NCBI GenBank assembly: GCA_046563655.1
Contig: CM102288.1
Location: 3,286,001 to 3,350,000, forward strand
Length of the DNA: 64,000 bases
Reading direction: 5' to 3'
Origin: Yuukianura sp. NJ FZ-2021
Lineage: Eukaryota
Part shown: positions 1 through 64,000 of the stretch, one piece after another
Layout of the letters: each line of letters opens with the position of its first letter
Position numbering within the stretch: the first letter of the stretch is position 1
Made by a program: the position numbers and the translations under genes
The notes under the pieces: model-generated
What the model was told of the DNA's origin: nothing
Seen by the model: the letters and a program-made list of their open reading frames with translations, nothing else
Databases searched by the model: none

Positions 1-1928
1 GGGCATATGAAGCCCCAAGCATCCGGTTGAAGTTGACGTGCTTCTGTTGTTCTCAGTTCTTGGAAAAAGGCACCACGATGAACAGATCGAAAGTGAGCCA
101 AGTAGCGAAGTCGATTCAGATTTTCAACGATAATTGTAAGGCCAGTGGTTTGCGGTAGGCCTTGACCGGTGTTCAGCGGCACGTTTCCAGTGGCTATGAA
201 AGTTTCAAAGTTTCTGTCGAATCTAGGAGTTCCGATGATAATTTTGTTCAGATCAGCTGAAAATGTCAAAATGTAACAAAATGTTGAAATTCTTTGAAAT
301 GTTTTTTTTAGAAAATCAAATCATGTAATGATGAAATTGAAAGTTCCTTACCTGGTGTAAACGTTCCAGACTGTTTCGGCAACTTCAGTTTTCGCATGAC
401 AAGGCCTTGGATGAGGTTAACCCAGCCGAACAGCTTGTCCTTGAGCAATTGGAGATACAAGTGACCTCCAAGTAAAATTTCTTGGAGCATGACATGGTCT
501 GGACTCTCCGTGGCACAGTTGCCTTGAACTCCACTGAACAACTTCTGTAAAGCGAAAATGAGAAAATGGAACTTCTCTAGCGGAGTGGGACAGTGAATAC
601 AGATTCCTCTCCTAAGAAATCAAAAATCAATTGAAGATTTTCTGAAAACTTTAAAAAAAATCAAAATTTTGAAATAGCTTACTCTATTAGAAATTCGCAA
701 ACTTGAGCATCCGAAGCCCATGTACCAATTATCCTCTGGATTCTGCCGCGAAACTTTTCTCCAATGAAGGTTTTTGCTTGCTCATGTGTATGGATCTTGT
801 CACGATGCAAATCTCGGAGCATATCGGTCACACTGCTTTTGAAAAACAGATCACCCTCGTACCCTGCCATGGCATTTGTGTATATGTACTCATCAGTGAC
901 ATTGACTGTAGCTTTCAGAAGCATCATCAGTGGAACAAAGAACAGCTCCCGTCCGACATTGAACATGATTTTGACACTTCCGTCAGTCAAGTAATGCAGA
1001 ACGTTGTTAGTCGAAGTCCGGTCTTCACTGACACAGCGCATCAGAACTCCTTTGTCAGAGAAGTTCTTGCCACGACCTTCCCAACCAGAACGCTTGAGAA
1101 AAATTGGATAGTTGGCTCTTGTCATCAGCAACATTCGGATTAGTTTTTCGTGTCCTTTGGCAATAAAGTAGCCGCCGAATTCTGTGTCATGTTCACCACG
1201 AGCTACCAATTGGGCTGGAGATAAATTGTTGAGATTACACAGTCTTGACTGAAAGAAATTGAAAAATTCTAGCCGTTACTCAAATTACAACAGATTTTAG
1301 ATTAGTTGACTTACTCGCAGCATAACTGGTAAAGGCCCGAGGGATTTTTCGACTGACGGTTGTCGAATTCCGTTGATCCACCAGCTCAACGTGGCTACAA
1401 AATTTCCCTTGTAGGTCGTGTACCGTTGTCGACATTCCGTTGGATAAACTTTGAAATCCTTAGCACCAACAGTACCAGTTGGAACAGTGGGTGCAGACAG
1501 CACAGCTTCCTGCAATCAACACAAAATTCAACCATAACCTTGTCATTTCTTTGTAATTGTTTCCCGTGAAATACCGTGACACGAAGAGTAATTTTTTCTC
1601 CCGTTGGCAGTTCGAAATTCAGTGATGGGATGTCTTTAATGGCTTTCTGAAGGCCTTCAGTGACAGCCCAGTCGAAGGACTTGATATGTGGTGATCCAAA
1701 ATCTTCTAGAGCCTAAAATTAACATACAGGAAATGCCAAATTCCTTAACGTTTGAAAAATAAGTACTAGTCAACATTATAAGTGTCCAGAAATCTTAAAT
1801 CCCGAGTTTACCGGAATCGGTTGTTTGGGAATTGCTGCAAAATCTTTGGCTAAATTTGTGAGTCTTGGGTGTTCCGGTATTCCTTCCCAGAGTCCCCCTC
1901 CCTCTTTCTTTTTTCGCTTGGCACTCAT
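1..1928 (-). CDS. POLR1B: DNA-directed RNA polymerase I subunit RPA2 (5' part; continues beyond window start)
   Basis: Spliced minus-strand exons from ATG 1928 (MSAKRKKKEGGGLWEGIPEHPRLTNL...ALEDFGSPHIKSFDWAV); motifs YPTECRQRYTTYKG, GGYFIAKGHEKLIRMLLM, ESPDHVMLQEILLGGHLY typical of RPA2; GT-AG introns. Confidence 0.95.
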
Positions 1929-2326
1929 GTTACAGGGTTTAGAAAAACGTATTCGGTTAATTCAATAATTGATCAATTAACTTTCAATTAATTTTTACCA
2001 ATTCTCATGTGAAATGAAAAAGAAGCACGTGTTGTGTTTACTTTTTACTTTTTTTCAGTTTACAGCTTTCAATTTTTTGAAATGTCCTTTTGCCGCCAAA
2101 AAAATGAGGCAATAAACAATTTTTTTTTGCAAAGACAAAGACGCGGGAAAATAATTTTAAAAATTTTGCAAATTCAAAAATTCTGAATTGAAATTTCAAT
2201 TTTGAAGTTTTTAGGAAGATCGAACTTTGACTTTTTGGCCGCTCCTCTTTGATTTGGAATTAATTAGACCAGTTAATTGTTCGTTGTTGATCTTGTTAGT
2301 TTTCTCAATTACTAATCAGCAAAGTA
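1929..2326. promoter_or_regulatory. Probable bidirectional promoter POLR1B/MICOS10
   Basis: Head-to-head ATGs ~400 bp apart; contains CACGTG and GCGGGAAA motifs; function inferred. Confidence 0.55.
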
Positions 2327-2734
2327 ATGGCTTCCACTCCCTCTAAATCTGAAGATTGCGTACCTGATGCCCTGGACAAGTGCATCGCGGATGGAGTCAT
2401 CAAAACCGGTAACGTAGCTCTTACATTCTACAATCTACAATTACCACGCAATTAACTTTGAAATGTAATTCTTCATTTCTGATTTAACTAACTTTTAGGC
2501 GCCGGCCTTCTCTTGGGAACTGCCTTGTCGCTCATCCTCTTCAAACGTAAGCACCTTACTGAGATCCGAAAACCCGCAACGAAACAGTGACCGACGTGAT
2601 TCATGAATTTGTTTACGTTTTTGACGTTTTTAGGTCGAAAATGGCCCTTATTTGTTGGCATTGGTGGTGGACTGGGAATGGCCGTAGCAAATTGTCAAAA
2701 TAGCCTCAAAGAGCAGACGAATAACCAGAAATAA
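2327..2734 (+). CDS. MICOS10: MICOS complex subunit Mic10
   Basis: Exons 2327-2408, 2499-2546, 2634-2734 give MASTPSKSEDCVPDALDKCIADGVIKTGAGLLLGTALSLILFKRRKWPLFVGIGGGLGMAVANCQNSL..., with the Mic10 D-C-AD, FKRR-WP and GxGxGxG motifs. Confidence 0.92.
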
Positions 2735-3000
2735 CCATTCTTCGGTCCAGGTGCTTCGTAAATTCTACAAAAACCACCACTTCACGCTGTAAACCTGTTG
2801 GTTGTTCTTTAGTCAAAATTCCTTCACAATTAATCAAGTATTTCCGCAAAATGAGTAGCAGAGGAAGAAGGACGGGTTAAATAAAAGCCAGTGCCCGAAA
2901 CCCCTATGACCAGCCTGACCGGTGACCCCCCCAGTGGAAGGGGTCAAATTTGACCCCCAGAATTTGGGGAAAATGGGCGCCGTAAAATTTGACAAAAATT

Positions 3001-3300
3001 AGGGTCAGAAGCGACTTTCGAAAGTCGAAATCCAAAATTTCTCTGCGCCTGACGGCGCAGTATCATTTTCATACCATTCTAGCTTCAGTTTCCGGGGTCA
3101 GAAGCGACTTTTCGGATGTCGAAATCCAAAATTTTTCTGCGCCTGACGGCGCAGTATCATTTTTATACCATTTTAGCTGCAATTCCCGGGGTCGGAAGCG
3201 ACTTTCGGATGTCGAAACCCAAAATTTCTCTGCGCCTCACGGCGCAGTATCATTTTTATACCATTCTAGCTTCAGTTTCCGGGGTCAGAAGCGACTTTTC
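3001..3300. repeat. Tandem repeat, ~93-bp unit x~3
   Basis: GGGTCAGAAGCGACTTT...CTGCGCCTGACGGCGCAGTATCATTTT recurs near 3001, 3094, 3187, 3281. Confidence 0.9.
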
Positions 3301-3338
3301 GGAACTTCTTTGCGTTTTTCTTTTGGTTTGGTTTTGAT

Positions 3339-3655
3339 TTGGTTCTTTCTATCCGTTTTCGAGCCAATTTACGCGTGCAAAATCGAAAAAGCTTCGCGCC
3401 TAGCGGCGCGATTTGGTTCTTTCGAGCTGTTTTTGAGCCAATTTGCGGGTGCAAAATCGAAAAAGCTTCGCGCCTAGCGGCGCGATTTGGTTCTTTCGAG
3501 CTGTTTTTGAGCCAATTTGCGGGTGCAAAATCGAAAAAGCTTCGCGCCTAGCGGCGCGATTTGGTTTTTCTAGCTGTTTTCGAGCCGTTTTGCCGAGCCA
3601 AAAATGATTTCGCAGTTGCAAAATTGAAAAAATGTTCGCGCCTGACGTCGCGAGC
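3339..3655. repeat. Tandem repeat, 74-bp unit x~4
   Basis: TTGGTTCTTTCGAGCTG...AAAGCTTCGCGCCTAGCGGCGCGA recurs near 3339, 3413, 3487, 3561. Confidence 0.9.
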
Positions 3656-3964
3656 TACTTTTAGCTTGATTTTGCGTCAAATTTGACATAAATTACACAT
3701 GAGAACAGTAAAATTTCGCAACTCAATGTAGTGGGAAAAAAAGTAGCAAAAAAAAACTTTAAAAAAAGATAATTTTTTCGTCAAATTTTGACCCCTCCAT
3801 TTTTTAAAATTTTCGGAAATTTTGACCCCCCGTCCGCATAGGGAGGTTTCGGGCTCTGATAAAAGCTCAAGCTAGCCAGAGTTTATTAAACTTTGGGAGG
3901 TACAGTGAAAATTAATTTAATTTTAACATTATTGGGTAGCACTAATCATAAATCGTTGAGTTTT

Positions 3965-6178
3965 CTAGAAATCAAGAACGTACGATGCTTCTGTAGTTTT
4001 AGAATTCAACTTTCTTCCACTTCGCTTGTTCTGCGAATTGGAACTTATACCTTGATAGGCACTATGAGCTCTGCGTCCACCGTACGTTCCCTGGCCATCT
4101 CCATATCGTCGCAGACAGTTGTTACTTTTGGTTCGGAAACAGTCGTCACTGTCTCTCGAATAGCCTGGTCGGCCTCTGTCATTTTGGTTGTTCTCTTCAG
4201 GTCTGTTCCAGCGGTTATCCAAATCTTGAAAATCTTGACCCCTCCCAGGGTCGTTTTCATAATTTTGTTTAGTTCGAGTCGGAATGTCATTGTTCCTGAG
4301 TGGTCTGTTCCTTGGATACTGCTCAATTTCTGGAGTATAAACTCCAGGATTGGGACCAGGCGGAAGGTCTTCATAACCGTCCGGTGGAGGTGCCAATGGC
4401 GGAGTATTTGGCAGCGACGGAGGCAGGTAGTTTCCGCCACCGGGATACCCAAACAGTATTTCCTGGATAGATTTAGGATGATTTGGATTGAACGGATCCA
4501 GCGGCCCTATGGCAATTCCATTACCGTCGTATACCTTCCCTGGAGGCTCGTTCTGGAACAGTTCGTCTTCTTTTCTATGTGTTAATTGAGGTTGCTGTGG
4601 AACAGGAGCAGGCGGCATGTACATAAGTGCTGGGTAAGGCTGCTGTTGGGGATACCCGCCGAAACCTGCTCCAGCGAAAAAATTGGGCTGGATTTGTCCG
4701 TTCTGATTCGGCAGGAAATTTGAATTTGGCGCCGAGAAGCCAAAGTTCGGCAGAACCGGTCCGATTCCAAATGGAACTCCGCCTCCATTTGTAAAACCAT
4801 TTCCTATTGGTCCTCCAGGAAATCCGATATTACCAGCCTGTTGAAATTGCAAACCGTTTCCTATTGGTCCGCCGTTTGTAAAACCGTTTTCGATTGGTCC
4901 ACCAGGAAACCCGCCAATTCCAGCTGGTATACCGTTTTGATCTTGTTGAAACTGTAAACCGTAGCCAATACCGTTTCCTTGTACCGGTTCATACCTTGGT
5001 CTTCTGGAACTGTATTGAGAGGCTGCACCAATTCCAAATTCCAGCGACGGTTGAAACGGTACATCATCAAAGCCAGAGGACCTTGACATGATCAACGGGT
5101 TCAGGTCAATCGGGGAAGGTCGTATGATAGGATCAGCTTGGAACGGTTCGAAAATCGGCGGTGTTGGGACATTATGCGGAACAGGGTAGACGAGATACTC
5201 CAAATTGTTTCCAGAGAATCCAACTGACCAGTACGCAAGTAACGTATCACCATGATGGATTAAGTGACAGTCACAAGCTGTTGACGGAACTTGATTGGAT
5301 TCGGAGACACTCGGATCAACAAACTCCGACATTCTTAGCTCAATTCCTTGTTCGGTATTGACCATCACTCCGGAAATCCGTTCATTCGGATGAGAAATTA
5401 CACCGAGTGAAGTCAACAGAGTTTCGTCGGCTGGAATTTCTCGACGAGTGGACGCAGCGATTGCTTGCAGCGGTGCTTCGTAAATCTTTTCCCAAAGGAC
5501 TTTTGCTTTGCCACTTTTGTTTTTGGCGCCTTCGGCAACTTGGTTTTTAAAACTCTGAAACAGAACTCTGCGTAGTGTCGTTCTCCAGTCCGACGGCATT
5601 TGACGAATCGCTTCATTTTCAGAAGTTTTTAGATCATTTTCTGGTTCCCGCTCTTTCGAATCGACGTCTGGCGCTTCAGAATCAGCGTCGGTGGCTTCAT
5701 TATCAGTGCCGTCTGACCTCAATGCCAAATCAGTGTCGACATCAGCTTCTCCTTCAGCGGCCGAACTATAGTTTGCTGTTCTTTTCAATTTGCCGTTGAT
5801 ACTTTCTGTTTTGACGTCCATCGGAAACAGAAAACTTTGAATTTTAGCGCCTGCTGCTTGTTTCACGTCGTCACTGCTCCCTGCCTCGTCAATCGCTTCT
5901 AGACTTTTGCCTTCCCGCTTTTGACCTTTGACCTCTAAAACATCCTTAGTTTCAGAAGGTAGTGGCAGCAGAGACATGTCCGGGTAGCAGCATGGCGGAA
6001 GTCCAAATTGGCCTAAGTTAGCTGCTTGAACAAAATCACTTATGCGCAGAATCACCAGTCCGGAGAACCAAACCTGTTGAAAAAAATGGAAATCGCAAGT
6101 TCAGACCACTTTCTTCAATGAAAATCACAACTAATTTTTATTTTAACTTACCAAATGTGCGAAAAGTGAAATTCGCAT
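3965..6178 (-). CDS. Uncharacterised, probably secreted Gly/Pro/Asn/Gln-rich protein (~711 aa)
   Basis: Exon 6178-6152 (MRISLFAHL, GTAAGT donor) spliced to 6073-3965 (VWFSGLVILRISDFVQA...) forms a signal-peptide-like N-terminus; 2.1-kb open exon; GFPGGPI(E/G)NGFTNGG repeats. Confidence 0.75.
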
Positions 6179-7107
6179 CTTTGCAAAAATGGTAACTGTT
6201 CCTGTGCAGATCCGAAACTGAGACTGTGAATATCGAATTGAAATGAATGGAATTTGCGAATATTTTTAGGAATTGAAATTGGAGTGGGGCAGCTTGGGCG
6301 TGGCCCTTCAACGGTTTCCTTCTTGAGCTTGTCATCAATCACTTCTTAACGTCTCTATTGTTTTTTCAGTTGAAAACCTAAGGAAAAAAGGATATCAAAA
6401 TTAGAGTAATTTGCAAAAAGTTTTTGCATAATTCTTAAGTTTTTGGCTTACTCTTCCTTTGTAATGGGGAAGCGGATGAATTCAGTCGTCCGAATCTTAA
6501 AGAACACGCACAAATTACAAATACAAAAACTTCATGAAAGTGAAAACGAAAACAAAGTTGAGTTTGATCATTTGTCATTTCATTTCGAAACACAATAATT
6601 TGTAACTTTGCTAATTTTGGGTTTTGAAAAAAGAATGAAATAACAAAAACTCTTAAATTTCATTTTTTAGCAAATTGTTCCTCAAAGGATACAAAAAAGT
6701 GAAAGTTTTCAAATTGGTCATTCAAGAATATGGAAAACGGCGAAATTTTTTGTTAAAAACCCATTAAATCACCCTCTTTTCAAAATGATTTTCAAAGAAA
6801 TCAAGATTATTACAAGGAAAATTTTGAAAATGACCTTAATTCCATATTTTTTTCAGAATGAATTTGTCATGTCGGGAGTGTAAAGCTCAAAGCCTTCCCT
6901 TTTCCGGTCAATTTTGTTAGTCCTCCGTCAATTTAATTTCAAAAATAATTCACAGTATTTTGGGTAAAAGAGTTAAGAAGTCAGGCACTTTCTTTTTTAC
7001 ATCTGTAAAAGGACGTTGACATTGAAAAGTAGTCGAATTGTTCTGAAAACTGAGAGTTAAGCTGCTCGTGTGCTAAATTACGCATTGTTTCTAGAAGTTG
7101 GTCGTTT

Positions 7108-8595
7108 TCAGGCCTTGTGCTTAGCAATAATCTGAAGAACATCTTGGACGTCTTCCTTTGAACCAAGGAAGATTGGAGCTCTCTCGTGGATTTTGGCAGG
7201 GACAACGTCCAGAATGGGAATGGAGCCGTTTGAAGCAAGGCCACCAGCCTGTTCCATTATGAAGCTCATTGGGTTGCACTCGTACAGGAGACGGAGCTGT
7301 GTAATTAGAAAGAAGAATTAGAAATTAAGTTAAAATTATTCCGAAATTAATTCAAATCTTGGCAGTTGTCACGCACTTTTCCGCTGGGTGAATCCTTAGT
7401 TGCGGGGTAGATGAATATTCCACCATACTTGAGTGTGCGGTGAACATCTAACAATTTAAAAAGTTCACTGTAGAATTTACAAATACTTTTCAAATGTTGA
7501 CGGTTTTCGAAAACTGCCAACCTGCAACCATTGAACCAACGTAACGAGCACCATAAGCTTTTCCAGTCTTTGGGAACTTCTTGGATTCTATATATTCGAC
7601 AATCGCTGGATCCCAGACAGCGGCGTAGCCTTCGTTGATGCTGTAGATTTTTCCGCGAGATGGAACTTGCATATTGGCGTCGGTCAAAATAAATTCTCCG
7701 ATGGCCTAGAACAAAAATAACAAGCTAGATTCGTCCTTCGTCCAGTAAATCATGTCATTGCGATTAATCGTGAAAGTCATACCGGATCAAGCATGAATCC
7801 ATTAACTCCACTACCGGTGGACAAGACAAGTGCAGTAGCTGAACCATATAGAGCATATCCAGCGGCCACCAATTGACGTCCTGGTTGAAGCGCATCTTTG
7901 ACTGTAGGAGCTCCATCGGATATTTTCCTACAAGTCAACCATAAGTTGACATTCAATTTACAATTGATATGGAGTGGCTTACTTGTAGATTCCAAAGATA
8001 GATCCGATAGAAACGAGACAATCGATGTTTGAAGAACCGTCTAGTGGATCAAAGCAAACGATGTACTTCCCTTGCCTCTCGACTTCAACCTACAATAATA
8101 AATTCCAGAATAATGAATGACCTTGAGTAATCTAGCGTCGTAGTAATGACATTGACTAGTTACGATTGAGTTAATCTCATTCGGGCATTGCTACACGAAC
8201 CTCAATGACGTCTTGATTCTCTTCAGATACCAAAAGGCAAGTGGTGAACGATGACCTCATCAAATTAATGAACAAATCGTTGGCCAGTACATCAAGCTTC
8301 TTGACCTCTTCGCCCTGGACGTTAGTCTCCCCTGCTATCCCATACCTTTATAAAAAAAATCTATAACAGCCCCATATCCACAGTTAATTAGATCTTATTT
8401 GCAAAATATTCACAATTTAGCAAGTCCTGCTTTGCGGACAGCTGACGAAATGGCCTTGACTGCTGCTTGAATTGAGGCCAGCAGAACAGTCAAATCTCCC
8501 TTGGCATCCGGCGCACGCTTCCTCTGCTCAGCTAAGACGAACCGGGTCAAGGTCATACAGTTGACATCGATTGCCTGTCCTCCACTGCTCGTCAT
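7108..8595 (-). CDS. FBP1: Fructose-1,6-bisphosphatase class 1
   Basis: Multi-exon; [84 protein letters not shown]; stop TGA at 7108-7110. Confidence 0.97.
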
Positions 8596-9162
8596 TCTAA
8601 AATCAAACCGGTTTTGTCAACTGCTCGATTGTCTGAAAAAGGATACCGGAACATGTGACAACTCACCTGATGTATGTATTGATTGACGAACACTAAAGAC
8701 AATGACTGAATTGACAGTTAGTAGGATGACCTTTGACCTTGCAAGATTCACGACACGACACACCCCTCTATCTAGCCGACCAACCTTGTGCAACCGCCAA
8801 ACACAGAGTAAAAAGTTTACACTTTACAATTGGATCTTCTCTAGCCTCGTGTCCGTGTCTTCTCTAGGCTTGTCAAGCCATAGATATCTCATTTGCAGGA
8901 GATAAAAAGCAAAGTCTTTTTAAGTTTAAGGTCAAGCAGAGGTCACTCACTCTTCTGGAATGACGAGGGATTTTCAGAAGATTAACTTTGACATCTGCCG
9001 TCATGGTCATGCTAATTATAATCTTACTTTTAAAAAAACTAATTACAGTAACTGAGAATACTCAGGAAGTTCATCTGAAGCATCCATCATCATCAGTATG
9101 AAATGAAATGTTAATTTAATCGTGCCTTACAGTAATAAACTAACGAATTTTGATTTTTGAAA

Positions 9163-11068
9163 TCAAACCTCCTTAGCTGCTTTTTTGATTGGAGGAGGTT
9201 GAGGCGGAGTTGTCGCACCGGTATCGGATTGTTTCGGTTTCACAGGATTCGAATCTTGAGCAGAATTTTCCTTCGCACTTTTTGAAGCTGCTTTACCGGT
9301 ATTTGGTCCTTCTATAGAAAACATTGGTGCTGGAGCGGCAATTTGTGCCTTGGAAGTTAGTTGGTTGGGGTCTTGACCTTTGACCTTTACAGTAATTAAG
9401 GCTTGTCTCACTCGTTCCTGTTCCGTTTCTTGGGCGGATCGTTTCATTGGAAACGGAAGCTCCAAATCACTTAGGTTGGGTGTCTGGTGATGGTGTTCAG
9501 CTGAATCATGGTGTGATGACTGATTAGACTCTGCGACGACACTGCTGCTGCTTCCGGATCCAGAAATGATAACAGGCGGAGTTGGAGTTGATTCCGTAGT
9601 TTTTGAACTGGTCTTGGATTCAGCGATTTTCGGTGTTTTGACCTCCTGCTTTGGAATTTCTTGAGGCAGGACAGGAGTGCTCACAATGGTAGGTCCTGCC
9701 AAGGGCGCTTTGGCTTCTCGACTGCCGCTGATTTTCTTGCCAACTTTCTCTAGGCCGTAGCGAATGGCCTTGAAGGGACCGGCAGTAAGAATCCCTTGAG
9801 CTGTTTGACGAATGCTGGATTTCCAAACAATGTTTCCAAGGGCTCTCCGCACAAGTCCTCCAAGGCCAGGCAAAGATGAAATCTCAACCAAGACTTCTTC
9901 AACGTCATGCAGAGCCGGGTCCCTTCCAGACTCTCGACAAATACATCGCTAAAATTACCGAAATCTACTCAATTTGAATTACAAGCAAATCATATGAAGG
10001 AATAAAACCCAACCTGTAGGTGGAAAGGGAGATGAAGAAGGTGGTTCAGTCGCGCTTTAGAACTTGTATCTTGCACAAAGGTGTCTAATGTGTGTCCTCC
10101 CTTGAACTAGAATCAAAATGTCAAAAGTTTAACAAAAATGTTCACTTTTGTTAAAATTAAATAATTACCTCGATCAAAGGATTCAGTTCTTGGATAAGTG
10201 GTTGATATATTTCGTCAAAATGTGGTACATTCCCGGCCAGAATGTTCTTTACTTTATTCGGATTCTCTCCAAAACGCATTCGAGAGTCACCTGAATCAAA
10301 AATTCATTGGTAAAACGTTGACTAACTGATTGACAAAACTGAAGAAAACTTACCAAAATATGACAATTCTGTTATCCCATGATAGAGATCCCACTTTTTA
10401 CACTGTGTTGGAAGTTGAAGCAAGACGGTTCGAAGGGCTGAAAGACGATTTTGCTTGAGACATTTGACAATATGGGAGTTTGTTGGTGGACTCAGTTCAA
10501 GGACTGGTTTATGGAGTCGACCAGAGATATAAGCGTGAGTCCAATTTTTCAAATCATCCAGCAGGGTATGGGTTGAAATCACACCGTATTTGATCATCTA
10601 CCAAAAATCCGAATTGGAATTAGAACATTTCAATTGTTCTATGTATTTTCGCACCAAATAATTGTAAATAGTCTCACGCGATCTTCCACTTTGACTAGAG
10701 TATTATAGTAAACACCAGCGGCCCACGTTTCCTGGATTTTGACAATCCTAGCTGTGCCCAAGTACTTGAGAAAAGAGTAATGCTTAGGATTTCGACCGAT
10801 GTTTTCTGAGTGCCATTTTGCGGGATTGTCCACAACAAAAATGAGGTCAATCATCTAAAAACCAAAGTCATTAAATACAAATAGTGAATTGGGATATCGA
10901 TTTAGCCAAGAAATAGTACGTCCAGAACATTGGAGATAGGAGTAAAAATGGTTACCTTACTTTTCCTAACGGCTGATTCTTCTGACGGAACACTGCTGAT
11001 CCGTATGCAAACGAGTATGCGTTGGGCGGAAAGTGTCGTAGCAATGACTGGATACCCTCAACCGCCAT
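9163..11068 (-). CDS. TAMM41: Mitochondrial phosphatidate cytidylyltransferase Tam41 with long C-terminal extension
   Basis: ATG 11068; FAYGSAVFRQ, MIDLIFVVDNP.KWH.EN...NPKHYSFL, GVYYNTLV, IKYGVIST, YISGRLHKPV, GDSRMRFGENPNKVKNI, SSIRQTAQGILTAG motifs across GT-AG exons. Confidence 0.95.
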
Positions 11069-11493
11069 CTTTAGCGTTAGCTTAGAGCTTTGAGACGTAC
11101 AGGAACAGGAAGTAGGAATCTTCAAAACTTCAACCCGAAAGTGCGAATTCCCCGAAAAGTGAACCTGTTGAGTTGAGTCGCTAAATAAAATTCTAACAAT
11201 TCTACCATTTACTAAATAAGTTTAACTTACAGAATTATTTTCACCTTGACCTCGTGACCTTTACAGTGCAAACTCTGTCGCTTTTCATTTTTTTAGTGCT
11301 TGACCCCTTGACTTTTCAAATCCAAATAACAAATGAATGGAAATTTAACCTTTTTGACAACACGAAAGTAATTTCCCGCGCTCCCGGTTTGAAAAGGTGT
11401 CTCATTGAGCAATTCTGTCTAAACGCGGTTTTAAAACTAGAATTTGAACAGAGCGTTTTCTGAACAAGGACATTGACCTCTGTTTTCAAATCT

Positions 11494-13996
11494 TTATTTC
11501 CGTCTTTGGTGACACCACCGCCATAAGCTCGATGCATCTGGATACCGTTTCTCAACGTATCGCGTAGGGAGTTGACAGGACATGAATGTTGTGTTACTCG
11601 ACAGCGGTATAAGACGTCTCAATAGCAGTGTAGCATAAAACGTTCTCAGGAACATTGGGCAGAAATCATTCAGGTACTTCATGAAATTCCTACTGGATTG
11701 GTACAGGTTCTGGACCGTCCTGTCAGGGTAAACTGATCGCCGAAGCCAATGCAGAACGAATTGCAAAACGTCTGCTAACAGCTCTGAATAGATGATCCAA
11801 AACCCCCAGATTTTCGTATTGAAGCGACTTGTAAAAATGGTCAGGCGAAGGATATCCAGAAAGTCGAAAGCGAAGCAGGGAACACACGAAGGTCGTAGTC
11901 TTTTCAAACCGATACAGAAATTGAACAATACCTTTTGAAATCATAGAAAATCAGGGATGTAATGAACTTAAGTTGGAGTAAGTTGACTATGGTTGTTACC
12001 TCATTCGTGTCGGACCTAAACACGACACTGTCCAGAACTTCGTTCAAGAAGATAGCCAGTAACTGCTTGAACGCTATTGCCATAAACTCCGGACCGCTTC
12101 GGTCGATATCGCCCAAAGCGTTGTGTATTATAAATCCAATAATCTGCTTCAAGAGTTCCAGCTTATCGAATTCTGTATCGTCTTTTTCCAGGAAGTAGAT
12201 AAAAACAGTTAGAAATCTTGCCCAAGCACTAAAGAATTCATGTCGTTCCTCTATTTGATCTGGCTTTAAATAAAAATAAGATTACCTAAACTTCAATTAA
12301 CTTAATTATGTTAATGGTAAACTAACTTTTGTGGACTTACTTGACAAAAGTGCCTATGATACATGATGACATCCATGTTGACTTCCAGGAACACCAAGAA
12401 CATTTCCCTGGACTTCAAAACTCCCGCCTGTTCCATTTCCCACAACACGTGACCAAAGTCTTCCCGCATGTCGTCAAATGGTGACGATATGTGCTTACGA
12501 TACACAGGGAGCCATATATGGTAGAAGCTTCGGATTGGACTGGAAGGTGCTGGAGAATTTTCAAAAATTGTTCAGAAAAAAAACTCCAAAAATAATAAGT
12601 GACTTTGAAAATTTTGAAGTCTGACCTTCGGCTCCTGGTGGTTCCAACGTCCAACCTGAGCCTAGCAACGCATTAATGACGACGCGTACTCGCATACTAT
12701 GTAGTGCAGGGGTGTTGTACTTGAAACCTTGACTTGTCCTGGCTATTAGTGCCTGAGATTCAGTACTAGCTTGACCTTCCTTGACCTTCTGTAGTTGCAC
12801 AAGTTGCGTTGACCCTTGTGTCCGATTAGCCCCGTACCCAGCGAGTGACGATGGGGGACCCCCTAGTATTATCGTTTTATCTTCTCTTCTTGAAGGTATA
12901 AGTTTTTCTAGAATAACTTTCGATACAGTTGTAGGCGGAATTAGTTTCAAGTTTCTGACTCTCAAGTAGGGTTGGACCAAGATGGCGGACGTTGCGCCCT
13001 TAGAATTCACGGCGTAGCCACTAGGTCTGTCCCCCCTCACGGCACAGTATCTTCTGCGTTTACGAAACGCTGCCTGAAGTTAACGAAAGGTTATTTCCAA
13101 TTATTAATTGAATTTAGCTGAAATTGGAGCAAAAACGGACACGTACGTGGGCCAGGAAGGTGAATCGTTGTGTAGACGTTTTCGGACTTCCAAATACTTT
13201 CAGCTTGTCGTACGCTCGAACTTTTGCTAAGAACTCAGTTACTCCGTGGGGGAGTGGCACTTTATTGTCCTTGGCTAACCTTTGAAGCATATGACGCTAA
13301 AACAATAATGTAATTAGTAAAGTAACTTCAAAACACTTATATTTTAATTGGAAAACTAATTACAGAAAACGTCAGCTGACTGAGACGGATTCCCTTTTTG
13401 GAGCTTTCCTGACCGTCCAGGACAAGATGATGCCTCAAAATTTTTAAGAAAAAGTCCATGGCTTTTGTGTCCTTCCTATTTCGTCGAAGACGTTGAGAAA
13501 CGTCGAGGTCAAATTGTTCAACATTTAGTAAGTTGGCTTTGAGCAGCGTGTCGACCGTGTCAAAGTCCAACAAAAACTCAGGATCCAGCTGACCATGGGT
13601 GTTGATGACATGCTTGAACGAGAAAACGTTTTTTGGTGAGTCGTCGGTCAACAGACTGTCCCCATTCGTTGCTGCACTATCGCCCGATGAAGTGTTAATC
13701 GATTGATTAGAATCGGTCGTCCATGAACAATCAGCTGACGAATTGTTCGTCCACGGAGAATCTGTCCAGTCACCTCCCGTCGATGGATTACAGTTCGGCA
13801 AGTAACCTGTTGATAAATTATCCGTCAATGATGAAATGCCCGGATATGGGCAATCGGGTGTCCATGGACCAGGAGTTGACGAAGTGCTCGTTGACGGACT
13901 ACTTGTTGATGAAACGTTCATAAACCTGGCGTAGTTCGGTGGAGTCACGGCATTTGACGTAGTAGAATGTCTCCTAAATAGCGGAGTTTTGGCCAT
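11494..13996 (-). CDS. Divergent, truncated CNOT1/Not1-derived protein (~713 aa)
   Basis: Six in-phase exons 13996-13364, 13296-13147, 13073-12626, 12549-12341, 12263-12000, 11931-11494; KLELLKQIIGFIIHNALGDIDRSGPEF, FCIGLKRLRPSCVPCFAFDFLDIL, WIIYSELLADVLQF, LYQSSRNFMKYLNDFCPMFL align by eye with remembered CNOT1 C-terminal sequence. Confidence 0.8.
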
Positions 13997-14458
13997 AGGA
14001 AACTGCAAGCGAACTTCACAGATTGTAGCCTAAAGGTCAAACAAATTTAGATTTTTATAAAACGAATAAATAAGTCGAAGAAACGTTTTTTGTTCAAACA
14101 AAATACAATCAAAACAGGTCCAACTTGCAGCGCTTCTCGACGGAGGAGAAGCCCCACCGAGGAGAGGCTGAGATCTTTGACCCGATTGACCTCTAAGTTT
14201 TAACTTCTAAATCGTCGTTATGACATTCTGAACAATTATTACGGAAATTAACTCTAATTTGATTAATTAATTGATTATTAATTTGATTAATTAACTTAAC
14301 ATTTTAATTAACACTTCCAATTTCTTCGTCAAGCGCGACCAAGGCCAAAGGTCAAGAAGAATTTTAGGTTGTGTTTTGCTTTAGTTAAGGTTAAATGTTA
14401 ATTTTATTATAATTTGTTTATAGTTTATTTAAATTATGTTAACTTTTGATTATAACGT

Positions 14459-17400
14459 TTAGTCTATTGATTCCACTTCTTCCTGAATATCCTCCTTGGG
14501 TGATTTGGTTTGACGAGTCTTTTTAGCTTGACCTTTTGACCCCGCTTGACTTTTGATGTACGTAGTTAACTCAATGTAGCCATCCAGGAATTCTTCAATG
14601 TTGAACGCATCTAGGAACTCCTGTCGCTTCTCCAGTAGTGGTGTTGGATCCTCGTTGTGTTTCAGCGTCAGTTCCAGAGCTCTGTAAACATTTTGTGACA
14701 TTTGACCTTTGACCTTTGTCTGAAACCGAGAAATTTACCTGTCCCAGTTCATTGTCTCAATGTTGAGGTCAATCGCTTCAGAAATTTTGCCAGCTTTCAT
14801 CAGCACTTCCTGACCACGCTGTACTCCGTCGACGAAGATCTCTCGCTGAGCTTTCTCGACAGTGTCACCCTGAACTTCCTGGAATGTCAAAGGTCAAATT
14901 GAAAAGTATGTAGTTAGCTAATTGTAAATGATTAATTAAAATTTAATTACACTGAGATTGCTGAGGTATTCCACTTTATCGAAATGCCCGATTTCAGTGA
15001 AACAGATTTCGGCTGTGTCCAACTCTCCACGACTCGTCGCCAATCCAGCCAAAACTCCCCACAGCGTTTGAATCTGAAAAAGTTTCAAAATTTTCTTTTC
15101 AAAAAAAAGTTACTGTTTTTTCAAAATTCTTACGTTTGCGTAGCGGCACAGTCGCCGTGCTTTGCCCCAGTTTCCAGCTGCAACAAACTGATACAGTTGC
15201 GGCACAAATAAACTTCCGGTGGTGCAGATCATTGTTCCATCAGCCTTTTTTGCCTGAATGCAACTCTCGACGTAACTAACAAGTTGTGGAAACGGTCCAG
15301 GGTCACTGAAAAACCAAAGTTAAAGGAGAGGTCACGAGGTCAAAGGTCAAAGGTCAACGACCTTACCCGATTTCCTTTTCTTCTACAGTGTGTTCCAGAA
15401 GGGTTGGATTTACCATCAGAATCTGCGGATAATAGTAAATCCGAACTTTACTTTCCCGAATAGTTGCCAACATGGGTGCATCCGTGTGCCATAAAATTGT
15501 TGCCGTCGCAGATCCAAGTCGCCGCGGCGTTTCAGTCTTGCCTTGTCGCTTGACCACGGTCAAAAACAGGTCAAGACTCTTGTCAATGAAAGCAATTTGT
15601 CGTTCCGTTGGTCCTGTCATGTCATTCTGTGCTAGGGCCACTTGAATGATTTCGGCTTGTGACCGAAGTTCTGTCAACAGGCGACCGTTGTGTGTGTCGT
15701 ACACCCGAATTAGCTTTCGTTCTGATTCGTCAATCAGAGCAACCATGTCTTCTGCCATTGTCGTCGTCCGAACGTTGAGCATCTCCGATTGCATTCCTGG
15801 CCATTTGATTTGCGTCAGCTGACGACCGTCGTAGGATCGGCTGGTGATACCACTGTGTCCACAGACGATAAAATTTCTGAAATTTCGAAACAAAAACAAA
15901 GTTTAAAATTTGACACTCAGAGGTCAAAACTTGGATGTAAAGAAGAATCCAGTGTGAGGAATTCCATAATTTTTGAATTTACCGCTTCGATTGTAGCGTC
16001 AAATAAATTGAATTTGGCTCTTTTAAGTCACAGACCACGTGAATCGGAATGTTGGCAACGCTGTAGATGTACACTTGAGTTGGAAGGACAACGATTAGGT
16101 ATCCATAATTTAACGAAATCTAAAAGTAATCGATTAATTTAATCAAAAATTTTGAAAATTTTACGCTTTTTAAATTTCTAACAGAATTTTTTGTCTTACT
16201 TGAATGACTCTGTCTTGGAATTCCAGCCGATCTTTCGTGTTTGCCTTGAATTCACAAATCGTTACGACATTTTGAGCAGTGAGTGTCGCTTCAACGTTTT
16301 TCCAAACATACGTATGACAAATCACGTTGGCCACAAACACATGACCCACCGATGTCGCTCCAGCAAATTGCGTTCCATCTGAACTCCACTCCAGTGCATA
16401 AACACTTCCGAACTTCGGTGTTTCCACACAGTGTGTCCAGCCATACTGATCGCAGAGTCTGATCATGTCACTTCCTCCGACAGCAAAGAGCGAACCAGAA
16501 GGCGACCACCCCACGGAGGTCACGGGCACTTCTAAGTTACTGCTTGTGTACAAACAACGACCGTCTGGAGCCCACAGTCTATAACGAAAATCCTCCCCAC
16601 CGGACACAATTAGATTGACTGTTGGACTCCATGCTAAGCAGAGGATAAGGCCGTCGTGACCTTTCCATTCCACTGGTCGTGACCCCGCCGAAGTTTGCCG
16701 AATGATCAGAGTCTTGTCGAGACCGTACAGCACAGAACGGCCGTCAGGTCCCCAGGTACATGCGTAGATGGCCATGTGATGCTGAGCAACAACGGAACGC
16801 AACATCCCAGCGCGTGACCAAATCCGAACGAATCCGTCTTCACCCGAAGTCAAAATTTCGGAACCGTTCGGACTCCAGGCAGCACTGATTATAGCACCTA
16901 CAAATTTTTTATAGGAGACAACTTAAAAAACCTTGGCAAACTTTTTTTGAAATGTTTGTTTTTATCATTTTGATTCTTGACCTTGGTGAGCCTGGACAGT
17001 TTTTTCAAGACGGTTGCCTTTGCCATAGAGGTAGAACGATCCATGCGTAGCCGTTATGAGCAAAAGTTCATTGACCTTTCGCCCTCCGGAGGTCACTGGT
17101 CCACCAATTCCTTGCGGAGGCCATTTCATGGACACTGGATACACGTCTTGCGCAAGCTCAATGATCGAAGAAGTCTCGTTTGTCACCAAGTCCCACCGGA
17201 TTACTTGATGGTCGTCACTGAAATTTCAAAAACATAAAAATTTCAAATTTCAAACTAAATTTTGAAGGTCGTTGACCTCACCCGCAAGAAATGACCTCAT
17301 CCACGCCATTCCAAATTACGGAAGTGGCGGGAGACGAGTGATAAGCCTCTTCTTGGTCAAACGTTATCCGAATGTCCAACATTTTTACAACTTATTCAAA

Positions 17401-17792
17401 AATCTCAAATATTTTGAAAGAACTACTTTTTGGAGTTTGAAAATTTCAACTTTGCTTTTTAAAAAACAATTTACGAAAAATTGTCATAGCAACCCAACGC
17501 CTAAATCAGCAAGGGATGAAACCGAAACGTCAACGTGAACGAACTTTGCAATTTTGGTAAAATCAATTTTGAAGGGTTTCAAAAATTTAAATGCTGAACG
17601 GCTTTTAATTTTTAAGTGAACACTTTCAATAAAAACTTTTTTTTTTGTAAAACATGTTGAAAAAGTGATTTAAAAAAAATTGGCCGGTTGTACTTACCCG
17701 GCTGAAAGTAGTTCGTCTCCGTTGGTCCAAGTAATTGCAGTGGCCACATCTTTGTGTTTCGGTGTTTCGTCCAGTCTTAGATTCAGTTTCAT
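14459..17792 (-). CDS. IFT80: Intraflagellar transport protein 80
   Basis: MKLNLRLDETPKHKD...GDDHQVIRWDLVT, TSGEDGFVRIWSRAGMLRS, WKGHDGLILCLAWS, IVSGGEDFRYRLW; WD40 repeats then helical C-terminus; GT-AG introns. Confidence 0.95.
17282..17382 (-). CDS. IFT80: Alternative (proximal) first coding exon of IFT80
   Basis: MLDIRITFDQEEAYHSSPATSVIWNGVDEVISCG followed by GTGAGG donor, phase 2; paralogous to distal exon 17792-17698 (also phase 2); both join exon 2 at 17217 in frame. Confidence 0.85.
17480..17493. promoter_or_regulatory. RFX X-box
   Basis: ATTGTCATAGCAAC, near-consensus X-box, ~100 bp upstream of the proximal IFT80 ATG; RFX control of ciliary genes is established. Confidence 0.8.
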
Positions 17793-20217
17793 TTTTCAAT
17801 ATTCAAAAAATATCAGTTTTCTGAAAAGTAGTTTCGAAATTCAAAATTTTGATGACTGGTTGAAGTGAGACTGTGCCTGTCAGTTATGTCCAGGTGAAAG
17901 GTGACTGATGGACTTTGTCCGTGAGTCACGTCCACTTTCTTCAAAATTTCCACTTGCAGAAAAACCTATAAAAGACTATCGTTTCTCCATTGAAAAAGGC
18001 ACAATAGACTCAAATCCTTGGTGATTTCATTGATCCACAAAGTGTGTGGGTTTTCCATTTCATCAATACTTTTTTAGATGACAACTTCTGAAGTATGTCA
18101 TTGCATGTTCAACTCGTCCAACAAAATATGTTTCTAAAAGTTTCTGTTTCAATTGTCTCCAAAAGTACTGGAAGGGCTGTCCAGAACCTCAAGGATCCAA
18201 TTACATCCTGTCAACTTGTCATCATCATTAAACTTCTTTTGTTTACTCAAGATGCTCCAGTGTTCAATTTCGGATTAATAATGCTCCTCAAGTTTCATGT
18301 TATACTTCAGTACATTTCTTGTTAAGTAACACATAAATCTAAGATTATGGGGGATTCGGATAAATAAAACCAAAACTATTTTTTTTATAATAATTTTAAA
18401 TAAATAAAATATTTACCTTTTTAAATTATTTTAAAATTCAAAATTCTTTTAAAAAATGATTTTTTTTCAAAGTTTCTGTAAAACGCATTAAATTGTAGTA
18501 TTTTCAGCCAATCAACGTTGACTTTTGTAAATTTGTAGATAAGGGTACCAATCTCTATCTGATGGGTACACCGATACTACTTTCGGAGTACTTCAACCAA
18601 ATTAGTTTTTTTTTCGAAAAACTTTTTTTTCAAGATTTTTTTTTTCGATTTGGATTTGAATAGGCCTAGGGTCATAAACTAGGTCTGTAATCCATATGAT
18701 TTTAATCTGAAATGGATTGGGAGAAGAAAACGAGAGAAAGAGAGGTGAATGTGCTTAGAGTATGAGTGAAAGTGTTTCTCGTTTCTGAAGAAAGTGAACC
18801 TACTTGTTAGTGGAAAGAAAAGAGTGTGTAGAGAGAGGGAGAGAATAAGGTTAGGCTAACCCAAAAACCCAACGGTTAGGCTAAACCTAACCGTTAGGCT
18901 AAACCCAGAGCAGCATGAACCACATAAGGAGTGGTGGGGGTTGATGGTGGGGCTTTTGAGGAAAAAGGCGGTGGGGCGCAAGAGCCCAGAAGCCTAAGTT
19001 TCACGAAGGAATTTGAGAGCCTCCTTCCCACTTTCACCTGCAGTCCAAATCGATTCCTATAGGCACAGAGGCAGGGACGGAACTTCACTTTCACTAACCT
19101 AACCAAACAACTATAGTCTTTAAAAAAAAAGTTTTTTGAAAAAAAGAAAGTTGTAACGGAGTGAGTTGGAGGTTGTTAATTGCCCGACTAATCGAAGAGT
19201 TTGGGAAACACAGTGTGTGTAATTGGAAAACCTAAGGTAAAGTTAACCTAATCCAAGTTAGGTTCCAGTTGACACTCACGAAATTATTGGAAAGTGGAGC
19301 ACTTTGACTTTGTCTGATTTGACTTTTCTCAATATTTACTCTAGACAGACAGAACCAATTATTTCTAAAGACTAAAAAGTGAAAAGTCTATAAATTGAAT
19401 AACCTATTAATTATAGTTTTCGAAAAGTGAATCACATTATAAACTTTACGAACAAAAGGAACACACCTCTCTGTCTCCTGTATCGAATGGAACTCAATTA
19501 CTAAAGAAAGGTGAGATCAATAAGTTAAAGTAGTTGCTAAAATTTTGAAAAAAAAAGTTCAAAAAAAAAAATCTGAAAATTTTTCAAAAATCTAAAATTT
19601 TCTGTTCTGATAACGTTTACGCCACACAATGAAAATACAATGCGTTAGAACTAAAATTTTTTCAAATTTCTTTCATTTGTTTTTACAACTGGCGTAAAGT
19701 CATGCTTCAAACTTTCAAAACACTTTTTCAATTTCTTTCTGAAATTTTGAAAAAATGGCGTTACGTGACCTGATTATGGTTTGTTTTCAGTTTTAGTACT
19801 TTTTAGTCTCTAAACAAAACGTCTAACAAATCCTATAGTCCTTTGTACTAGTCTTTGCCAAAATGTCTGCTTATGTTTACCTCTCCCGCCTGTTCCTTAC
19901 CTGCCTTTGAACTTTTTTTTTCTCGAAATTTTGATGATCTGTGAATCTTTTTTGGTGGTGAGACGAAGATGAATTGGTTTTTTCAGATTTTTTAGTTTTT
20001 TTTTGTGAAGAATAAACAAACTGGTGCTATTCTTAAGGTCGTTTTCTCAATTTAGATTTTTACGAGGACTCGCGGATCTGTTGAGGTTTCCTTCCAGCCT
20101 CCTTTGGCTCCCTTCCAGCCAAACACGGTTCATATGGCGCTGTGAGCTCAAGCGACGTAGTCGTGGTCACTTTGTGTCGTTGCAGTTCCTGACTCCGCCT
20201 CCTGCGTCTGCGTCAAA

Positions 20218-23200
20218 ATGCTCAACGTCAATACGAACATGGACGCCGAGAATCGGGTCGTTCTCAACGTCGGTGGCATTCGGCATGAAACGTACAAGGC
20301 AACGCTCAAGAAAATCCCAGCGACGCGCCTCTCCCGTCTAACGGAAGCCCTCGCGAACTACGACCCCATCCTCAACGAATACTTCTTCGACAGACATCCG
20401 GGCGTTTTTGCTCAGGTTTTTCAAAATTTTGAAAAAAAAAACAAAGTTTTTCCAAAATTTTACAATTTTCGTTTTCTAGGTGCTCAATTACTACCGGACG
20501 GGCAAACTCCATTACCCAACTGACGTTTGTGGGCCACTCTTTGAAGAGGAACTGGAATTTTGGGGACTAGATTCAAATCAAGTGGAACCTTGCTGCTGGA
20601 TGACCTACACGCAGGTAAGGTCAAAGGTCAAATTTAGGGTCAAAGGTCAAATGCTAAAATGTTGACCCTGATGCTTACTTTGTTGTTGTTGTTTTTTGAA
20701 GCATCGAGAGACCCAGGAGACGTTGACCGTTCTGGATCGACTTGACCTTGACACGGAGAAGCCCACTGATGAAGAACTAGCGCGAAAGTTTGGATTTGAA
20801 GATGACTATGTTTCTGGTAACTTATCCTGGTGGCAGAAGATGAAACCCCAAATTTGGTCACTTTTTGACGAGCCTTATTCATCTTCTTCGGCCAAAGTAA
20901 GTTATCCGCCATTTTCAAAAATCATTTTCGAAAATCCTGCTTCCCGAAACCTTTGAAAGTTGCGTGGTAGTCATAGTCTCATAAGATTTTAGTAAAAGGC
21001 CTCGACTTTTTTGACGAAAAATTTTATTTAAAAAATTGATTTTTTTTCGCGAAATTATGATTACAGGTAATAGGTGTGATGAGTGTATTCTTTATTGGTA
21101 TTTCAATCCTGTCATTTTGCCTCAAAACCCATCCGGACATGAGAGTTCCTCAAATCAGGTCAGAGCAAATTTGAAGATTGCTTTTTTCATAAACTTTTTA
21201 TACTTTGTTTTTGTCTGAAATGGTGAACTTTTTTTTGAAATTTCTATTTTTTAGAAATATCACAGTGAACACTTCCCGGAACACGACGAGTTGGACACTG
21301 GACAAGTCGGGGACAAATGCCCACGAGGCCTTCTTCTACATTGAGTGCGTGTGCAATGCTTGGTTTACTTTTGAGATTCTCGTGCGCTTCATCTCTGCCC
21401 CCTCCAAGTGCGCCTTCATTCGAGCCTCCGTCAACATCATCGACTATGTCGCCACTCTCTCGTTCTACGTTGACCTCATCCTCCAGAAGTACGCAGCACA
21501 TGTAGAGAATGCTGACATACTCGAGTTCTTCTCCATCATCCGCATCATGCGGCTCTTCAAACTCACCAGGCACTCCTCGGGGCTCAAGATACTCATTCAG
21601 GTCAGCAGGTCACCCTGTCCGCTGCCTGGAGGAAGGTGTCTTAATTGTAAAATTTTGAATTTTCGCAGACTTTTAGAGCCTCCGCGAAGGAACTGACCCT
21701 GCTCGTCTTCTTCCTGGCACTCGGAATCGTCGTGTTCGCGAGTTTAGTGTACTACGCAGAGCGGATTCAAGCTAATCCGAAGAACGACTTCAACAGCATT
21801 CCTCTGGGGCTGTGGTGGGCACTGGTCACCATGACGACAGTGGGTTACGGTGATATGACACCCAAGACATACATGGGCATGTTCGTAGGGGCACTGTGTG
21901 CCCTTGGCGGTGTCCTTACCATTGCACTTCCAGTACCCGTCATCGTCTCCAACTTCACCATGTACTACTCACACACGCAGGTCAGCACGGTCGCTGGAAA
22001 TTTCAAAGTTACTTTCAAAATTTCTAAAGTTTTGATTTTGACCTTTGACCTTTGACGTTTTAGGCTCGTGCTAAACTTCCAAAGAAGCGCAGACGCGTGA
22101 TACCCGTAGAGACGCTGCGACCACCGCCGGGACCACGGTCCGGTCCAGGACAGCTCGGAGCTAACCAAGGACCGGGCGGCAGTGGCAGCACACAGCCACG
22201 ACGCATGAACGCACTCAAACAAAATAACCCTGCAAAAGACCTTCTCTCTACACCAAAAATGGGTAAGGTCAAAGGTCAAACTTTCTTTTTTTCAAAATAA
22301 AAAAAAGAAAAAAGTTTTTTTTTTCAACAATTTGTGACGCTAAATTGAATAATACTGTTGAATTTTCCAAAATTTTCCAAATTGAATCAACTATGGAACT
22401 ACTATTGCATACCAAAGAAAACTTAAGAAAACACATAAAATATGGACAGAGTTCAACTTAACATTACATTGCAAACTTTCAACAAAAACTTACGCATCTT
22501 TTACAAATGCTTTGCAAAATTTTTGGCAGAAAGATTTTGCAAATAAATAATTTTGCACGTAGAGATGCACACGGTTATGGTAGTGAAGTGAGATTTATTT
22601 AGTTGAACTGTTGCATCATTTACTAATCAAAAGCGTTTTTCAAAAAATCTAACCACAAATTTCAAAAAATTAAAAAAGAAACACCTAAAAATTGCGCTAA
22701 TGGCACTAATTTGCACTTTTAACTAACACAACTAACCTTAATTGTTAATTACTTTTGATTTGTGTCCTTTATTGCTAGCAATGAAAAAGGCTTGGAATCG
22801 TGCTCAAGATCGACAAACGGGGCAAAACAACGCCTGAGACTTATTGCAAAAAATTTCATTTGCAAAAATTCCTACTAATCAACATAACCTTACTACTCTA
22901 GTCCCTTAACTAACGTAACCTAACCTACTTTTTCACAAAAACTAACCTAATTTCAATTACAACTAAAGTCTCCAGTTTCAAATTTCAAAAAAAATGTGCA
23001 AAATTTGTTCAAAACACTTCTTCAACTAAAAAGGTGCTGGCTGCTTAAAATTCCTAAAAGCAAAATAACACTGGCAAGGTACACTTTGACCTGAAGTTGA
23101 CCTCTCAATGTTTTTAATTGTTAATTTAATTAATTAGTTTAACTTTAGTTTAATTGTATAGCCAGTGTCAATTTTGTCCCGCTTTTCTAATGTTCAGCTT

Positions 23201-23656
23201 TTCGAGAAATTGATCATGCAGCAAACCAAACTGCATATGAGCAATTTTACCTAAAATTACCGACAAAATCGACCTTTGCATGGCGTTTAGCCACATTTTC
23301 AAAAAAAAAAATCAAACATTGCGAAAACCAAAATGCCGAAAAATTTGCACGAGAAAGTTGCCTTTGTGTGTGCATGGGCTGCTGGAATGTTTTGCACAAA
23401 GTTTAAGTTTCTAATCTACCAAAAATGTCAACAATTACTAAAAACTTGATTTTTTCTTCTGGTGTATCTCATGCTTTGTTGTTTGTGTTACTATTTCAGC
23501 AAAGTGTTGTCTAAAAACGGCACTAAAATTTGAAAATTCTGAAAAATGTTGACCTTTGACCTTCATTTTTTAATTTTTTGCATAGTTGGAATGGGTCTAC
23601 CAAATCCACTAAACGGAATGGAGCGTGGTGCTGATCGGTCAATAATGATCTCCTGA
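20218..23656 (+). CDS. Shaw: Voltage-gated K+ channel, Shaw/Kv3 family
   Basis: T1 domain [31 protein letters not shown]4 [11 protein letters not shown], pore [18 protein letters not shown]; exons about 20218-20415, 20480-20614, 20702-20896, 21067-21158, 21254-21600, 21669-21980, 22064-22262, 23586-23656 (last exon less certain). Confidence 0.95.
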
Positions 23657-25665
23657 TCTTTGGCCACCGCCACGACGATGACAGCCACCGCCGCGGTGCT
23701 TCGAGACCACTAAAAACTGCTACCAAGCTAAACTACGCAGAAGTCTTAATTAGTTATTCTTAATTAAGTTAATTATGATTTAACATTTAAGAAAAAAAGA
23801 TGTTTAATCTGTGATTTCAGTGATGATGAAAATGAAGACGAAGAGGAGACAACAAAAAAGTCAAATTCAAAAAAAGTTACAACTGTTTTAGAAAAAATGA
23901 ACAAAACCTTTTACTCTTCCCATTTTGCACTAAATTTAAAAAAAGTAGAAATTATTAACTACTTAATTAAAAAACTTAATTAACTAATTAACAAATTGCG
24001 TAATTTGTAAAGAGAATAATCGCTCTTCTTTTGGGCACAAAAATCTGTTTTTGCTCTTCCTCTAAACTAAAAACTTCAATTCTAAAAATTTAGTTTAAAA
24101 ATCATCTTTTTTGCATGTTAAGGGCGTAAAATTTAGAAAAACACAATTTTTTCCTATAAAAAATTATCATTAACTTTTACTCACATTTGTAATACCTTAT
24201 TATTACTAGGTTTTAATACGTTCTGGTTAAGTTTAACAAAAATTAAGACTAAAAGTTACAACAGGCAGGTTAAAATTAGGCGGGATGTTTCAATTTCAAA
24301 TCGTACTAAAAATCTGTGTTGTTCAAACACTTTTGTTTTAAAACCCGAGTTAAAACAAGGTGTTTTTAATAATTGATGTTACCACAAAGAGTTTTCTTCC
24401 GAAGTTTAATTAAGTTTTAAGACTTTTAAAGAGATAACCAACCAGAGTTAACTTTATTGTTAACAATTGCAAAGACAAAATCATACTACACCCAATCCTA
24501 ATAAGACAAAAACCAATTAACCAATTAACTAATTGATTTGTGCTTAAGAAGAAAATATAGGAAGCCAACCAGATCAAAAGGCGGTGCATTTTGAAACTAA
24601 ATTCTGTACTGTTAAGAGCTAAAAAGTTAAGCAAAACTGTCATTTATTTGCACAGTTTAAGAATTGTAACATTGAGATTGTTGTGAAAAGGTCAAAGGTC
24701 AAAGAGGGAGAGACAATGGGCAGGGTCCAATCTAAGGACAATGGGACCAAAAGGCTGGATTGTGCTCGCTCTTTTGCTTAAAAACTAAAAATAACACCGA
24801 ACAAAGACAGTAAGAAGGATTAAAACCGATTTTAAACTAAAAAAACACGACTCAATAAACACCTCAAAATATCAGCAGTATCATTTTATTTTTAAAATCA
24901 GTCAACTCTGTTTTTTAAAAACTTTTCAAAAGATAAAATTAGCGTTAGTTTACTACATAAACTGACGCTGTTCGCGCCATCTTCTGCTAAACCTTGGATG
25001 AAAGCGTTGGATACAAAAAAGGAGTCCTCGGCAAAAATTTTTTGTGGCAGCAAAGTTAGCACAGTCAACTAACACCAATATTTTTTAATTATTTTAATAA
25101 AATGTATTAATTTGACGGTTTATAGCTAGATTTAATTTTTACATATTAGAAATGCCATTTTTATTTCATTTTCGTGTTGCTTTATAATATATTAACGTAC
25201 TAAACTGCACAAAAAACGAAACAAGTTATAATAAAACAACGAAATTGGCTGAGGCTGTTTTCAGAGCAAAAAAATTCTGCCAGAGGGAAACCGGCGTGAT
25301 GCAAAACAGAAGGGGCGGGTTTCCAAATTTCGAAATTTCAAAAGTAAGTACTCAAAAAGCAGCTGACTTTTTCAAATTTTTGGGTTTTACTTCTGGTACA
25401 GCGGGTGCAAAAAGTAGCATTTTTGGTAGCCCCACCTTCCCCCGCCATTACCCGTTCTCCGCATCATCTTCCTCCTTCCATTTGAACCTCCAACAAGGAA
25501 GAAGAAGGAGCCGACATTGCTGTTTCGTCACTTTTCGTTTACATACGCAGTTGTTGAGACGATTAACTGGACAAGGAGTGGAGGAAATCAATTGTTTGGA
25601 TCAATTAATTGACATAGAAGAGGACTAATTAATCAGTGAACGTCTGAAGAGCTACTGGAGAGAGG

Positions 25666-28600
25666 ATGGGTGGAACTAGAGTCTACATCGGTGGTCTTCC
25701 GTACGGAGTACGAGAAAAAGACTTGGAACGATTCTTCAAAGGATATGGACGGATCCGGGACATATTAATCAAGAACGGATATGGATTTGTGGTAAGTACT
25801 GACTAAACACCACTTAGCTTACGTTATTTCTGCTCCTGCCTTTTCTTTGGCTCAAATTCCCTAAAGAGTAATTGAATTAGTAACGATTTACGCCTACACT
25901 ATTGACATCAATCTGCCAACATCGCCACGCCAGCATAATCATGTCTCCATCTGACCATCACCATACGGAAGACCACCGATGCCAATCCCAGTTCGCTCCG
26001 CCTCTCTACAATAGTAACGTTACACTAATTAATAGTTTCTATTTGAGATCAATTGATCAAAAACTAATGTTTTCTTCTGTCGAAAGATCAGGTTCCGTTG
26101 CCTTTGTTGTCTCGATGTAACGTGCTGGGGCCAGGTCGATCCGTTGATTCGGAGTTGGTGATGACCGGGTCCAAGAAAACCTTATCCTCCACTCCTTGTC
26201 CTGGAGATCTGGCGTGGCGAAGAATGCGACGGAAACGACCCCTTGTTCTGTCCAGGCATCTAAACTAAACTAACGTTTTTTCAAGAAAACCGAATGATTG
26301 ACTTTCATATTTGTTAACGTTGAGATTTTGTATGCGCCTGTGCTACTTTAAGCTTTGTACAGTAGTTTTCCTCAGCTTGTCCATAAATTCGTCAGTCTAA
26401 ATTAATCGATCAACTTTAGTTTACTTAAAATGTATACCACTTTTTTGTTGACAGGAATTCGATGACTACAGAGATGCGGATGATGCTGTCTATGAGCTTA
26501 ATGGCAAGGAACTACTGGGAGAACGGTAAGTTGTAATCTTTTGATTAATTTGCTTAATTTTAATTTGGTTTATATTATTTTATCATTTTGCCCTGTTCAT
26601 TTGCTCTGCACATATAAATTCATCATGCGCGATTCATACTGTGGATTCTTCTGGAAGGTCATGAGTCATGCCCGACCAATTTATCATGTAGGATTGACTG
26701 ATCTTCATGTAATTTGAGACTGCCGCGATAGTTAACGTTAAACGTTTGAAAGATAAGACTAAAAACTTGTTTCTTTTTACACTAAAACGCATATTCAGTT
26801 GAGTTTTGTGAAGTAATGGATAATTTCTTGATTTAAATCGATGTTAATCTGAGGATATTTGTTTGTGACATTGTGGGACTACTAGAGTTCGGGTGGAAAT
26901 GGCCCATGCGGCCGGGGGAGGTCGAGACCGCGGAGGGTACCGTGGGGGTGACCGCGGTGGAGGGTTTCGTGACCGCCGCGGTGGCGGGGACCGTGGGAAA
27001 CAAGACAAGGCGTGAGTCCTACGAAGGGGGTACTCATGTCGTCTGGTTATTTTTGGCTGTTTCAGAGTTCTCGTGGAGCGTGCTCGTGGAGTACCACGAG
27101 ATGGTCGTGGCGGTGGAATGGGCGGTCGTAATATGAGCCGTAATTCTAGAGGACCACCACGTGGTTCAGACAAGTAAGTTTATAACGAAATTTTAAGAAA
27201 ACATTTTCCCATGAAAATTTAAAAATTAACTTTTTCTAAGTAACTTAACGTTTTAGAAAAAACTTTTTGCTTGAAATTGGGAAAAACTTAACTTTGTTTC
27301 GTTTTTGTGATATTCGGCATCTCACCAATCGCCATTTACATAGTTACTAGTGATGATCCTCAACACTGGAACTCTGAAATGGTTCAAAAATTGCTCAAAC
27401 GTCTGGGCTCCTCTTCTTACAATTATATTTTCAATTTACACTTTTTTTACTACTTTTTCTTACTAAAAGCTACTTCTTTACCCTATCAATTTTACTGTCT
27501 CGAAAAAATTGCCTATTTAAATTTCTATTTTTGGCAAAGGTATGGACCTCCAACTCGGACCGAATATCGTCTTGTTGTAGAAAATCTGTCGAGCCGCGTC
27601 TCTTGGCAGGTAAGTCACTTCATTTCTTTGTTTTAAGTTAACCCATTTCTTAGAAAGTACTTAGGACTTCCTAAAATTGTATCCGACAATTTGTCAATCG
27701 ACGCTGAGTGCAAAGTACAATGGCTGACCGTGCGGTTATTCAACGTTTCCGATCATAGGAGCCAGTGCACAAGGAAAACGAACTGCGCAGATATAAAAAT
27801 AACGAGTATTTCGGAAATTTTTTCGGCGGGAAATTTTTCTTGGTGGGTGCAACTTTTTCGTGGTAGGAAATTTTTTTCGGCGAAAGTTTTTGCCGTCCTT
27901 TTGAGCGATTTGCGTTCATTTTCCGTGTGCACTTGTCTCGTTTTGGCTATGTATGGAAAGAGGACACTAGAAGACTTGATGCGTCTGCACAGATCTTTTT
28001 TGAAATCTTGTTTTTTTTTTCTAAAAAGCTAGAGAGTTGATTTTGGATTGAATGTTAATCGACTGTTCCATGTTTTTACTTCTAAAGCCCCTCAATTCGC
28101 TGGTGGTGAGATGAATTGATGAGGAATTTGGTGAAATAAGGCTTGGGCTCTCTCGCATCCTCCTTCCTCCTGGGTTCTCTCTAAGTGCCAAAAGATTCAA
28201 AAATTCAAATTGGGTCAATGGGCAATCGGGAATTTGGCGAAAGTGACGAAATCTAAATCTAAAGTGGCTCTCCGAAGACGAGTGACCAACCGACAGTCTC
28301 GATAGGGTCCGCTTAACGTGTCTTCTCTCTCTCAGAAGGATGATGATGATGATGAGGGTTGTCAAGGGGAGGGGGACTTGACGTTGACTGACTGGATGGA
28401 GTGACATGGTGGGTCCAGTTGAGTGGCCCACCACGTGGGGCGGGCAGTTGTGTTGTGACGAGCTGATGATTGGTGCACCAGAGAGGCGCTTACACTTTAG
28501 ACGATGGTCCACACGGTCTCGGTCGATCACCTTCCAGGATTTTATGGAGAGCCCTTGGCAGAGGGGAGCCCTTGGATGAGGGGAGCCTTGTTAAGTCCTC

Positions 28601-30501
28601 CACCGTCCCTAGCTCTGAGTCTTTTGATCTGTGTGCGAACCCAGAAAACGTTTCTTTTGTGTAACCTCTCTTTCCGAGGGAAGGTAAAGAAAGAATTAAT
28701 TAACAAATTGTCCAACTAATAACTCAAAAGACAGGCGTAATTTATCTCTTCACAGATTCACAAATGTTTCTTTTTCTTATCCCCATTTTACTTTTTCATT
28801 TAACTTTTTAAAATTAAAACAGAAAACTGGTTTAACTTTGTGTATACCGAACTTAATTTTTTTGATTTTTACTGACCAGTTTTCTGTTTTTGAAGTTGTC
28901 CAAGTCCTAATATTTTCCTGGGAAAAGTACATCCAATCGATGAGGCAGTCATGAGAGTGACGGTGAGGTGACATCAACTTCAAAAATCACAATCGCAATG
29001 GCAAGGATGAGGTCAAGCGAGGTCAAATGTTCCGAAAGTGTCCACCTTTGTGCATCCGAGGCAGCGACGTTACCTGGTTTTCCTGTTCCTGGAATCCTTC
29101 CTTTAACCTTCTGTTTTCCAGACATACTGTTTAAACTTGTCAGTAATATTTACAAAGTTATTTAAATGCTAAATTGCATGACTTTTTATGTTTATAGAAG
29201 TTTAGAATAGCAGGTTAAAGTTGACCTTGAGAAAGTCAATTACTAATTGTTTTGATTTGTTCTCATTCGTTGTTCCTCGAAGGACTTGAAGGACTATATG
29301 CGCCAGGCTGGAGAGGTAACTTACGCTGATGCCCACAAGCAACGTAGAAATGAGGGGTAAGTTGAAGTAAAAAAATTCAAACTTGGTTTTCAAAATTTTA
29401 CGATAGATTCGGGAAGTAATCGTAAGTTTTTTTTTTGTGTTTCAGTGTTGTGGAATTTGCCAGTTATTCAGACTTGAAAGCAGCCGTAGAGAAGCTGGAC
29501 GATACGGAGTTGAATGGACGTCGAATTCGATTGGTGGAGGATCGTGGAAGCCGAGGGCGCGGAGGACGACGGTCACGGTCTTCTTCAAGGTCACGATCAA
29601 AGTCTCGAAGCCGAAGCCGATCACGCGGACGTCGCGATTCACGGTGAGTTGAATGTTCTATTTCTCTTGTTTTCGGTTTTTCGTAAATGATGATTCTATC
29701 TTTCGGGTCTGAAAACTTTTGACGACTACCTTTACCCAACGTGTTCTGAAAATGTTCAAATATTTAGAAAAACCTTGGACTTACCATTTCTTCCAGTGGA
29801 AGTAATCGATTTCATTGATTTTTTGTTTAGATCGAAGAGCAAGTCGAAGTCTCCTCGAAGCAAGAGCCGATCCAAATCTCGCTCGCGTTCAAAGTAAGCA
29901 ACGGACACTTTTAACTTGAATATTGGACTGAAATGGTGGGATTCACGCTAACATTTGGTGTGGATTGTGTAGGTCACGAGACAAGTCCAAGTCACCGGAC
30001 AAGAAGAAGGACAAGGCTTCACGCTCCCGATCCAGATCACGATCAAAGTCGAGGTAAATTAATCGTCCGAAGATTTCTTCCGACAGTTTTTCAGTTCCTA
30101 CTTAATTTATTCCTAAATTATTTGGAATCCCGTTTTGTACATCTTTTTCTGTGCTTTTCGGGTAATAAAGCGCGTGTTTCTGTTTCGTGTGAGTCGAATT
30201 TTTTCAATTGATGATGATGTAATCAGTTTTTCATCTTTCGGGTCTGACACTGATGATGATAACTTTTGAACTGAATCCAAAATTCCCTTTCCTCGGAGTT
30301 CCTGTGCTGAATGGAATGTAAGTTCTTGATTACTCTGAATCTAATTGATTTTGTTGTTTTCGTGACAGGGATAAGAGCCGTTCCAGATCTAGAAGTGAGA
30401 GTAAAGGGCGTGACTCTCGAAGTCGTTCCAAATCAATGGAGAAAAATGGCGACCGGTCAGGAGATGACCGTGACATGAAGGATGACGATGGAGACGACTA
30501 G
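25666..30501 (+). CDS. B52: Serine/arginine-rich splicing factor B52/SRp55 (SRSF4/5/6 family)
   Basis: RRM1 TRVYIGGLP...[34 protein letters not shown]2 [43 protein letters not shown] domain; exons 25666-25791, 26455-26525, 26886-27011 or 27066-27173, 27540-27609, 29283-29356, 29446-29643, 29831-29893, 29973-30053, 30369-30501. Confidence 0.96.
28336..28683 (+). other. Candidate poison (PTC-containing) exon in SR gene
   Basis: Acceptor TCTTCTCTCTCTCAG at 28335, (GAT)n tract, in-frame TGA 28402-28404, donor AAG/GTAAAG at 28684; poison exons are typical of SR genes. Confidence 0.5.
29682..29752 (+). ncRNA. Intronic C/D snoRNA, SNORD2/snR39B-like (copy 1, two guides)
   Basis: C box ATGATGA 29687, guide TATCTTTCGGGT + D' CTGA 29709, C'-like TTGACGA, D CTGA 29746; guide complementary to LSU rRNA ACCCGAAAGAUG (yeast Gm805 site). 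Confidence 0.85.
30206..30279 (+). ncRNA. Intronic C/D snoRNA, SNORD2/snR39B-like (copy 2)
   Basis: C box ATGATGA 30211, guide CATCTTTCGGGT + D' CTGA 30244, C' TGATGA, D CTGA 30271; flanking GAATTTT/AAAATTC stem. Confidence 0.85.
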
Positions 30502-30940
30502 AAAGTTAATGTCACTGCTGGATTCAGAAGAACAGATAGATTTTTGTTTTGGCGTTAATTTCAATGTTACTTGAATTGAAACATGAAATGTCGCTTTACA
30601 TACTGCTAACTGCTTATGATTACTTCCTGTTTTACACAGTTTCTTTTAGATGTTCTATTTGTACCGATTTGTGTTACTGCTGATTGTATAAGAGTATCAG
30701 TGACCTATACTGTAATTCCAATGGTCTTTAAACTAAATGGAGCCTTATTCTCCTATTATATCTTATTTGTATTTAAATAACATAATTATTATTATCAAAT
30801 AAATTTTGGTTTTGAATCAAAAATTTTGATGGAAAGATAAATGTGGCAATCAGCTGTTGTCGGAATGGAATTCCAAAAACGTTCTTCGTGGATCTCGCAA
30901 TGGCATTTCACCAGTTGCTATTTGAATTACACGTGCAAGT

Positions 30941-31584
30941 GGGTCCATGCCAATACATCAAAAAAAAGACATCAACTGAAAAGACATCAACACAAAAGAC
31001 ATCAACCAGAAAGACATCAACAATGCAAACACATCAACTATAAAAACACATCAACCCAAAAGACATCAACAGAAAAGACATCAACAATGCAAACACATCA
31101 ACAATGAAAAGACATCAAAACGAAAGACATCAACAGAAAAGAAATAAGGATTTTTTTTTGAAATTTTGAAAATGTAATAAGCCAGACTTAGACAATCCAA
31201 CCTACAGACGTAATCCCTATGGTGTGCTTTACCAAACCTAACGCCGCGCCTTCGGCGCGGTACCGCAGGCTAAGCTAGCCACACGTCATCAGTATTCCCA
31301 ACTGTGATAGCATGGCCAGACTTACCTTTTTTCAAAATTTTGAAAAAAAAATTCCCAAATTTCAATTTCGGGTATAAAAATAGAATTTCTGTTGATGTCT
31401 TTTAGTTTTGATGTCTTTTCATTGTTGATGTGTTTGCATTGTTGATGTCTTTTGTGTTGATGTCTTTTGGGTTGATGTGTTTTTATAGTTGATGTGTTTG
31501 CATTGTTGATGTCTTTCTGGTTGATGTCTTTTGGTTGATGTCTTTTCAGTTGATGTCTTTTTTTTGATGTATTGGCGTGCTTCG
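30941..31584. mobile_element. Foldback/Mutator-like MITE with ~200-bp TIRs built of ~15-bp subrepeats
   Basis: AAAGACATCAAC repeats on the left mirrored by GTTGATGTCTTT on the right; flanking direct repeat GTGCAAGT (30933-30940, 31585-31592). Confidence 0.85.
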
Positions 31585-32075
31585 GTGCAAGTTGTTTCGC
31601 GCCTAAAACGTTTTCATGGGAAGATAAAAAAGAACGTTAAAGGAAGTCACTGTGAGCTTAACGCTCCTTTTTAATTTTAATTGTTGCAACCGTTGATTAA
31701 TCTAACAGATTAAAATAATTGTGAAGTCCATCATTAATGTTTACGTTAACGATTAACAGTGATCGCTCAAGTAATCACAATGGCATTTGAAAAGTATCTA
31801 CAAAATGAAAGTGTATTGCAATGACAATTGAAAGAGGGAATATCTGAAATTTTGCCAACAAAGAGACAGGTGATCTTTAAATGTCAACACAGGAGGAGGG
31901 TGATCTGCTGGACTAACACGAGAAACAAGGTGAGAACTGAATTAATCGTTAATTAGTGTACCAGATTCAGTGTGACGTCGGAGACTAGAGTATACCTAAC
32001 GTTAACGGTGAAATCTACTGACAACCCCGGCTCCTGTCCTGCTTCATCATTAACGGTTCGAGTCTGGCTTCTGGC

Positions 32076-32895
32076 ATGGAGCTTCCGGTCATCCCTTATA
32101 GCAAGTCGGACTATGTTGAAACGGTAAGGTCTCATATCGTTAGTTTATCGTACGATGGTACGGCATAAAATGAATGGTATCTGTTGGCCAGTGACTATGG
32201 TAACTTTTCTTTTGGTTGAGCAGGCATCAGGCAATAAAGTAAGCAGGAAAACGATTTTGTGTGGATCCCAAAACATCGTCATCAATGGCAAAGCAATTAT
32301 TCGAGAAGGGGTTATGATTCGAGGGGACCTTGCCAGTGTTCGTGTTGGACGACATTGTGTCATTGATTGTAATGTCATCATGCGGCCGCCTTTCAAACGA
32401 TTCAGCAAGGGGTGAGTTGTGAATGTGATGTGACAAGAGATGAAACGCTACTAATTTTTCCAGCACTTGAGCATTAACGATTGCACTGTGTACATTTTTG
32501 TTTTGTTTTACAGTGTGTCATTCTTCCCACTTCAAGTCGGAGAGCATGTTTTTATTGGGGAAAATACAGTTGTCAATGCAGCTATGATCGGATCTTACGT
32601 TTACATCGGAAAGAATTGCATTATCGTGAGCCAATGCCACTGAAATAACAACCAATCAATTAAATTTTGTGTTTAAATTGTTTATTTTCTAAAACAGGGC
32701 CGTCGATGTGTTCTGAAAGACTGTTGTAGACTTGAGGACGGAACTGTCCTTGCCAATGAGACCACGGTGCCCTCATTTACAGTTTACGGCGGAAATCCTG
32801 GCACGCAAGTATCCGAACAACCCGAATGTACCCAAGACCTAATGATCGAGTATACTCAACGCTACTATCAACAGTTCACACCAAAATCATCCTAG
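32076..32895 (+). CDS. DCTN5: Dynactin subunit 5 (p25)
   Basis: [38 protein letters not shown]...[14 protein letters not shown]...[26 protein letters not shown]; exons 32076-32123, 32224-32411, 32514-32625, 32698-32895. Confidence 0.96.
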
Positions 32896-33039
32896 ACAAA
32901 GTGACAGTGACCAAACATTCAACATTATGTAACTAGTACTAGTACTAGCAACATAAGAAAGAACTAAATAACCAAGAACCCCGACTCCTAATGAACTTTC
33001 TCCTTCCTTCCATGCCCTCTTCAAAGCAACTATGTAAGT

Positions 33040-33364
33040 GACATTAATGTTATCCGCGTTGCAGCATCTCTTTAACAAATTTCGTGCCTCGTAATTACTT
33101 ATTCCAGAATCGTCCTTCCAGAAAGTAATTAAGCATTCAACTTATAGGCATTCTACGAAGTGCTTCACAAAATTTCTGGCTTCATTTAAAAAATAAATGA
33201 TTGCTATATTTTCAAAATTAAGTTGCTTGACTTCTATAGTCCATTCTTTTATACTCCCAGTTCATTCCATGGCCTTGCCAGCATTTTCATAAAATGAACA
33301 AAGCGCACCGTGGAATGACATTCCACGGTGATGCTGATGATGTTGATGCTGCTGATGGCTCCAT
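33040..33364 (-). pseudogene. Possible decayed coding remnant (F-box-like)
   Basis: After a clean short intron, MEPSAASTSSASPWNVIP... and ALRRMPIS*MLNYFLEGRFWNKVI fragments with stops and frameshifts; weak resemblance only. Confidence 0.2.
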
Positions 33365-34164
33365 TTCCAACTCTAAAACCTAAAAACTTAAACCCTACAC
33401 CAGTAATTACTAAAATAAACCTAAATCTAATACTAAACTAACTTAATTAACTAATTAACTTACCAATTAATGACGACTGCAACTCACTTCCGCTGTTTCT
33501 TCTTTCTCTGTCATTCACAGACTAAAATTTTGAGCGAAAGAGCAAAATTTAGGTTTAGGTAAGGTTTAAGTAGCGTCATTGTATCCGAACGGTGTGGCAA
33601 CTCTGCATGTTTCGTTGAATGGTACACCGTGTGACAACTTATGTGTTTCATTATTTTTTTTATTAATTAGTTAATTAATTTCATTCATCAATTAGTGAAA
33701 TATCCCATTGTAGCTTCAATATATACATCTGCAACCAGCGGGTACAATTAAGCATGTTAAACCTTACTCTAACCGGAATCAAATTCAAAGTAGCAGAAAT
33801 CCCGCTCTGTCAAATTCAAAAATTGAGACATATGTGCAGTCCATTTCATACTTTAATGAAGTAATTGCTAATTATAATTATAATTACCACTAAAGAATGA
33901 AATTTTGATCAATTTTTAGCTGCGTAAAAACATTTAAATTTAAATTTATTTGACTGCATTGAGCGACCCTTTAACGTTGGAAATTTGGGAACTTTTTTTT
34001 TTTTAAATTTTTTTTGTCAAAAAAATAAGATTTTTAGAGGGTAGGCGCTTCGAAATTCATACATTTGTATTTTTTAACCAGCCTAGTGGAATGTCCAAAG
34101 GTCAACGATTCTCATTGTTCCTTGTACTCTTTATAGGTTTCGTTCCTGCCTTTTTGCAAAAAGA

Positions 34165-34712
34165 AGACCAGCATCAACATCAAAAGCAGCAAGAGGGATG
34201 AGACGTGTGCCTGCGTATTAGTGATGGAATTTTCTTCATTACCAAAAGATGTCCAATGACTCATCAGACTTCCCATTTTACTCACGAAACACCAAGCAAC
34301 CAGCTATCCATACTGTAGGACGCATTCGAGTAGCCCTCAAAGTTTACAAGACTGCAAGAGGCATTGGAACTAAACCAAAAGGAAGCTCCCTTCCATCCAG
34401 TTCTCAGAACCATCCACCTCCAAGTTGTAAAACTCCACTTTCTTCTTGCTCCTGTTTACAAAACCCGTCAGTTCTGTTCCAGGAATCTTGGAAGACTCCA
34501 GTGTGGTCAAGTTCAATCCACAGAAGGCCTTCAATTATTAATCCCTTCAAAGAGATTCTGGTCAAGTGCCTTCTCCATCAGCAGCAGTGTCAACTTTATT
34601 GATTTTTCAACCTAACCTTGAAAAAGTCTAATGCACTTTGGATAAACTTGGAAGTTTTCAACTTGGACAAGCAGAATAGCATCAAGTTTGCATCCAAATG
34701 GACTCTGAACAG
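34165..34712 (+). pseudogene. Possible decayed coding remnant (F-box-like start)
   Basis: MEFSSLPKDVQ*LI resembles an F-box start; coding-like composition with broken frames; ends at CAG/GTAAG donor. Confidence 0.25.
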
Positions 34713-37700
34713 GTAAGAACATCACTTTTTTTTTTCAATATCCCATTTTCCACGGTACCATGGACACAAAAAGTTCTTGGATGAAAATGAAAGTGCTTAG
34801 CTGATGATGCTAGCATGTCATTGTCCATTTTGGTTACCATCGAACCGTGTAATTGACTAGGTGGATGCTCAGATCAAATTAATGTGATGCGACGGACCAT
34901 GCGGAATAAGCCTAAAAAAGTTCTTATTTTTCAAAAAAACTTTTTCTCATCGTGTGTAGTGATTTTTGCAATTTCATATTTTCATTTTTCATTTTCGTTG
35001 TGAATGAACTCTGGACGCAAGCGGATGTACCTGTGGTGGCTCCACCAGGTCAATGGCCCATCATCTCCTTTTGTTTTGATTGCATGATGACAGTAGAAGA
35101 TTGTTTGGTGATGCTGGTCATATTGTCTCCTTCCTAGTTTCAGTTCTATTTGGATTATAAATTGACACGTTTGGACCATTGTTGTCTTTTGTCATCTCTT
35201 TTTTTGCTTTTTAGTACTTCATAGTAGTAATCATAATTCAAAAATCTGTCATAAAAAACTGGACAGATCCGAGACTTGTCGCTTTCAAATGCCTTTTTTA
35301 TTAGATGTCGTGATTGGATCTTCGTTTTTTTCAGACTTTTTTTTAGAGTTGTGTTTACTTCAATTATTCTAAAACTTTTAAAAGTTTTTGTGTGTTTTAA
35401 AGTTTATGATTTTTATAATTTTTTGTTACGTTTGTACAAGGGAAATGAATAGCCAGAGTTAGGTTTGACGGGAGGAACCTGTTGGATTAGTTACTTCCGT
35501 TGGATTGCGGAGTTTTTGTTAAGGTTTTTCAACTTGAGTCGTGTTTGGCTGTCTAATGTCTTGAGAAAGTTCAGTTTCGGGCGTATCAAAAGGGGGGCTA
35601 AAGCAGAAGTTATAATTTAAGATGGAAGATGATAAAGGGATCCCTCCAGTCATATCCGGTTGACTAAAAAAATTGAAATCTGGAACATGGCTTTGGTTTT
35701 TAGATTTTTTGAAATTTAGAACAAGCCGAGTCATACTTTTGACTTGCTAAGGAAATTGTTGGGAACGGAAGGTTTTTAATGTAATTCAGAACATGTTTCA
35801 CCCTCTCCTATTGTTGTCTTTTGAATTATGATTCACAGTCAAGGTACACCGTAAGGTAGATTGTCATGCTGTCAAGGACTTAAGACTTAAGAGTAGAAGT
35901 TGAGGGAAGTAGGGAAGTTTTTAATGCTTTTTTACAGTTGTGTTTCAGCGTTTCTAAAAATTCAGTGTTGTTGAGTTGAACATAATTTTTTCATCAATAC
36001 ACAAAAATATTTCGGTTGTTTTAAAGTTAACAATGGTAATGGATGCGTTCGAACTTCGACCTGTACTTTTTCCACAGAAAATGTTGATGTGCGCACGGAA
36101 AAAATCTCGTATGCTGTCAAATCGATACACAAGAAATTTCTGGTAGGAAAATTTGTGAATGAATTTTTGGAAAATTTTGCGTTTTTGATTTTTTTTTCTG
36201 ATGTTCCACATCCAGGTCGTTTTGAATTTGAGTTATGTCTTTTGGAGAGTCTTTTTTTTTGACCTACTAGATTTCTGCAACCGTTTGTTGAATTTTTTGG
36301 AATTTGAGAATTTTGCTGATGATTTTGGATCGATTTTTGAAGATTTGATTTTTTTTTTGTGTTTGGGATGTGAACAATGGAGTTTGTTGTGTTTTAACTA
36401 GGAGCTGCCTCAAGTCGATTATTCTTGTTGTTTCTGTTGTTTCTTACAGTTACTTGTTACTTTTATGTGAAGTCAGTTCGTGATTAATAGTTAATTAAGC
36501 TAAAAGAGAACTTAAACTACTGAAACTGTAAAGTTTTTGTTTTGTTTTGAGCTTAAAAGCTCCCGTTTCCTATCCACTCTCGTTTGGAAGGATTGGATAA
36601 CAATGTTTTTAGAAGCTTCTCAGGAACATTCCTTTGCTCTTCTTTCCATTTGCGTGATCTGTCTTTTGTTTTTGTTGAATTTTACACTCTGCCTTGCCTT
36701 GTGCTTTGCATGCAAATGGAATTACAAAAACCGGAATGGAAACAAGGAGGTTCAGTTAATGACATTGCATGTTTGGACACTTCGATTGTCTCTTCGGCTG
36801 CCTAATTCCAGAAATTTTGAAGAAACTTTTGAAAAAATATTCAACTTTGCGCTCTGAATGTCAAGGATCTTCCTGTCATTAGCGAAGATGATTTTCCAAT
36901 TCCTCCAGGATCCAGGAAAACATGATGAGTGGATTCGCAATTGTTTTGGTTTTGAGATTTGAAAAAAAGTTGATTGAAAACTTATAATTTTCCCACAGTT
37001 TGAGATTTGGCACGAAATTATAGGTTTTTGGGAGGTCAAATCAACAATCAGCTCAAAAGTCAAAAGTCAAAAAAAAATTTCATGATCAAGGTTTCAATTT
37101 TTTGGTTTTCACCAAAAACTTGTAGGTAAAAAAATGCAATTAAGGTTTTTGTTTGTTTACCTTGAACTGAAGATGGAATTTGGTGAAAAGATTTATGAGT
37201 TGTCAAAATTATTTAAGAAAAAATTAAGATCTAATCACACAAAAGCTTTAGCTCAAGGGAATTCGAAGGTGAAAGTGGTTTGTGGTAGAATTTGATGCAC
37301 GAAGGGAGTAACTATGCGTTCGGCCAAAAGAATGTGGTTGCATTTTTTGAAAAATGACTTCAAAAAACTGGTTGAAAATTAAAGACACTTTAATTGTTTT
37401 CATTAAAGTGATGGATGGTAACCTTTGTTGACGCAAAGTTGGGTGTTGGTTTTTTAGCTAATTGAAATTAACTTTAATCGTTAATGAAAATTAATGTTAA
37501 GTTGGGGCAATAAAAGGTGAAATGTTTTGACTTTTGATGCAGATGACTTGTATTTAGTGTGCTTTTGTAAGTGAAATTTACACTTTTGATTTCACTTTTT
37601 ATTTGCATAAGACGTGTGCAAATTGTGTGCAAGTTTACAGTTAACGTTTGTGCAAAACCTTTGACTTGGGGCGGAGTAAGTTTTTTTTTTTTGGAGCAAA

Positions 37701-40680
37701 AAGGAAACCAGAATGTCACTGTCACTTGTGCTGAGAGATTGCGAATTGATGCGAAATTTTGATTTTTTGCAAAGTTGTTTTTTACGGTTACCTCGACCAG
37801 TTGTTTGATAGACTTGATTGGGAAATTGGTAATGATTGGTGGAGGTAATTACGAGAAGTTCACAAAATTTAATTGAAAGTGAAGGGATCAATGGACGAGG
37901 GAAGGACAGCAAAACACGAATTGGAAAAGAAAATTTCTCTTTGAAATTTTGTCATTTTGGGATGTTACAGTCGAGTGCAAGACGAGTATTACAGGCGACG
38001 ACGGAAGATGCAACATTTGCTGATTTTTTTTTGTACAGAAAAACTTGTTTAGGTGGATCACAGAGGATTTTTGACGAATTTTTCAGTTGGAGTTTGCATT
38101 TGTGAGTAGTGAGAGAGAAACTGATTTTGACCAGAAAATTTCCGAATTTTTTGGAGCAGTAGTCTTGCATAATTTTTTACGTCGAGTTTTTGATTTCAGA
38201 CTGTTCATTTTGTTTGAATAAGAGCAAAAGTTTCAGATTTTTTTTTTGAAAAAAATTCGAAGTTAGTGAACGTGATTGGATTAGAGTTTTTGATGGCACT
38301 GAACTGGAAGTGAGGATTTTTGAAAAATTATTGTCGCCTTCGTAGAGATCAAAAGGTTGAAATTGGATCTTTTTGATCATCTTCCAAAAAGGATTTCCGG
38401 ATTTACACTTTTCAATTTTTTATTTTTTGTGTGTCTTCCCTGTTTTCTGTCAAGAAAGTTTAAATCGTTGTGAACGTGCTTCAAAAGTGTTTTTCTCTAT
38501 GTTTTTTTAAATTTCAAAAATAGATTTTGTTCAAACTTTTTGAGAATGATGGAGACACTAATTTTTAAACGGTAAGGAAAAGCTTGCACTTGATTTAAAA
38601 AAAAATGCACTTCATGAAGTATTTTTTCTTAGAATTGTAGAGGCAAAATGCCATTTTGAATTCTCGGGTGTTCAGTTCATCCTTTTTAGTTCGGTTTCAA
38701 GCTTAGGTTCCCTAGTGCAAACTTTGGCATCTTTAGTTTAATAGGTACATTTGTTAAAATTTTTAATTTGCCATTTCGGGATTTGAAGCTCAAGTGGATC
38801 TGAATTTTGGGAAACGAAAAACGCAACTTCTAGTTTTGTCTGTGCGTTGGAAATAAGGCTGAGTTAGCTTTTTGTTGCAATTTCATTTTTGTTTTATAAT
38901 CTCATCGTCTTGCGAGTTGTTTCAAAATTCAACTTTTACAAGTCTTTTTTATGTCGTCACTATTCCAAGTTTTTGTATACAAAATTTCCAACTTTTTTTC
39001 AAATCCTAACGACTTTCTTCTTTTTTTTTTGCCATTGTGATTTCATTGCATATTCTCCCTCTCCTTTGTATAACATTGTATCATTTCTCTCTTGATCTTC
39101 GTTTTCTCTTTTATTTTATGACTTTTGATAAGTACAAAGTCAACTTCCACTGCCAATATAAATGTAATTTATCCTCCGGATTTTTATATTTTTATAAGAC
39201 ATAGCCAATTTAACTACCCAATTACTCTTTCAAAAGCCTGATTCCAATCTCAACAAACTCAAATTTCGAAATCACTCCAAAAAATCTTTCAAAAATTGTC
39301 AATCCTTGTTTGCCCCGATTTAGCTGAAAACATGTTTCCGCGGAATTTTAAATCTGAAGTGAAGTTTTACAATTTCAAGGTTTCAGTAATTTTGTTTTCA
39401 CTTCCGCAAGCCAATCTAAAGCTAATTTGGTTCGAGTTTTTCGGGTATCACACAGTTTTTCGGTGATTTCAGAGTAGTTTCGAGAAAATGCTTTTGTTTT
39501 TGGAGGGTTGAAATTAATTTTGATTAGGGTAGTGTAAGTGCGAGGGTGGTTTTTGGATTTTTGTTGATGGGGGATGATACGATGGTTGACATGACCTCTG
39601 CCTTGGGTAATTTCTAATTACGGAGAGACCAAGTCCCCTTCAGTTCCGTTTCTAAGGGACACTAACCCTATTAAGAAGGGCGGAGGGAGTAACTAATTCG
39701 TCAGTTCCAATTTAGACAGAATTGGAGGTGAACATGGACTGTGAGGGTGAAAGTCTTGTGGGAAAAGGCACAAGTCATTCATGTGAGTGCTATTGCTGCC
39801 AGGGAGATCGATGGCCTTCCACTGCCATATACTACTGGAGGAGGTTGATGTATCCAAAGTTGTAGTGGCTTAATGGAGGGATGAGTCACCTTTCTCCCTT
39901 CCAGGAAAAGATCTTACCCGGGAGAAAGTAAACTAAACCAATAAAAGACAGTTTGAACCAAGGACAATTTCATCTCTCCAACTTTCCCTCTCTTTTTCTT
40001 CCCTTCTAGGACAAATAACAAGGGAAGAGGAGCAGAGTTTGGAAGAGCACCAGAATTTCAATTATGATTCATCCACTTTTCTTTTTTCCAGCATCACGAA
40101 CCTCCTGAAGGTGCTGGAGCGCTGGAAGTTATAAAAAATTCACCTACGGTTAAAATTTTTTGTTCCTCGGGGAAAGTTTTAGTCGAAAACGTGCTTTTTT
40201 GATACGTGGGAGAATGGGAGATGGATTTTGACAAAAAATTGAAAATTCCCGGTTTTCTTTGCTTGTTCTGGAGGGTTGATATTGTTAGGAGCTAAAATTT
40301 TGAAAATTGCGTGCGTTTTTTTTCTGTTTGAGTGAATGGACGTGTTAGAATTGGAGTTGCGTGTAGGTTGTTTTGTTAAATTGGAGATTTATTATTAATG
40401 GAGTTGTAAGGTGTATAAGTGGAGGGGGGTTTTTGGTAAAGTTTTTTTTTTCGGGGTTTTCGTTTTTTTTCTGTGTAGAGTGAGTCATCACTTCGCTTTT
40501 CCCGGGAACGAAGAGGATTTCAGACTGGTTCCAAGGCTTCCACGTGTAATCCTATTGTGTTTTGGTCGAGAGAGAGAATGACCCGGGATTTTGAAATTTC
40601 GGTTAGATTTCGGTTTTGGGTTTCATGGGAATATTAATTATGAATTTGCTCTGGGCTGTTTTCTAGGGAAGCTAATCACA

Positions 40681-40850
40681 CATTGGCCGTGAAGAAATTT
40701 AGACAATTATATCCTAGAATTCAATAACTTCGATTTGCCGTAGTTAGAAAATTGTAGAACAATTAAAAAACAGCGATCATGAATCCCAAATTATAAAGTG
40801 GAATAAAAATTAAATAAAATAATAGCAATACTCAGTCAAAAAAAAAAAAA
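40681..40850 (+). mobile_element. Short retroposed insertion (5'-truncated LINE or processed 3' end)
   Basis: 12-bp TSD AAGCTAATCACA (40669-40680, 40851-40862), poly(A) 40838-40850 preceded by AATAAA signals. Confidence 0.8.
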
Positions 40851-41098
40851 AAGCTAATCACAATGTTTGGGAATTCAATGAGGTTTTGATCTGTTTGAAC
40901 AAAATTCTGCTACTGCAGGTTCCCTGCGTGTGAACAAAGTGCGTAAAGTGTTAAGAGAGAGAGAGATGCAAACCACAGGGTTTGTGGTGGATTTGTTGTG
41001 GAGCTCTAATGATACTTTGATAAAACACTGAAACACTAATTATAAAATACATCAAAGGAGAAAATTAGTCTAAAAGTCTAACGGGAAATTATACTATA

Positions 41099-41849
41099 GT
41101 CCAAGTCAAAATTCCGTACAGATTGTTTATTCGAAAATTCGTATTTTTCCCCATGGTTGCGCTAAGGCAAAACTAACCACAATGCACCCTTCTGAATGGA
41201 AGAGTACTGAAAATTTAAAGTAAAGGTACCAAAGTGGAACTAAGATCGAAAAAAAGTATTCTTCATTCAAACTTGCCAAATTTGAACATAAGTTGGCGTT
41301 TCATAATTCGTTGTAGAGTAGTTATACTCATTTCCGGGAAATAGGGGCATCACGCAGGTTTCTGTGGACCTATTCCACCATTGGGACAACTTTGTTGGAG
41401 TAAGCAGTAAGCAGTGAGAATTATTTTTCGGATTACACCTTATGTATTACGAAATTACGATAATGAAAAATACGAAAAATACATTCGTATTTTTCGGCTC
41501 TGTATAATACGTCGTATTATACGTATGTCATTGTATTGTATGTATGAATCAGCGAACCCTGATCAAAATATAAAACAAAGAACAAACCATTGCAACGGGT
41601 TGTTGTAAAAGATACTCGATGCTTTCCCATTCAAAGATTAACCATGCGGAGCTCGGCATGACTCTTAATTTAATTATGCTACCGTTGCTCCTTTAATAAA
41701 ATGATTATAATTTAGTTAAAATTCAAACTAAAACTTTGTGCATACTTGGGTACAATGCTGCTCGGTATATTTTTCGTCAATTTGTGTGTTTGTCGGGGCA
41801 ACGGAGGAATTTGACGAATCAACAATCTGTACGGAATTTTGACTTGGAC
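41099..41849. mobile_element. Non-autonomous TIR element with TA flanks (Tc1/mariner-like MITE)
   Basis: TA-GTCCAAGTCAAAATTCCGTACAGATTGTT ... AACAATCTGTACGGAATTTTGACTTGGAC-TA, ~29-bp perfect TIR. Confidence 0.85.
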
Positions 41850-43045
41850 TAGTTCGAAATGCGTTGATTTGAGGATAGAAAGTGTCAAGGTTATGTAAGT
41901 TTTGTTTGTAAGAATTTTAAAAATTTGAGAATATGAAAAATTTTTGGCAGGAGATGTTTGAGAAGTTTTAGGATTTCGGAGTTCAAGTTTGTAGAATTTT
42001 GTTTTGCTTTCTTTTTTCTTTTGCAGAATGTTTTAAAAGTGCTTGATTCGACAGAGGAAGAAGTTGAAATTTTTGTTCCGAGATACGAATTTTTGCAGCT
42101 CAGAATTGAATTTTTTCTGCTCTTTTGCAGTTCCGGGTTTTTGAAAAATGTAGGAAGCTATTTTTGGATGGGGAAAGCGTGAAGAGCGATTCAAATGCGT
42201 TTTTGATAAAGTGTTTTTGAATGAGAATTTATTTTTTCGGTAATGTATGAAAGTTGCAAAAAATGAGTTCTTGGAAGTATAAAAATATTTGCGAGTTGGT
42301 TGATGAAGGAAGAGGATGAGGAAGTTTTTGGCAAAGCGTCAAGTGGAAAATAACTTGAGGCAGTCAGTCTCACTCTGGAATCTGGAACAGGATTTTTTCC
42401 ATTTAGTGCAATTTATTTAGCAAAAGAGGAAAGAGTTGACGACTAAAGGCACAAAAGGATGTGACGATGGACAGAGTTATGGCCAATTGTGACTTCCATT
42501 CTTCGTCACAATGATAAAAGTAATCGAAGGCTTGACAATTTCCTTGATTAAACTTTTGACACTTACTTGCCACTGTATTAATTATTAGAAGCTTCTTTTG
42601 TTAGTGGTAGGGAGGGTGTTAGTATGTGCGTAAGCAAAGTTAAAGTTGATGCAAACTTAACCATTTTGTGGTTAGGAATTGACTGGTGAGGGACCTATTT
42701 TTATCAGCAGTGCTGTGCGAAACGCTGCTTTTTGGTTTCTTGCTGACATTGGTTTGTTGAGGTTTTAAAAAAATTGAGACCTTCTGCAACCGTTGGCAAT
42801 TTGATTTTGTACTTGGAAGTTTCAAGGTTTCGTTTTTGCAACTTAGGTTTTTACAGTTTTTGCAATTTTAGTGTTAAAGGGAATGCGAATGTGCAATTTT
42901 AGTTAGTTGAGGGAGAGTTGTGTCAGGCGAAACAGAAGAATTTGTAAGGTAGTTTCGAACGTGAATTTGTGATTTTGTTGATTAATTGTGATTTTTGTTA
43001 ATTGCAGGCGTGAAAACGTAGGTGTGAAGAAAGTAATCATCAGCA

Positions 43046-46000
43046 ATGGATCCTTTGTCACGTGCCGAGTACTGCAGTAGTGTTCCTGCTTATGATTTGG
43101 GCAATGACAGTGGATCTGATGAGTCTGATGGAGATGACTACTTCCCTCCTCCGCCTGGACACCTTGTTGACCTTGACCTCAAACGTGGAACGACTGGAGC
43201 TTCAGTGACTCTGGACGTGGACTCTTGGCTAGCCGAGTTGGACACACTCACTCTAACATCGGTAAGAAAAATTCCATTTTTTACTCAATTTCTTTAGTTT
43301 CGAAGTTTAGGTTTAAAAGAAACTTTCATTTGAGGTGTCGAAATTTAAAAAATGACAAGGTTTTGAAATTTTTGATTGAAAATCATTTTCAAACTATGAA
43401 ACGTCTACGTCATTTTAGCCAAAGAAAAATTCTTTGAAAATTTCAAGCCTTACCCAGAATTTTTCGAATGCAGAAAGCAACTTTTTTGACAAGTTTTTCG
43501 AGAAAGAAACATTTTCTCTTCTTAATTCCTAGTAACTTTTTAAGACGTTTGAAACCATTTGCAAACGAATTTCGAGATCAAATATCAAGAAATTTTTTCT
43601 GTTCAATGTAACAGTGTGATTATCCTGCTTGTTGGCTAGCTTAAGTACTTTCTAATGGGAAAAATGAAATAATTGGAAAGAGGGCATGCTGACCTTTGAC
43701 CTGACCGCGCAGTTTAGGAAGTTTAGAGCCCTTTTAAGTTGAAATGGTTTCCCATTTGAGAAGATTGGTTTAGAAATTTCAATTTGAAGTGACCATTAGA
43801 CAGTAAGGGTAATGGGGTTGGTGAATTGGATTGGAGAATAATTGTGGGAAGGAGGACGTTGTTATGGTTTGGTCATTGGATGTGAAGTGTTTCATTAAAT
43901 TCAAAAGAATTGGGCAATGGAGCATGACCATGAGTGTGTTCCAGTATTGGTGGAACTGCTGGAATTCATTAGGCATAAGCTGGAACAGCGTAGTAAGTAG
44001 GAATTGGAGGAAGTAACTTCCTTTTACTTCCATTCCACTTCCTGTGATCAGGAGAAGTCAAGAGGAAATGGCCAAGAGAAACCTTGGAGTTTGGCTGCAA
44101 CAAGGTTCAATGACAACGTCCAGGAAAAGACGGGAGTCCAATGTTGAGATACATCCAGGAAAAGTTGTAATGGAAAAGAGGAATGTTTCTGTTTGTGGAA
44201 GTTAAGGAAAAAGCAGACATTTCATCACTTTCACTGTGTTTGGTTCAAGCAAACTTTCTTGTGTTTAGCCTTTTCTCCTTTGATTTAGGAAAAGTTCAAG
44301 GAGTTACGATTTTCTAGAGGGAAACTAGATTTTCCGGATTTTTTTTTTTCGAAAATTGTTCGTTCTACCAGAAAAGCTTTCTTCGAGTTTTTGACTTTTC
44401 GGTGAAAGTAAGTGAAAGTGAAAAGGAAAACTGAATCCTAGCTGCTTTTTTTCAACATTTTTTCGATGACGGGATAACGATTATGTTTGAGCCGATGGTA
44501 AGTTGGAAGTTTGGATTTTGGAGTTTCCAAAATTTTGGAAAGTTTGAATTTTTTTTGTTCAGATGTTTTCGCATAAGGTGTAAGGTTTTTGTTCAAACGT
44601 GTTCAAATGTCCCTGGGAGATGTTCAATTAAAGTTTAAGAAAACAGGAGAGGTTGTAGACCAGTGGTGAACTTTTGGAATAAATTGGGAGGGATGTTGTC
44701 TCTAAAGTCTAAGATGTCAAGTATCCTTGTTCATCCGCATCTGGTGGTGCTGGTGCTTGTTGGTGCATGGTGCTGGGGGAGTACTTTAGGTCTAAACTGG
44801 TTTCCTAAACTTCAGTAGTTGTGGATGCTGGAACTGGATGTTTTCTGGATGCTGGAAGTGTAGAATGGCTGAAAGTGATGATTGGAGGCTTATAAATACA
44901 CCGCCACCACTACTGTCTTTCGTGGGGGATGGTTTGGGCAGATGCCAGGTGAAGAGAACTTGAGACTTTTGCAGTTAGGAAGATGCAGAATGCAGTGGGG
45001 TTCGGAGTTTTTTTGAATTTGGTGCGTGGAGAGATGCAGTCTAAATAGTGTGCCACGTGCTGGGACTTGGACTGTTTCTGGAACTAACGTTAAAGCCTCT
45101 GAGATGAAAAGTTGAGCGTAGGATTTTCTTTTAGTTTAGAAAAGTTTTAGAAAACGGGGCTTGTTTTTGTGTTTTTATGTTCAGGATTGGCAGATGGGCG
45201 CAGGCTGTCAGAAAGTCTTAAGGGCTCCCGGGATCCAATTTCTTGGAAGGTGGCCTTAAGGGTACCAGCTGCCACTATGGCGGTGAACAGGAACACGGTC
45301 CATCATTAACGGAAGTCCGCCCACGCAATGTTAACCTAACCTACCCTAATTTTAGTATAAGCTAACACAGATGGAAGGCTAAAATAACATAAGGGGCCCT
45401 GGACCCTTAGGAAATTCAAAAATCAGTTGTGGATGTTTTTTTTTTTGTCGGTGATGTTCGATCCGTTCGTGATTTCCGTGGTCCTTACCACGTGACTAAG
45501 GTTTTGCATCCAGAATTATTCAGGAGGCTGATGTTATGGTTTATGGAAGTTGGGAAGAAGAGTCATTCGTCATCCTTAAGGGATCACTTAAGGCTCCCTT
45601 GGACGTCAGACTGCACTTGGAAGTTTTGTAACTTCCTGTTGAAGGGGGAATAAGAAATTGAAATGTCTGGAGATACTTTTGGACTTTGAGTGGTTGGATG
45701 GTCTTGGTGTCCAACTTTTTGTGGAAGGGAGCAGGTGGGAAGCGTGTGTGGTACTTAGAAGTTCAATTGTCAAGGGACAGGAAGAGGGGGACTTCAAGGG
45801 CACACGTTACGAAAATAGAGAAGAAGTCTCCGGGCTTTTAAAAATTTCTCACCTGCTTACAATGGATTGTTTAGCGTAGGTTTAACATACTTTTTTATGG
45901 GGGGGGGGGTTAAGTGGAGGGGGTGGGGGTGTTACTAGTAATTAAATGTGACTGGTGCAAGTTGATGGAGAGGAAGCGGAAGGTGTTAATCAAGTGACAA

Positions 46001-49000
46001 TTAGTTAATTACAGGTGGAGAAAATAATTTATGAGGTTTGTGGGAAACGGTGGGAAAAGTTTTGGTTTTGGGTGAAAGTTAGGTTTGGAGAAAGAATTTC
46101 TGGGGTGATGTGAGACAGTTTATGATTTTGGGATAAAAGTGATTTGTTTTTCTGACTTGTGATTTGTAGAAAAAGGAGAATTTTGAAGGAAAAATGTTCA
46201 AAATTTTGAGAATGGTTGTGACTTTTTTCTGTAGATTTTTGAGAGGCTGCAGTTTTATGACTTGTTTTGTAAGAGGGAGTAATTATGGCCCTTGTTATTT
46301 GGAAAGTGGAGGGTATAAAACAGTTTTCTTTTGGGAATTGTTTGAGTAGGAAGTGCGTTCGATTCTTTCCTGGTTCGTTTTTTATTTTATTTTTTTGGAG
46401 CACGAGGAAGCGGAATGGGAGTAATAACAGTTTATAGGTTTTTATAGATTTCCGGGTTTTGAACTTGATTGAAACTTGTTAAAAATTACGTCAATGTTTA
46501 TTTGACAAGAATCATACTATAGACTTATAAAATATAAAAGTTTCGATTTCAAATTACCGATAGTGGAAATTTTCCAGTGTTTAAAGTGCATGTTCAGTTT
46601 TTTAAAGTCGTTTATTTCTGTAATTTGAAACTAGCTGGATACAAAAGTGATTTTTTTTTAGAAATGGTTTCGAATTTTATGATTTTTTTTATACAATGAA
46701 ATTATTGGTGTTGATCCAAAAGTGAGTGGCTTACTGTGATTTGTTTACTTTTTAACACTTTTGGCACAAGTAATCAAAAGAATTTTGTGAATCATTTCTG
46801 CCTGGGGCCGAATTCAAAGAGCATTCCATTGTTCATTGCTTTTTGTCACTTTTAGTACTTAAGTAAACCTGTCTCCTAAATTAAACGGTATAATCACGAC
46901 ACAGGCTTAAGTCATTTGGGACCGGATTCTTTTGTGCATTTGTTGTTCCAAATGACCTGCAGAGAACCGTCACCCCATAAATGGACTGCAACAGAGTAGG
47001 AATAAATCCTGAGATGGGATTTTGATTCGACAGAACAATTGAATTTTTTGTGTTCAAATAGGAACAGGTTCTGTTTGAACAAATGGAATCATTCAAAATC
47101 CGGACTTTAAAAAAAGTTTAAATCCAAATGTAGTACGGGCCAAATGTGGATTTTTTTCTGGAATTGCATCTTCCTGTCTGTCAAGAGCGGATATACATAG
47201 TAAGAGATCAGGCAGTGAATGCGTTATAATCAGGGGGAGGAATTGGATACTTTTGAGCTGGATCTTCTGGAAAGCTTGGCTTGCGTCGTCCATTGCCATC
47301 TGCTCCGTCACTTCATCCCTTGGCCAATTCCTGGACGTTTCTGGACGGGACCGTCATAATACGGCTTAACTTGGGCAGAATTGACTGAACATTTATGAGT
47401 GTACATGTCTGATTTCCCATTTCGGCCATTTTTGACCGTCTAATTTTGACCACTTTTGGCCATCGATTTTGACGGTGGTTAAGAATTGGCCGTGGAAAAG
47501 TGTCCTGTTACCCCTCTCGGCTTCGCTTGATCTGCTTCATGGCTTCATCCCTTGGCTGCTGAGGATCCACCATCGCCTTCGATCCATTATTTCTTCATTG
47601 TCCAAATATGGAACAGAGCCCTTATTTGGAGAGGGCCCTTTAAAAGGGCAGTAGGGAAGGGGAGAAGGCCTCGCCGGGACTTCCAGCTGCTCCCAGTTCG
47701 AATCCTCGTTTCCCTTCATCTTTATTCATTTCAAAACTTGAAAGTTAGAGGCTGTTGGTTTCTTGTTTTGTAAGTTTAAGCTGCAGAATCCTTCCAAGAA
47801 GGATTTTAGTCTGGTCCTGCATCTGGTTGACCCAAGAACTTCACAAGTCCAAGCCACTTTATCCTCAACACCCAGAGTTCAGTTAAGTTTGTTGCAACGA
47901 GAAGTGATAAGTAGAAGTGGTCATGTCCAATAGGATTTTTGGCCTCTAGCTACAACAACCAGTGAGTCACTTGTGAGTAACAGCGTGGTGACACAAAATC
48001 AATTGTTGCGTGTTCAGTGTTAACTTGGGATAGACTAATACCCGCCTAAAATCGGATAAGTTTTAGGCTAATCTTAATTGAAACCTTGCGAAAGTAGGAG
48101 AGAGGAAGTTAAAATTACCTTGAACTGGTTAGGTTTATGATCCATTGTTACAAGGCGTCTTCTTGCCTATCAAAGGCTCTTTTGAAACTAAAACAAAGAC
48201 AGGACTAATTTTGGAGTAGCCCTTCAGAATGAGCTTAAGATTTGAGCGGAAGGGGTCCCTGCGTCTTCCGGTTAGCAAGTGGAGAAGGGGCCTTAAAACT
48301 ACTCAGGACGAAAGTAGTCAAGAAGAAGACTACTCCAAGAGTTGGTCTTTTCGCCAGTGTCAATTTGCCTGTGACTACTTGAATCTCATGGATTCTGAAC
48401 GTCGACCAATCAGAAGAGAGGAGCCAGGTCAAGGTGCCCTGAAAAGAGCAGAGAGAAGACCAAGACTTGATCTATGGAATGGTTTGGAAGAGGGGTCAGG
48501 GGTGACTGGGTCACGGTCTTCCAGAACTTCAACAGTGTCGACCTACTCTGGAACGGATGATAGCATTGGAACTTACTATAGTGACCTCATGGACTTGGGA
48601 CTCGTTCTGGATTTGGGAGATGATGACCATGATGATGAGACGGTTAGTAGTTGGAAGTAGTAATTAGGAAGTAGTTAATTACTCCTTCAGTTTCACGATT
48701 AATCTAACGGGAGATCAATTCATCTCAGTCGTGGCGTTAATTGAACTGGGTCTCGTCTTGATTGATGGTTAGCGTAAGTTTTCTGATGCTGCAAAACCTT
48801 CAGTTTGGTCCCTCCATCCCCGAGGGGGTGAGATGGGGGATTTTGTCTTTTATGTTGGCGAAAAATTTCAGGTTTGGGGTATAAAGTTAAATTTTGGTTA
48901 ACTTTTCTTAAGTCCGCTCAACTTTTTCTAAAGTTCGGTTAGCGTAATCCGGATTAAGTTTAGCTAAACTCTGTTTCCGAACTAAAGATGAAATTCAAAT

Positions 49001-52000
49001 AAATTCAACCTGATTTTAGACTTTGGCGAGTAAAGTTTAGTGTAGGTTGATTAATCGACGCCGTGATTGGTCGAATTGTAATTAGCATTGGACTAATGCT
49101 ATTAATTAACATTGGACTTGAGAGTACTTGAGAATGATGAAGAGTTTAATTTGAAGTAATGAAGACAGTTTTTGGATGAATGTAGAAGATGTAATGGTGT
49201 AGGATGAGAGATGAGATGAAATGAAAGAAATAAGTGCTTCTGGAGCTTCCTTGAACATTTTGGTCTGTGGAGCCATAATTTTTATGGGGTTTGGTACAGC
49301 TTCATTCATTTGAACCATGAGATTATACGACAGTTTTTATCCCTCTTCTGTTTCCAGCAACATCATCTTCACTTTACATTGCGGAAGATGCGTAAAGGAA
49401 GATGTAAAAGCACTCTCTTGTCTTGTGGGAATTTTAGACAGCGTGTGGGTTAAGGAGATTAGTAATTAGTTGCGTACTAGGAACCAACTTACAAGAACAA
49501 AGTTGCTCTTAAACTAACAACTAAGATGTTTTAATTTGCATTCAAAGTGTGACGGTTTTAGAGCGCGGGAAGTGAGCTGGAGCGGCGTTTGGCGGCCAGT
49601 GCCCTTTAGGGAAGCTGAGATTTTTGAAAATGCCGCCGCAGCTTCTTGGTCATGGTCGAAGGGCTAAGACTTGAGAGATGGAATTTTGTGGTGGGAGATG
49701 CTGTGTGAAACGGATAGATCGTGGGATGGTGGGTAGAAATCAATTAAGTGGATTATGTTAGGTTGAAGATGGTGGGTTTACGTTAGGTTGAGCATGGTGG
49801 GATAACTGTGATAGGCATGAATAGGTTTTGCCAGGAGTTTTAGGCTTATAAGGAAGCTTTTCTCATAGTATGAAACCCATACTGATCAAAATCAGGGACT
49901 GGAAAGGGCTTTAGGCGTGTTAGCCCTTAAGACGATGCAGAATCTTCAATCTCTTTGCTATGAATCTGTCTTTGTCAGGCCAAAAAAATTAATTGAATTT
50001 GGCTTCTTGTTTTCAGGATGAAATTATAATAAGATGGAAAGTGACAGTTTGGTTTTTTGAAAAAGACAGGAATTTGGAAAAGGAGCTGGAAGCGTGTCAC
50101 TTAATTTTCAAAATTTTGAAATTTGCTGTAAGTTTCTCCATGACTTTCTCCTGAATTTAGCTGTGATTCTAATTTTGTCTTTTGATTTAAACCTTTTTGG
50201 AAAGTTTGACAGTGGAAGTGGAAGTGAGTGTGGAAAGTGGCTTTTGTTGTCGCTAGCAATTCCACTGAGACTCCAGCGTAAGCGACAGAAGTGACATTAG
50301 GAAAATGGCTGCTCTGCTGAAGTGGTTCAATTTGAATCTGATCTCAAATGAACCAGAAACTTTTCACAGTTTGTCATCCCCACTTTCTCTCAAAGTGTCT
50401 CCACACCGCTTTCACTGCTTTCACTACTTTAGATTCTAATCGGGATATTTTGAAGAGTTTTGGAGGGAAATTTTGAAAAGGACTTTAATTTGAGTCAAAA
50501 TTTGGATTTTGTTTCAAACGAATCTTGTTTGTTGACTCAAAACATTCCTCGGGGAGAGGAGTTGTCAGTTTTGTTGGTGGGGCTTTTTTAAGTGTTTGTT
50601 TTGTTGTTATTTTGAGAAGGTGGGCCTTGAGTCTCAGTCGGTGGCAATGAATTTGTTGGTGGAGGCCCACGGTGCGTACCGTGCCACCGCGGCGGTGGCA
50701 CTTATAAGTTGATGCTTGACAAAGATTGGGGGAAGAGAGAGGTGACAATAATGAATGTGTCGCTTTTTGGTGGCTAGTGGAAAAATAGATTTGAAAAGTC
50801 GACGGGTGGGTTTTTGTGGGTTTCCCTCTTGGAAATTATTCTTTTGATCTTTGGAGTTTATGAGTTTTGGTTCAAGTGGCTTCTTTTGAGTTGTTTTTCT
50901 CACAGAGATCACTAAAGTGGCTAAAAACGTAACAAAAACTATGAGTACTTCAGTACTTGAGTTGGTTTGTTACGCAAGGAATTTGTAACGGATCTTGTTG
51001 CGTGGAGATCATAAACCAGAATTTTCTGCCATTCTGAAACTGGTCGACCGCCATCATTGATTTTTTTTTCCCGCGTTAAAGTTCTTCTCCGGTTGAATTT
51101 TTTCAATTATCCGCTCTGAGAAAATGAAAAAAGTGAAAGTTCATCGCTGAAAGTCATGTCCAAAATCCGAAACCATCCTTTCACAATCAAAACTTTAAAA
51201 AAAACAGTTTTGAAGTGTGGGAAAATTTAATGAAATTTGAAAAATGCAGAATTTTAGGTTTTTGAACTTATTTTGAAAGAACAATAGACGAGGATTTAAC
51301 AGTTAAATTTTTTTTGTGATAAAAGTATAGCTTTTGGGCGGGGACCGACCGTGTATTTTTCCAGGAACAAGCGGAAAGGTCAAAATACTTTTTTTGGTTT
51401 TTGAAATTTCTTTTCAACTTTTTTTTTGAAATTTAGTTGGGGTGGGGTTGCGGACCTTTGAACTTGAAAAGTGTAATCTTTTGGGGCCGAAACTGAAAAG
51501 GCTAAAAGTTATTCCCTAAGCTAAAACCTAAATTTATGTGTTCCTAAGCTTGGAGGCGTATTTTGTTTGCTTTTGGCTTCCGACTTTTTTTGTGTAGTTT
51601 AATATACTAGAAATGTTTTTCGAAACATAATGAAAAACGGTTTTCTGAAAGAAAAAATTGAAAAGCAAGCTGCGTAAGGAGAAAGTTTAGCTTTTGATTT
51701 GGTCCAAAGTTCAAGTTGAAACTTTACCGCTCGAAATGACTTTAGTGCTTTAATAAATTTGAACTTTTTGACTTAAATTTTCATCTTGATCACTTTGGAA
51801 ATTTCTATGAACGAGAACCATGCAACTCTGAAACTACTCAAATTTTCGTTTTTCTTAAGGAATTTTGTCAAAAGGAAATGCTGAAAAGCACAAGAAAGTT
51901 TTTGGATTTCGTTGCTGCTGTTTTGAGAGCCTTTTTGATAAAGATCATAAATGAGAATGACATTGACATCGATTTTTTTGACTTTTCCCGCTCTTTCCCC

Positions 52001-55000
52001 CCTTTTTCTTGGAAAAAGTGAAAGTAAAAGCGAAGTTTACGAAATTCGGCAAGAAGAAGAAGAAAACGAGTCTAATGGAATGGAAAAAGGAAGATTTGAG
52101 AGCACCGCGGGAAGAAATTGGAAAATGAAATTGGAATTCCAGTTTCGTTTTTTCGAAAATCGCTTTTAGTACTTCCTCTTTTTCCAGTCTTGGAACTTTT
52201 TTTGTCTTTTGTTTACAATAAGAAAATAGAGCAGGGCGTTGGACCCATTACTTTTACTCTGGAACTTTTAATACCACTTAAGGCTTTGTATGTGGGTGGG
52301 AATTGGGTCTCCACTAAACCTCTGACTAGTGCTGACACTGTGAGAAAACTTGTTTTTCATCTAGAATTTACGATTTTGGACGTACAGGGTGGCCCAAAAG
52401 TGTTTTTGAGTAGAGTTGATTACTTTCCAGTTGAATTTGATGTGTTTTCAGGAGCTGCGATAACGAAAATGAACCATCTTGTACTTTTCGTACTTTTGGA
52501 AAATATGAGGGAGAAATTTAAAAAGTGGATTTTAATGGGAAGTTTTTGTGGTTTAGTAGTGCCTTAATTTCCTTGACCAGAATTGGGCATTATGAGATTA
52601 TTTTTTTTATGTTTTTTCGTTTTTTAAAAATGAAAAGATGTAATTTTGAATGTGAAGCGTGCAAAGTCAAAATATGGAGTGTCGAGAATGACATGAAATT
52701 GCAAAGTTCATTTTTGTTGTGTAATTCTGTGTTCCATTTTTGGAAAACGGAGATAAACTTTTTTGTTCCGGTGAATTTTGCCTCGTCAGAATCAAAATTC
52801 CATTTCATTGTATTGTTCAGGCTTAAGTTTTTTTTTTTCCTTTGAATTGAGGGTTCAAATCCTGGTGTCGGTTGTAATCTGATTTTGAAAGAACTTAAGT
52901 GACTTTTTTTTCATCTCTTTGAATAGAATTTGAAGCTAGAATACTATCGGACAATCTGACATTTATAGAAATAGAAATGGAATTTTTCGTTTTTCTTTTG
53001 TCTGAAGGGATTTTGAAGGTGGGGCACTTAGGAATTTGAGGGGGGCTGCTCATTAGGAAATTGGATTTGTAGAGTAATCTGGAATTGGAAATCGGCTGAT
53101 TCTTAGGATTAGCCAACCGGTATTTTGGCTATGGGTTTTCGTTTTATACTTTAGTTTCGTTTCTGTCTTTTGTCTTGCTGTTAAGTTTGTGTATGTTTGG
53201 ACTACTACTATATTTTAATGTTTGGTGTTGGTGTTAACACAGGAGCTAAAGAGATTTTCAATTGTGTTAATGGAAGAAGGATGGATGGAAGAAGAGGTTT
53301 TAAGATTGTTTAAAACAACGTGGAATTGCATACTAATGTGCTGGATGCTGGAAGAGGTTATATACATGGGTGTAGGTTTAATGCTAAGTGGATAGGGTGG
53401 AGATCTGGACAGTGCTAAGATTTATAAACCAAAGGGAAAACTAATGTGCATGTCTTGTTTTTTATGGTGGGGAGGATTTAGGGGGTGGGCGGGGGAGGGG
53501 GCGTGGTTGGCCGTGACCCGGGCGTTTGATGACTAATTTTCCTCCGTTTCCTTCCGGTATGATGCGTGGGAGTATAAGGAAACGCATGAGAAACTACGCT
53601 GACAACATGACTTTGTTTCTGGCAATACGCGCTTAGAATGACAAAATTACGAGAAAAAAAGTTCGTGTTGACAATATCGTTTTTGGCAAAGTTTGTATTT
53701 TTTGTAAAAGCAAAGATGGAATTTGTTGTAAGATTTTAGCACTCTGCGAGCCGCTGGTTTTTGGAAAAAAAAGCAGATTTTGTTACACTTTTTCCGTTTT
53801 TTTTTGACATGGTTTGACTAAATTTTCTCCTCGAATGCAACTACAGGAAGAAAGAAATGCAAGCTGCTCTTTTTTCGGTTTTTCATTTGAAAAGTGTAGG
53901 ATGAAGGTCGTTCACTTTCTCTCTTGTGCAGTGAAAGTAGTTTCTCCTGTACAACCAAAGTGCGTTTCGTTGCACACCCGAAGTTTCCTCTCGCCTTGCT
54001 GCATTTTCGTGGTTTTCGGATCCTGCTGTTTCTTTGGCCAAAATCCGATGGTGAGGAGCCAGACTTACTTTGAAGTTGCGTAGGCTGTGTACGCATGAGT
54101 CTGAGAAAGTAGTGGTGGAGGTGCATTGTGCATTCAGAGCATAAGAGTTCGTCTTGGATAGTCATCCTGGCAAGAAGACGAGCAAAGTTACGTGTAATAC
54201 GTGTCAGAGGCTGAGGCGGGTGTGAAAACGACAAAGATTCAAAGGAAAAGCCGCTGGAAGAGGAGATTCTGGCTGCTACTGCAGTCAGTTCACTTTTCTC
54301 TTCGTCTTTGTGCGGATCTCTAACTTCTTGATCTCTAAAAGACAAAAGAACAAAAGAAAATAATAGGATTCTGGAGTCTCTGGACGATACGCTGAAAAGC
54401 GTTTTTGTCTTCTGAAAGCGTCTGGAGCGGTTTCTGTCGTGTTGTGAAAATTCTGGAGCGATTTTTGTTGTCTTCTGGAACAGTTTGAAGCGATTTCTGT
54501 TGTTTCTGGACAGTTTTTTTTATCAAAGGCTGAAAAACCGAAAAGTCTTTGTGCTGCAGAAGCCTGTTAATTTTGAAACAAACTTTTTTGTTTTTCTGTG
54601 TGTTTTTTGCGATCTTGTGAGAAGCGTCTTTGAAAAAGATCAGAAGATTCGGATCTGTTCTTCTGGTTTACATTGGCGCCAGAACAGATCAAGGGACTCC
54701 CATTATGCTCCATTAGAAGAAGTGCGAAGAGAAGATTGAGAGGAAGTGTTTGCAAAAAAGGCTTTTCGCGAAAGATTTTTTGCGAAAGTTTTTAGTCTTC
54801 GTTGGGGGTTGTGGCGAGGAAGATCTTCTGTGTTCAGAGCAGTGAAGTGAGTCAGAGTTTTTGCAGACTTGCTCATTCATCCGATGATTTTTGTTGGAGT
54901 GACTACTTTTAGTTGAAAGAAAGAACAAGGAGGTACTTTTGTACTGACAATCTCTAAGAAGCATCTGGAGTTCGTGATTTTCCAACCAATTTTTTGTGAT

Positions 55001-58000
55001 ATGTGCGAAACAGGTTGATTGTGTTTTTAGTTTGGAGTTTTTTGAGAATTTGTTTCTCATCTTCTCATCTCTGCTGCTATTGATTGTGTGAATTTGGAAT
55101 TGAGCGTCAACGTCTGAGTCATAGATTTTTTGGAACTTTTTCTGAGAACCGGCAGATTGGAATTTCGGAAGGAAGGAGCGCTGGGATTTGAAGTTAGAAA
55201 TTTTTATTGGAAAATCGTGACAGCTCTGGCATAACCAAGTAGTGCTGCTGCTGAAAATTAAAGTGGAAGTGCCGAGGAATTGCACGCATTGGGAACCTCG
55301 AACCTGGAAGACATTCCTGTGAGAAGTGCAGAATTAAAAACAAAATTTTCGGTGTGGCGGGAAGTTTCAAAATTTGAAAAAGTCAGTGGGGTCACGAGGT
55401 CATGCCACCGGGAGTGTCAGGGTCTGCAGGACGCTTGGCCACTCCGAGTCAGCAACAAAATCAAATGCAACTGGGACTAGGTGACTCTGATGATTCGGAA
55501 GACGAAGGATTTTCACCCGTGGTAAAAAAAAATACTCAAAAAGCGGAATTTCAAAATTTTAACTGAAGATTTTAAATGAAAAATGTTCAAAAATTTCCTT
55601 GGTTTGAATCAAAAGTTTTACTCCGACATCTTGAGTCGAATTTTGTTTTTAGTGACTTTTCTCCATTATGTCAAAAATTTTCGAATTTTTGTGTCTACTG
55701 ATTGCGTGTCTGTCTCTCTGTCCTTAACTGTGAATTTGCACAAGTAGTTACGTAATTGTAGCCTATTAGAATTTGAGTTGTGTTTTTTGTCAAGTGAAGT
55801 TGTTAACTGTGTAACAGCCATAACACTAACAACTGGGTTTCAATTCTCAATTGACTCTTTTTTGGAGAGTGACCTCATTTTTTTTTTCAGAATAAGCACA
55901 AAATCCAAAGTGCACAAGTCTAATTTCTGTGTTTATAAATCTGAACGATCTTTTAGTAAAACGAAGTGGTTTTGGTATTGTCACAGAAATTTGAGCTTAT
56001 TTATAACTCAATTTTGTGACACGCAGAAGAGATTGAGGCGAGACTGATGATGATTTTTAAGGAAGAGTGTCGAGGACTTGTGCCAATTCTGCCCAGTGTT
56101 TTTGTGTGTCAGGAAATACTGGCTGTGATGCTCTGTGGCTCTTCTGTGTGTTTCAATTGTTGTTTGCGTAAAGAGAGTAAAAGGCGTGGGCGTGTTGAAT
56201 TTGATGTTGTTTTGTTACGCTAAAAAACACTACTAAAAACTGAAGGTGTTGTGTAACTTAAAAGTTAAAAAGTGGAGGGAGTTGTAAGTTAAGTTGTTGA
56301 TTAATGAAATGATCTTGCATGTGATTGAGCTCCAAATGCAGTTACGCATTTTAACGAGCTAAACTTGTCTTTTTGTGTCTTGAAACTAAAGTTTGTCAAC
56401 TGAAACTGAAAAAAATAAGAGTTTGAAACTGCTTCCAAAAATTTCAAAGCGAGAAGCTGAAAAGTCCAAATGACTTACACGTGCCTCACGCTTTTCAAGT
56501 GTAAGCAACAAAAGTTGAATTTTTTTTGTTAAGTTTTAAATTAACGTCTAGAATAACTTTTCTTAAGATTTTCAAGTTCTTGAAACATTTTTCAAACAAG
56601 ATTTTTTTTTCGAAATGTACGAAGTACAACTAAAGCAGAAGTAGTTTTGTCGTGGGAGTTGAAATTAAGTAGCGATTTTTTTTGGAAATGGATTTTGAAT
56701 TTTTAGAATTTTGCTGAAAGGAGGAAAAATTGGTTGACTTTCGCTTGTTGTTGAATTTTGGTTTTTTGTTTAGATTTTTTAGAATGAGAGTGATGGGGCG
56801 GATGGTAGTGTGAACACATTTTTTTGGAAAACAAAAAGTACTTTTTTGTGCTTTTCAAAAACTTTTTTTGTGAGTTTCTCTCCGCTTTTTCCGTTTTTCG
56901 GAGTTTTAGGGGAGAAAAATATAGGCTATATTTAGGTGTGTGTGTTGTCTGCTTACTTCCTTCCTCTTTTTTTGCCGTAAAATATGACTCAACAGACGGT
57001 AGAGGAAAAAGTTGTTCCCGTATGTTTGAATTCTACCCGGGTAATTTTCGGAAGAAGCGAGAAAAGCGGGAGAGGAGGGGAGATTAGATAACTTGTGCTT
57101 TGGAGTTGACACTTTTCCCATTTTCGGCTCTATATAATTGTTTGCTCCGGTACACTTTTAATGATCTGGAAGTGAGTAGGCGAACGAAACTAAAAGCTTT
57201 TTGAGAATTTTAGTCCAAGAGGTCAGTCACTTCTGTAACTAAAAACTAGAAAGGTCGTTGACCTCAATTAAAAAGTTTCACAAAGTTTCTGTTTTGGACA
57301 TTGGACAAAATAACTTTTTTGGCCTTGTGACAGTTGTGGTTTTGGCTTTTGCTCTTGAACACTAATTTCGACTTGTTCAATTTAAAAACTACAACTTTTT
57401 TGTTTGTTCATAAATTTTGTTGTCAGAAAGTACAATATTTTGTGCTTTTAGTTAGTTTTAACTAGCCGAAATTTCTGAAAGTCGAATTCTTTTCTGACAC
57501 AAACGGGTCGTTTTTCTTCATTTTGCACAAAATGATTTTTTTTTTGTTTTTAGAGTGTTTGAACACCGTCGGTGTTTAGTTGAAAAGTTAAATTTTGAAA
57601 AGTAAATGAGAGGTTTTGAAGCTGTTTGGGAGATGAGTTATGGTTGAAGTTTTTGAAAGTGAGGACAAAGGATTTCCTTGTTCGGAGGGAGCAACGGGTT
57701 CGAATCCTCCTCGCGTCGTCGTTTGTTTTGTTTCAATTTAATTTTAATTCCTTCTAAGGGTTTCGTAACATCTTCTGAGATGCTGCGAGGTGCGTATTTT
57801 ATGGCTTCTTGACTCTTGTTCAAAATTTTGGAGGAGGATTTTTGAAAAGATGCGCTCTCTCTGGAAATTGGAGGTTTTTAGTTAACGCTGCTGAAGATTC
57901 ATGTGTTCTTGGTTTCTAAAACAGTTTTATGAGCCTCGGGATCTGAGAAATGGCAAAGGGAGAGAGTCGTAAATGATTTATTTTAGGCTCCATCCATTGC

Positions 58001-61000
58001 AAAACTGGCAATTAACGTGAATATTTTGTGCTTTTCCAGGATTTGGACACGAGGCCAGTAGATCCGTTTCGTTTTTCCCAGGCGACACTGGAGGATACAC
58101 AAGAGGACGAACTGAATGCAATTTTAGGAGAACTGAGTGCACTGCAACAGAGTCTGGACAGAGAGATCAAGCCGCTGGGGGGTCAAGGGTCAGCGACCCC
58201 TGCAACTTCTGGACAACAATCGAATGGTGAAAGTAGAAACATGAATTCTATGCATCAGCATCATAATCACAATCTTCCCAAAGGAAGTATGTCCAGTGAA
58301 ACTGGTGAGAATTGATTTTGTCCAGATTTTGAAATTTAGTTGAAAATTGAAAAATTTTTGAAAAGTTGACCTCTGACCTAACTTTTGCTCTTAGGCGGAA
58401 GAACGGAGAGTCCGGACAATGACTCAGGATTTTCGGACAATGCTTCTCTCCTGTCCAGTGGAAGTTCATTGTCTACTGGTGGATCGAGCAGTGGAAGTTC
58501 TACGACCAGCTCACGCCTCAAACCCTCCAGTGCTCACGCGCCGTCCTCCGTCCTCCATCCAAATGAGGTAACAATCGCTTAATTTTGAACTTTTTCGAAA
58601 TTTGAATTCCAAATTTTCCGGGAAGTTTTGACCCCGGTCAAGGTTAGGCTCTTCAGTTAAGAAAATGACGTGCATTTGGTATTCCGAAATGGTTTAAAGA
58701 AGTAAGCATCGTTAGAAGCACATCAAAGTACAAAAGTATTCTTTCAAAAGTGTATTTACTTAAAAAGTTTTTCATTTTCATTTTTTTTATTTGAATTTTG
58801 AGAAGATGAGAGGCGTGTGTCTGTGATCTTATTTGAAATAATTTACACAAAGTTTTAACGAGTGTAATTAACAAAAAAGATTTCGAGTAGAGAGAGAGAG
58901 GAGGTGCGAGGGGAATGTTTAATGAATGGAATTGCAGCCATATGCATCTTAATATGTCGTAAAGTAACGTTAATTGATACGTGCGGAGCTGAAATTTTAA
59001 AAAGTACAGCGTGATTAACAAATGTTTTAAGGAAATTAAGATTTTGGTGATTGAGGAACCGCTGGGAGAGAGACGGTGGGAGGTGACAGAGATTACTTCA
59101 TCATCATCATACTTTTAAGTATTTTTCATTGAATTGAGGACAAAGTGAGAGGTGGTAAGTAGAGGGGAAATTGGAAATTTTTGGTTTGTAAATTTTTCTT
59201 GGTAATTTTGTACATTTGAGAGGATTTGTTTTACTATTTACTTTGCGAATTGTTAAGTTAGAGAAGAAAAAAGTATTGTCCTCTTTGACCTAACGTGGAT
59301 TTGATCCAACGGCACAAAAGGCGTCAGTCGTTGACTGTCGCCACTTGCATGATGTCACTCCACTCCAAATTTACAAATGGATGCAGTGCAAATTCTTGTT
59401 ATAAGATACACTTTTTTAACTATACTACAAAAATGTAAAAATTTATTCTTATTTTTTAGTTAGCTGCACTTCTAAGTTCTGAATTAGAAGTTCGTCGCTC
59501 CTTAATTCCTTCTTCTGTTGTTATAGTAAGTTAGAAATTTCAATGCTTTAGCTTTTTTCGAAAGTCAAATACTGGAGACAATTCTGGAAACTTCAAATTT
59601 GGAAATTTTTGAAAAGAGTTTTTTGGAATTTGAATTTACAGATTTGTGTTTCGTTTGAGACTGGGTTTATAGTCGTTTGTTTTGCTTGAACTGTTGTCAA
59701 AATTTATTTCCCTGGCTTGCATGTTGCATTTTATTGTTCTTTTTTGTTGCTTTGATTTACCTTACAAGGAAACATGGCTCCGCTGTGATGCACCTTCCAG
59801 AAAAAACTTGTCTTTTGTTCAATCTAAAAAATGAAAAGCAACTTTTTTCGAATCTTTGTGTCGTGTATTCTTCATTCTTTTTCTTCCTTTTGTCCTATTG
59901 TTGAGGTCAGATAATGAAATGCTGCAGCAATTTTTCCACGTGCGTAAAACTTTCAGCTTTTTTTTTTGCTTTCGAGCATGAGAAATTGATGAAGTTTTTG
60001 GAATCCTGGACTTCCTTATTTTATTTTATGAGTTAAGGACTGTTCAAACACACATTTTTCTTAACGTTGGGTACATTGGAAGGGTGTACAGGCTGCACCG
60101 TGCAGATATGACTATGTACCTTGGAGATTTCCAGACGCTGGAAATGCCATGACGCTGCGGGAGAGCGGGAAATGAGCAAAGACGATTTTGGAAATCCTTT
60201 TTCGGAGAAGGATTTGACGCTTCAATTATTCATCTCTGTCACCTCGGCTTAGTTTTTCGGAAAATGATGATGATGATGAGTATTTGTATGACGAGTATGA
60301 TGATGATGATGATGTTTGATTGAGCAGTGTGCGTTCAAATGGCATTGGAAAAAAGTTTTCAGACGCTGGATGTCAATAAGGCTTAAACTGTTCAGTTAAT
60401 CCTAAACTTAACTGCGTTAACTTTTGTATACTTTGTAACTTAACGTTTTATGTCTCTGATCGTACTTCGTACTTGGTTCGAAAAGTTTGTCAATGTCACG
60501 TTGTCCTCGTCCCAAAAAAAATGATTTTATCATGACCGAACCTCTCGTCGTCTCTTTTGGTCAATCATAATCTGTCAGCTCAAAGACTTTCTCCATGTTA
60601 AGCTTCCTTGTTCAAGATGTAATGCCGAAAGTTGTTGAGATTAAGGAAGCTTTAAGCTGCACTTGGGAGTGACCAAGATTAAATTTTCAAACAAAAATTG
60701 AAAGTGTTTTGTTTTTTGTTTTCAGGATGAAAAGGCGGAGAAGATTCGTGTGGCTTTGGCCAAAATGAGAGCCGCCAGTGTGACTCGACTTTATGTCAAG
60801 GCCTTTTCCCCTGATGGAAGTAGCAAAGCCCTCATGGTTGAAGAGTCCATGTCATGTGGACGTGTCCTGGCTCTGCTGGCTGACAAGAACCATGTCCCAC
60901 TGTCACATAAGTGGACACTCGTAGAACATATTCCACATCTTCATATGGGTGAGAAACTGAAACTAAATCCGGATGCAGTTTAAAACCGGGAGAAATTTTT

Positions 61001-64000
61001 ATGGCGGGGGAAAGTGGAACTGAAATTTCAAAAAGTTTGGAATGCCGCCATGAGTGTTGTAGAGGTGGTCATGTTCATCCTGCTTCTTCCTCATTCTGGA
61101 CCACTTCTGGTTTTGAAATTTTGAAGCATGTTTGAATGAGTTTGTTTTAAGAAGTGGAATTGGTGGGGGGAGTATGAGGGGAGATCGACTGCTTTTCAAT
61201 ACGATTTGCTGCAAGATTTTTTTAAAAAACACAAGCAAGAATTCCTTGCAGAAAATAGGGACGAACATTTTCTGCAAGCTTTTTTCTTGCAGAGAACGGA
61301 GGCGTTGTTATAAGAAGTTTGCGCAAAATCGAGCCGTTGTTATAAAAAACATGCGGAAAATCCAGATGTTGTTATAAAAAGCTTGCGGAAAATCGATGCG
61401 TTGTTATAAAAAGATTTCGGAAAATCGAGACGTTGTTATAAGAAACATGCGGAAAATTTGAGGAATTGGAATTTTAAAAAATTCAGCAGAAATTCAACTT
61501 TTGGATATATTTGCCTTGCCGAGGATTCAAGCGTACTCTACCGTCTTGAAATGTTGGTCTCGTGAAAAATTGACCTGTTCTCTAACTTTTTGACGTGACC
61601 AAATTTTTAAAAATTCACTTGTACACTTACTTTTTGAGGATTTGGAATTTTGAAAAATTCAGCTGAAATTCAACTTTTGGATATATTTGCCTTGCCGAGG
61701 ATTCACGCGTACTCTACCGTCTTGAAATGTTGGTCTCGTGAAAAATTGACCTGTTCTCTAACTTTTTGACGTGACCAATATTTTAAAAATTCACTTGTAC
61801 ACTTACTTTTTGAGGATTTGGAATTTTGAAAAATTCAGCTGAAATTCAACTTTTGGATATATTTGCCTTGCCGAGGATTCAAGCGTACTCTACCGTCTTG
61901 AAATGTTGGTCTCGTGAAAAATTGACCTGTTCTCTAACTTTTTGACGTGACCAAATTTTTAAAAATTCACTTGTACACTTACTTTTTGAGGATTTGGAAT
62001 TTTGAAAAATTCAGCTGAAATTCAACTTTTGGATATATTTGCCTTGCGGAGGATTCACGCGTACTCTACCGTCTTGAAGTGTTGGTCTCGTGAAAAATTG
62101 ACCTGTTCTCTAACTTTTTGACGTGACCAATATTTTAAAAATTCACTTGTACACTTACTTTTTGAGGATTTGGAATTTTGAAAAATTCAGCTGAAATTCA
62201 ACTTTTGGATATATTTGCCTTGCCGAGGATTCACGCGTACTCTACCGTCTTGAAATGTTGGTCTCGTCAAAAATTGACCTGTTCTCTAACTTTTTGACGT
62301 GACCAAATTTTTAAAAATGCACTTGTACACTTACTTTTTGAGGATTTGGAATTTTGAAAAATTCAGCTGAAATTCAACTTTTGGATTTATTTGCCTTGCC
62401 GAGGATTCACGCGTACTCTACCGTCTTGAAATGTTGGTCTCGTGAAAAACTGACCTGTTCTCTAACTTTTTGACGTGACAAAAATTTTTGACAAAATCTA
62501 ACTTTTACGTTTACTTTTCGAAGAATTCTAACTTGGGAAAATTCAGCTGTCGTAAAATCTTAAAAGTGAATTATAATTTATAACAACGTCTCGATTCTCC
62601 GCAAGTTTCCTATAACAGCGGCTCGATTCTTCGCAAGCTTTTTATAACCTCGGCTCGATTCTCCGCAAGCTTCTTACAACAGCGCTTCGATTCTTCGCAA
62701 GCTTTTTATAACAGCTCCTCGATTTTCCGCAAGCTTCTTATAACAACGTCTCGATTTCTGCAAGAAAAAAACTTGCATAAAATGTTCGTTTTGATTTTCT
62801 GCAAGGAAATTTAATTGTGTTTTTTAAAAAAAGCTTGCAGCAAATCGCGTTGAACAGCAGTCGATCTCCCCTCATAGGGGAGAGGCAAAATGAGCAGTTG
62901 AACAGCGAAAAATCGTGGATTAACAAGAGAAGTTCCTGTTTTTGTGAGGGTTTGACTGAATGTTTGGTTGGTTGTGATTAGAAAGAGGCTCTTGACATTC
63001 CTAAGCTGACAGTTTGGAATGAAGATTCTTTTTAAGCGCAAAAAGAAAAACCAAACTTGAGCTTGATGAATTTATGGTTTCACTTTTCCTTTTTCTACTT
63101 TGTATACTTGCAAGTTTTTCTTTGAAATTGAAACTTCCTTAAATTCCAAATTTCTTGACTTCAATTTGTTTTGTTTGGTTTTAATTTAGAACGGATTTAC
63201 GAGGATCATGAGAACATGGTTGAGAACCTGCTGATGTGGACACGTGACTCGAAGAACAAGATCTACTTTGTAGAGCGAGAAGACAAGTACGACATGTTCA
63301 ACAATCCACAGCGCTACTTGAGCCACGGCGGTGCTGGACCAGGAACTGTTCTGGATGATCATGGCAAAAGGAACTTGGTGGATGAATTTTATGCCCATGG
63401 CCACGGTGTTCCGGAAGTAGAAAGTTGTCTCTACCTCAAAGCAGAGGGCAAGAAGGCTTGGAAGAAGTTTTCCTTTGTACTCCGTGCCTCTGGCGTCTAC
63501 TACTTTCCCAAGGGAAAGGCCCATGCTAACCCTTCCAAGGACTTGGTCTGTCTTGCCACCATTGATCACAACATACAAGTAAGGAACCAACCCTAACGTA
63601 ATTTTCAAACTTTTCAAAACACTTTTCAAACAAATGCTTCCGGTCGACTCTCCTTCGACGAAGCGTCTGTTGCTTTGTTTGAGTTACAGTTTTCAGTTTT
63701 CCCGGGAAAACGGAAATTTCGAACTGCGAAAAGACGCTGATATGTCGGGGAAAAGTTTTTGAATGCAGAATGCTGAACTTCATTGAAAAATTTAATTTTA
63801 TCTTAACTTTGTTTTTGAATTGAACTCATTTTGGAACTTTCTTTTTCGTTTTTTAGGCTTACGAGGGCGTTGGATGGAGAAAAAAGTTCAAGGCACCGAC
63901 GGAATTTGGATTTGTGCTAAAACCAGCCCGGCTTCAGGTCAAGTCACATCGACACATGAAGTACCTCTGTGCAGAGGATATCGAGACCCTTAAGTCCTGG
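43046..64000 (+). CDS. pico: MRL-family adaptor (pico/lamellipodin RAPH1/RIAM/MIG-10), RA + PH domains; continues beyond window end
   Basis: In-phase exons 43046-43261, 58040-58304, 58395-58567, 60726-60948, 63190-63578, 63857-end; RTESPDNDSGFSD, KAEKIRVALAKM...LYVKAFSPDGSSKAL, ERIYEDHENMVENLLMWTRDSKNK, LYLKAEGKKAWKK...LRASGVYY. Confidence 0.93.
48229..48642 (+). CDS. Candidate alternative first exon of MRL gene
   Basis: 138 codons from ATG ending at phase-0 donor ACG/GTTAGT, compatible with the 58040 acceptor. Confidence 0.6.
55402..55521 (+). CDS. Candidate alternative first exon of MRL gene
   Basis: MPPGVSGSAGRLATPSQQQNQMQLGLGDSDDSEDEGFSPV, 40 codons, phase-0 donor GTG/GTAAAA, upstream in-frame stop. 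Confidence 0.55.
61175..62874. mobile_element. Mariner-like non-autonomous element (1.7 kb) with long TIRs and internal satellite
   Basis: TA-TGAGGGGAGATCGACTGC ... GCAGTCGATCTCCCCTCA-TA; ~280-bp imperfect TIRs including ~31-bp GTTGTTATAA subrepeats. Confidence 0.9.
61457..62550. repeat. 176-bp tandem repeat x~6
   Basis: CAACTTTTGGAT starts at 61495, 61671, 61847, 62023, 62199, 62375 (period 176). Confidence 0.95.

Follow-up and report, generated by a model that had tools for sequence, protein, structure and literature searches.

The question raised by this locus is whether a part of NOT1, the large, essential, and almost always single-copy protein that scaffolds the CCR4-NOT mRNA-decay complex, can exist as a separate gene, and what such a gene might do. 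Most eukaryotes are reported to have one gene for NOT1 (10.1101/2020.02.12.945477), and a diverged portion of it standing as a gene of its own in this normally single-copy family would be unusual. The locus lies in a 64,000-nt stretch of DNA from Yuukianura sp. NJ FZ-2021 (GCA_046563655.1, CM102288.1, positions 3,286,001-3,350,000), which was analysed as a whole and is referred to here as the window. The reading favoured, at a probability of about one half, is that of a predicted gene that arose by partial duplication of NOT1 (CNOT1) and has since diverged far, encoding a putative truncated paralog that would serve as a competitor or platform for NOT-module partners.

Gene structure and homology to NOT1

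The coding region occupies positions 13996-11494 on the minus strand and comprises six exons with a coding sequence of 2142 nt (713 codons plus a TAA stop) that contains no internal stop. All five introns are GT-AG, with lengths of 67, 73, 76, 77, and 68 nt; introns 1, 2, 4, and 5 are in phase 0 and intron 3 only is in phase 1, the frame being kept throughout. The initial annotation of six in-phase exons encoding about 713 aa was therefore correct in its coordinates, strand, and exon count, but not in the term "in-phase", as intron 3 is in phase 1. An in-frame stop was found 33 nt upstream of the ATG, and the gene is flanked by conserved neighbours on the same strand, namely IFT80, ending at about 14462 (about 460 nt upstream), and Tam41, starting at about 11078. 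A further upstream coding exon was ruled out by this stop together with the position of the IFT80 end. On consensus only, a putative core promoter element, TATAAAAA (14052..14059, minus strand), was seen 63 nt upstream of the ATG, and a putative poly(A) signal, AATAAA (11493..11498, minus strand), overlaps the TAA stop codon. A search for tandem and dispersed repeats around the gene revealed no flanking or inverted repeats that would hint at a mobile-element origin.

Homology was assessed with a profile built for this work from 99 NOT1 C-terminal regions. The spliced protein matched this profile at 63.4 bits (E 8.8e-22, Z=1) in two collinear blocks, and alignment to NOT1 with hhalign returned a probability of 96.9% (E 1.4e-10). 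The first HMM domain (aa 130-242) covers the latter half of the NOT1 connector domain and runs straight over the exon 1/2 junction, and the second (aa 414-662) scored 46.2 bits against the same profile; together they span four of the five splice junctions. Individual parts were also scored, each against 500 shuffled versions. The connector-like part (aa 130-261), which begins within exon 1 (13996-13364, minus strand, aa 1-211) and is closed by exon 2 (13296-13147, minus strand, aa 212-261), reached 21.0 bits, a score equalled by none of the shuffles, the best of which gave 3.8. Exon 4 (12549-12341, minus strand, remainder of codon 411 to aa 480), carrying the first SHD-like helices, was marginal by itself (-0.1 bits, 3/500 shuffles as good), but jointly with exon 5 (12263-12000, minus strand, aa 481-568), which carries the middle helices of the first SHD subdomain, it scored 11.0 bits, again unmatched by any shuffle. 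The same was true of exon 5 alone (6.1 bits, 0/500) and of exon 6 alone (21.4 bits, 0/500). Exon 6 (11931-11494, minus strand, aa 569-713 and the stop) encodes the helices with which the first SHD subdomain closes, followed by an unmatched tail.

Further confirmation came from public models. Exon 6 matched Pfam Not1 (PF04054, model positions 23-122 of 372) with an E of 5.2e-7 and 29.4 bits, above the curated cut-off of 22.7, and retrieved human CNOT1 chains from the PDB (5fu6_A, 4cqo_A, and 4c0d_A) at E 2.2e-4 to 3.2e-4. Exon 1 matched NOT1_connector (PF23590; aa 138-196, model positions 112-169 of 207) with an E of 3.2e-5 and 23.9 bits, which is below the 27-bit cut-off, and phmmer searches of the PDB with exons 1, 4, and 5 gave no matches even at E 1 to 10. 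The resemblances to the connector domain and to the first half of the SH domain, originally noted by eye, are thus reproduced by scores, and the profile search for Not1 domains that had been proposed as a check gave significant results with Pfam, hhalign, and the purpose-built profile alike. On this evidence, the protein is almost certainly derived from NOT1 and truncated.

Retained, missing, and added parts

The extent of the truncation was mapped with a full-length NOT1 profile of 1910 positions, of which the protein matches 1287-1385 and 1404-1656 only, approximately equivalent to human CNOT1 1700-1825 for the connector part and 1840-2110/2145 for the SHD part. No complete connector (MIF4G-like) domain is present, a counterpart having been found only for its final helices, from about residue 159 of the fish protein, and the retained half may not fold alone. 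Similarly, the SHD does not have both of its helical units (HEAT 1-6 and 7-10), as nothing in the protein corresponds to profile positions 1657-1910. Residue mapping placed aa 404-663 on human CNOT1 1840-2110. In an AlphaFold model of a fish CNOT1 fragment (mean pLDDT 75.5), helices continue to residue 592, at about human 2133, and are followed by a non-helical stretch (593-626) and then by a second set of helices; a low-confidence tail of the hhalign match extends to aa 693, putting the end of the protein inside this inter-unit stretch. According to this model, the protein breaks off within the extended linker that joins the SHD subdomains, with approximately the first helical unit kept and the second absent. 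Exon 6 modelled alone with AlphaFold, with no alignment supplied, gave a pLDDT of 47.1, too low for the model to be of use.

Regions upstream of the connector were also sought. No match was found in the protein to full-length profile positions 1-1286, nor, at E<=1 on the six exon translations, to MIF4G (PF16415), which docks CAF1/CCR4 and DDX6. The CAF40/CNOT9-binding three-helix bundle (DUF3819, PF12842) and the N-terminal HEAT regions were likewise not found, either with Pfam on the exons or with the full-length profile. Additional NOT1 exons elsewhere in the window were considered and rejected, since against the C-terminal NOT1 profile no piece of the remaining sequence reached an E lower than 0.4. 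The absences listed in the initial annotation (MIF4G/CAF1-binding region, CNOT9-binding region, and second half of the SH domain) hence agree with the full-length profile, and its description of the gene as truncated can be made specific: residue mapping, the full-length profile, and the AlphaFold boundary together show that nothing of NOT1 remains beyond the connector's second half and the first subdomain of the SHD.

The two NOT1-like blocks are separated by an unrelated stretch, for which the initial figure of about 170 aa was a fair one: residue mapping gives 154 aa (aa 250-403), and the gap separating the HMM domains is 171 aa. Most of the stretch is encoded by exon 3 (13073-12626, minus strand, aa 262-410 and base 1 of codon 411), of which only the last few residues align with the start of the SHD. 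This insert belonged to no Pfam family, scored -0.7 bits against the NOT1 profile (4/500 shuffles as good), and in the Atlas gave a best score of 0.89, which is to be taken as a lead only; the Atlas neighbours of exon 5 were only generic HEAT/TPR solenoid families, with low recognition. The Ser/Thr/Pro/Asn-rich aa 1-129 matched the NOT1 profile at chance level (145/500 shuffles as good), and aa 663-713 alone gave no match to it. In all, NOT1 has no counterpart to aa 1-129, 250-403, and 694-713, which make up about 45% of the protein. The N-terminus contains four tryptophans, each followed by a threonine, in a Ser/Asp/Asn-rich context. These Trp-Thr sites resemble the W-motifs by which GW182 proteins engage CNOT9 and Argonaute.

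Divergence, selection, and alternative explanations

Identity to the 99 NOT1 sequences was 16-23%, whereas over the same region 29 NOT1s from animals, plants, fungi, and algae were 35-95% identical to a fish CNOT1, a disparity that bears out the original description of the gene as fast-evolving. Among 28 positions invariant in 30 NOT1 sequences, 15 were kept, against an overall identity of about 20%, and 13 were altered, among them the His-Arg pair at about human 2044-2045. Among the sequencing runs listed for the locus, none was of RNA; variants were taken from DNA contigs of four runs, which contained no joints, 40 of the 178 differences being listed. The exonic variants among those listed numbered 31, of which 14 were synonymous and 17 non-synonymous, corresponding to a pN/pS of 0.36, or 0.42-0.49 when transition bias was allowed for (binomial P 0.005-0.04 for the variants listed). 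All 12 of the indels listed (of 19) fell in introns or upstream, in five independent clusters (P ~4e-4). The pN/pS of 0.36-0.49 is a weak indication of constraint. The open frame and canonical splice sites, a pN/pS below 1, and the confinement of the listed indels to non-exonic sequence uphold the view that the gene is intact, and the protein is probably under purifying selection.

The distribution of the gene was examined using exon 6 as the query. An ortholog search of 1.84 billion representatives returned one match at E<=0.001, an ordinary NOT1 fragment; a word-index protein search for longer proteins yielded 201 candidates, none of them at E<=0.001; and a metagenome scan gave 110 pattern matches, of which tblastn confirmed none. 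As no ortholog was found, the gene is known from one lineage only. This lack of orthologs among both the representatives and the metagenome contigs would be expected of a decaying or neutrally drifting partial duplicate, whose open frame is a remnant, or else a "proto-gene" with weak expression, and whose protein has no selected function. Such an origin would also account for a pN/pS only moderately under 1, the reduction of two domains to half or less, and the loss of 13 of the 28 invariant residues. However, an identity of about 20% implies a long history, over which stops, frameshifts, or broken splice sites should have accumulated in a 2.1-kb, five-intron frame free of selection, and none are present. 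Furthermore, the listed indels spare the exons, synonymous variants are in excess, conserved core positions have been preferentially retained, and the point of truncation coincides with a domain boundary instead of being random. Drift was judged unlikely.

An equally unlikely alternative is that the protein is functional but its NOT1-derived helical repeats have been re-used outside CCR4-NOT, with the new N-terminus and the 155-aa insert carrying the function. The very low identity to NOT1 and the loss of many invariant residues are in keeping with this, as are the large share of the protein that has no NOT1 counterpart and the coding-type pattern of the variants listed for the exon 3 insert (7 synonymous, 6 non-synonymous). 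There is also a precedent in Codanin-1 for CNOT1-like domain sets serving other pathways (PMC11911400). Against it, nothing positive points to another pathway, as the exons matched no further Pfam family and the insert had no informative Atlas neighbour, and the block that was kept is exactly the partner-binding first SHD unit. It is very improbable that the gene is not a paralog at all, be it the only gene of NOT1 C-terminal type in the organism, through splitting or degeneration of the scaffold, or a piece of a larger gene whose model is wrong. Although the search for further NOT1 sequence covered the window alone, the gene is bounded by IFT80 and Tam41 and by the stop preceding its ATG, and no other NOT1-like piece occurs within 64 kb. 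The IFT80 next to it is an unremarkable ortholog that reaches 49% identity to insect proteins, so that the lineage is not aberrant enough for an essential NOT1 at 20% identity lacking the deadenylase-binding domain.

Known systems and the putative role of the gene

The closest known system is the CNOT1/Not1 scaffold itself, with which the gene shares significant collinear homology over the second connector half and the first SHD helical unit. The scaffold is, however, about 2000-2400 aa long, compared with 713 aa here, and the predicted protein is without the N-terminal HEAT, MIF4G, CN9BD/DUF3819, first connector half, and second SHD unit, while possessing a 155-aa insert and a new N-terminus not seen in NOT1; its identity to NOT1 is also below the minimum of at least 35% between NOT1s of different kingdoms. 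For a genome carrying two divergent NOT1 genes, the only documented example found was Plasmodium NOT1/NOT1-G (PfNOT1.1/PfNOT1.2), a pair with separate developmental roles whose members are thought to contact different partners (PMC12746107, PMC8562791, 10.1101/2020.02.12.945477). Those paralogs are described as alternative complex scaffolds in an apicomplexan, whereas the present gene is from an animal and corresponds to about 18% of the scaffold, which could not dock nucleases. Codanin-1 (CDAN1), an ancient protein that chaperones ASF1, is reported to share domains with central CNOT1, paralleling an internal stretch of it in a different pathway (PMC11911400). As described there, CDAN1 consists of the central MIF4G, three-helix bundle, and MIF4G-like/MA3 domains without an SHD, whereas the gene studied here has the first SHD unit and not the central part. 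A Codanin-1 ortholog was ruled out by the wrong part of NOT1 being present, by the lack of a Codanin-1 Pfam match on any exon, and by the lack of a match to central NOT1. Human and yeast CNOT1/Not1 isoforms with a shortened N-terminus are reported to alter which modules assemble (PMC12746107), but these are products of a single NOT1 gene that keep the nuclease and NOT modules, unlike the separate and highly diverged gene here.

Under the truncated-paralog reading, an ancestral NOT1 scaffold gene would have been partly duplicated and the copy would then have diverged very far. The resulting protein would consist, in order, of a new disordered N-terminus (aa 1-129), the last connector helices (aa 130-249), an insert specific to the lineage (about 155 aa), and the first helical unit (N-terminal subdomain) of the SHD from aa 404 to about 693, ending inside the linker. 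Every docking part for the deadenylases (MIF4G), CAF40/CNOT9, and CNOT10/11 would have been lost, together with the second SHD unit. Such a small protein could bind NOT3/NOT5, NOT2, or Not4 partners, or a regulator using the same surface, without bringing a nuclease, the outcome being a competitor or an alternative platform for NOT-module partners; the decoy, modulator, or adaptor role offered in the initial annotation may be envisaged in similar terms.

Binding of these partners is a tentative proposal, made because the first SHD unit carries partner surfaces in NOT1. In published accounts, HEAT 1-5 carry the NOT3/Not5 anchor and the NOT2 anchor runs over HEAT 9-10 before reaching 4-6 (PMC4032980), the yeast Not4 C-terminal peptide (Not4C) binds HEAT 1-3 (PMC4431670), and a Nanos motif binds helices 22-23 at the extreme end of the SHD (PMC4003280). 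As the NOT2 anchor begins on the missing second unit, a canonical NOT module could not form. A stand-alone NOT-module platform in an animal lineage, built as a short NOT1 paralog from the first SHD unit and new disordered parts and capturing NOT3 and/or NOT4 anchors, or regulators of the same surface, from the deadenylase-bearing scaffold, is a possibility held more tentatively still. In a bolder version, prompted by the likeness of the N-terminal Trp-Thr sites to the GW182 W-motifs, the platform would be an adaptor joining W-pockets (CNOT9, Argonaute) to NOT-module partners.

If the gene were instead a drifting duplicate, it would be merely a well-preserved partial gene duplication. A natural protein consisting of little beyond the first SHD unit would, on the other hand, be a ready-made tool for the role of that surface in its own right, in NOT3/NOT4 anchoring and in complex stoichiometry, depletion of one NOT-module subunit being reported to co-deplete others (PMC4032980). 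The gene would exemplify regulation by a truncated scaffold paralog, and a stand-alone platform, if true, would mean that mRNA decay or quality control coupled to translation is tuned, perhaps in a single tissue or the germline.

Gene structure and genomic setting

The truncated NOT1 copy is encoded on the minus strand, in a model in which open pieces were joined by script into exon 1 (13996-13364), exon 2 (13296-13147), exon 3 (the insert; 13073-12626), exon 4 (12549-12341), exon 5 (12263-12000) and exon 6 (11931-11494), the last ending with TAA. The spliced coding sequence of 2142 nt (713 codons plus TAA) runs through all six pieces in a single frame, and the five introns (67, 73, 76, 77 and 68 nt) are all bounded by GT-AG. 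Introns 1, 2, 4 and 5 are of phase 0 and intron 3 is of phase 1, so that the six in-phase exons of about 713 aa proposed in the initial annotation hold for exon number, codon count and frame, but not literally for phase. The ATG is preceded, at a distance of 33 nt, by an in-frame stop, TATAAAAA is found 63 nt 5' of the ATG and AATAAA overlaps the stop codon, the latter two being consensus matches only. The conserved neighbours, an IFT80 homolog upstream (end at about 14462) and a Tam41/TAMM41 homolog downstream (start near 11078), lie on the same strand, and these surroundings fit a compact, self-standing gene.

Several other features were observed in the window. In the last exon of the Tam41/TAMM41 homolog (9166-9948, minus strand), the end of the Tam41_Mmp37 profile was matched only by residues 15-71, after which about 190 Ser/Thr/Pro/Lys-rich residues form a C-terminal extension unusually long for this enzyme. 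A single 711-aa open frame at 3968-6100 (minus strand), rich in Gly/Pro/Asn/Gln and without a Pfam family, may represent a large low-complexity protein or exon. On the plus strand, a full-model match to the potassium-channel RNA editing signal (Rfam K_chan_RES, RF00485; 97.7 bits, E 2.3e-19) at 21840-21953 sits within a Shaker-type voltage-gated K+ channel gene (BTB_2/T1 at 20161-20520, Ion_trans at 21193-22052), which points to a conserved hairpin for A-to-I editing in this invertebrate channel. From about 36000 to 62000, plus-strand GC skew is strong throughout (0.1-0.3 in each 2-kb window, with T exceeding A; cumulative skew climbing from 0.06 to 2.9) and long open reading frames are few and all of low complexity; the stretch could represent a very long intron, or repeat-rich sequence, of a gene on one strand.

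NOT1 homology and the part retained

The six exon translations were scanned against Pfam exon by exon. Exon 6 matched Not1 (PF04054, model 23-122 of 372; E 5.2e-7) with 29.4 bits, above the cut-off of 22.7; exon 1 matched NOT1_connector (PF23590; E 3.2e-5, 23.9 bits) and ARM_Cnot1 (PF25097; E 1e-4), both under the 27-bit cut-off; exons 4 and 5 gave matches at chance level only (E 0.14 and 0.31), and no family was found for exons 2 and 3 in this per-exon scan. Against the PDB, exon 6 recovered three human CNOT1 chains (E 2.2e-4 to 3.2e-4; exon residues 3-98 on 5fu6_A 191-287), and exons 1, 4 and 5 recovered no chain of any kind. An exhaustive phmmer search of exon 6 against 1,835,955,588 representatives yielded a single match at E<=0.001, the 308-aa NOT1 fragment P0001 (36.9 bits, 37% identity); a search started from P0001 then retrieved 520 NOT1 proteins at E<=1e-10. 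A C-terminal profile of 1001 positions was drawn from 120 of these 520, using at most the last 900 residues of the 99 listed proteins of at least 700 aa and excluding 21 shorter ones and P0001. Against this profile the spliced protein scored 63.4 bits (E 8.8e-22, Z=1), and the match comprised two collinear domains, aa 130-242 on positions 342-445 (16.8 bits) and aa 414-662 on positions 472-721 (46.2 bits), and hhalign against NOT1 gave a probability of 96.9% (E 1.4e-10). The profile alignments cross the exon 1/2, 4/5 and 5/6 junctions without a break, and hhalign also spans the 3/4 junction, where a motif closing exon 3 aligns with 'DPPGL', the conserved opening of the SHD; this continuity provides independent support for the splice model. 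When 500 shuffles per segment were scored on the NOT1 profile, none was as good as the connector part (21.0 bits), exons 4+5 (11.0 bits), exon 5 (6.1 bits) or exon 6 (21.4 bits), and as-good scores were reached by 3 of 500 for exon 4 alone (-0.1 bits), 4 for exon 3 (-0.7 bits), 145 for aa 1-129 (-4.9 bits) and all 500 for aa 663-713, which gave no score. Since the Pfam Not1 cut-off was exceeded, the small protein is identified by its sequence as a NOT1 homolog; the connector and SHD resemblances initially noted by eye were both recovered by the profile, and Pfam and hhalign bore out the assignment to Not1.

A second profile, of 1910 positions and based on the 32 proteins in the list that reached 1800 aa, matched two segments and no others: aa 136-243 at positions 1287-1385, and aa 416-667 at positions 1404-1656. 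The N-terminal HEAT region, MIF4G, CN9BD, the first half of the connector and the second half of the SHD are therefore absent, as the initial annotation had said of the MIF4G and CNOT9-binding regions and the second SHD half. Among 1672 open pieces of at least 25 aa in a six-frame scan, exons 6, 1 and 5 of the gene were found (E 2.6e-6, 0.004 and 0.42), with nothing further that was NOT1-like elsewhere in the window beyond three chance-level matches (E 0.43-8.8). Residues 286-820 of P0109, a fish CNOT1 fragment, align residue for residue with 1-535 of the human SHD chain 5fu6_A, and the human SHD construct comprises residues 1833-2361 (PMC4003280, excerpt), so that human numbering is approximately P0109 + 1541 for residues numbered at least 286. 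By profile alignment, aa 404-663 correspond to human 1840-2110 with small gaps only, aa 130-249 to roughly 1700-1825 (with an error of at most 11 residues) and aa 250-403 to no part of NOT1. In an AlphaFold model of P0109 (30-sequence alignment, mean pLDDT 75.5), 14 helical elements span residues 289-592, up to about human 2133, followed by a non-helical stretch (593-626) and 12 further helical elements to 830; this predicted two-set layout matches the two perpendicular SHD stacks described as N-SD and C-SD, or HEAT 1-6 and 7-10, in excerpts of PMC4003280, PMC4431670 and PMC4032980. Confident alignment of the small protein stops within the thirteenth element, and hhalign extends the match with low confidence, across a 9-residue deletion, as far as the residues equivalent to the linker motif 'RLPDPF' at aa 693, 20 residues before the C-terminus, from which it follows that approximately the first SHD unit is kept and the second is wholly absent. 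Within the connector, retention begins halfway through helix 152-165, and helices 54-145 are missing (P0109 numbering). Apart from the Pfam Not1 match, the protein lacks every other defining feature of the NOT1 scaffold and was therefore not classed as a CNOT1 ortholog.

In the disordered N-terminus (aa 1-129; 13610-13996, minus strand), all four Trp residues are followed by Thr (PWT, DWT, PWT, SWT) among Ser, Asp, Asn and Pro. The W-motifs of GW182-type proteins bind CNOT9 or Argonaute pockets, and the four Trp-Thr sites resemble such motifs.

Divergence, constraint and relatives

Identity of the small protein to the 99 NOT1 sequences was 15.9-23.0% over 366 aligned columns, compared with 35-95% identity to P0109 for 29 NOT1 proteins from animals, plants, fungi and algae, and its characterization as fast-evolving was upheld. 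In the covered region it keeps 15 of the 28 columns invariant in 30 NOT1 sequences and 9 of 28 nearly invariant columns, so that core positions are preferentially kept, yet many universally fixed residues are gone. These losses could be read as those of a duplicate drifting without function, which is unlikely: chance would not have preserved an intact 2.1-kb frame with five introns for as long as divergence to 20% identity requires. The variant data, partial and from a mixed sample, agree with this argument, which is the stronger of the two. Five DNA runs from two studies cover the locus wholly or partly (none recorded as RNA), and contigs from four of them were compared, run X3 being left out. 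Among the 40 differences listed out of 178, 9 were non-coding and 31 exonic (14 synonymous and 17 non-synonymous), none of them in exon 1 or exon 2. For a coding sequence that has 489 synonymous and 1650 non-synonymous sites, the 31 listed exonic variants gave a pN/pS of 0.36, or 0.42-0.49 with a transition bias of 2-4 (binomial P 0.005 to 0.04). All 12 listed indels (19 in total) lay outside coding exons, in introns 1-4 or 5' of the ATG, in five separate clusters (P ~4e-4). Exon 3 carried 7 synonymous and 6 non-synonymous variants among the differences listed, and the insert thus behaves as coding.

Across 11400-14100, run contigs diverge from the window by between 1% and more than 10%, which marks a very high level of polymorphism in the population or sample at this locus. 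The 50 compared contigs of run X1 fell into identity bands of 99+, 95-99, 90-95 and <90% as 15, 21, 10 and 4, and run X5, under a second organism label, carried portions of the gene at an identity of 95% or above.

The best database relatives of the IFT80 homolog (14462-16922, minus strand) are arthropods at no more than 49% identity, an exon of it matching arthropod IFT80 from cockroach and thrips (49%), cricket (47%) and spider (45%) and none closer; the protein collections searched therefore contain no close relative of the source lineage. No ortholog of exon 6 was found in protein collections and metagenome contigs, nor a recognisable one in any annotated arthropod in the databases searched. 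The source is probably an arthropod or belongs to a closely allied lineage, with neither its own proteome nor those of its near kin represented in the databases, so that the failure to find an ortholog argues only weakly for lineage restriction.

Possible roles and significance

In the excerpts cited, the NOT3/Not5 anchor wraps SHD HEAT 1-5, the NOT2 anchor starts on HEAT 9-10 before passing over HEAT 4-6 (both PMC4032980), yeast Not4C is bound by HEAT 1-3 (PMC4431670) and the vertebrate Nanos motif docks on SHD helices 22-23 (PMC4003280). The surfaces for NOT3 and NOT4, and a portion of the one for NOT2, could be available on the small protein; formation of a canonical NOT module, binding of Nanos-type motifs at the C-SD and recruitment of CAF1/CCR4, DDX6, CAF40 and CNOT10/11 would be beyond it. 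That the protein is functional is probable and, given function, the most economical reading, tentatively held at a probability of about 0.3, is that it may compete for NOT-module partners or offer them an alternative platform. Somewhat less likely, and as probable as a drifting duplicate, is a functional protein in which the NOT1 fold is re-used outside CCR4-NOT, which has a precedent in Codanin-1, where this occurs with the central part of CNOT1 (PMC11911400, excerpt), and against which the partner surfaces that could still be presented may be set. A non-paralog or mis-modelled fragment is very improbable.

The nearest precedents for the truncated copy are the Plasmodium NOT1/NOT1-G pair and shortened CNOT1 isoforms, both from an excerpt of PMC12746107. 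Among the matches listed in the open literature on truncated or NOT1-like paralogs, no stand-alone gene for an SHD fragment was found. To our knowledge, NOT1 is an essential scaffold that is near-universally single-copy, and the truncated NOT1 copy, known from one locus, is an unusual offshoot of it.

What the first reader, a model, noticed from the sequence alone, without database searches (positions are those of the whole stretch)
25547..26220. ATG exon of the B52/SR gene is wrapped by a long complementary intronic duplex
Seen: the intron after the ATG-containing exon carries a colinear series of segments antisense to that exon, all nested. 25569-25585 GGACAAGGAGTGGAGGA pairs with 26185-26201 (17/17). 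25593-25642 pairs imperfectly with 26018-26063. 25652-25677, spanning the AUG, pairs with about 25990-26014. 25686-25703 CATCGGTGGTCTTCCGTA pairs with 25964-25981 (18/18). 25745-25767 pairs imperfectly with 25936-25958. The 5' splice site (25792) lies in the loop. Inference: the pre-mRNA folds into a >100-bp imperfect exon-intron hairpin covering 5' UTR, start codon and RRM1 codons. G-U pairs, A-C mismatches and looped-out segments fit a selected RNA structure better than a raw inverted duplication. It could be an ADAR editing-complementary sequence or a structural switch for autoregulated splicing or translation. I know of no description of this element.
Basis: partly seen in the sequence, partly recalled or inferred. 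Interest (0 to 1): 0.85.

Follow-up and report, generated by a model that had tools for sequence, protein, structure and literature searches.

The report
Conserved exon-intron RNA duplex in B52
The first intron of this insect-type B52/SR splicing-factor gene carries a conserved antisense copy of the gene's own leader, start codon and first codons, so the unspliced RNA can fold into a long hairpin that evolution has kept, although what it does is still untested.

Summary
Exon 1 of a B52/SRSF6-type gene (ATG 25666, 5' splice site 25792) is colinearly complementary to 25961-26201 inside intron 1 (25792-26455).

It is not a decaying duplication. One metagenome contig, L005, is a diverged relative: exon 1 is 112/126 nt identical and all changes are synonymous. 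It has the same architecture.
- The core stem (exon 25653-25706 with intron 25961-26016, 42 bp) keeps every pair, with 3 compensatory and 3 wobble-compatible changes.
- The intron arm (83% identical) and two pyrimidine-rich islands (87% and 89%) are as conserved as coding sequence. The rest of the intron is 36-53% identical.
- Each species' leader pairs with its own intron far better than with the other's.
- Polymorphism is about 35-fold lower in the structured part of the intron than downstream of it.

Seven other lineages lack the structure. The two closest have an intron 1 of only 86-115 nt.

Function is untested, because no RNA run was available. My best guess (0.4) is a pre-mRNA switch that controls intron 1 removal and masks the AUG on unspliced RNA. 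An ADAR editing duplex is the main rival (0.25). I found no published description.

The parts
25569..25652 (+). 5' leader arm of the hairpin. It pairs with 26017-26201 and includes the 17/17 outer stem 25569-25585.
   Evidence: The two-strand fold with 26017-26210 gains -43.8 kcal/mol and forms 64 pairs, against -11.2 +/- 3.5 for shuffles. The sequence is only 51% identical to L005, yet L005's own leader pairs with its own intron.
25653..25706 (+). Core exon arm: positions -13 to -1, AUG (25666-25668) and codons 2-14 (RNP-2 part of RRM1).
   Evidence: RNAalifold gives 42 pairs with 25961-26016. There are 3 compensatory changes, 3 one-sided changes and 0 broken pairs. Pair probabilities are about 1.0 in the window and in L005.
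25792..25797 (+). 5' splice site of intron 1 (GTAAGT). It lies in the loop of the hairpin.
   Evidence: The cDNA-like contigs L001-L003 join the exon 1 end directly to the exon 2 sequence.
25833..25855 (+). Conserved pyrimidine-rich intron island a. It may pair with exon 25712-25727.
   Evidence: 20/23 identical to L005. The pairing is predicted by RNAalifold. Its probability is 0.94 in L005 but about 0 in the window, so it is inconclusive.
25961..26016 (+). Core intron arm, antisense to the AUG region and codons 1-14. It is non-coding: there is no ATG, and the indels differ between the two species.
   Evidence: 53/64 identical to L005 over 25953-26016, against 36-53% for the other intron segments. 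Pairing is shown.
26017..26061 (+). Intron arm opposite leader 25595-25643. It evolves fast.
   Evidence: blocks. It is 36% identical to L005.
26062..26098 (+). Conserved intron island c. It has a branch-point-like CTAAT, a pyrimidine tract and AG dinucleotides. It pairs with the leader, or alternatively with the purine run just upstream of the AUG.
   Evidence: 33/37 identical to L005, which is more conserved than its leader partner.
26185..26201 (+). Intron side of the 17/17 outer stem.
   Evidence: I2. Pair probability is 1.0. The sequence is not conserved in L005 (5/17).
26209..26220 (+). 12/12 complement of 25922-25933, which lies in the loop. This is a possible pseudoknot and is unverified.
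   Evidence: I9. No equivalent was seen in L005.
25792..26455 (+). Intron 1 (664 nt).
   Evidence: The intron is 866 nt in L005 and 115, 86, 272 and 1102 nt in L004, L006, L012 and L026.

Best explanation
This is a selectively maintained, imperfect RNA duplex of about 110 bp or more in the B52 pre-mRNA. It joins the 5' part of exon 1 (leader, AUG, codons 1-14) to the middle of intron 1.

Origin (inferred): an inverted duplication of the exon's 5' part into an intron that is short (86-115 nt) in the closest relatives lacking the structure.

Because one arm is intronic, the duplex can exist only on unspliced RNA.

Proposed mechanism (inferred, not shown): it is a cis-acting switch on the fate of unspliced B52 RNA.
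- Once the intron arm is transcribed, the hairpin locks up the cap-proximal leader, the purine-rich exonic sequences and the AUG.
- It places the 5' splice site at the tip of a long rod, and it pairs with a conserved 3'-splice-site-like island (26062-26098).
- This would slow or gate removal of intron 1. It would also keep intron-retaining RNA untranslated, and so spared from translation-dependent decay.
- The result would be dosage control of an SR protein, read out by SR proteins or by dsRNA-binding proteins.

Shown: the structure is present, is conserved in a second species with compensatory changes, and carries reduced polymorphism.

Inferred: every functional step.
For: Structure and selection:
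- 142 of 142 cells are paired over 71 pairs in two species, with 5 compensatory and 4 one-sided changes and none broken. Slid controls give 40-52% paired and 0-1 compensatory changes.
- The compensatory pair 25680/25986 sits between mismatches that are conserved in both species (A25678 opposite C, and the 5x4 loop at 25681-25685). A gene-conversion tract cannot explain this.
- The intron arm is 83% identical, island a 87% and island c 89%. Other intron segments are 36-53% identical.
- Own leader with own intron gains -43.8 and -28.9 kcal/mol. Cross-species pairs gain -18.6 and -9.7. Shuffles give -11.2 +/- 3.5 and -7.6 +/- 3.0.
- Polymorphism is 1 SNP in 433 intron nt inside the structure against 19 SNP positions in the next 231 nt (Fisher p = 1.6e-8).

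Towards a splicing or dosage role:
- Island c is more conserved than its pairing partner and looks like branch point + pyrimidine tract + AG.
- The duplex covers the leader and AUG, which matters only for unspliced RNA.
- The two closest relatives without the structure have a tiny intron 1.
- From established knowledge (recalled): SR-protein genes are commonly autoregulated by unproductive splicing.
- A splicing-factor gene, rnp-4f, uses a conserved 5' intron-exon stem-loop to regulate intron retention (PMC4235677, passages read).
Against: - There are no RNA data, so intron retention, alternative 3' site use and protein binding are all untested.
- The 5' splice site is not robustly sequestered. 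The local helix over it has probability 0.94 in L005 but about 0 in the window.
- No internal 5' splice site scores above 2.2 bits, against 6.2 for the real sites, so no cassette poison exon is evident.
- Only two species carry the structure. The shuffle control with two sequences cannot go below about 15/500.
- RNAalifold favours covarying pairs by construction.
- Thermodynamic z-scores of the core are modest: -2.2 (3/200 shuffles) and -3.4 (0/200).
Confidence: 0.4

Rival explanations
1. Classical ADAR editing-site complementary sequence. The intron arm presents exon 1 adenosines to ADAR before splicing, so that specific codons are recoded. The long leader duplex would act as a recruiting element. 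Candidate sites are the Arg5 AGA first position at 25678, Ile8 at 25687, Tyr7 at 25685, Tyr13 at 25703, or the AUG itself.
For: - The architecture is that of known insect and mammalian ECS duplexes (exon arm plus conserved intronic arm), from established knowledge.
- The core is 44-48 pairs at -65 to -72 kcal/mol in both species.
- Conserved unpaired adenosines include A25678 in a U-A-G context opposite C in both species. Internal loops are conserved.
- Ile8 to Val would match the Val seen at this position in other lineages.
- Duan et al. 2017 (PMC5365144, passages read) list D. melanogaster B52 among genes with editing sites in stems of long-range pre-mRNA structures.
Against: - No RNA run is available, so no A-to-G signal could be sought.
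- In the Sapiro et al. 2019 supplement (PMC6369821), 2 of the 3 B52 occurrences were shown. Both (chr3R 13665301 and 13665303) are annotated 3'UTR, not exon 1.
- The duplex covers about 100 nt of non-coding leader, where recoding is irrelevant.
- B52 is a housekeeping gene, not the usual neuronal target.
- Arg5 is invariant in the 45 homologues translated.
Confidence: 0.25
2. Source of small RNAs or of a trans-acting antisense RNA. Either the hairpin is diced into endo-siRNAs, or the excised intron, which carries about 240 nt antisense to the mRNA's leader and start region, pairs in trans with mature B52 mRNA and gives negative feedback.
For: - The intron arm is antisense to the mRNA 5' end over 25569-25706.
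- A nearly perfect 21-22 nt block (25686-25706 with 25961-25981) is kept in both species (I1; I2, 22 nt at 91%).
- hpRNA loci are known to arise by inverted duplication of their targets (recalled).
Against: - The arms are only 79% identical. The longest perfect run in the window is 18 bp. This is far from the near-perfect duplexes of known hpRNAs.
- No small-RNA data are available.
- Self-targeting of an essential gene is unusual.
Confidence: 0.07
3. A functionless inverted duplication. Its arms would be kept alike by DNA-level gene conversion, or the conservation would reflect a DNA element such as an intronic enhancer rather than RNA pairing.
For: - The arms are colinear copies.
- Wobble counts show no + strand bias (3 against 11 in the window; 7 against 7 in L005).
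- The minus strand folds as well as the plus strand.
- The 17/17 outer stem is young: it is not conserved in L005, and one variant allele at 25586 matches the intron copy.
Against: - Mismatches, wobble pairs (25669-25997 and 25671-25995) and internal loops are conserved in both species. Conversion would erase them.
- The compensatory pair 25680/25986 is flanked within 2-5 nt by retained mismatches.
- Perfect runs of 18-22 nt are poor conversion substrates (general knowledge).
- The neutral intron around the arms is saturated (36-53% identical) while the arms stay complementary.
- Polymorphism is low over the whole structured block.
Confidence: 0.1

Closest known systems
Drosophila rnp-4f 5'-UTR stem-loop (intron 0 paired with exon 2), which regulates intron retention and is bound by a dADAR isoform (PMC4235677, passages read)
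   Same: Both are in a splicing-factor gene. Both are evolutionarily conserved duplexes between an intron and the adjacent exon in the 5' part of the transcript, and both exist only in the unspliced form. A dsRNA-binding protein is the proposed reader.
   Different: In rnp-4f the intron lies inside the 5'UTR and retention leaves the coding potential unchanged. Here the intron interrupts RRM1, the duplex covers the AUG and 14 codons, and retention would truncate the protein. No isoform or binding data exist here.
ADAR editing-site complementary sequences (exon-intron duplexes, for example GluA2 Q/R and R/G, and insect ion-channel genes; recalled)
   Same: An exon arm is paired to a conserved intronic arm a few hundred nucleotides downstream. 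Internal loops are conserved, and an A opposite C sits in a favourable triplet.
   Different: Editing is not shown. The target gene is a housekeeping SR protein. The duplex extends through the whole leader. The D. melanogaster B52 sites shown are annotated 3'UTR.
Yeast ribosomal-protein autoregulatory pre-mRNA structures (RPL30, RPS14B; recalled)
   Same: A structure formed by the 5' exon (including the start region) and the intron controls splicing. It can also block translation of the unspliced RNA.
   Different: Those structures are short and are bound by the gene's own product at or next to the 5' splice site. Here the duplex is more than 100 bp and the splice site is in the loop.
Conserved intronic structures that conceal branch sites and control poison exons (SF3B3; PMC11162794, abstract and outline read)
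   Same: A conserved structure in a splicing-factor gene pairs with a branch-point-like, pyrimidine-rich element (island c).
   Different: No poison exon or usable downstream 5' splice site was found. Here the partner of the concealed element is the exon's leader, not a neighbouring intron segment.

Membership tests
ADAR editing-site complementary sequence (ECS) duplex | Double-stranded RNA of about 20 bp or more formed by the edited exon and an intronic complement | tested here: met
   The core stem has 42-48 pairs in both species. Pair probability is about 1.0.
ADAR editing-site complementary sequence (ECS) duplex | A-to-G differences between RNA and DNA at defined adenosines, dependent on ADAR | not testable with these tools
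   No run on record as RNA holds the locus. Only DNA contigs could be laid.
ADAR editing-site complementary sequence (ECS) duplex | Intronic arm conserved between species well above the surrounding intron | tested here: met
   83% against 36-53% in window versus L005. This rests on one relative only. The other 12 of the 13 genomic loci tested lack the arm.
Autoregulatory exon-intron splicing switch (rnp-4f or RPL30 type) | Conserved duplex between the 5' exon and the adjacent intron | tested here: met
Autoregulatory exon-intron splicing switch (rnp-4f or RPL30 type) | Occlusion of a splice site or branch point by the structure | tested here: inconclusive
   The 5' splice site is in the loop. 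The local helix over it has probability 0.94 in L005 and about 0 in the window. The branch-point-like island c is paired with the leader, but its use as a splice signal is unknown.
Autoregulatory exon-intron splicing switch (rnp-4f or RPL30 type) | An intron-retaining or alternatively spliced isoform, and binding by the regulator | not testable with these tools
   No RNA data.
Poison-exon cassette of SR-protein genes | A conserved alternative exon flanked by usable 3' and 5' splice sites | tested here: not met
   A 3'-site-like island c is present. The best internal 5' site scores 0.2 bits (window) and 2.2 bits (L005), against 6.2 for the real sites (the weight matrix was set from memory).
hpRNA / endo-siRNA hairpin locus | A long, near-perfect inverted repeat | tested here: not met
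   The arms are 79% identical in both species. The longest perfect run in the window is 18 bp.
Neutral inverted duplication | Arms diverge from each other at the neutral rate, with no cross-species conservation of the non-coding arm | tested here: not met
B52/SRSF6-type SR protein gene (host gene) | N-terminal RRM, second RRM-like domain and RS tail | tested here: met
   Exon 1 matches RRM_1 at 1.3e-9. The cDNA-like relative L003 matches RRM_1 at 2e-34 and has an RS tail. tblastn places the window exons from 25666 to 30495.

The most novel reading that the evidence does not exclude
The intron holds a conserved antisense copy of its own mRNA's leader and start codon, and this acts as a self-addressed silencer. 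In cis, it would make unspliced B52 RNA untranslatable and therefore invisible to nonsense-mediated decay. That would create a stored, splice-on-demand pool, like a detained intron. After splicing, the released intron could pair in trans with the start region of mature B52 mRNA. Each splicing event would then produce one mRNA and one matching inhibitor, which would be a stoichiometric feedback on SR-protein dosage that has not been described.
Probability: 0.12. Interest if true: 0.85.

Novelty: new variant of a known kind. Interest (0 to 1): 0.6.

Why it matters
SR proteins must be held at tight dosage. Their known autoregulation runs through poison exons and retained introns.

This element would be a different solution. 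It is a lineage-specific RNA duplex born from an inverted duplication, and it covers the leader, the start codon and the first RRM codons only while the first intron is still present.

It also shows how a fresh inverted duplication inside a gene can be domesticated into a conserved RNA structure. The short-intron relatives serve as natural "before" states.

It offers a directly testable system, with arms 170-600 nt apart and clear compensatory sites, for asking three things: how exon-intron dsRNA affects splicing kinetics, how it affects ADAR access, and how it affects the fate of unspliced RNA.

Tried and rejected
- **Whole genome:** none is held for this window.
- **RNA evidence:** no RNA holder was listed in the look-up of sequencing runs. 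Only DNA contigs (X1, X2, X4, X5) could be laid.
- **More orthologues:**
  - The metagenome scan returned 76 loci. Of the 45 I translated, 21 have an intron directly after exon 1.
  - I tested 13 of these 21 for own-exon complementarity, and 9 of them again over +/-2.5 kb. Only L005 is positive.
  - The 8 untested loci have the same exon 1 protein as tested ones (L012 type and L026 type).
  - The genome contigs pattern scan gave 2 bacterial chance hits at 66-68% GC. The viral-contig scan gave one unrelated locus.
- **Rfam:** nothing relevant in 25300-26600. The one match is mir-202-like, E = 0.88, upstream on the minus strand.
- **Poison cassette exon in intron 1:** no usable internal 5' splice site.
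- **Coding constraint on the intron arm:** rejected. The copy has no ATG, and the indels relative to the exon differ between the species.
- **B52 binding hairpin from SELEX (Shi et al. 1997):** the paper and its 1999 follow-up are not held. Other papers gave only a 5-nt cross-link site. The idea that the islands are B52 sites therefore stays untested.
- **Position of the D. melanogaster B52 editing sites of Duan et al. 2017:** S6 Fig is a PDF I could not read. The spreadsheets carry no gene names.
- **Helices 3-7 of the RNAalifold model** (exon 25712-25757 with island a and the 5' splice site): kept only as a possibility, because the window's own ensemble does not form them.
Full report
**What is there.**
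The window encodes a B52/SRSF6-type SR protein on the + strand.
- Exon 1 ends at 25791, with its ATG at 25666-25668 and 42 codons. These match Pfam RRM_1 at 1.3e-9.
- Intron 1 runs from 25792 (GTAAGT) to 26455, and exon 2 starts at 26456.
- Further exons reach about 30495.
Composition is 39% G+C, and neighbouring reading frames look like animal genes.

**The observation.**
- The repeat finder reports arms 25673-25706 with 25961-25994 (34 nt, 79%), 25569-25600 with 26170-26201 (32 nt, 78%, the first 17 perfect), 25595-25609 with 26048-26062, and 25652-25665 with 26001-26014.
- A gapped local alignment of the exon arm to the reverse complement of the intron gives 103/131 identities in colinear blocks.
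- Own exon against the downstream reverse complement scores 59, against 19.7 +/- 2.0 for 30 shuffles.
- Independent Logan contigs span both arms, so it is not an assembly artefact.
- The 691-nt region folds to -209.7 kcal/mol (z -3.1). The opposite strand folds to -220.1 (z -6.1), 20 shuffles each.
- In the window alone, transitions between the arms would give G-U on the + strand 3 times and on the - strand 11 times.

**Relatives.**
A scan of metagenome contigs with the exon 1 peptide returned 76 loci. Some are spliced, cDNA-like contigs. Of the 45 loci I translated, 21 have an intron directly after exon 1.
- I tested 13 of these 21 for complementarity between their own exon 1 region and the next 1500 nt.
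- I tested 9 of them again over all flanks held, +/-2.5 kb.
- Only L005 is positive. It scores 47 against 19.8 +/- 1.6, with exon arm 161-287 and intron arm 555-699.
- The negatives form seven lineages: L004, L006, the L012 type, the L026 type, L042, L044 and L046.
- L005 is the nearest relative. Exon 1 is 112/126 nt identical, all 14 differences are synonymous, and intron 1 is 866 nt.
- L004 and L006 have the same or nearly the same peptide (102/126 nt) but an intron 1 of only 115 and 86 nt.
- The structure is therefore lineage-restricted. It sits in an intron that is several-fold longer than in the two closest relatives lacking it.

**Evidence for selection.**
- *Pairing across species.* In the window-L005 alignment most of the intron is unalignable, but the pairing is kept. 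RNAalifold on window 25630-26030 and L005 205-650 predicts a 42-bp stem, exon 25653-25706 with intron 25961-26016.
  - It has 3 compensatory double changes (25658/26009, 25680/25986, 25698/25969).
  - It has 3 one-sided changes that keep pairing through G-U, and no broken pair.
- *Counted on the named structure.* Over 71 pairs, 142 of 142 cells pair, with 5 compensatory pairs.
  - With the 3' partners slid by 1-3 columns, 40-52% of cells pair and there are 0-1 compensatory pairs.
  - 15 of 500 shuffles reach the observed value. This is the floor for five pairs in two sequences.
- *Sequence conservation.*
  - The intron arm 25953-26016 is 53/64 identical.
  - Island a (25833-25855) is 20/23 identical, and island c (26062-26098) is 33/37.
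  - The exon is 87-89% identical. The other intron segments are 36-53% identical.
- *Co-evolved leader.* The leader arm is only 51% identical between species, yet each leader pairs with its own intron.
  - Own pairs gain -43.8 and -28.9 kcal/mol. Cross-species pairs gain -18.6 and -9.7. Shuffled pairs gain -11.2 +/- 3.5 and -7.6 +/- 3.0.
  - L005's own arms are 142/180 identical, the same 79% as in the window.
- *Ensemble folds.* Core pair probabilities are about 1.0 in both species when about 1 kb of context is folded.
- *Polymorphism.* In contigs of four DNA runs from two samples there is 1 SNP and no indel in the 433 intron bases inside the structure (25792-26224).
  - The next 231 bases hold 19 SNP positions and 9 listed indels (Fisher p = 1.6e-8).
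  - Run X5 does not cover 25972-26153, and contigs drop rare variants.
  - One leader variant (25573 A>G in X5) turns an A-U pair of the outer stem into G-U.

**Against a neutral or DNA-level explanation.**
- The intron arm is not coding. The copy lacks the ATG, and its indels differ between the species.
- Gene conversion could keep the arms alike, but both species retain the same imperfections:
  - the G-U pairs 25669-25997 and 25671-25995;
  - the 2x2 loop at the A and U of the AUG;
  - A25678 opposite C;
  - the 5x4 loop at 25681-25685;
  - the C-A mismatch at 25704-25963.
- The compensatory pair 25680/25986 lies between two of these retained mismatches.
- I put a functionless duplication at about 0.1.

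**What is weak.**
- Only two species carry the structure.
- Core z-scores are modest: -2.2 (3/200 shuffles) and -3.4 (0/200).
- The inner helices proposed by RNAalifold (exon 25712-25741 with island a, and 25744-25757 with 25782-25794 across the 5' splice site) are probable in L005 (0.94, 0.68, 0.94). They are about 0 in the window, which prefers its own continuation of the repeat.
- The 17/17 outer stem is not conserved in sequence (5/17).
- A wider alignment suggests a competing partner for the purine run just 5' of the AUG, namely island c instead of 26001-26014.

**Function.**
Nothing functional could be tested, because no RNA holder was listed. Since one arm is intronic, the duplex acts on unspliced RNA.
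- *Splicing and dosage switch (0.4).* This is my best reading, for four reasons.
  - Island c is more conserved than pairing alone requires. It looks like a branch point, pyrimidine tract and AG.
  - The duplex covers the cap-proximal leader and the AUG, which matters only for unspliced RNA.
  - SR genes are typically autoregulated through unproductive splicing (recalled).
  - The closest documented analogue is the rnp-4f intron-exon stem-loop, which controls intron retention (PMC4235677, passages read).
  - Against it, no internal 5' splice site suggests a cassette poison exon.
- *ADAR editing duplex (0.25).*
  - For: the architecture fits, and a conserved U-A-G adenosine sits opposite C at 25678.
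  - Against: the D. melanogaster B52 sites I could see in a spreadsheet (PMC6369821 supplement, 2 of 3 occurrences shown) are annotated 3'UTR.
  - The B52 figure of Duan et al. 2017 (PMC5365144) is a PDF I could not read.
- *Small-RNA or trans-antisense roles (0.07).* The arms are too imperfect for a typical hpRNA.

**Novelty.**
Seven full-text searches found no description of an exon 1-intron 1 duplex in B52 or its orthologues. It is a new variant of a known kind, the conserved exon-intron pre-mRNA duplex. It is unusual in three ways: it covers the leader, start codon and RRM codons of an SR-protein gene; it is lineage-specific; and it has a visible origin as an inverted duplication.

Noticed in passing
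window 30946-31145 and 31401-31579: Two inverted arrays of a 15-nt tandem unit, about 11 copies each. They form an inverted repeat with arms up to 133 nt at 98% complementarity. It lies 450-1080 nt downstream of the B52 stop codon (about 30499). It falls between poly(A)-signal hexamers at 30798 and 31709, so it would be in a long 3'UTR isoform if one exists. The D. melanogaster B52 editing sites shown in PMC6369821's supplement are annotated 3'UTR. This may therefore be the better ADAR substrate of the gene.
   Followed up: partly
window 25922-25933 and 26209-26220: A perfect 12/12 complement between the hairpin loop and the sequence just 3' of the outer stem (I9). It would form a pseudoknot. 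No counterpart was seen in L005.
   Followed up: partly
L004 2627-2741; L006 2627-2712: The closest relatives without the hairpin, which have the same exon 1 peptide, have an intron 1 of only 115 and 86 nt. The window has 664 nt and L005 has 866 nt. This is consistent with the intron having grown when the inverted copy arose; the direction of change is inferred.
   Followed up: partly
window 41097-41133 and 41815-41851: A 37-nt inverted repeat, 97% complementary, with arms 681 nt apart. It looks like the terminal repeats of a small transposon.
   Followed up: no
window 20161-22052 (+): Open frames with a potassium-channel pore signature and a tetramerisation-domain-like N-terminus. This is a voltage-gated K+ channel gene upstream of B52 (read by eye, not searched).
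   Followed up: no
window 14696-14715 with 15337-15356, and 22037-22064 with 22253-22280: Inverted pairs of short tandem TGACCT/AGGTCA-type repeats (I23 and I17). They resemble nuclear-receptor half-site arrays. They were not examined.
   Followed up: no
window 26225, 26257, 26261: All four laid DNA runs differ from the window at these three intron positions. Either the window's individual carries a distinct haplotype, or these are errors in the window sequence.
   Followed up: no
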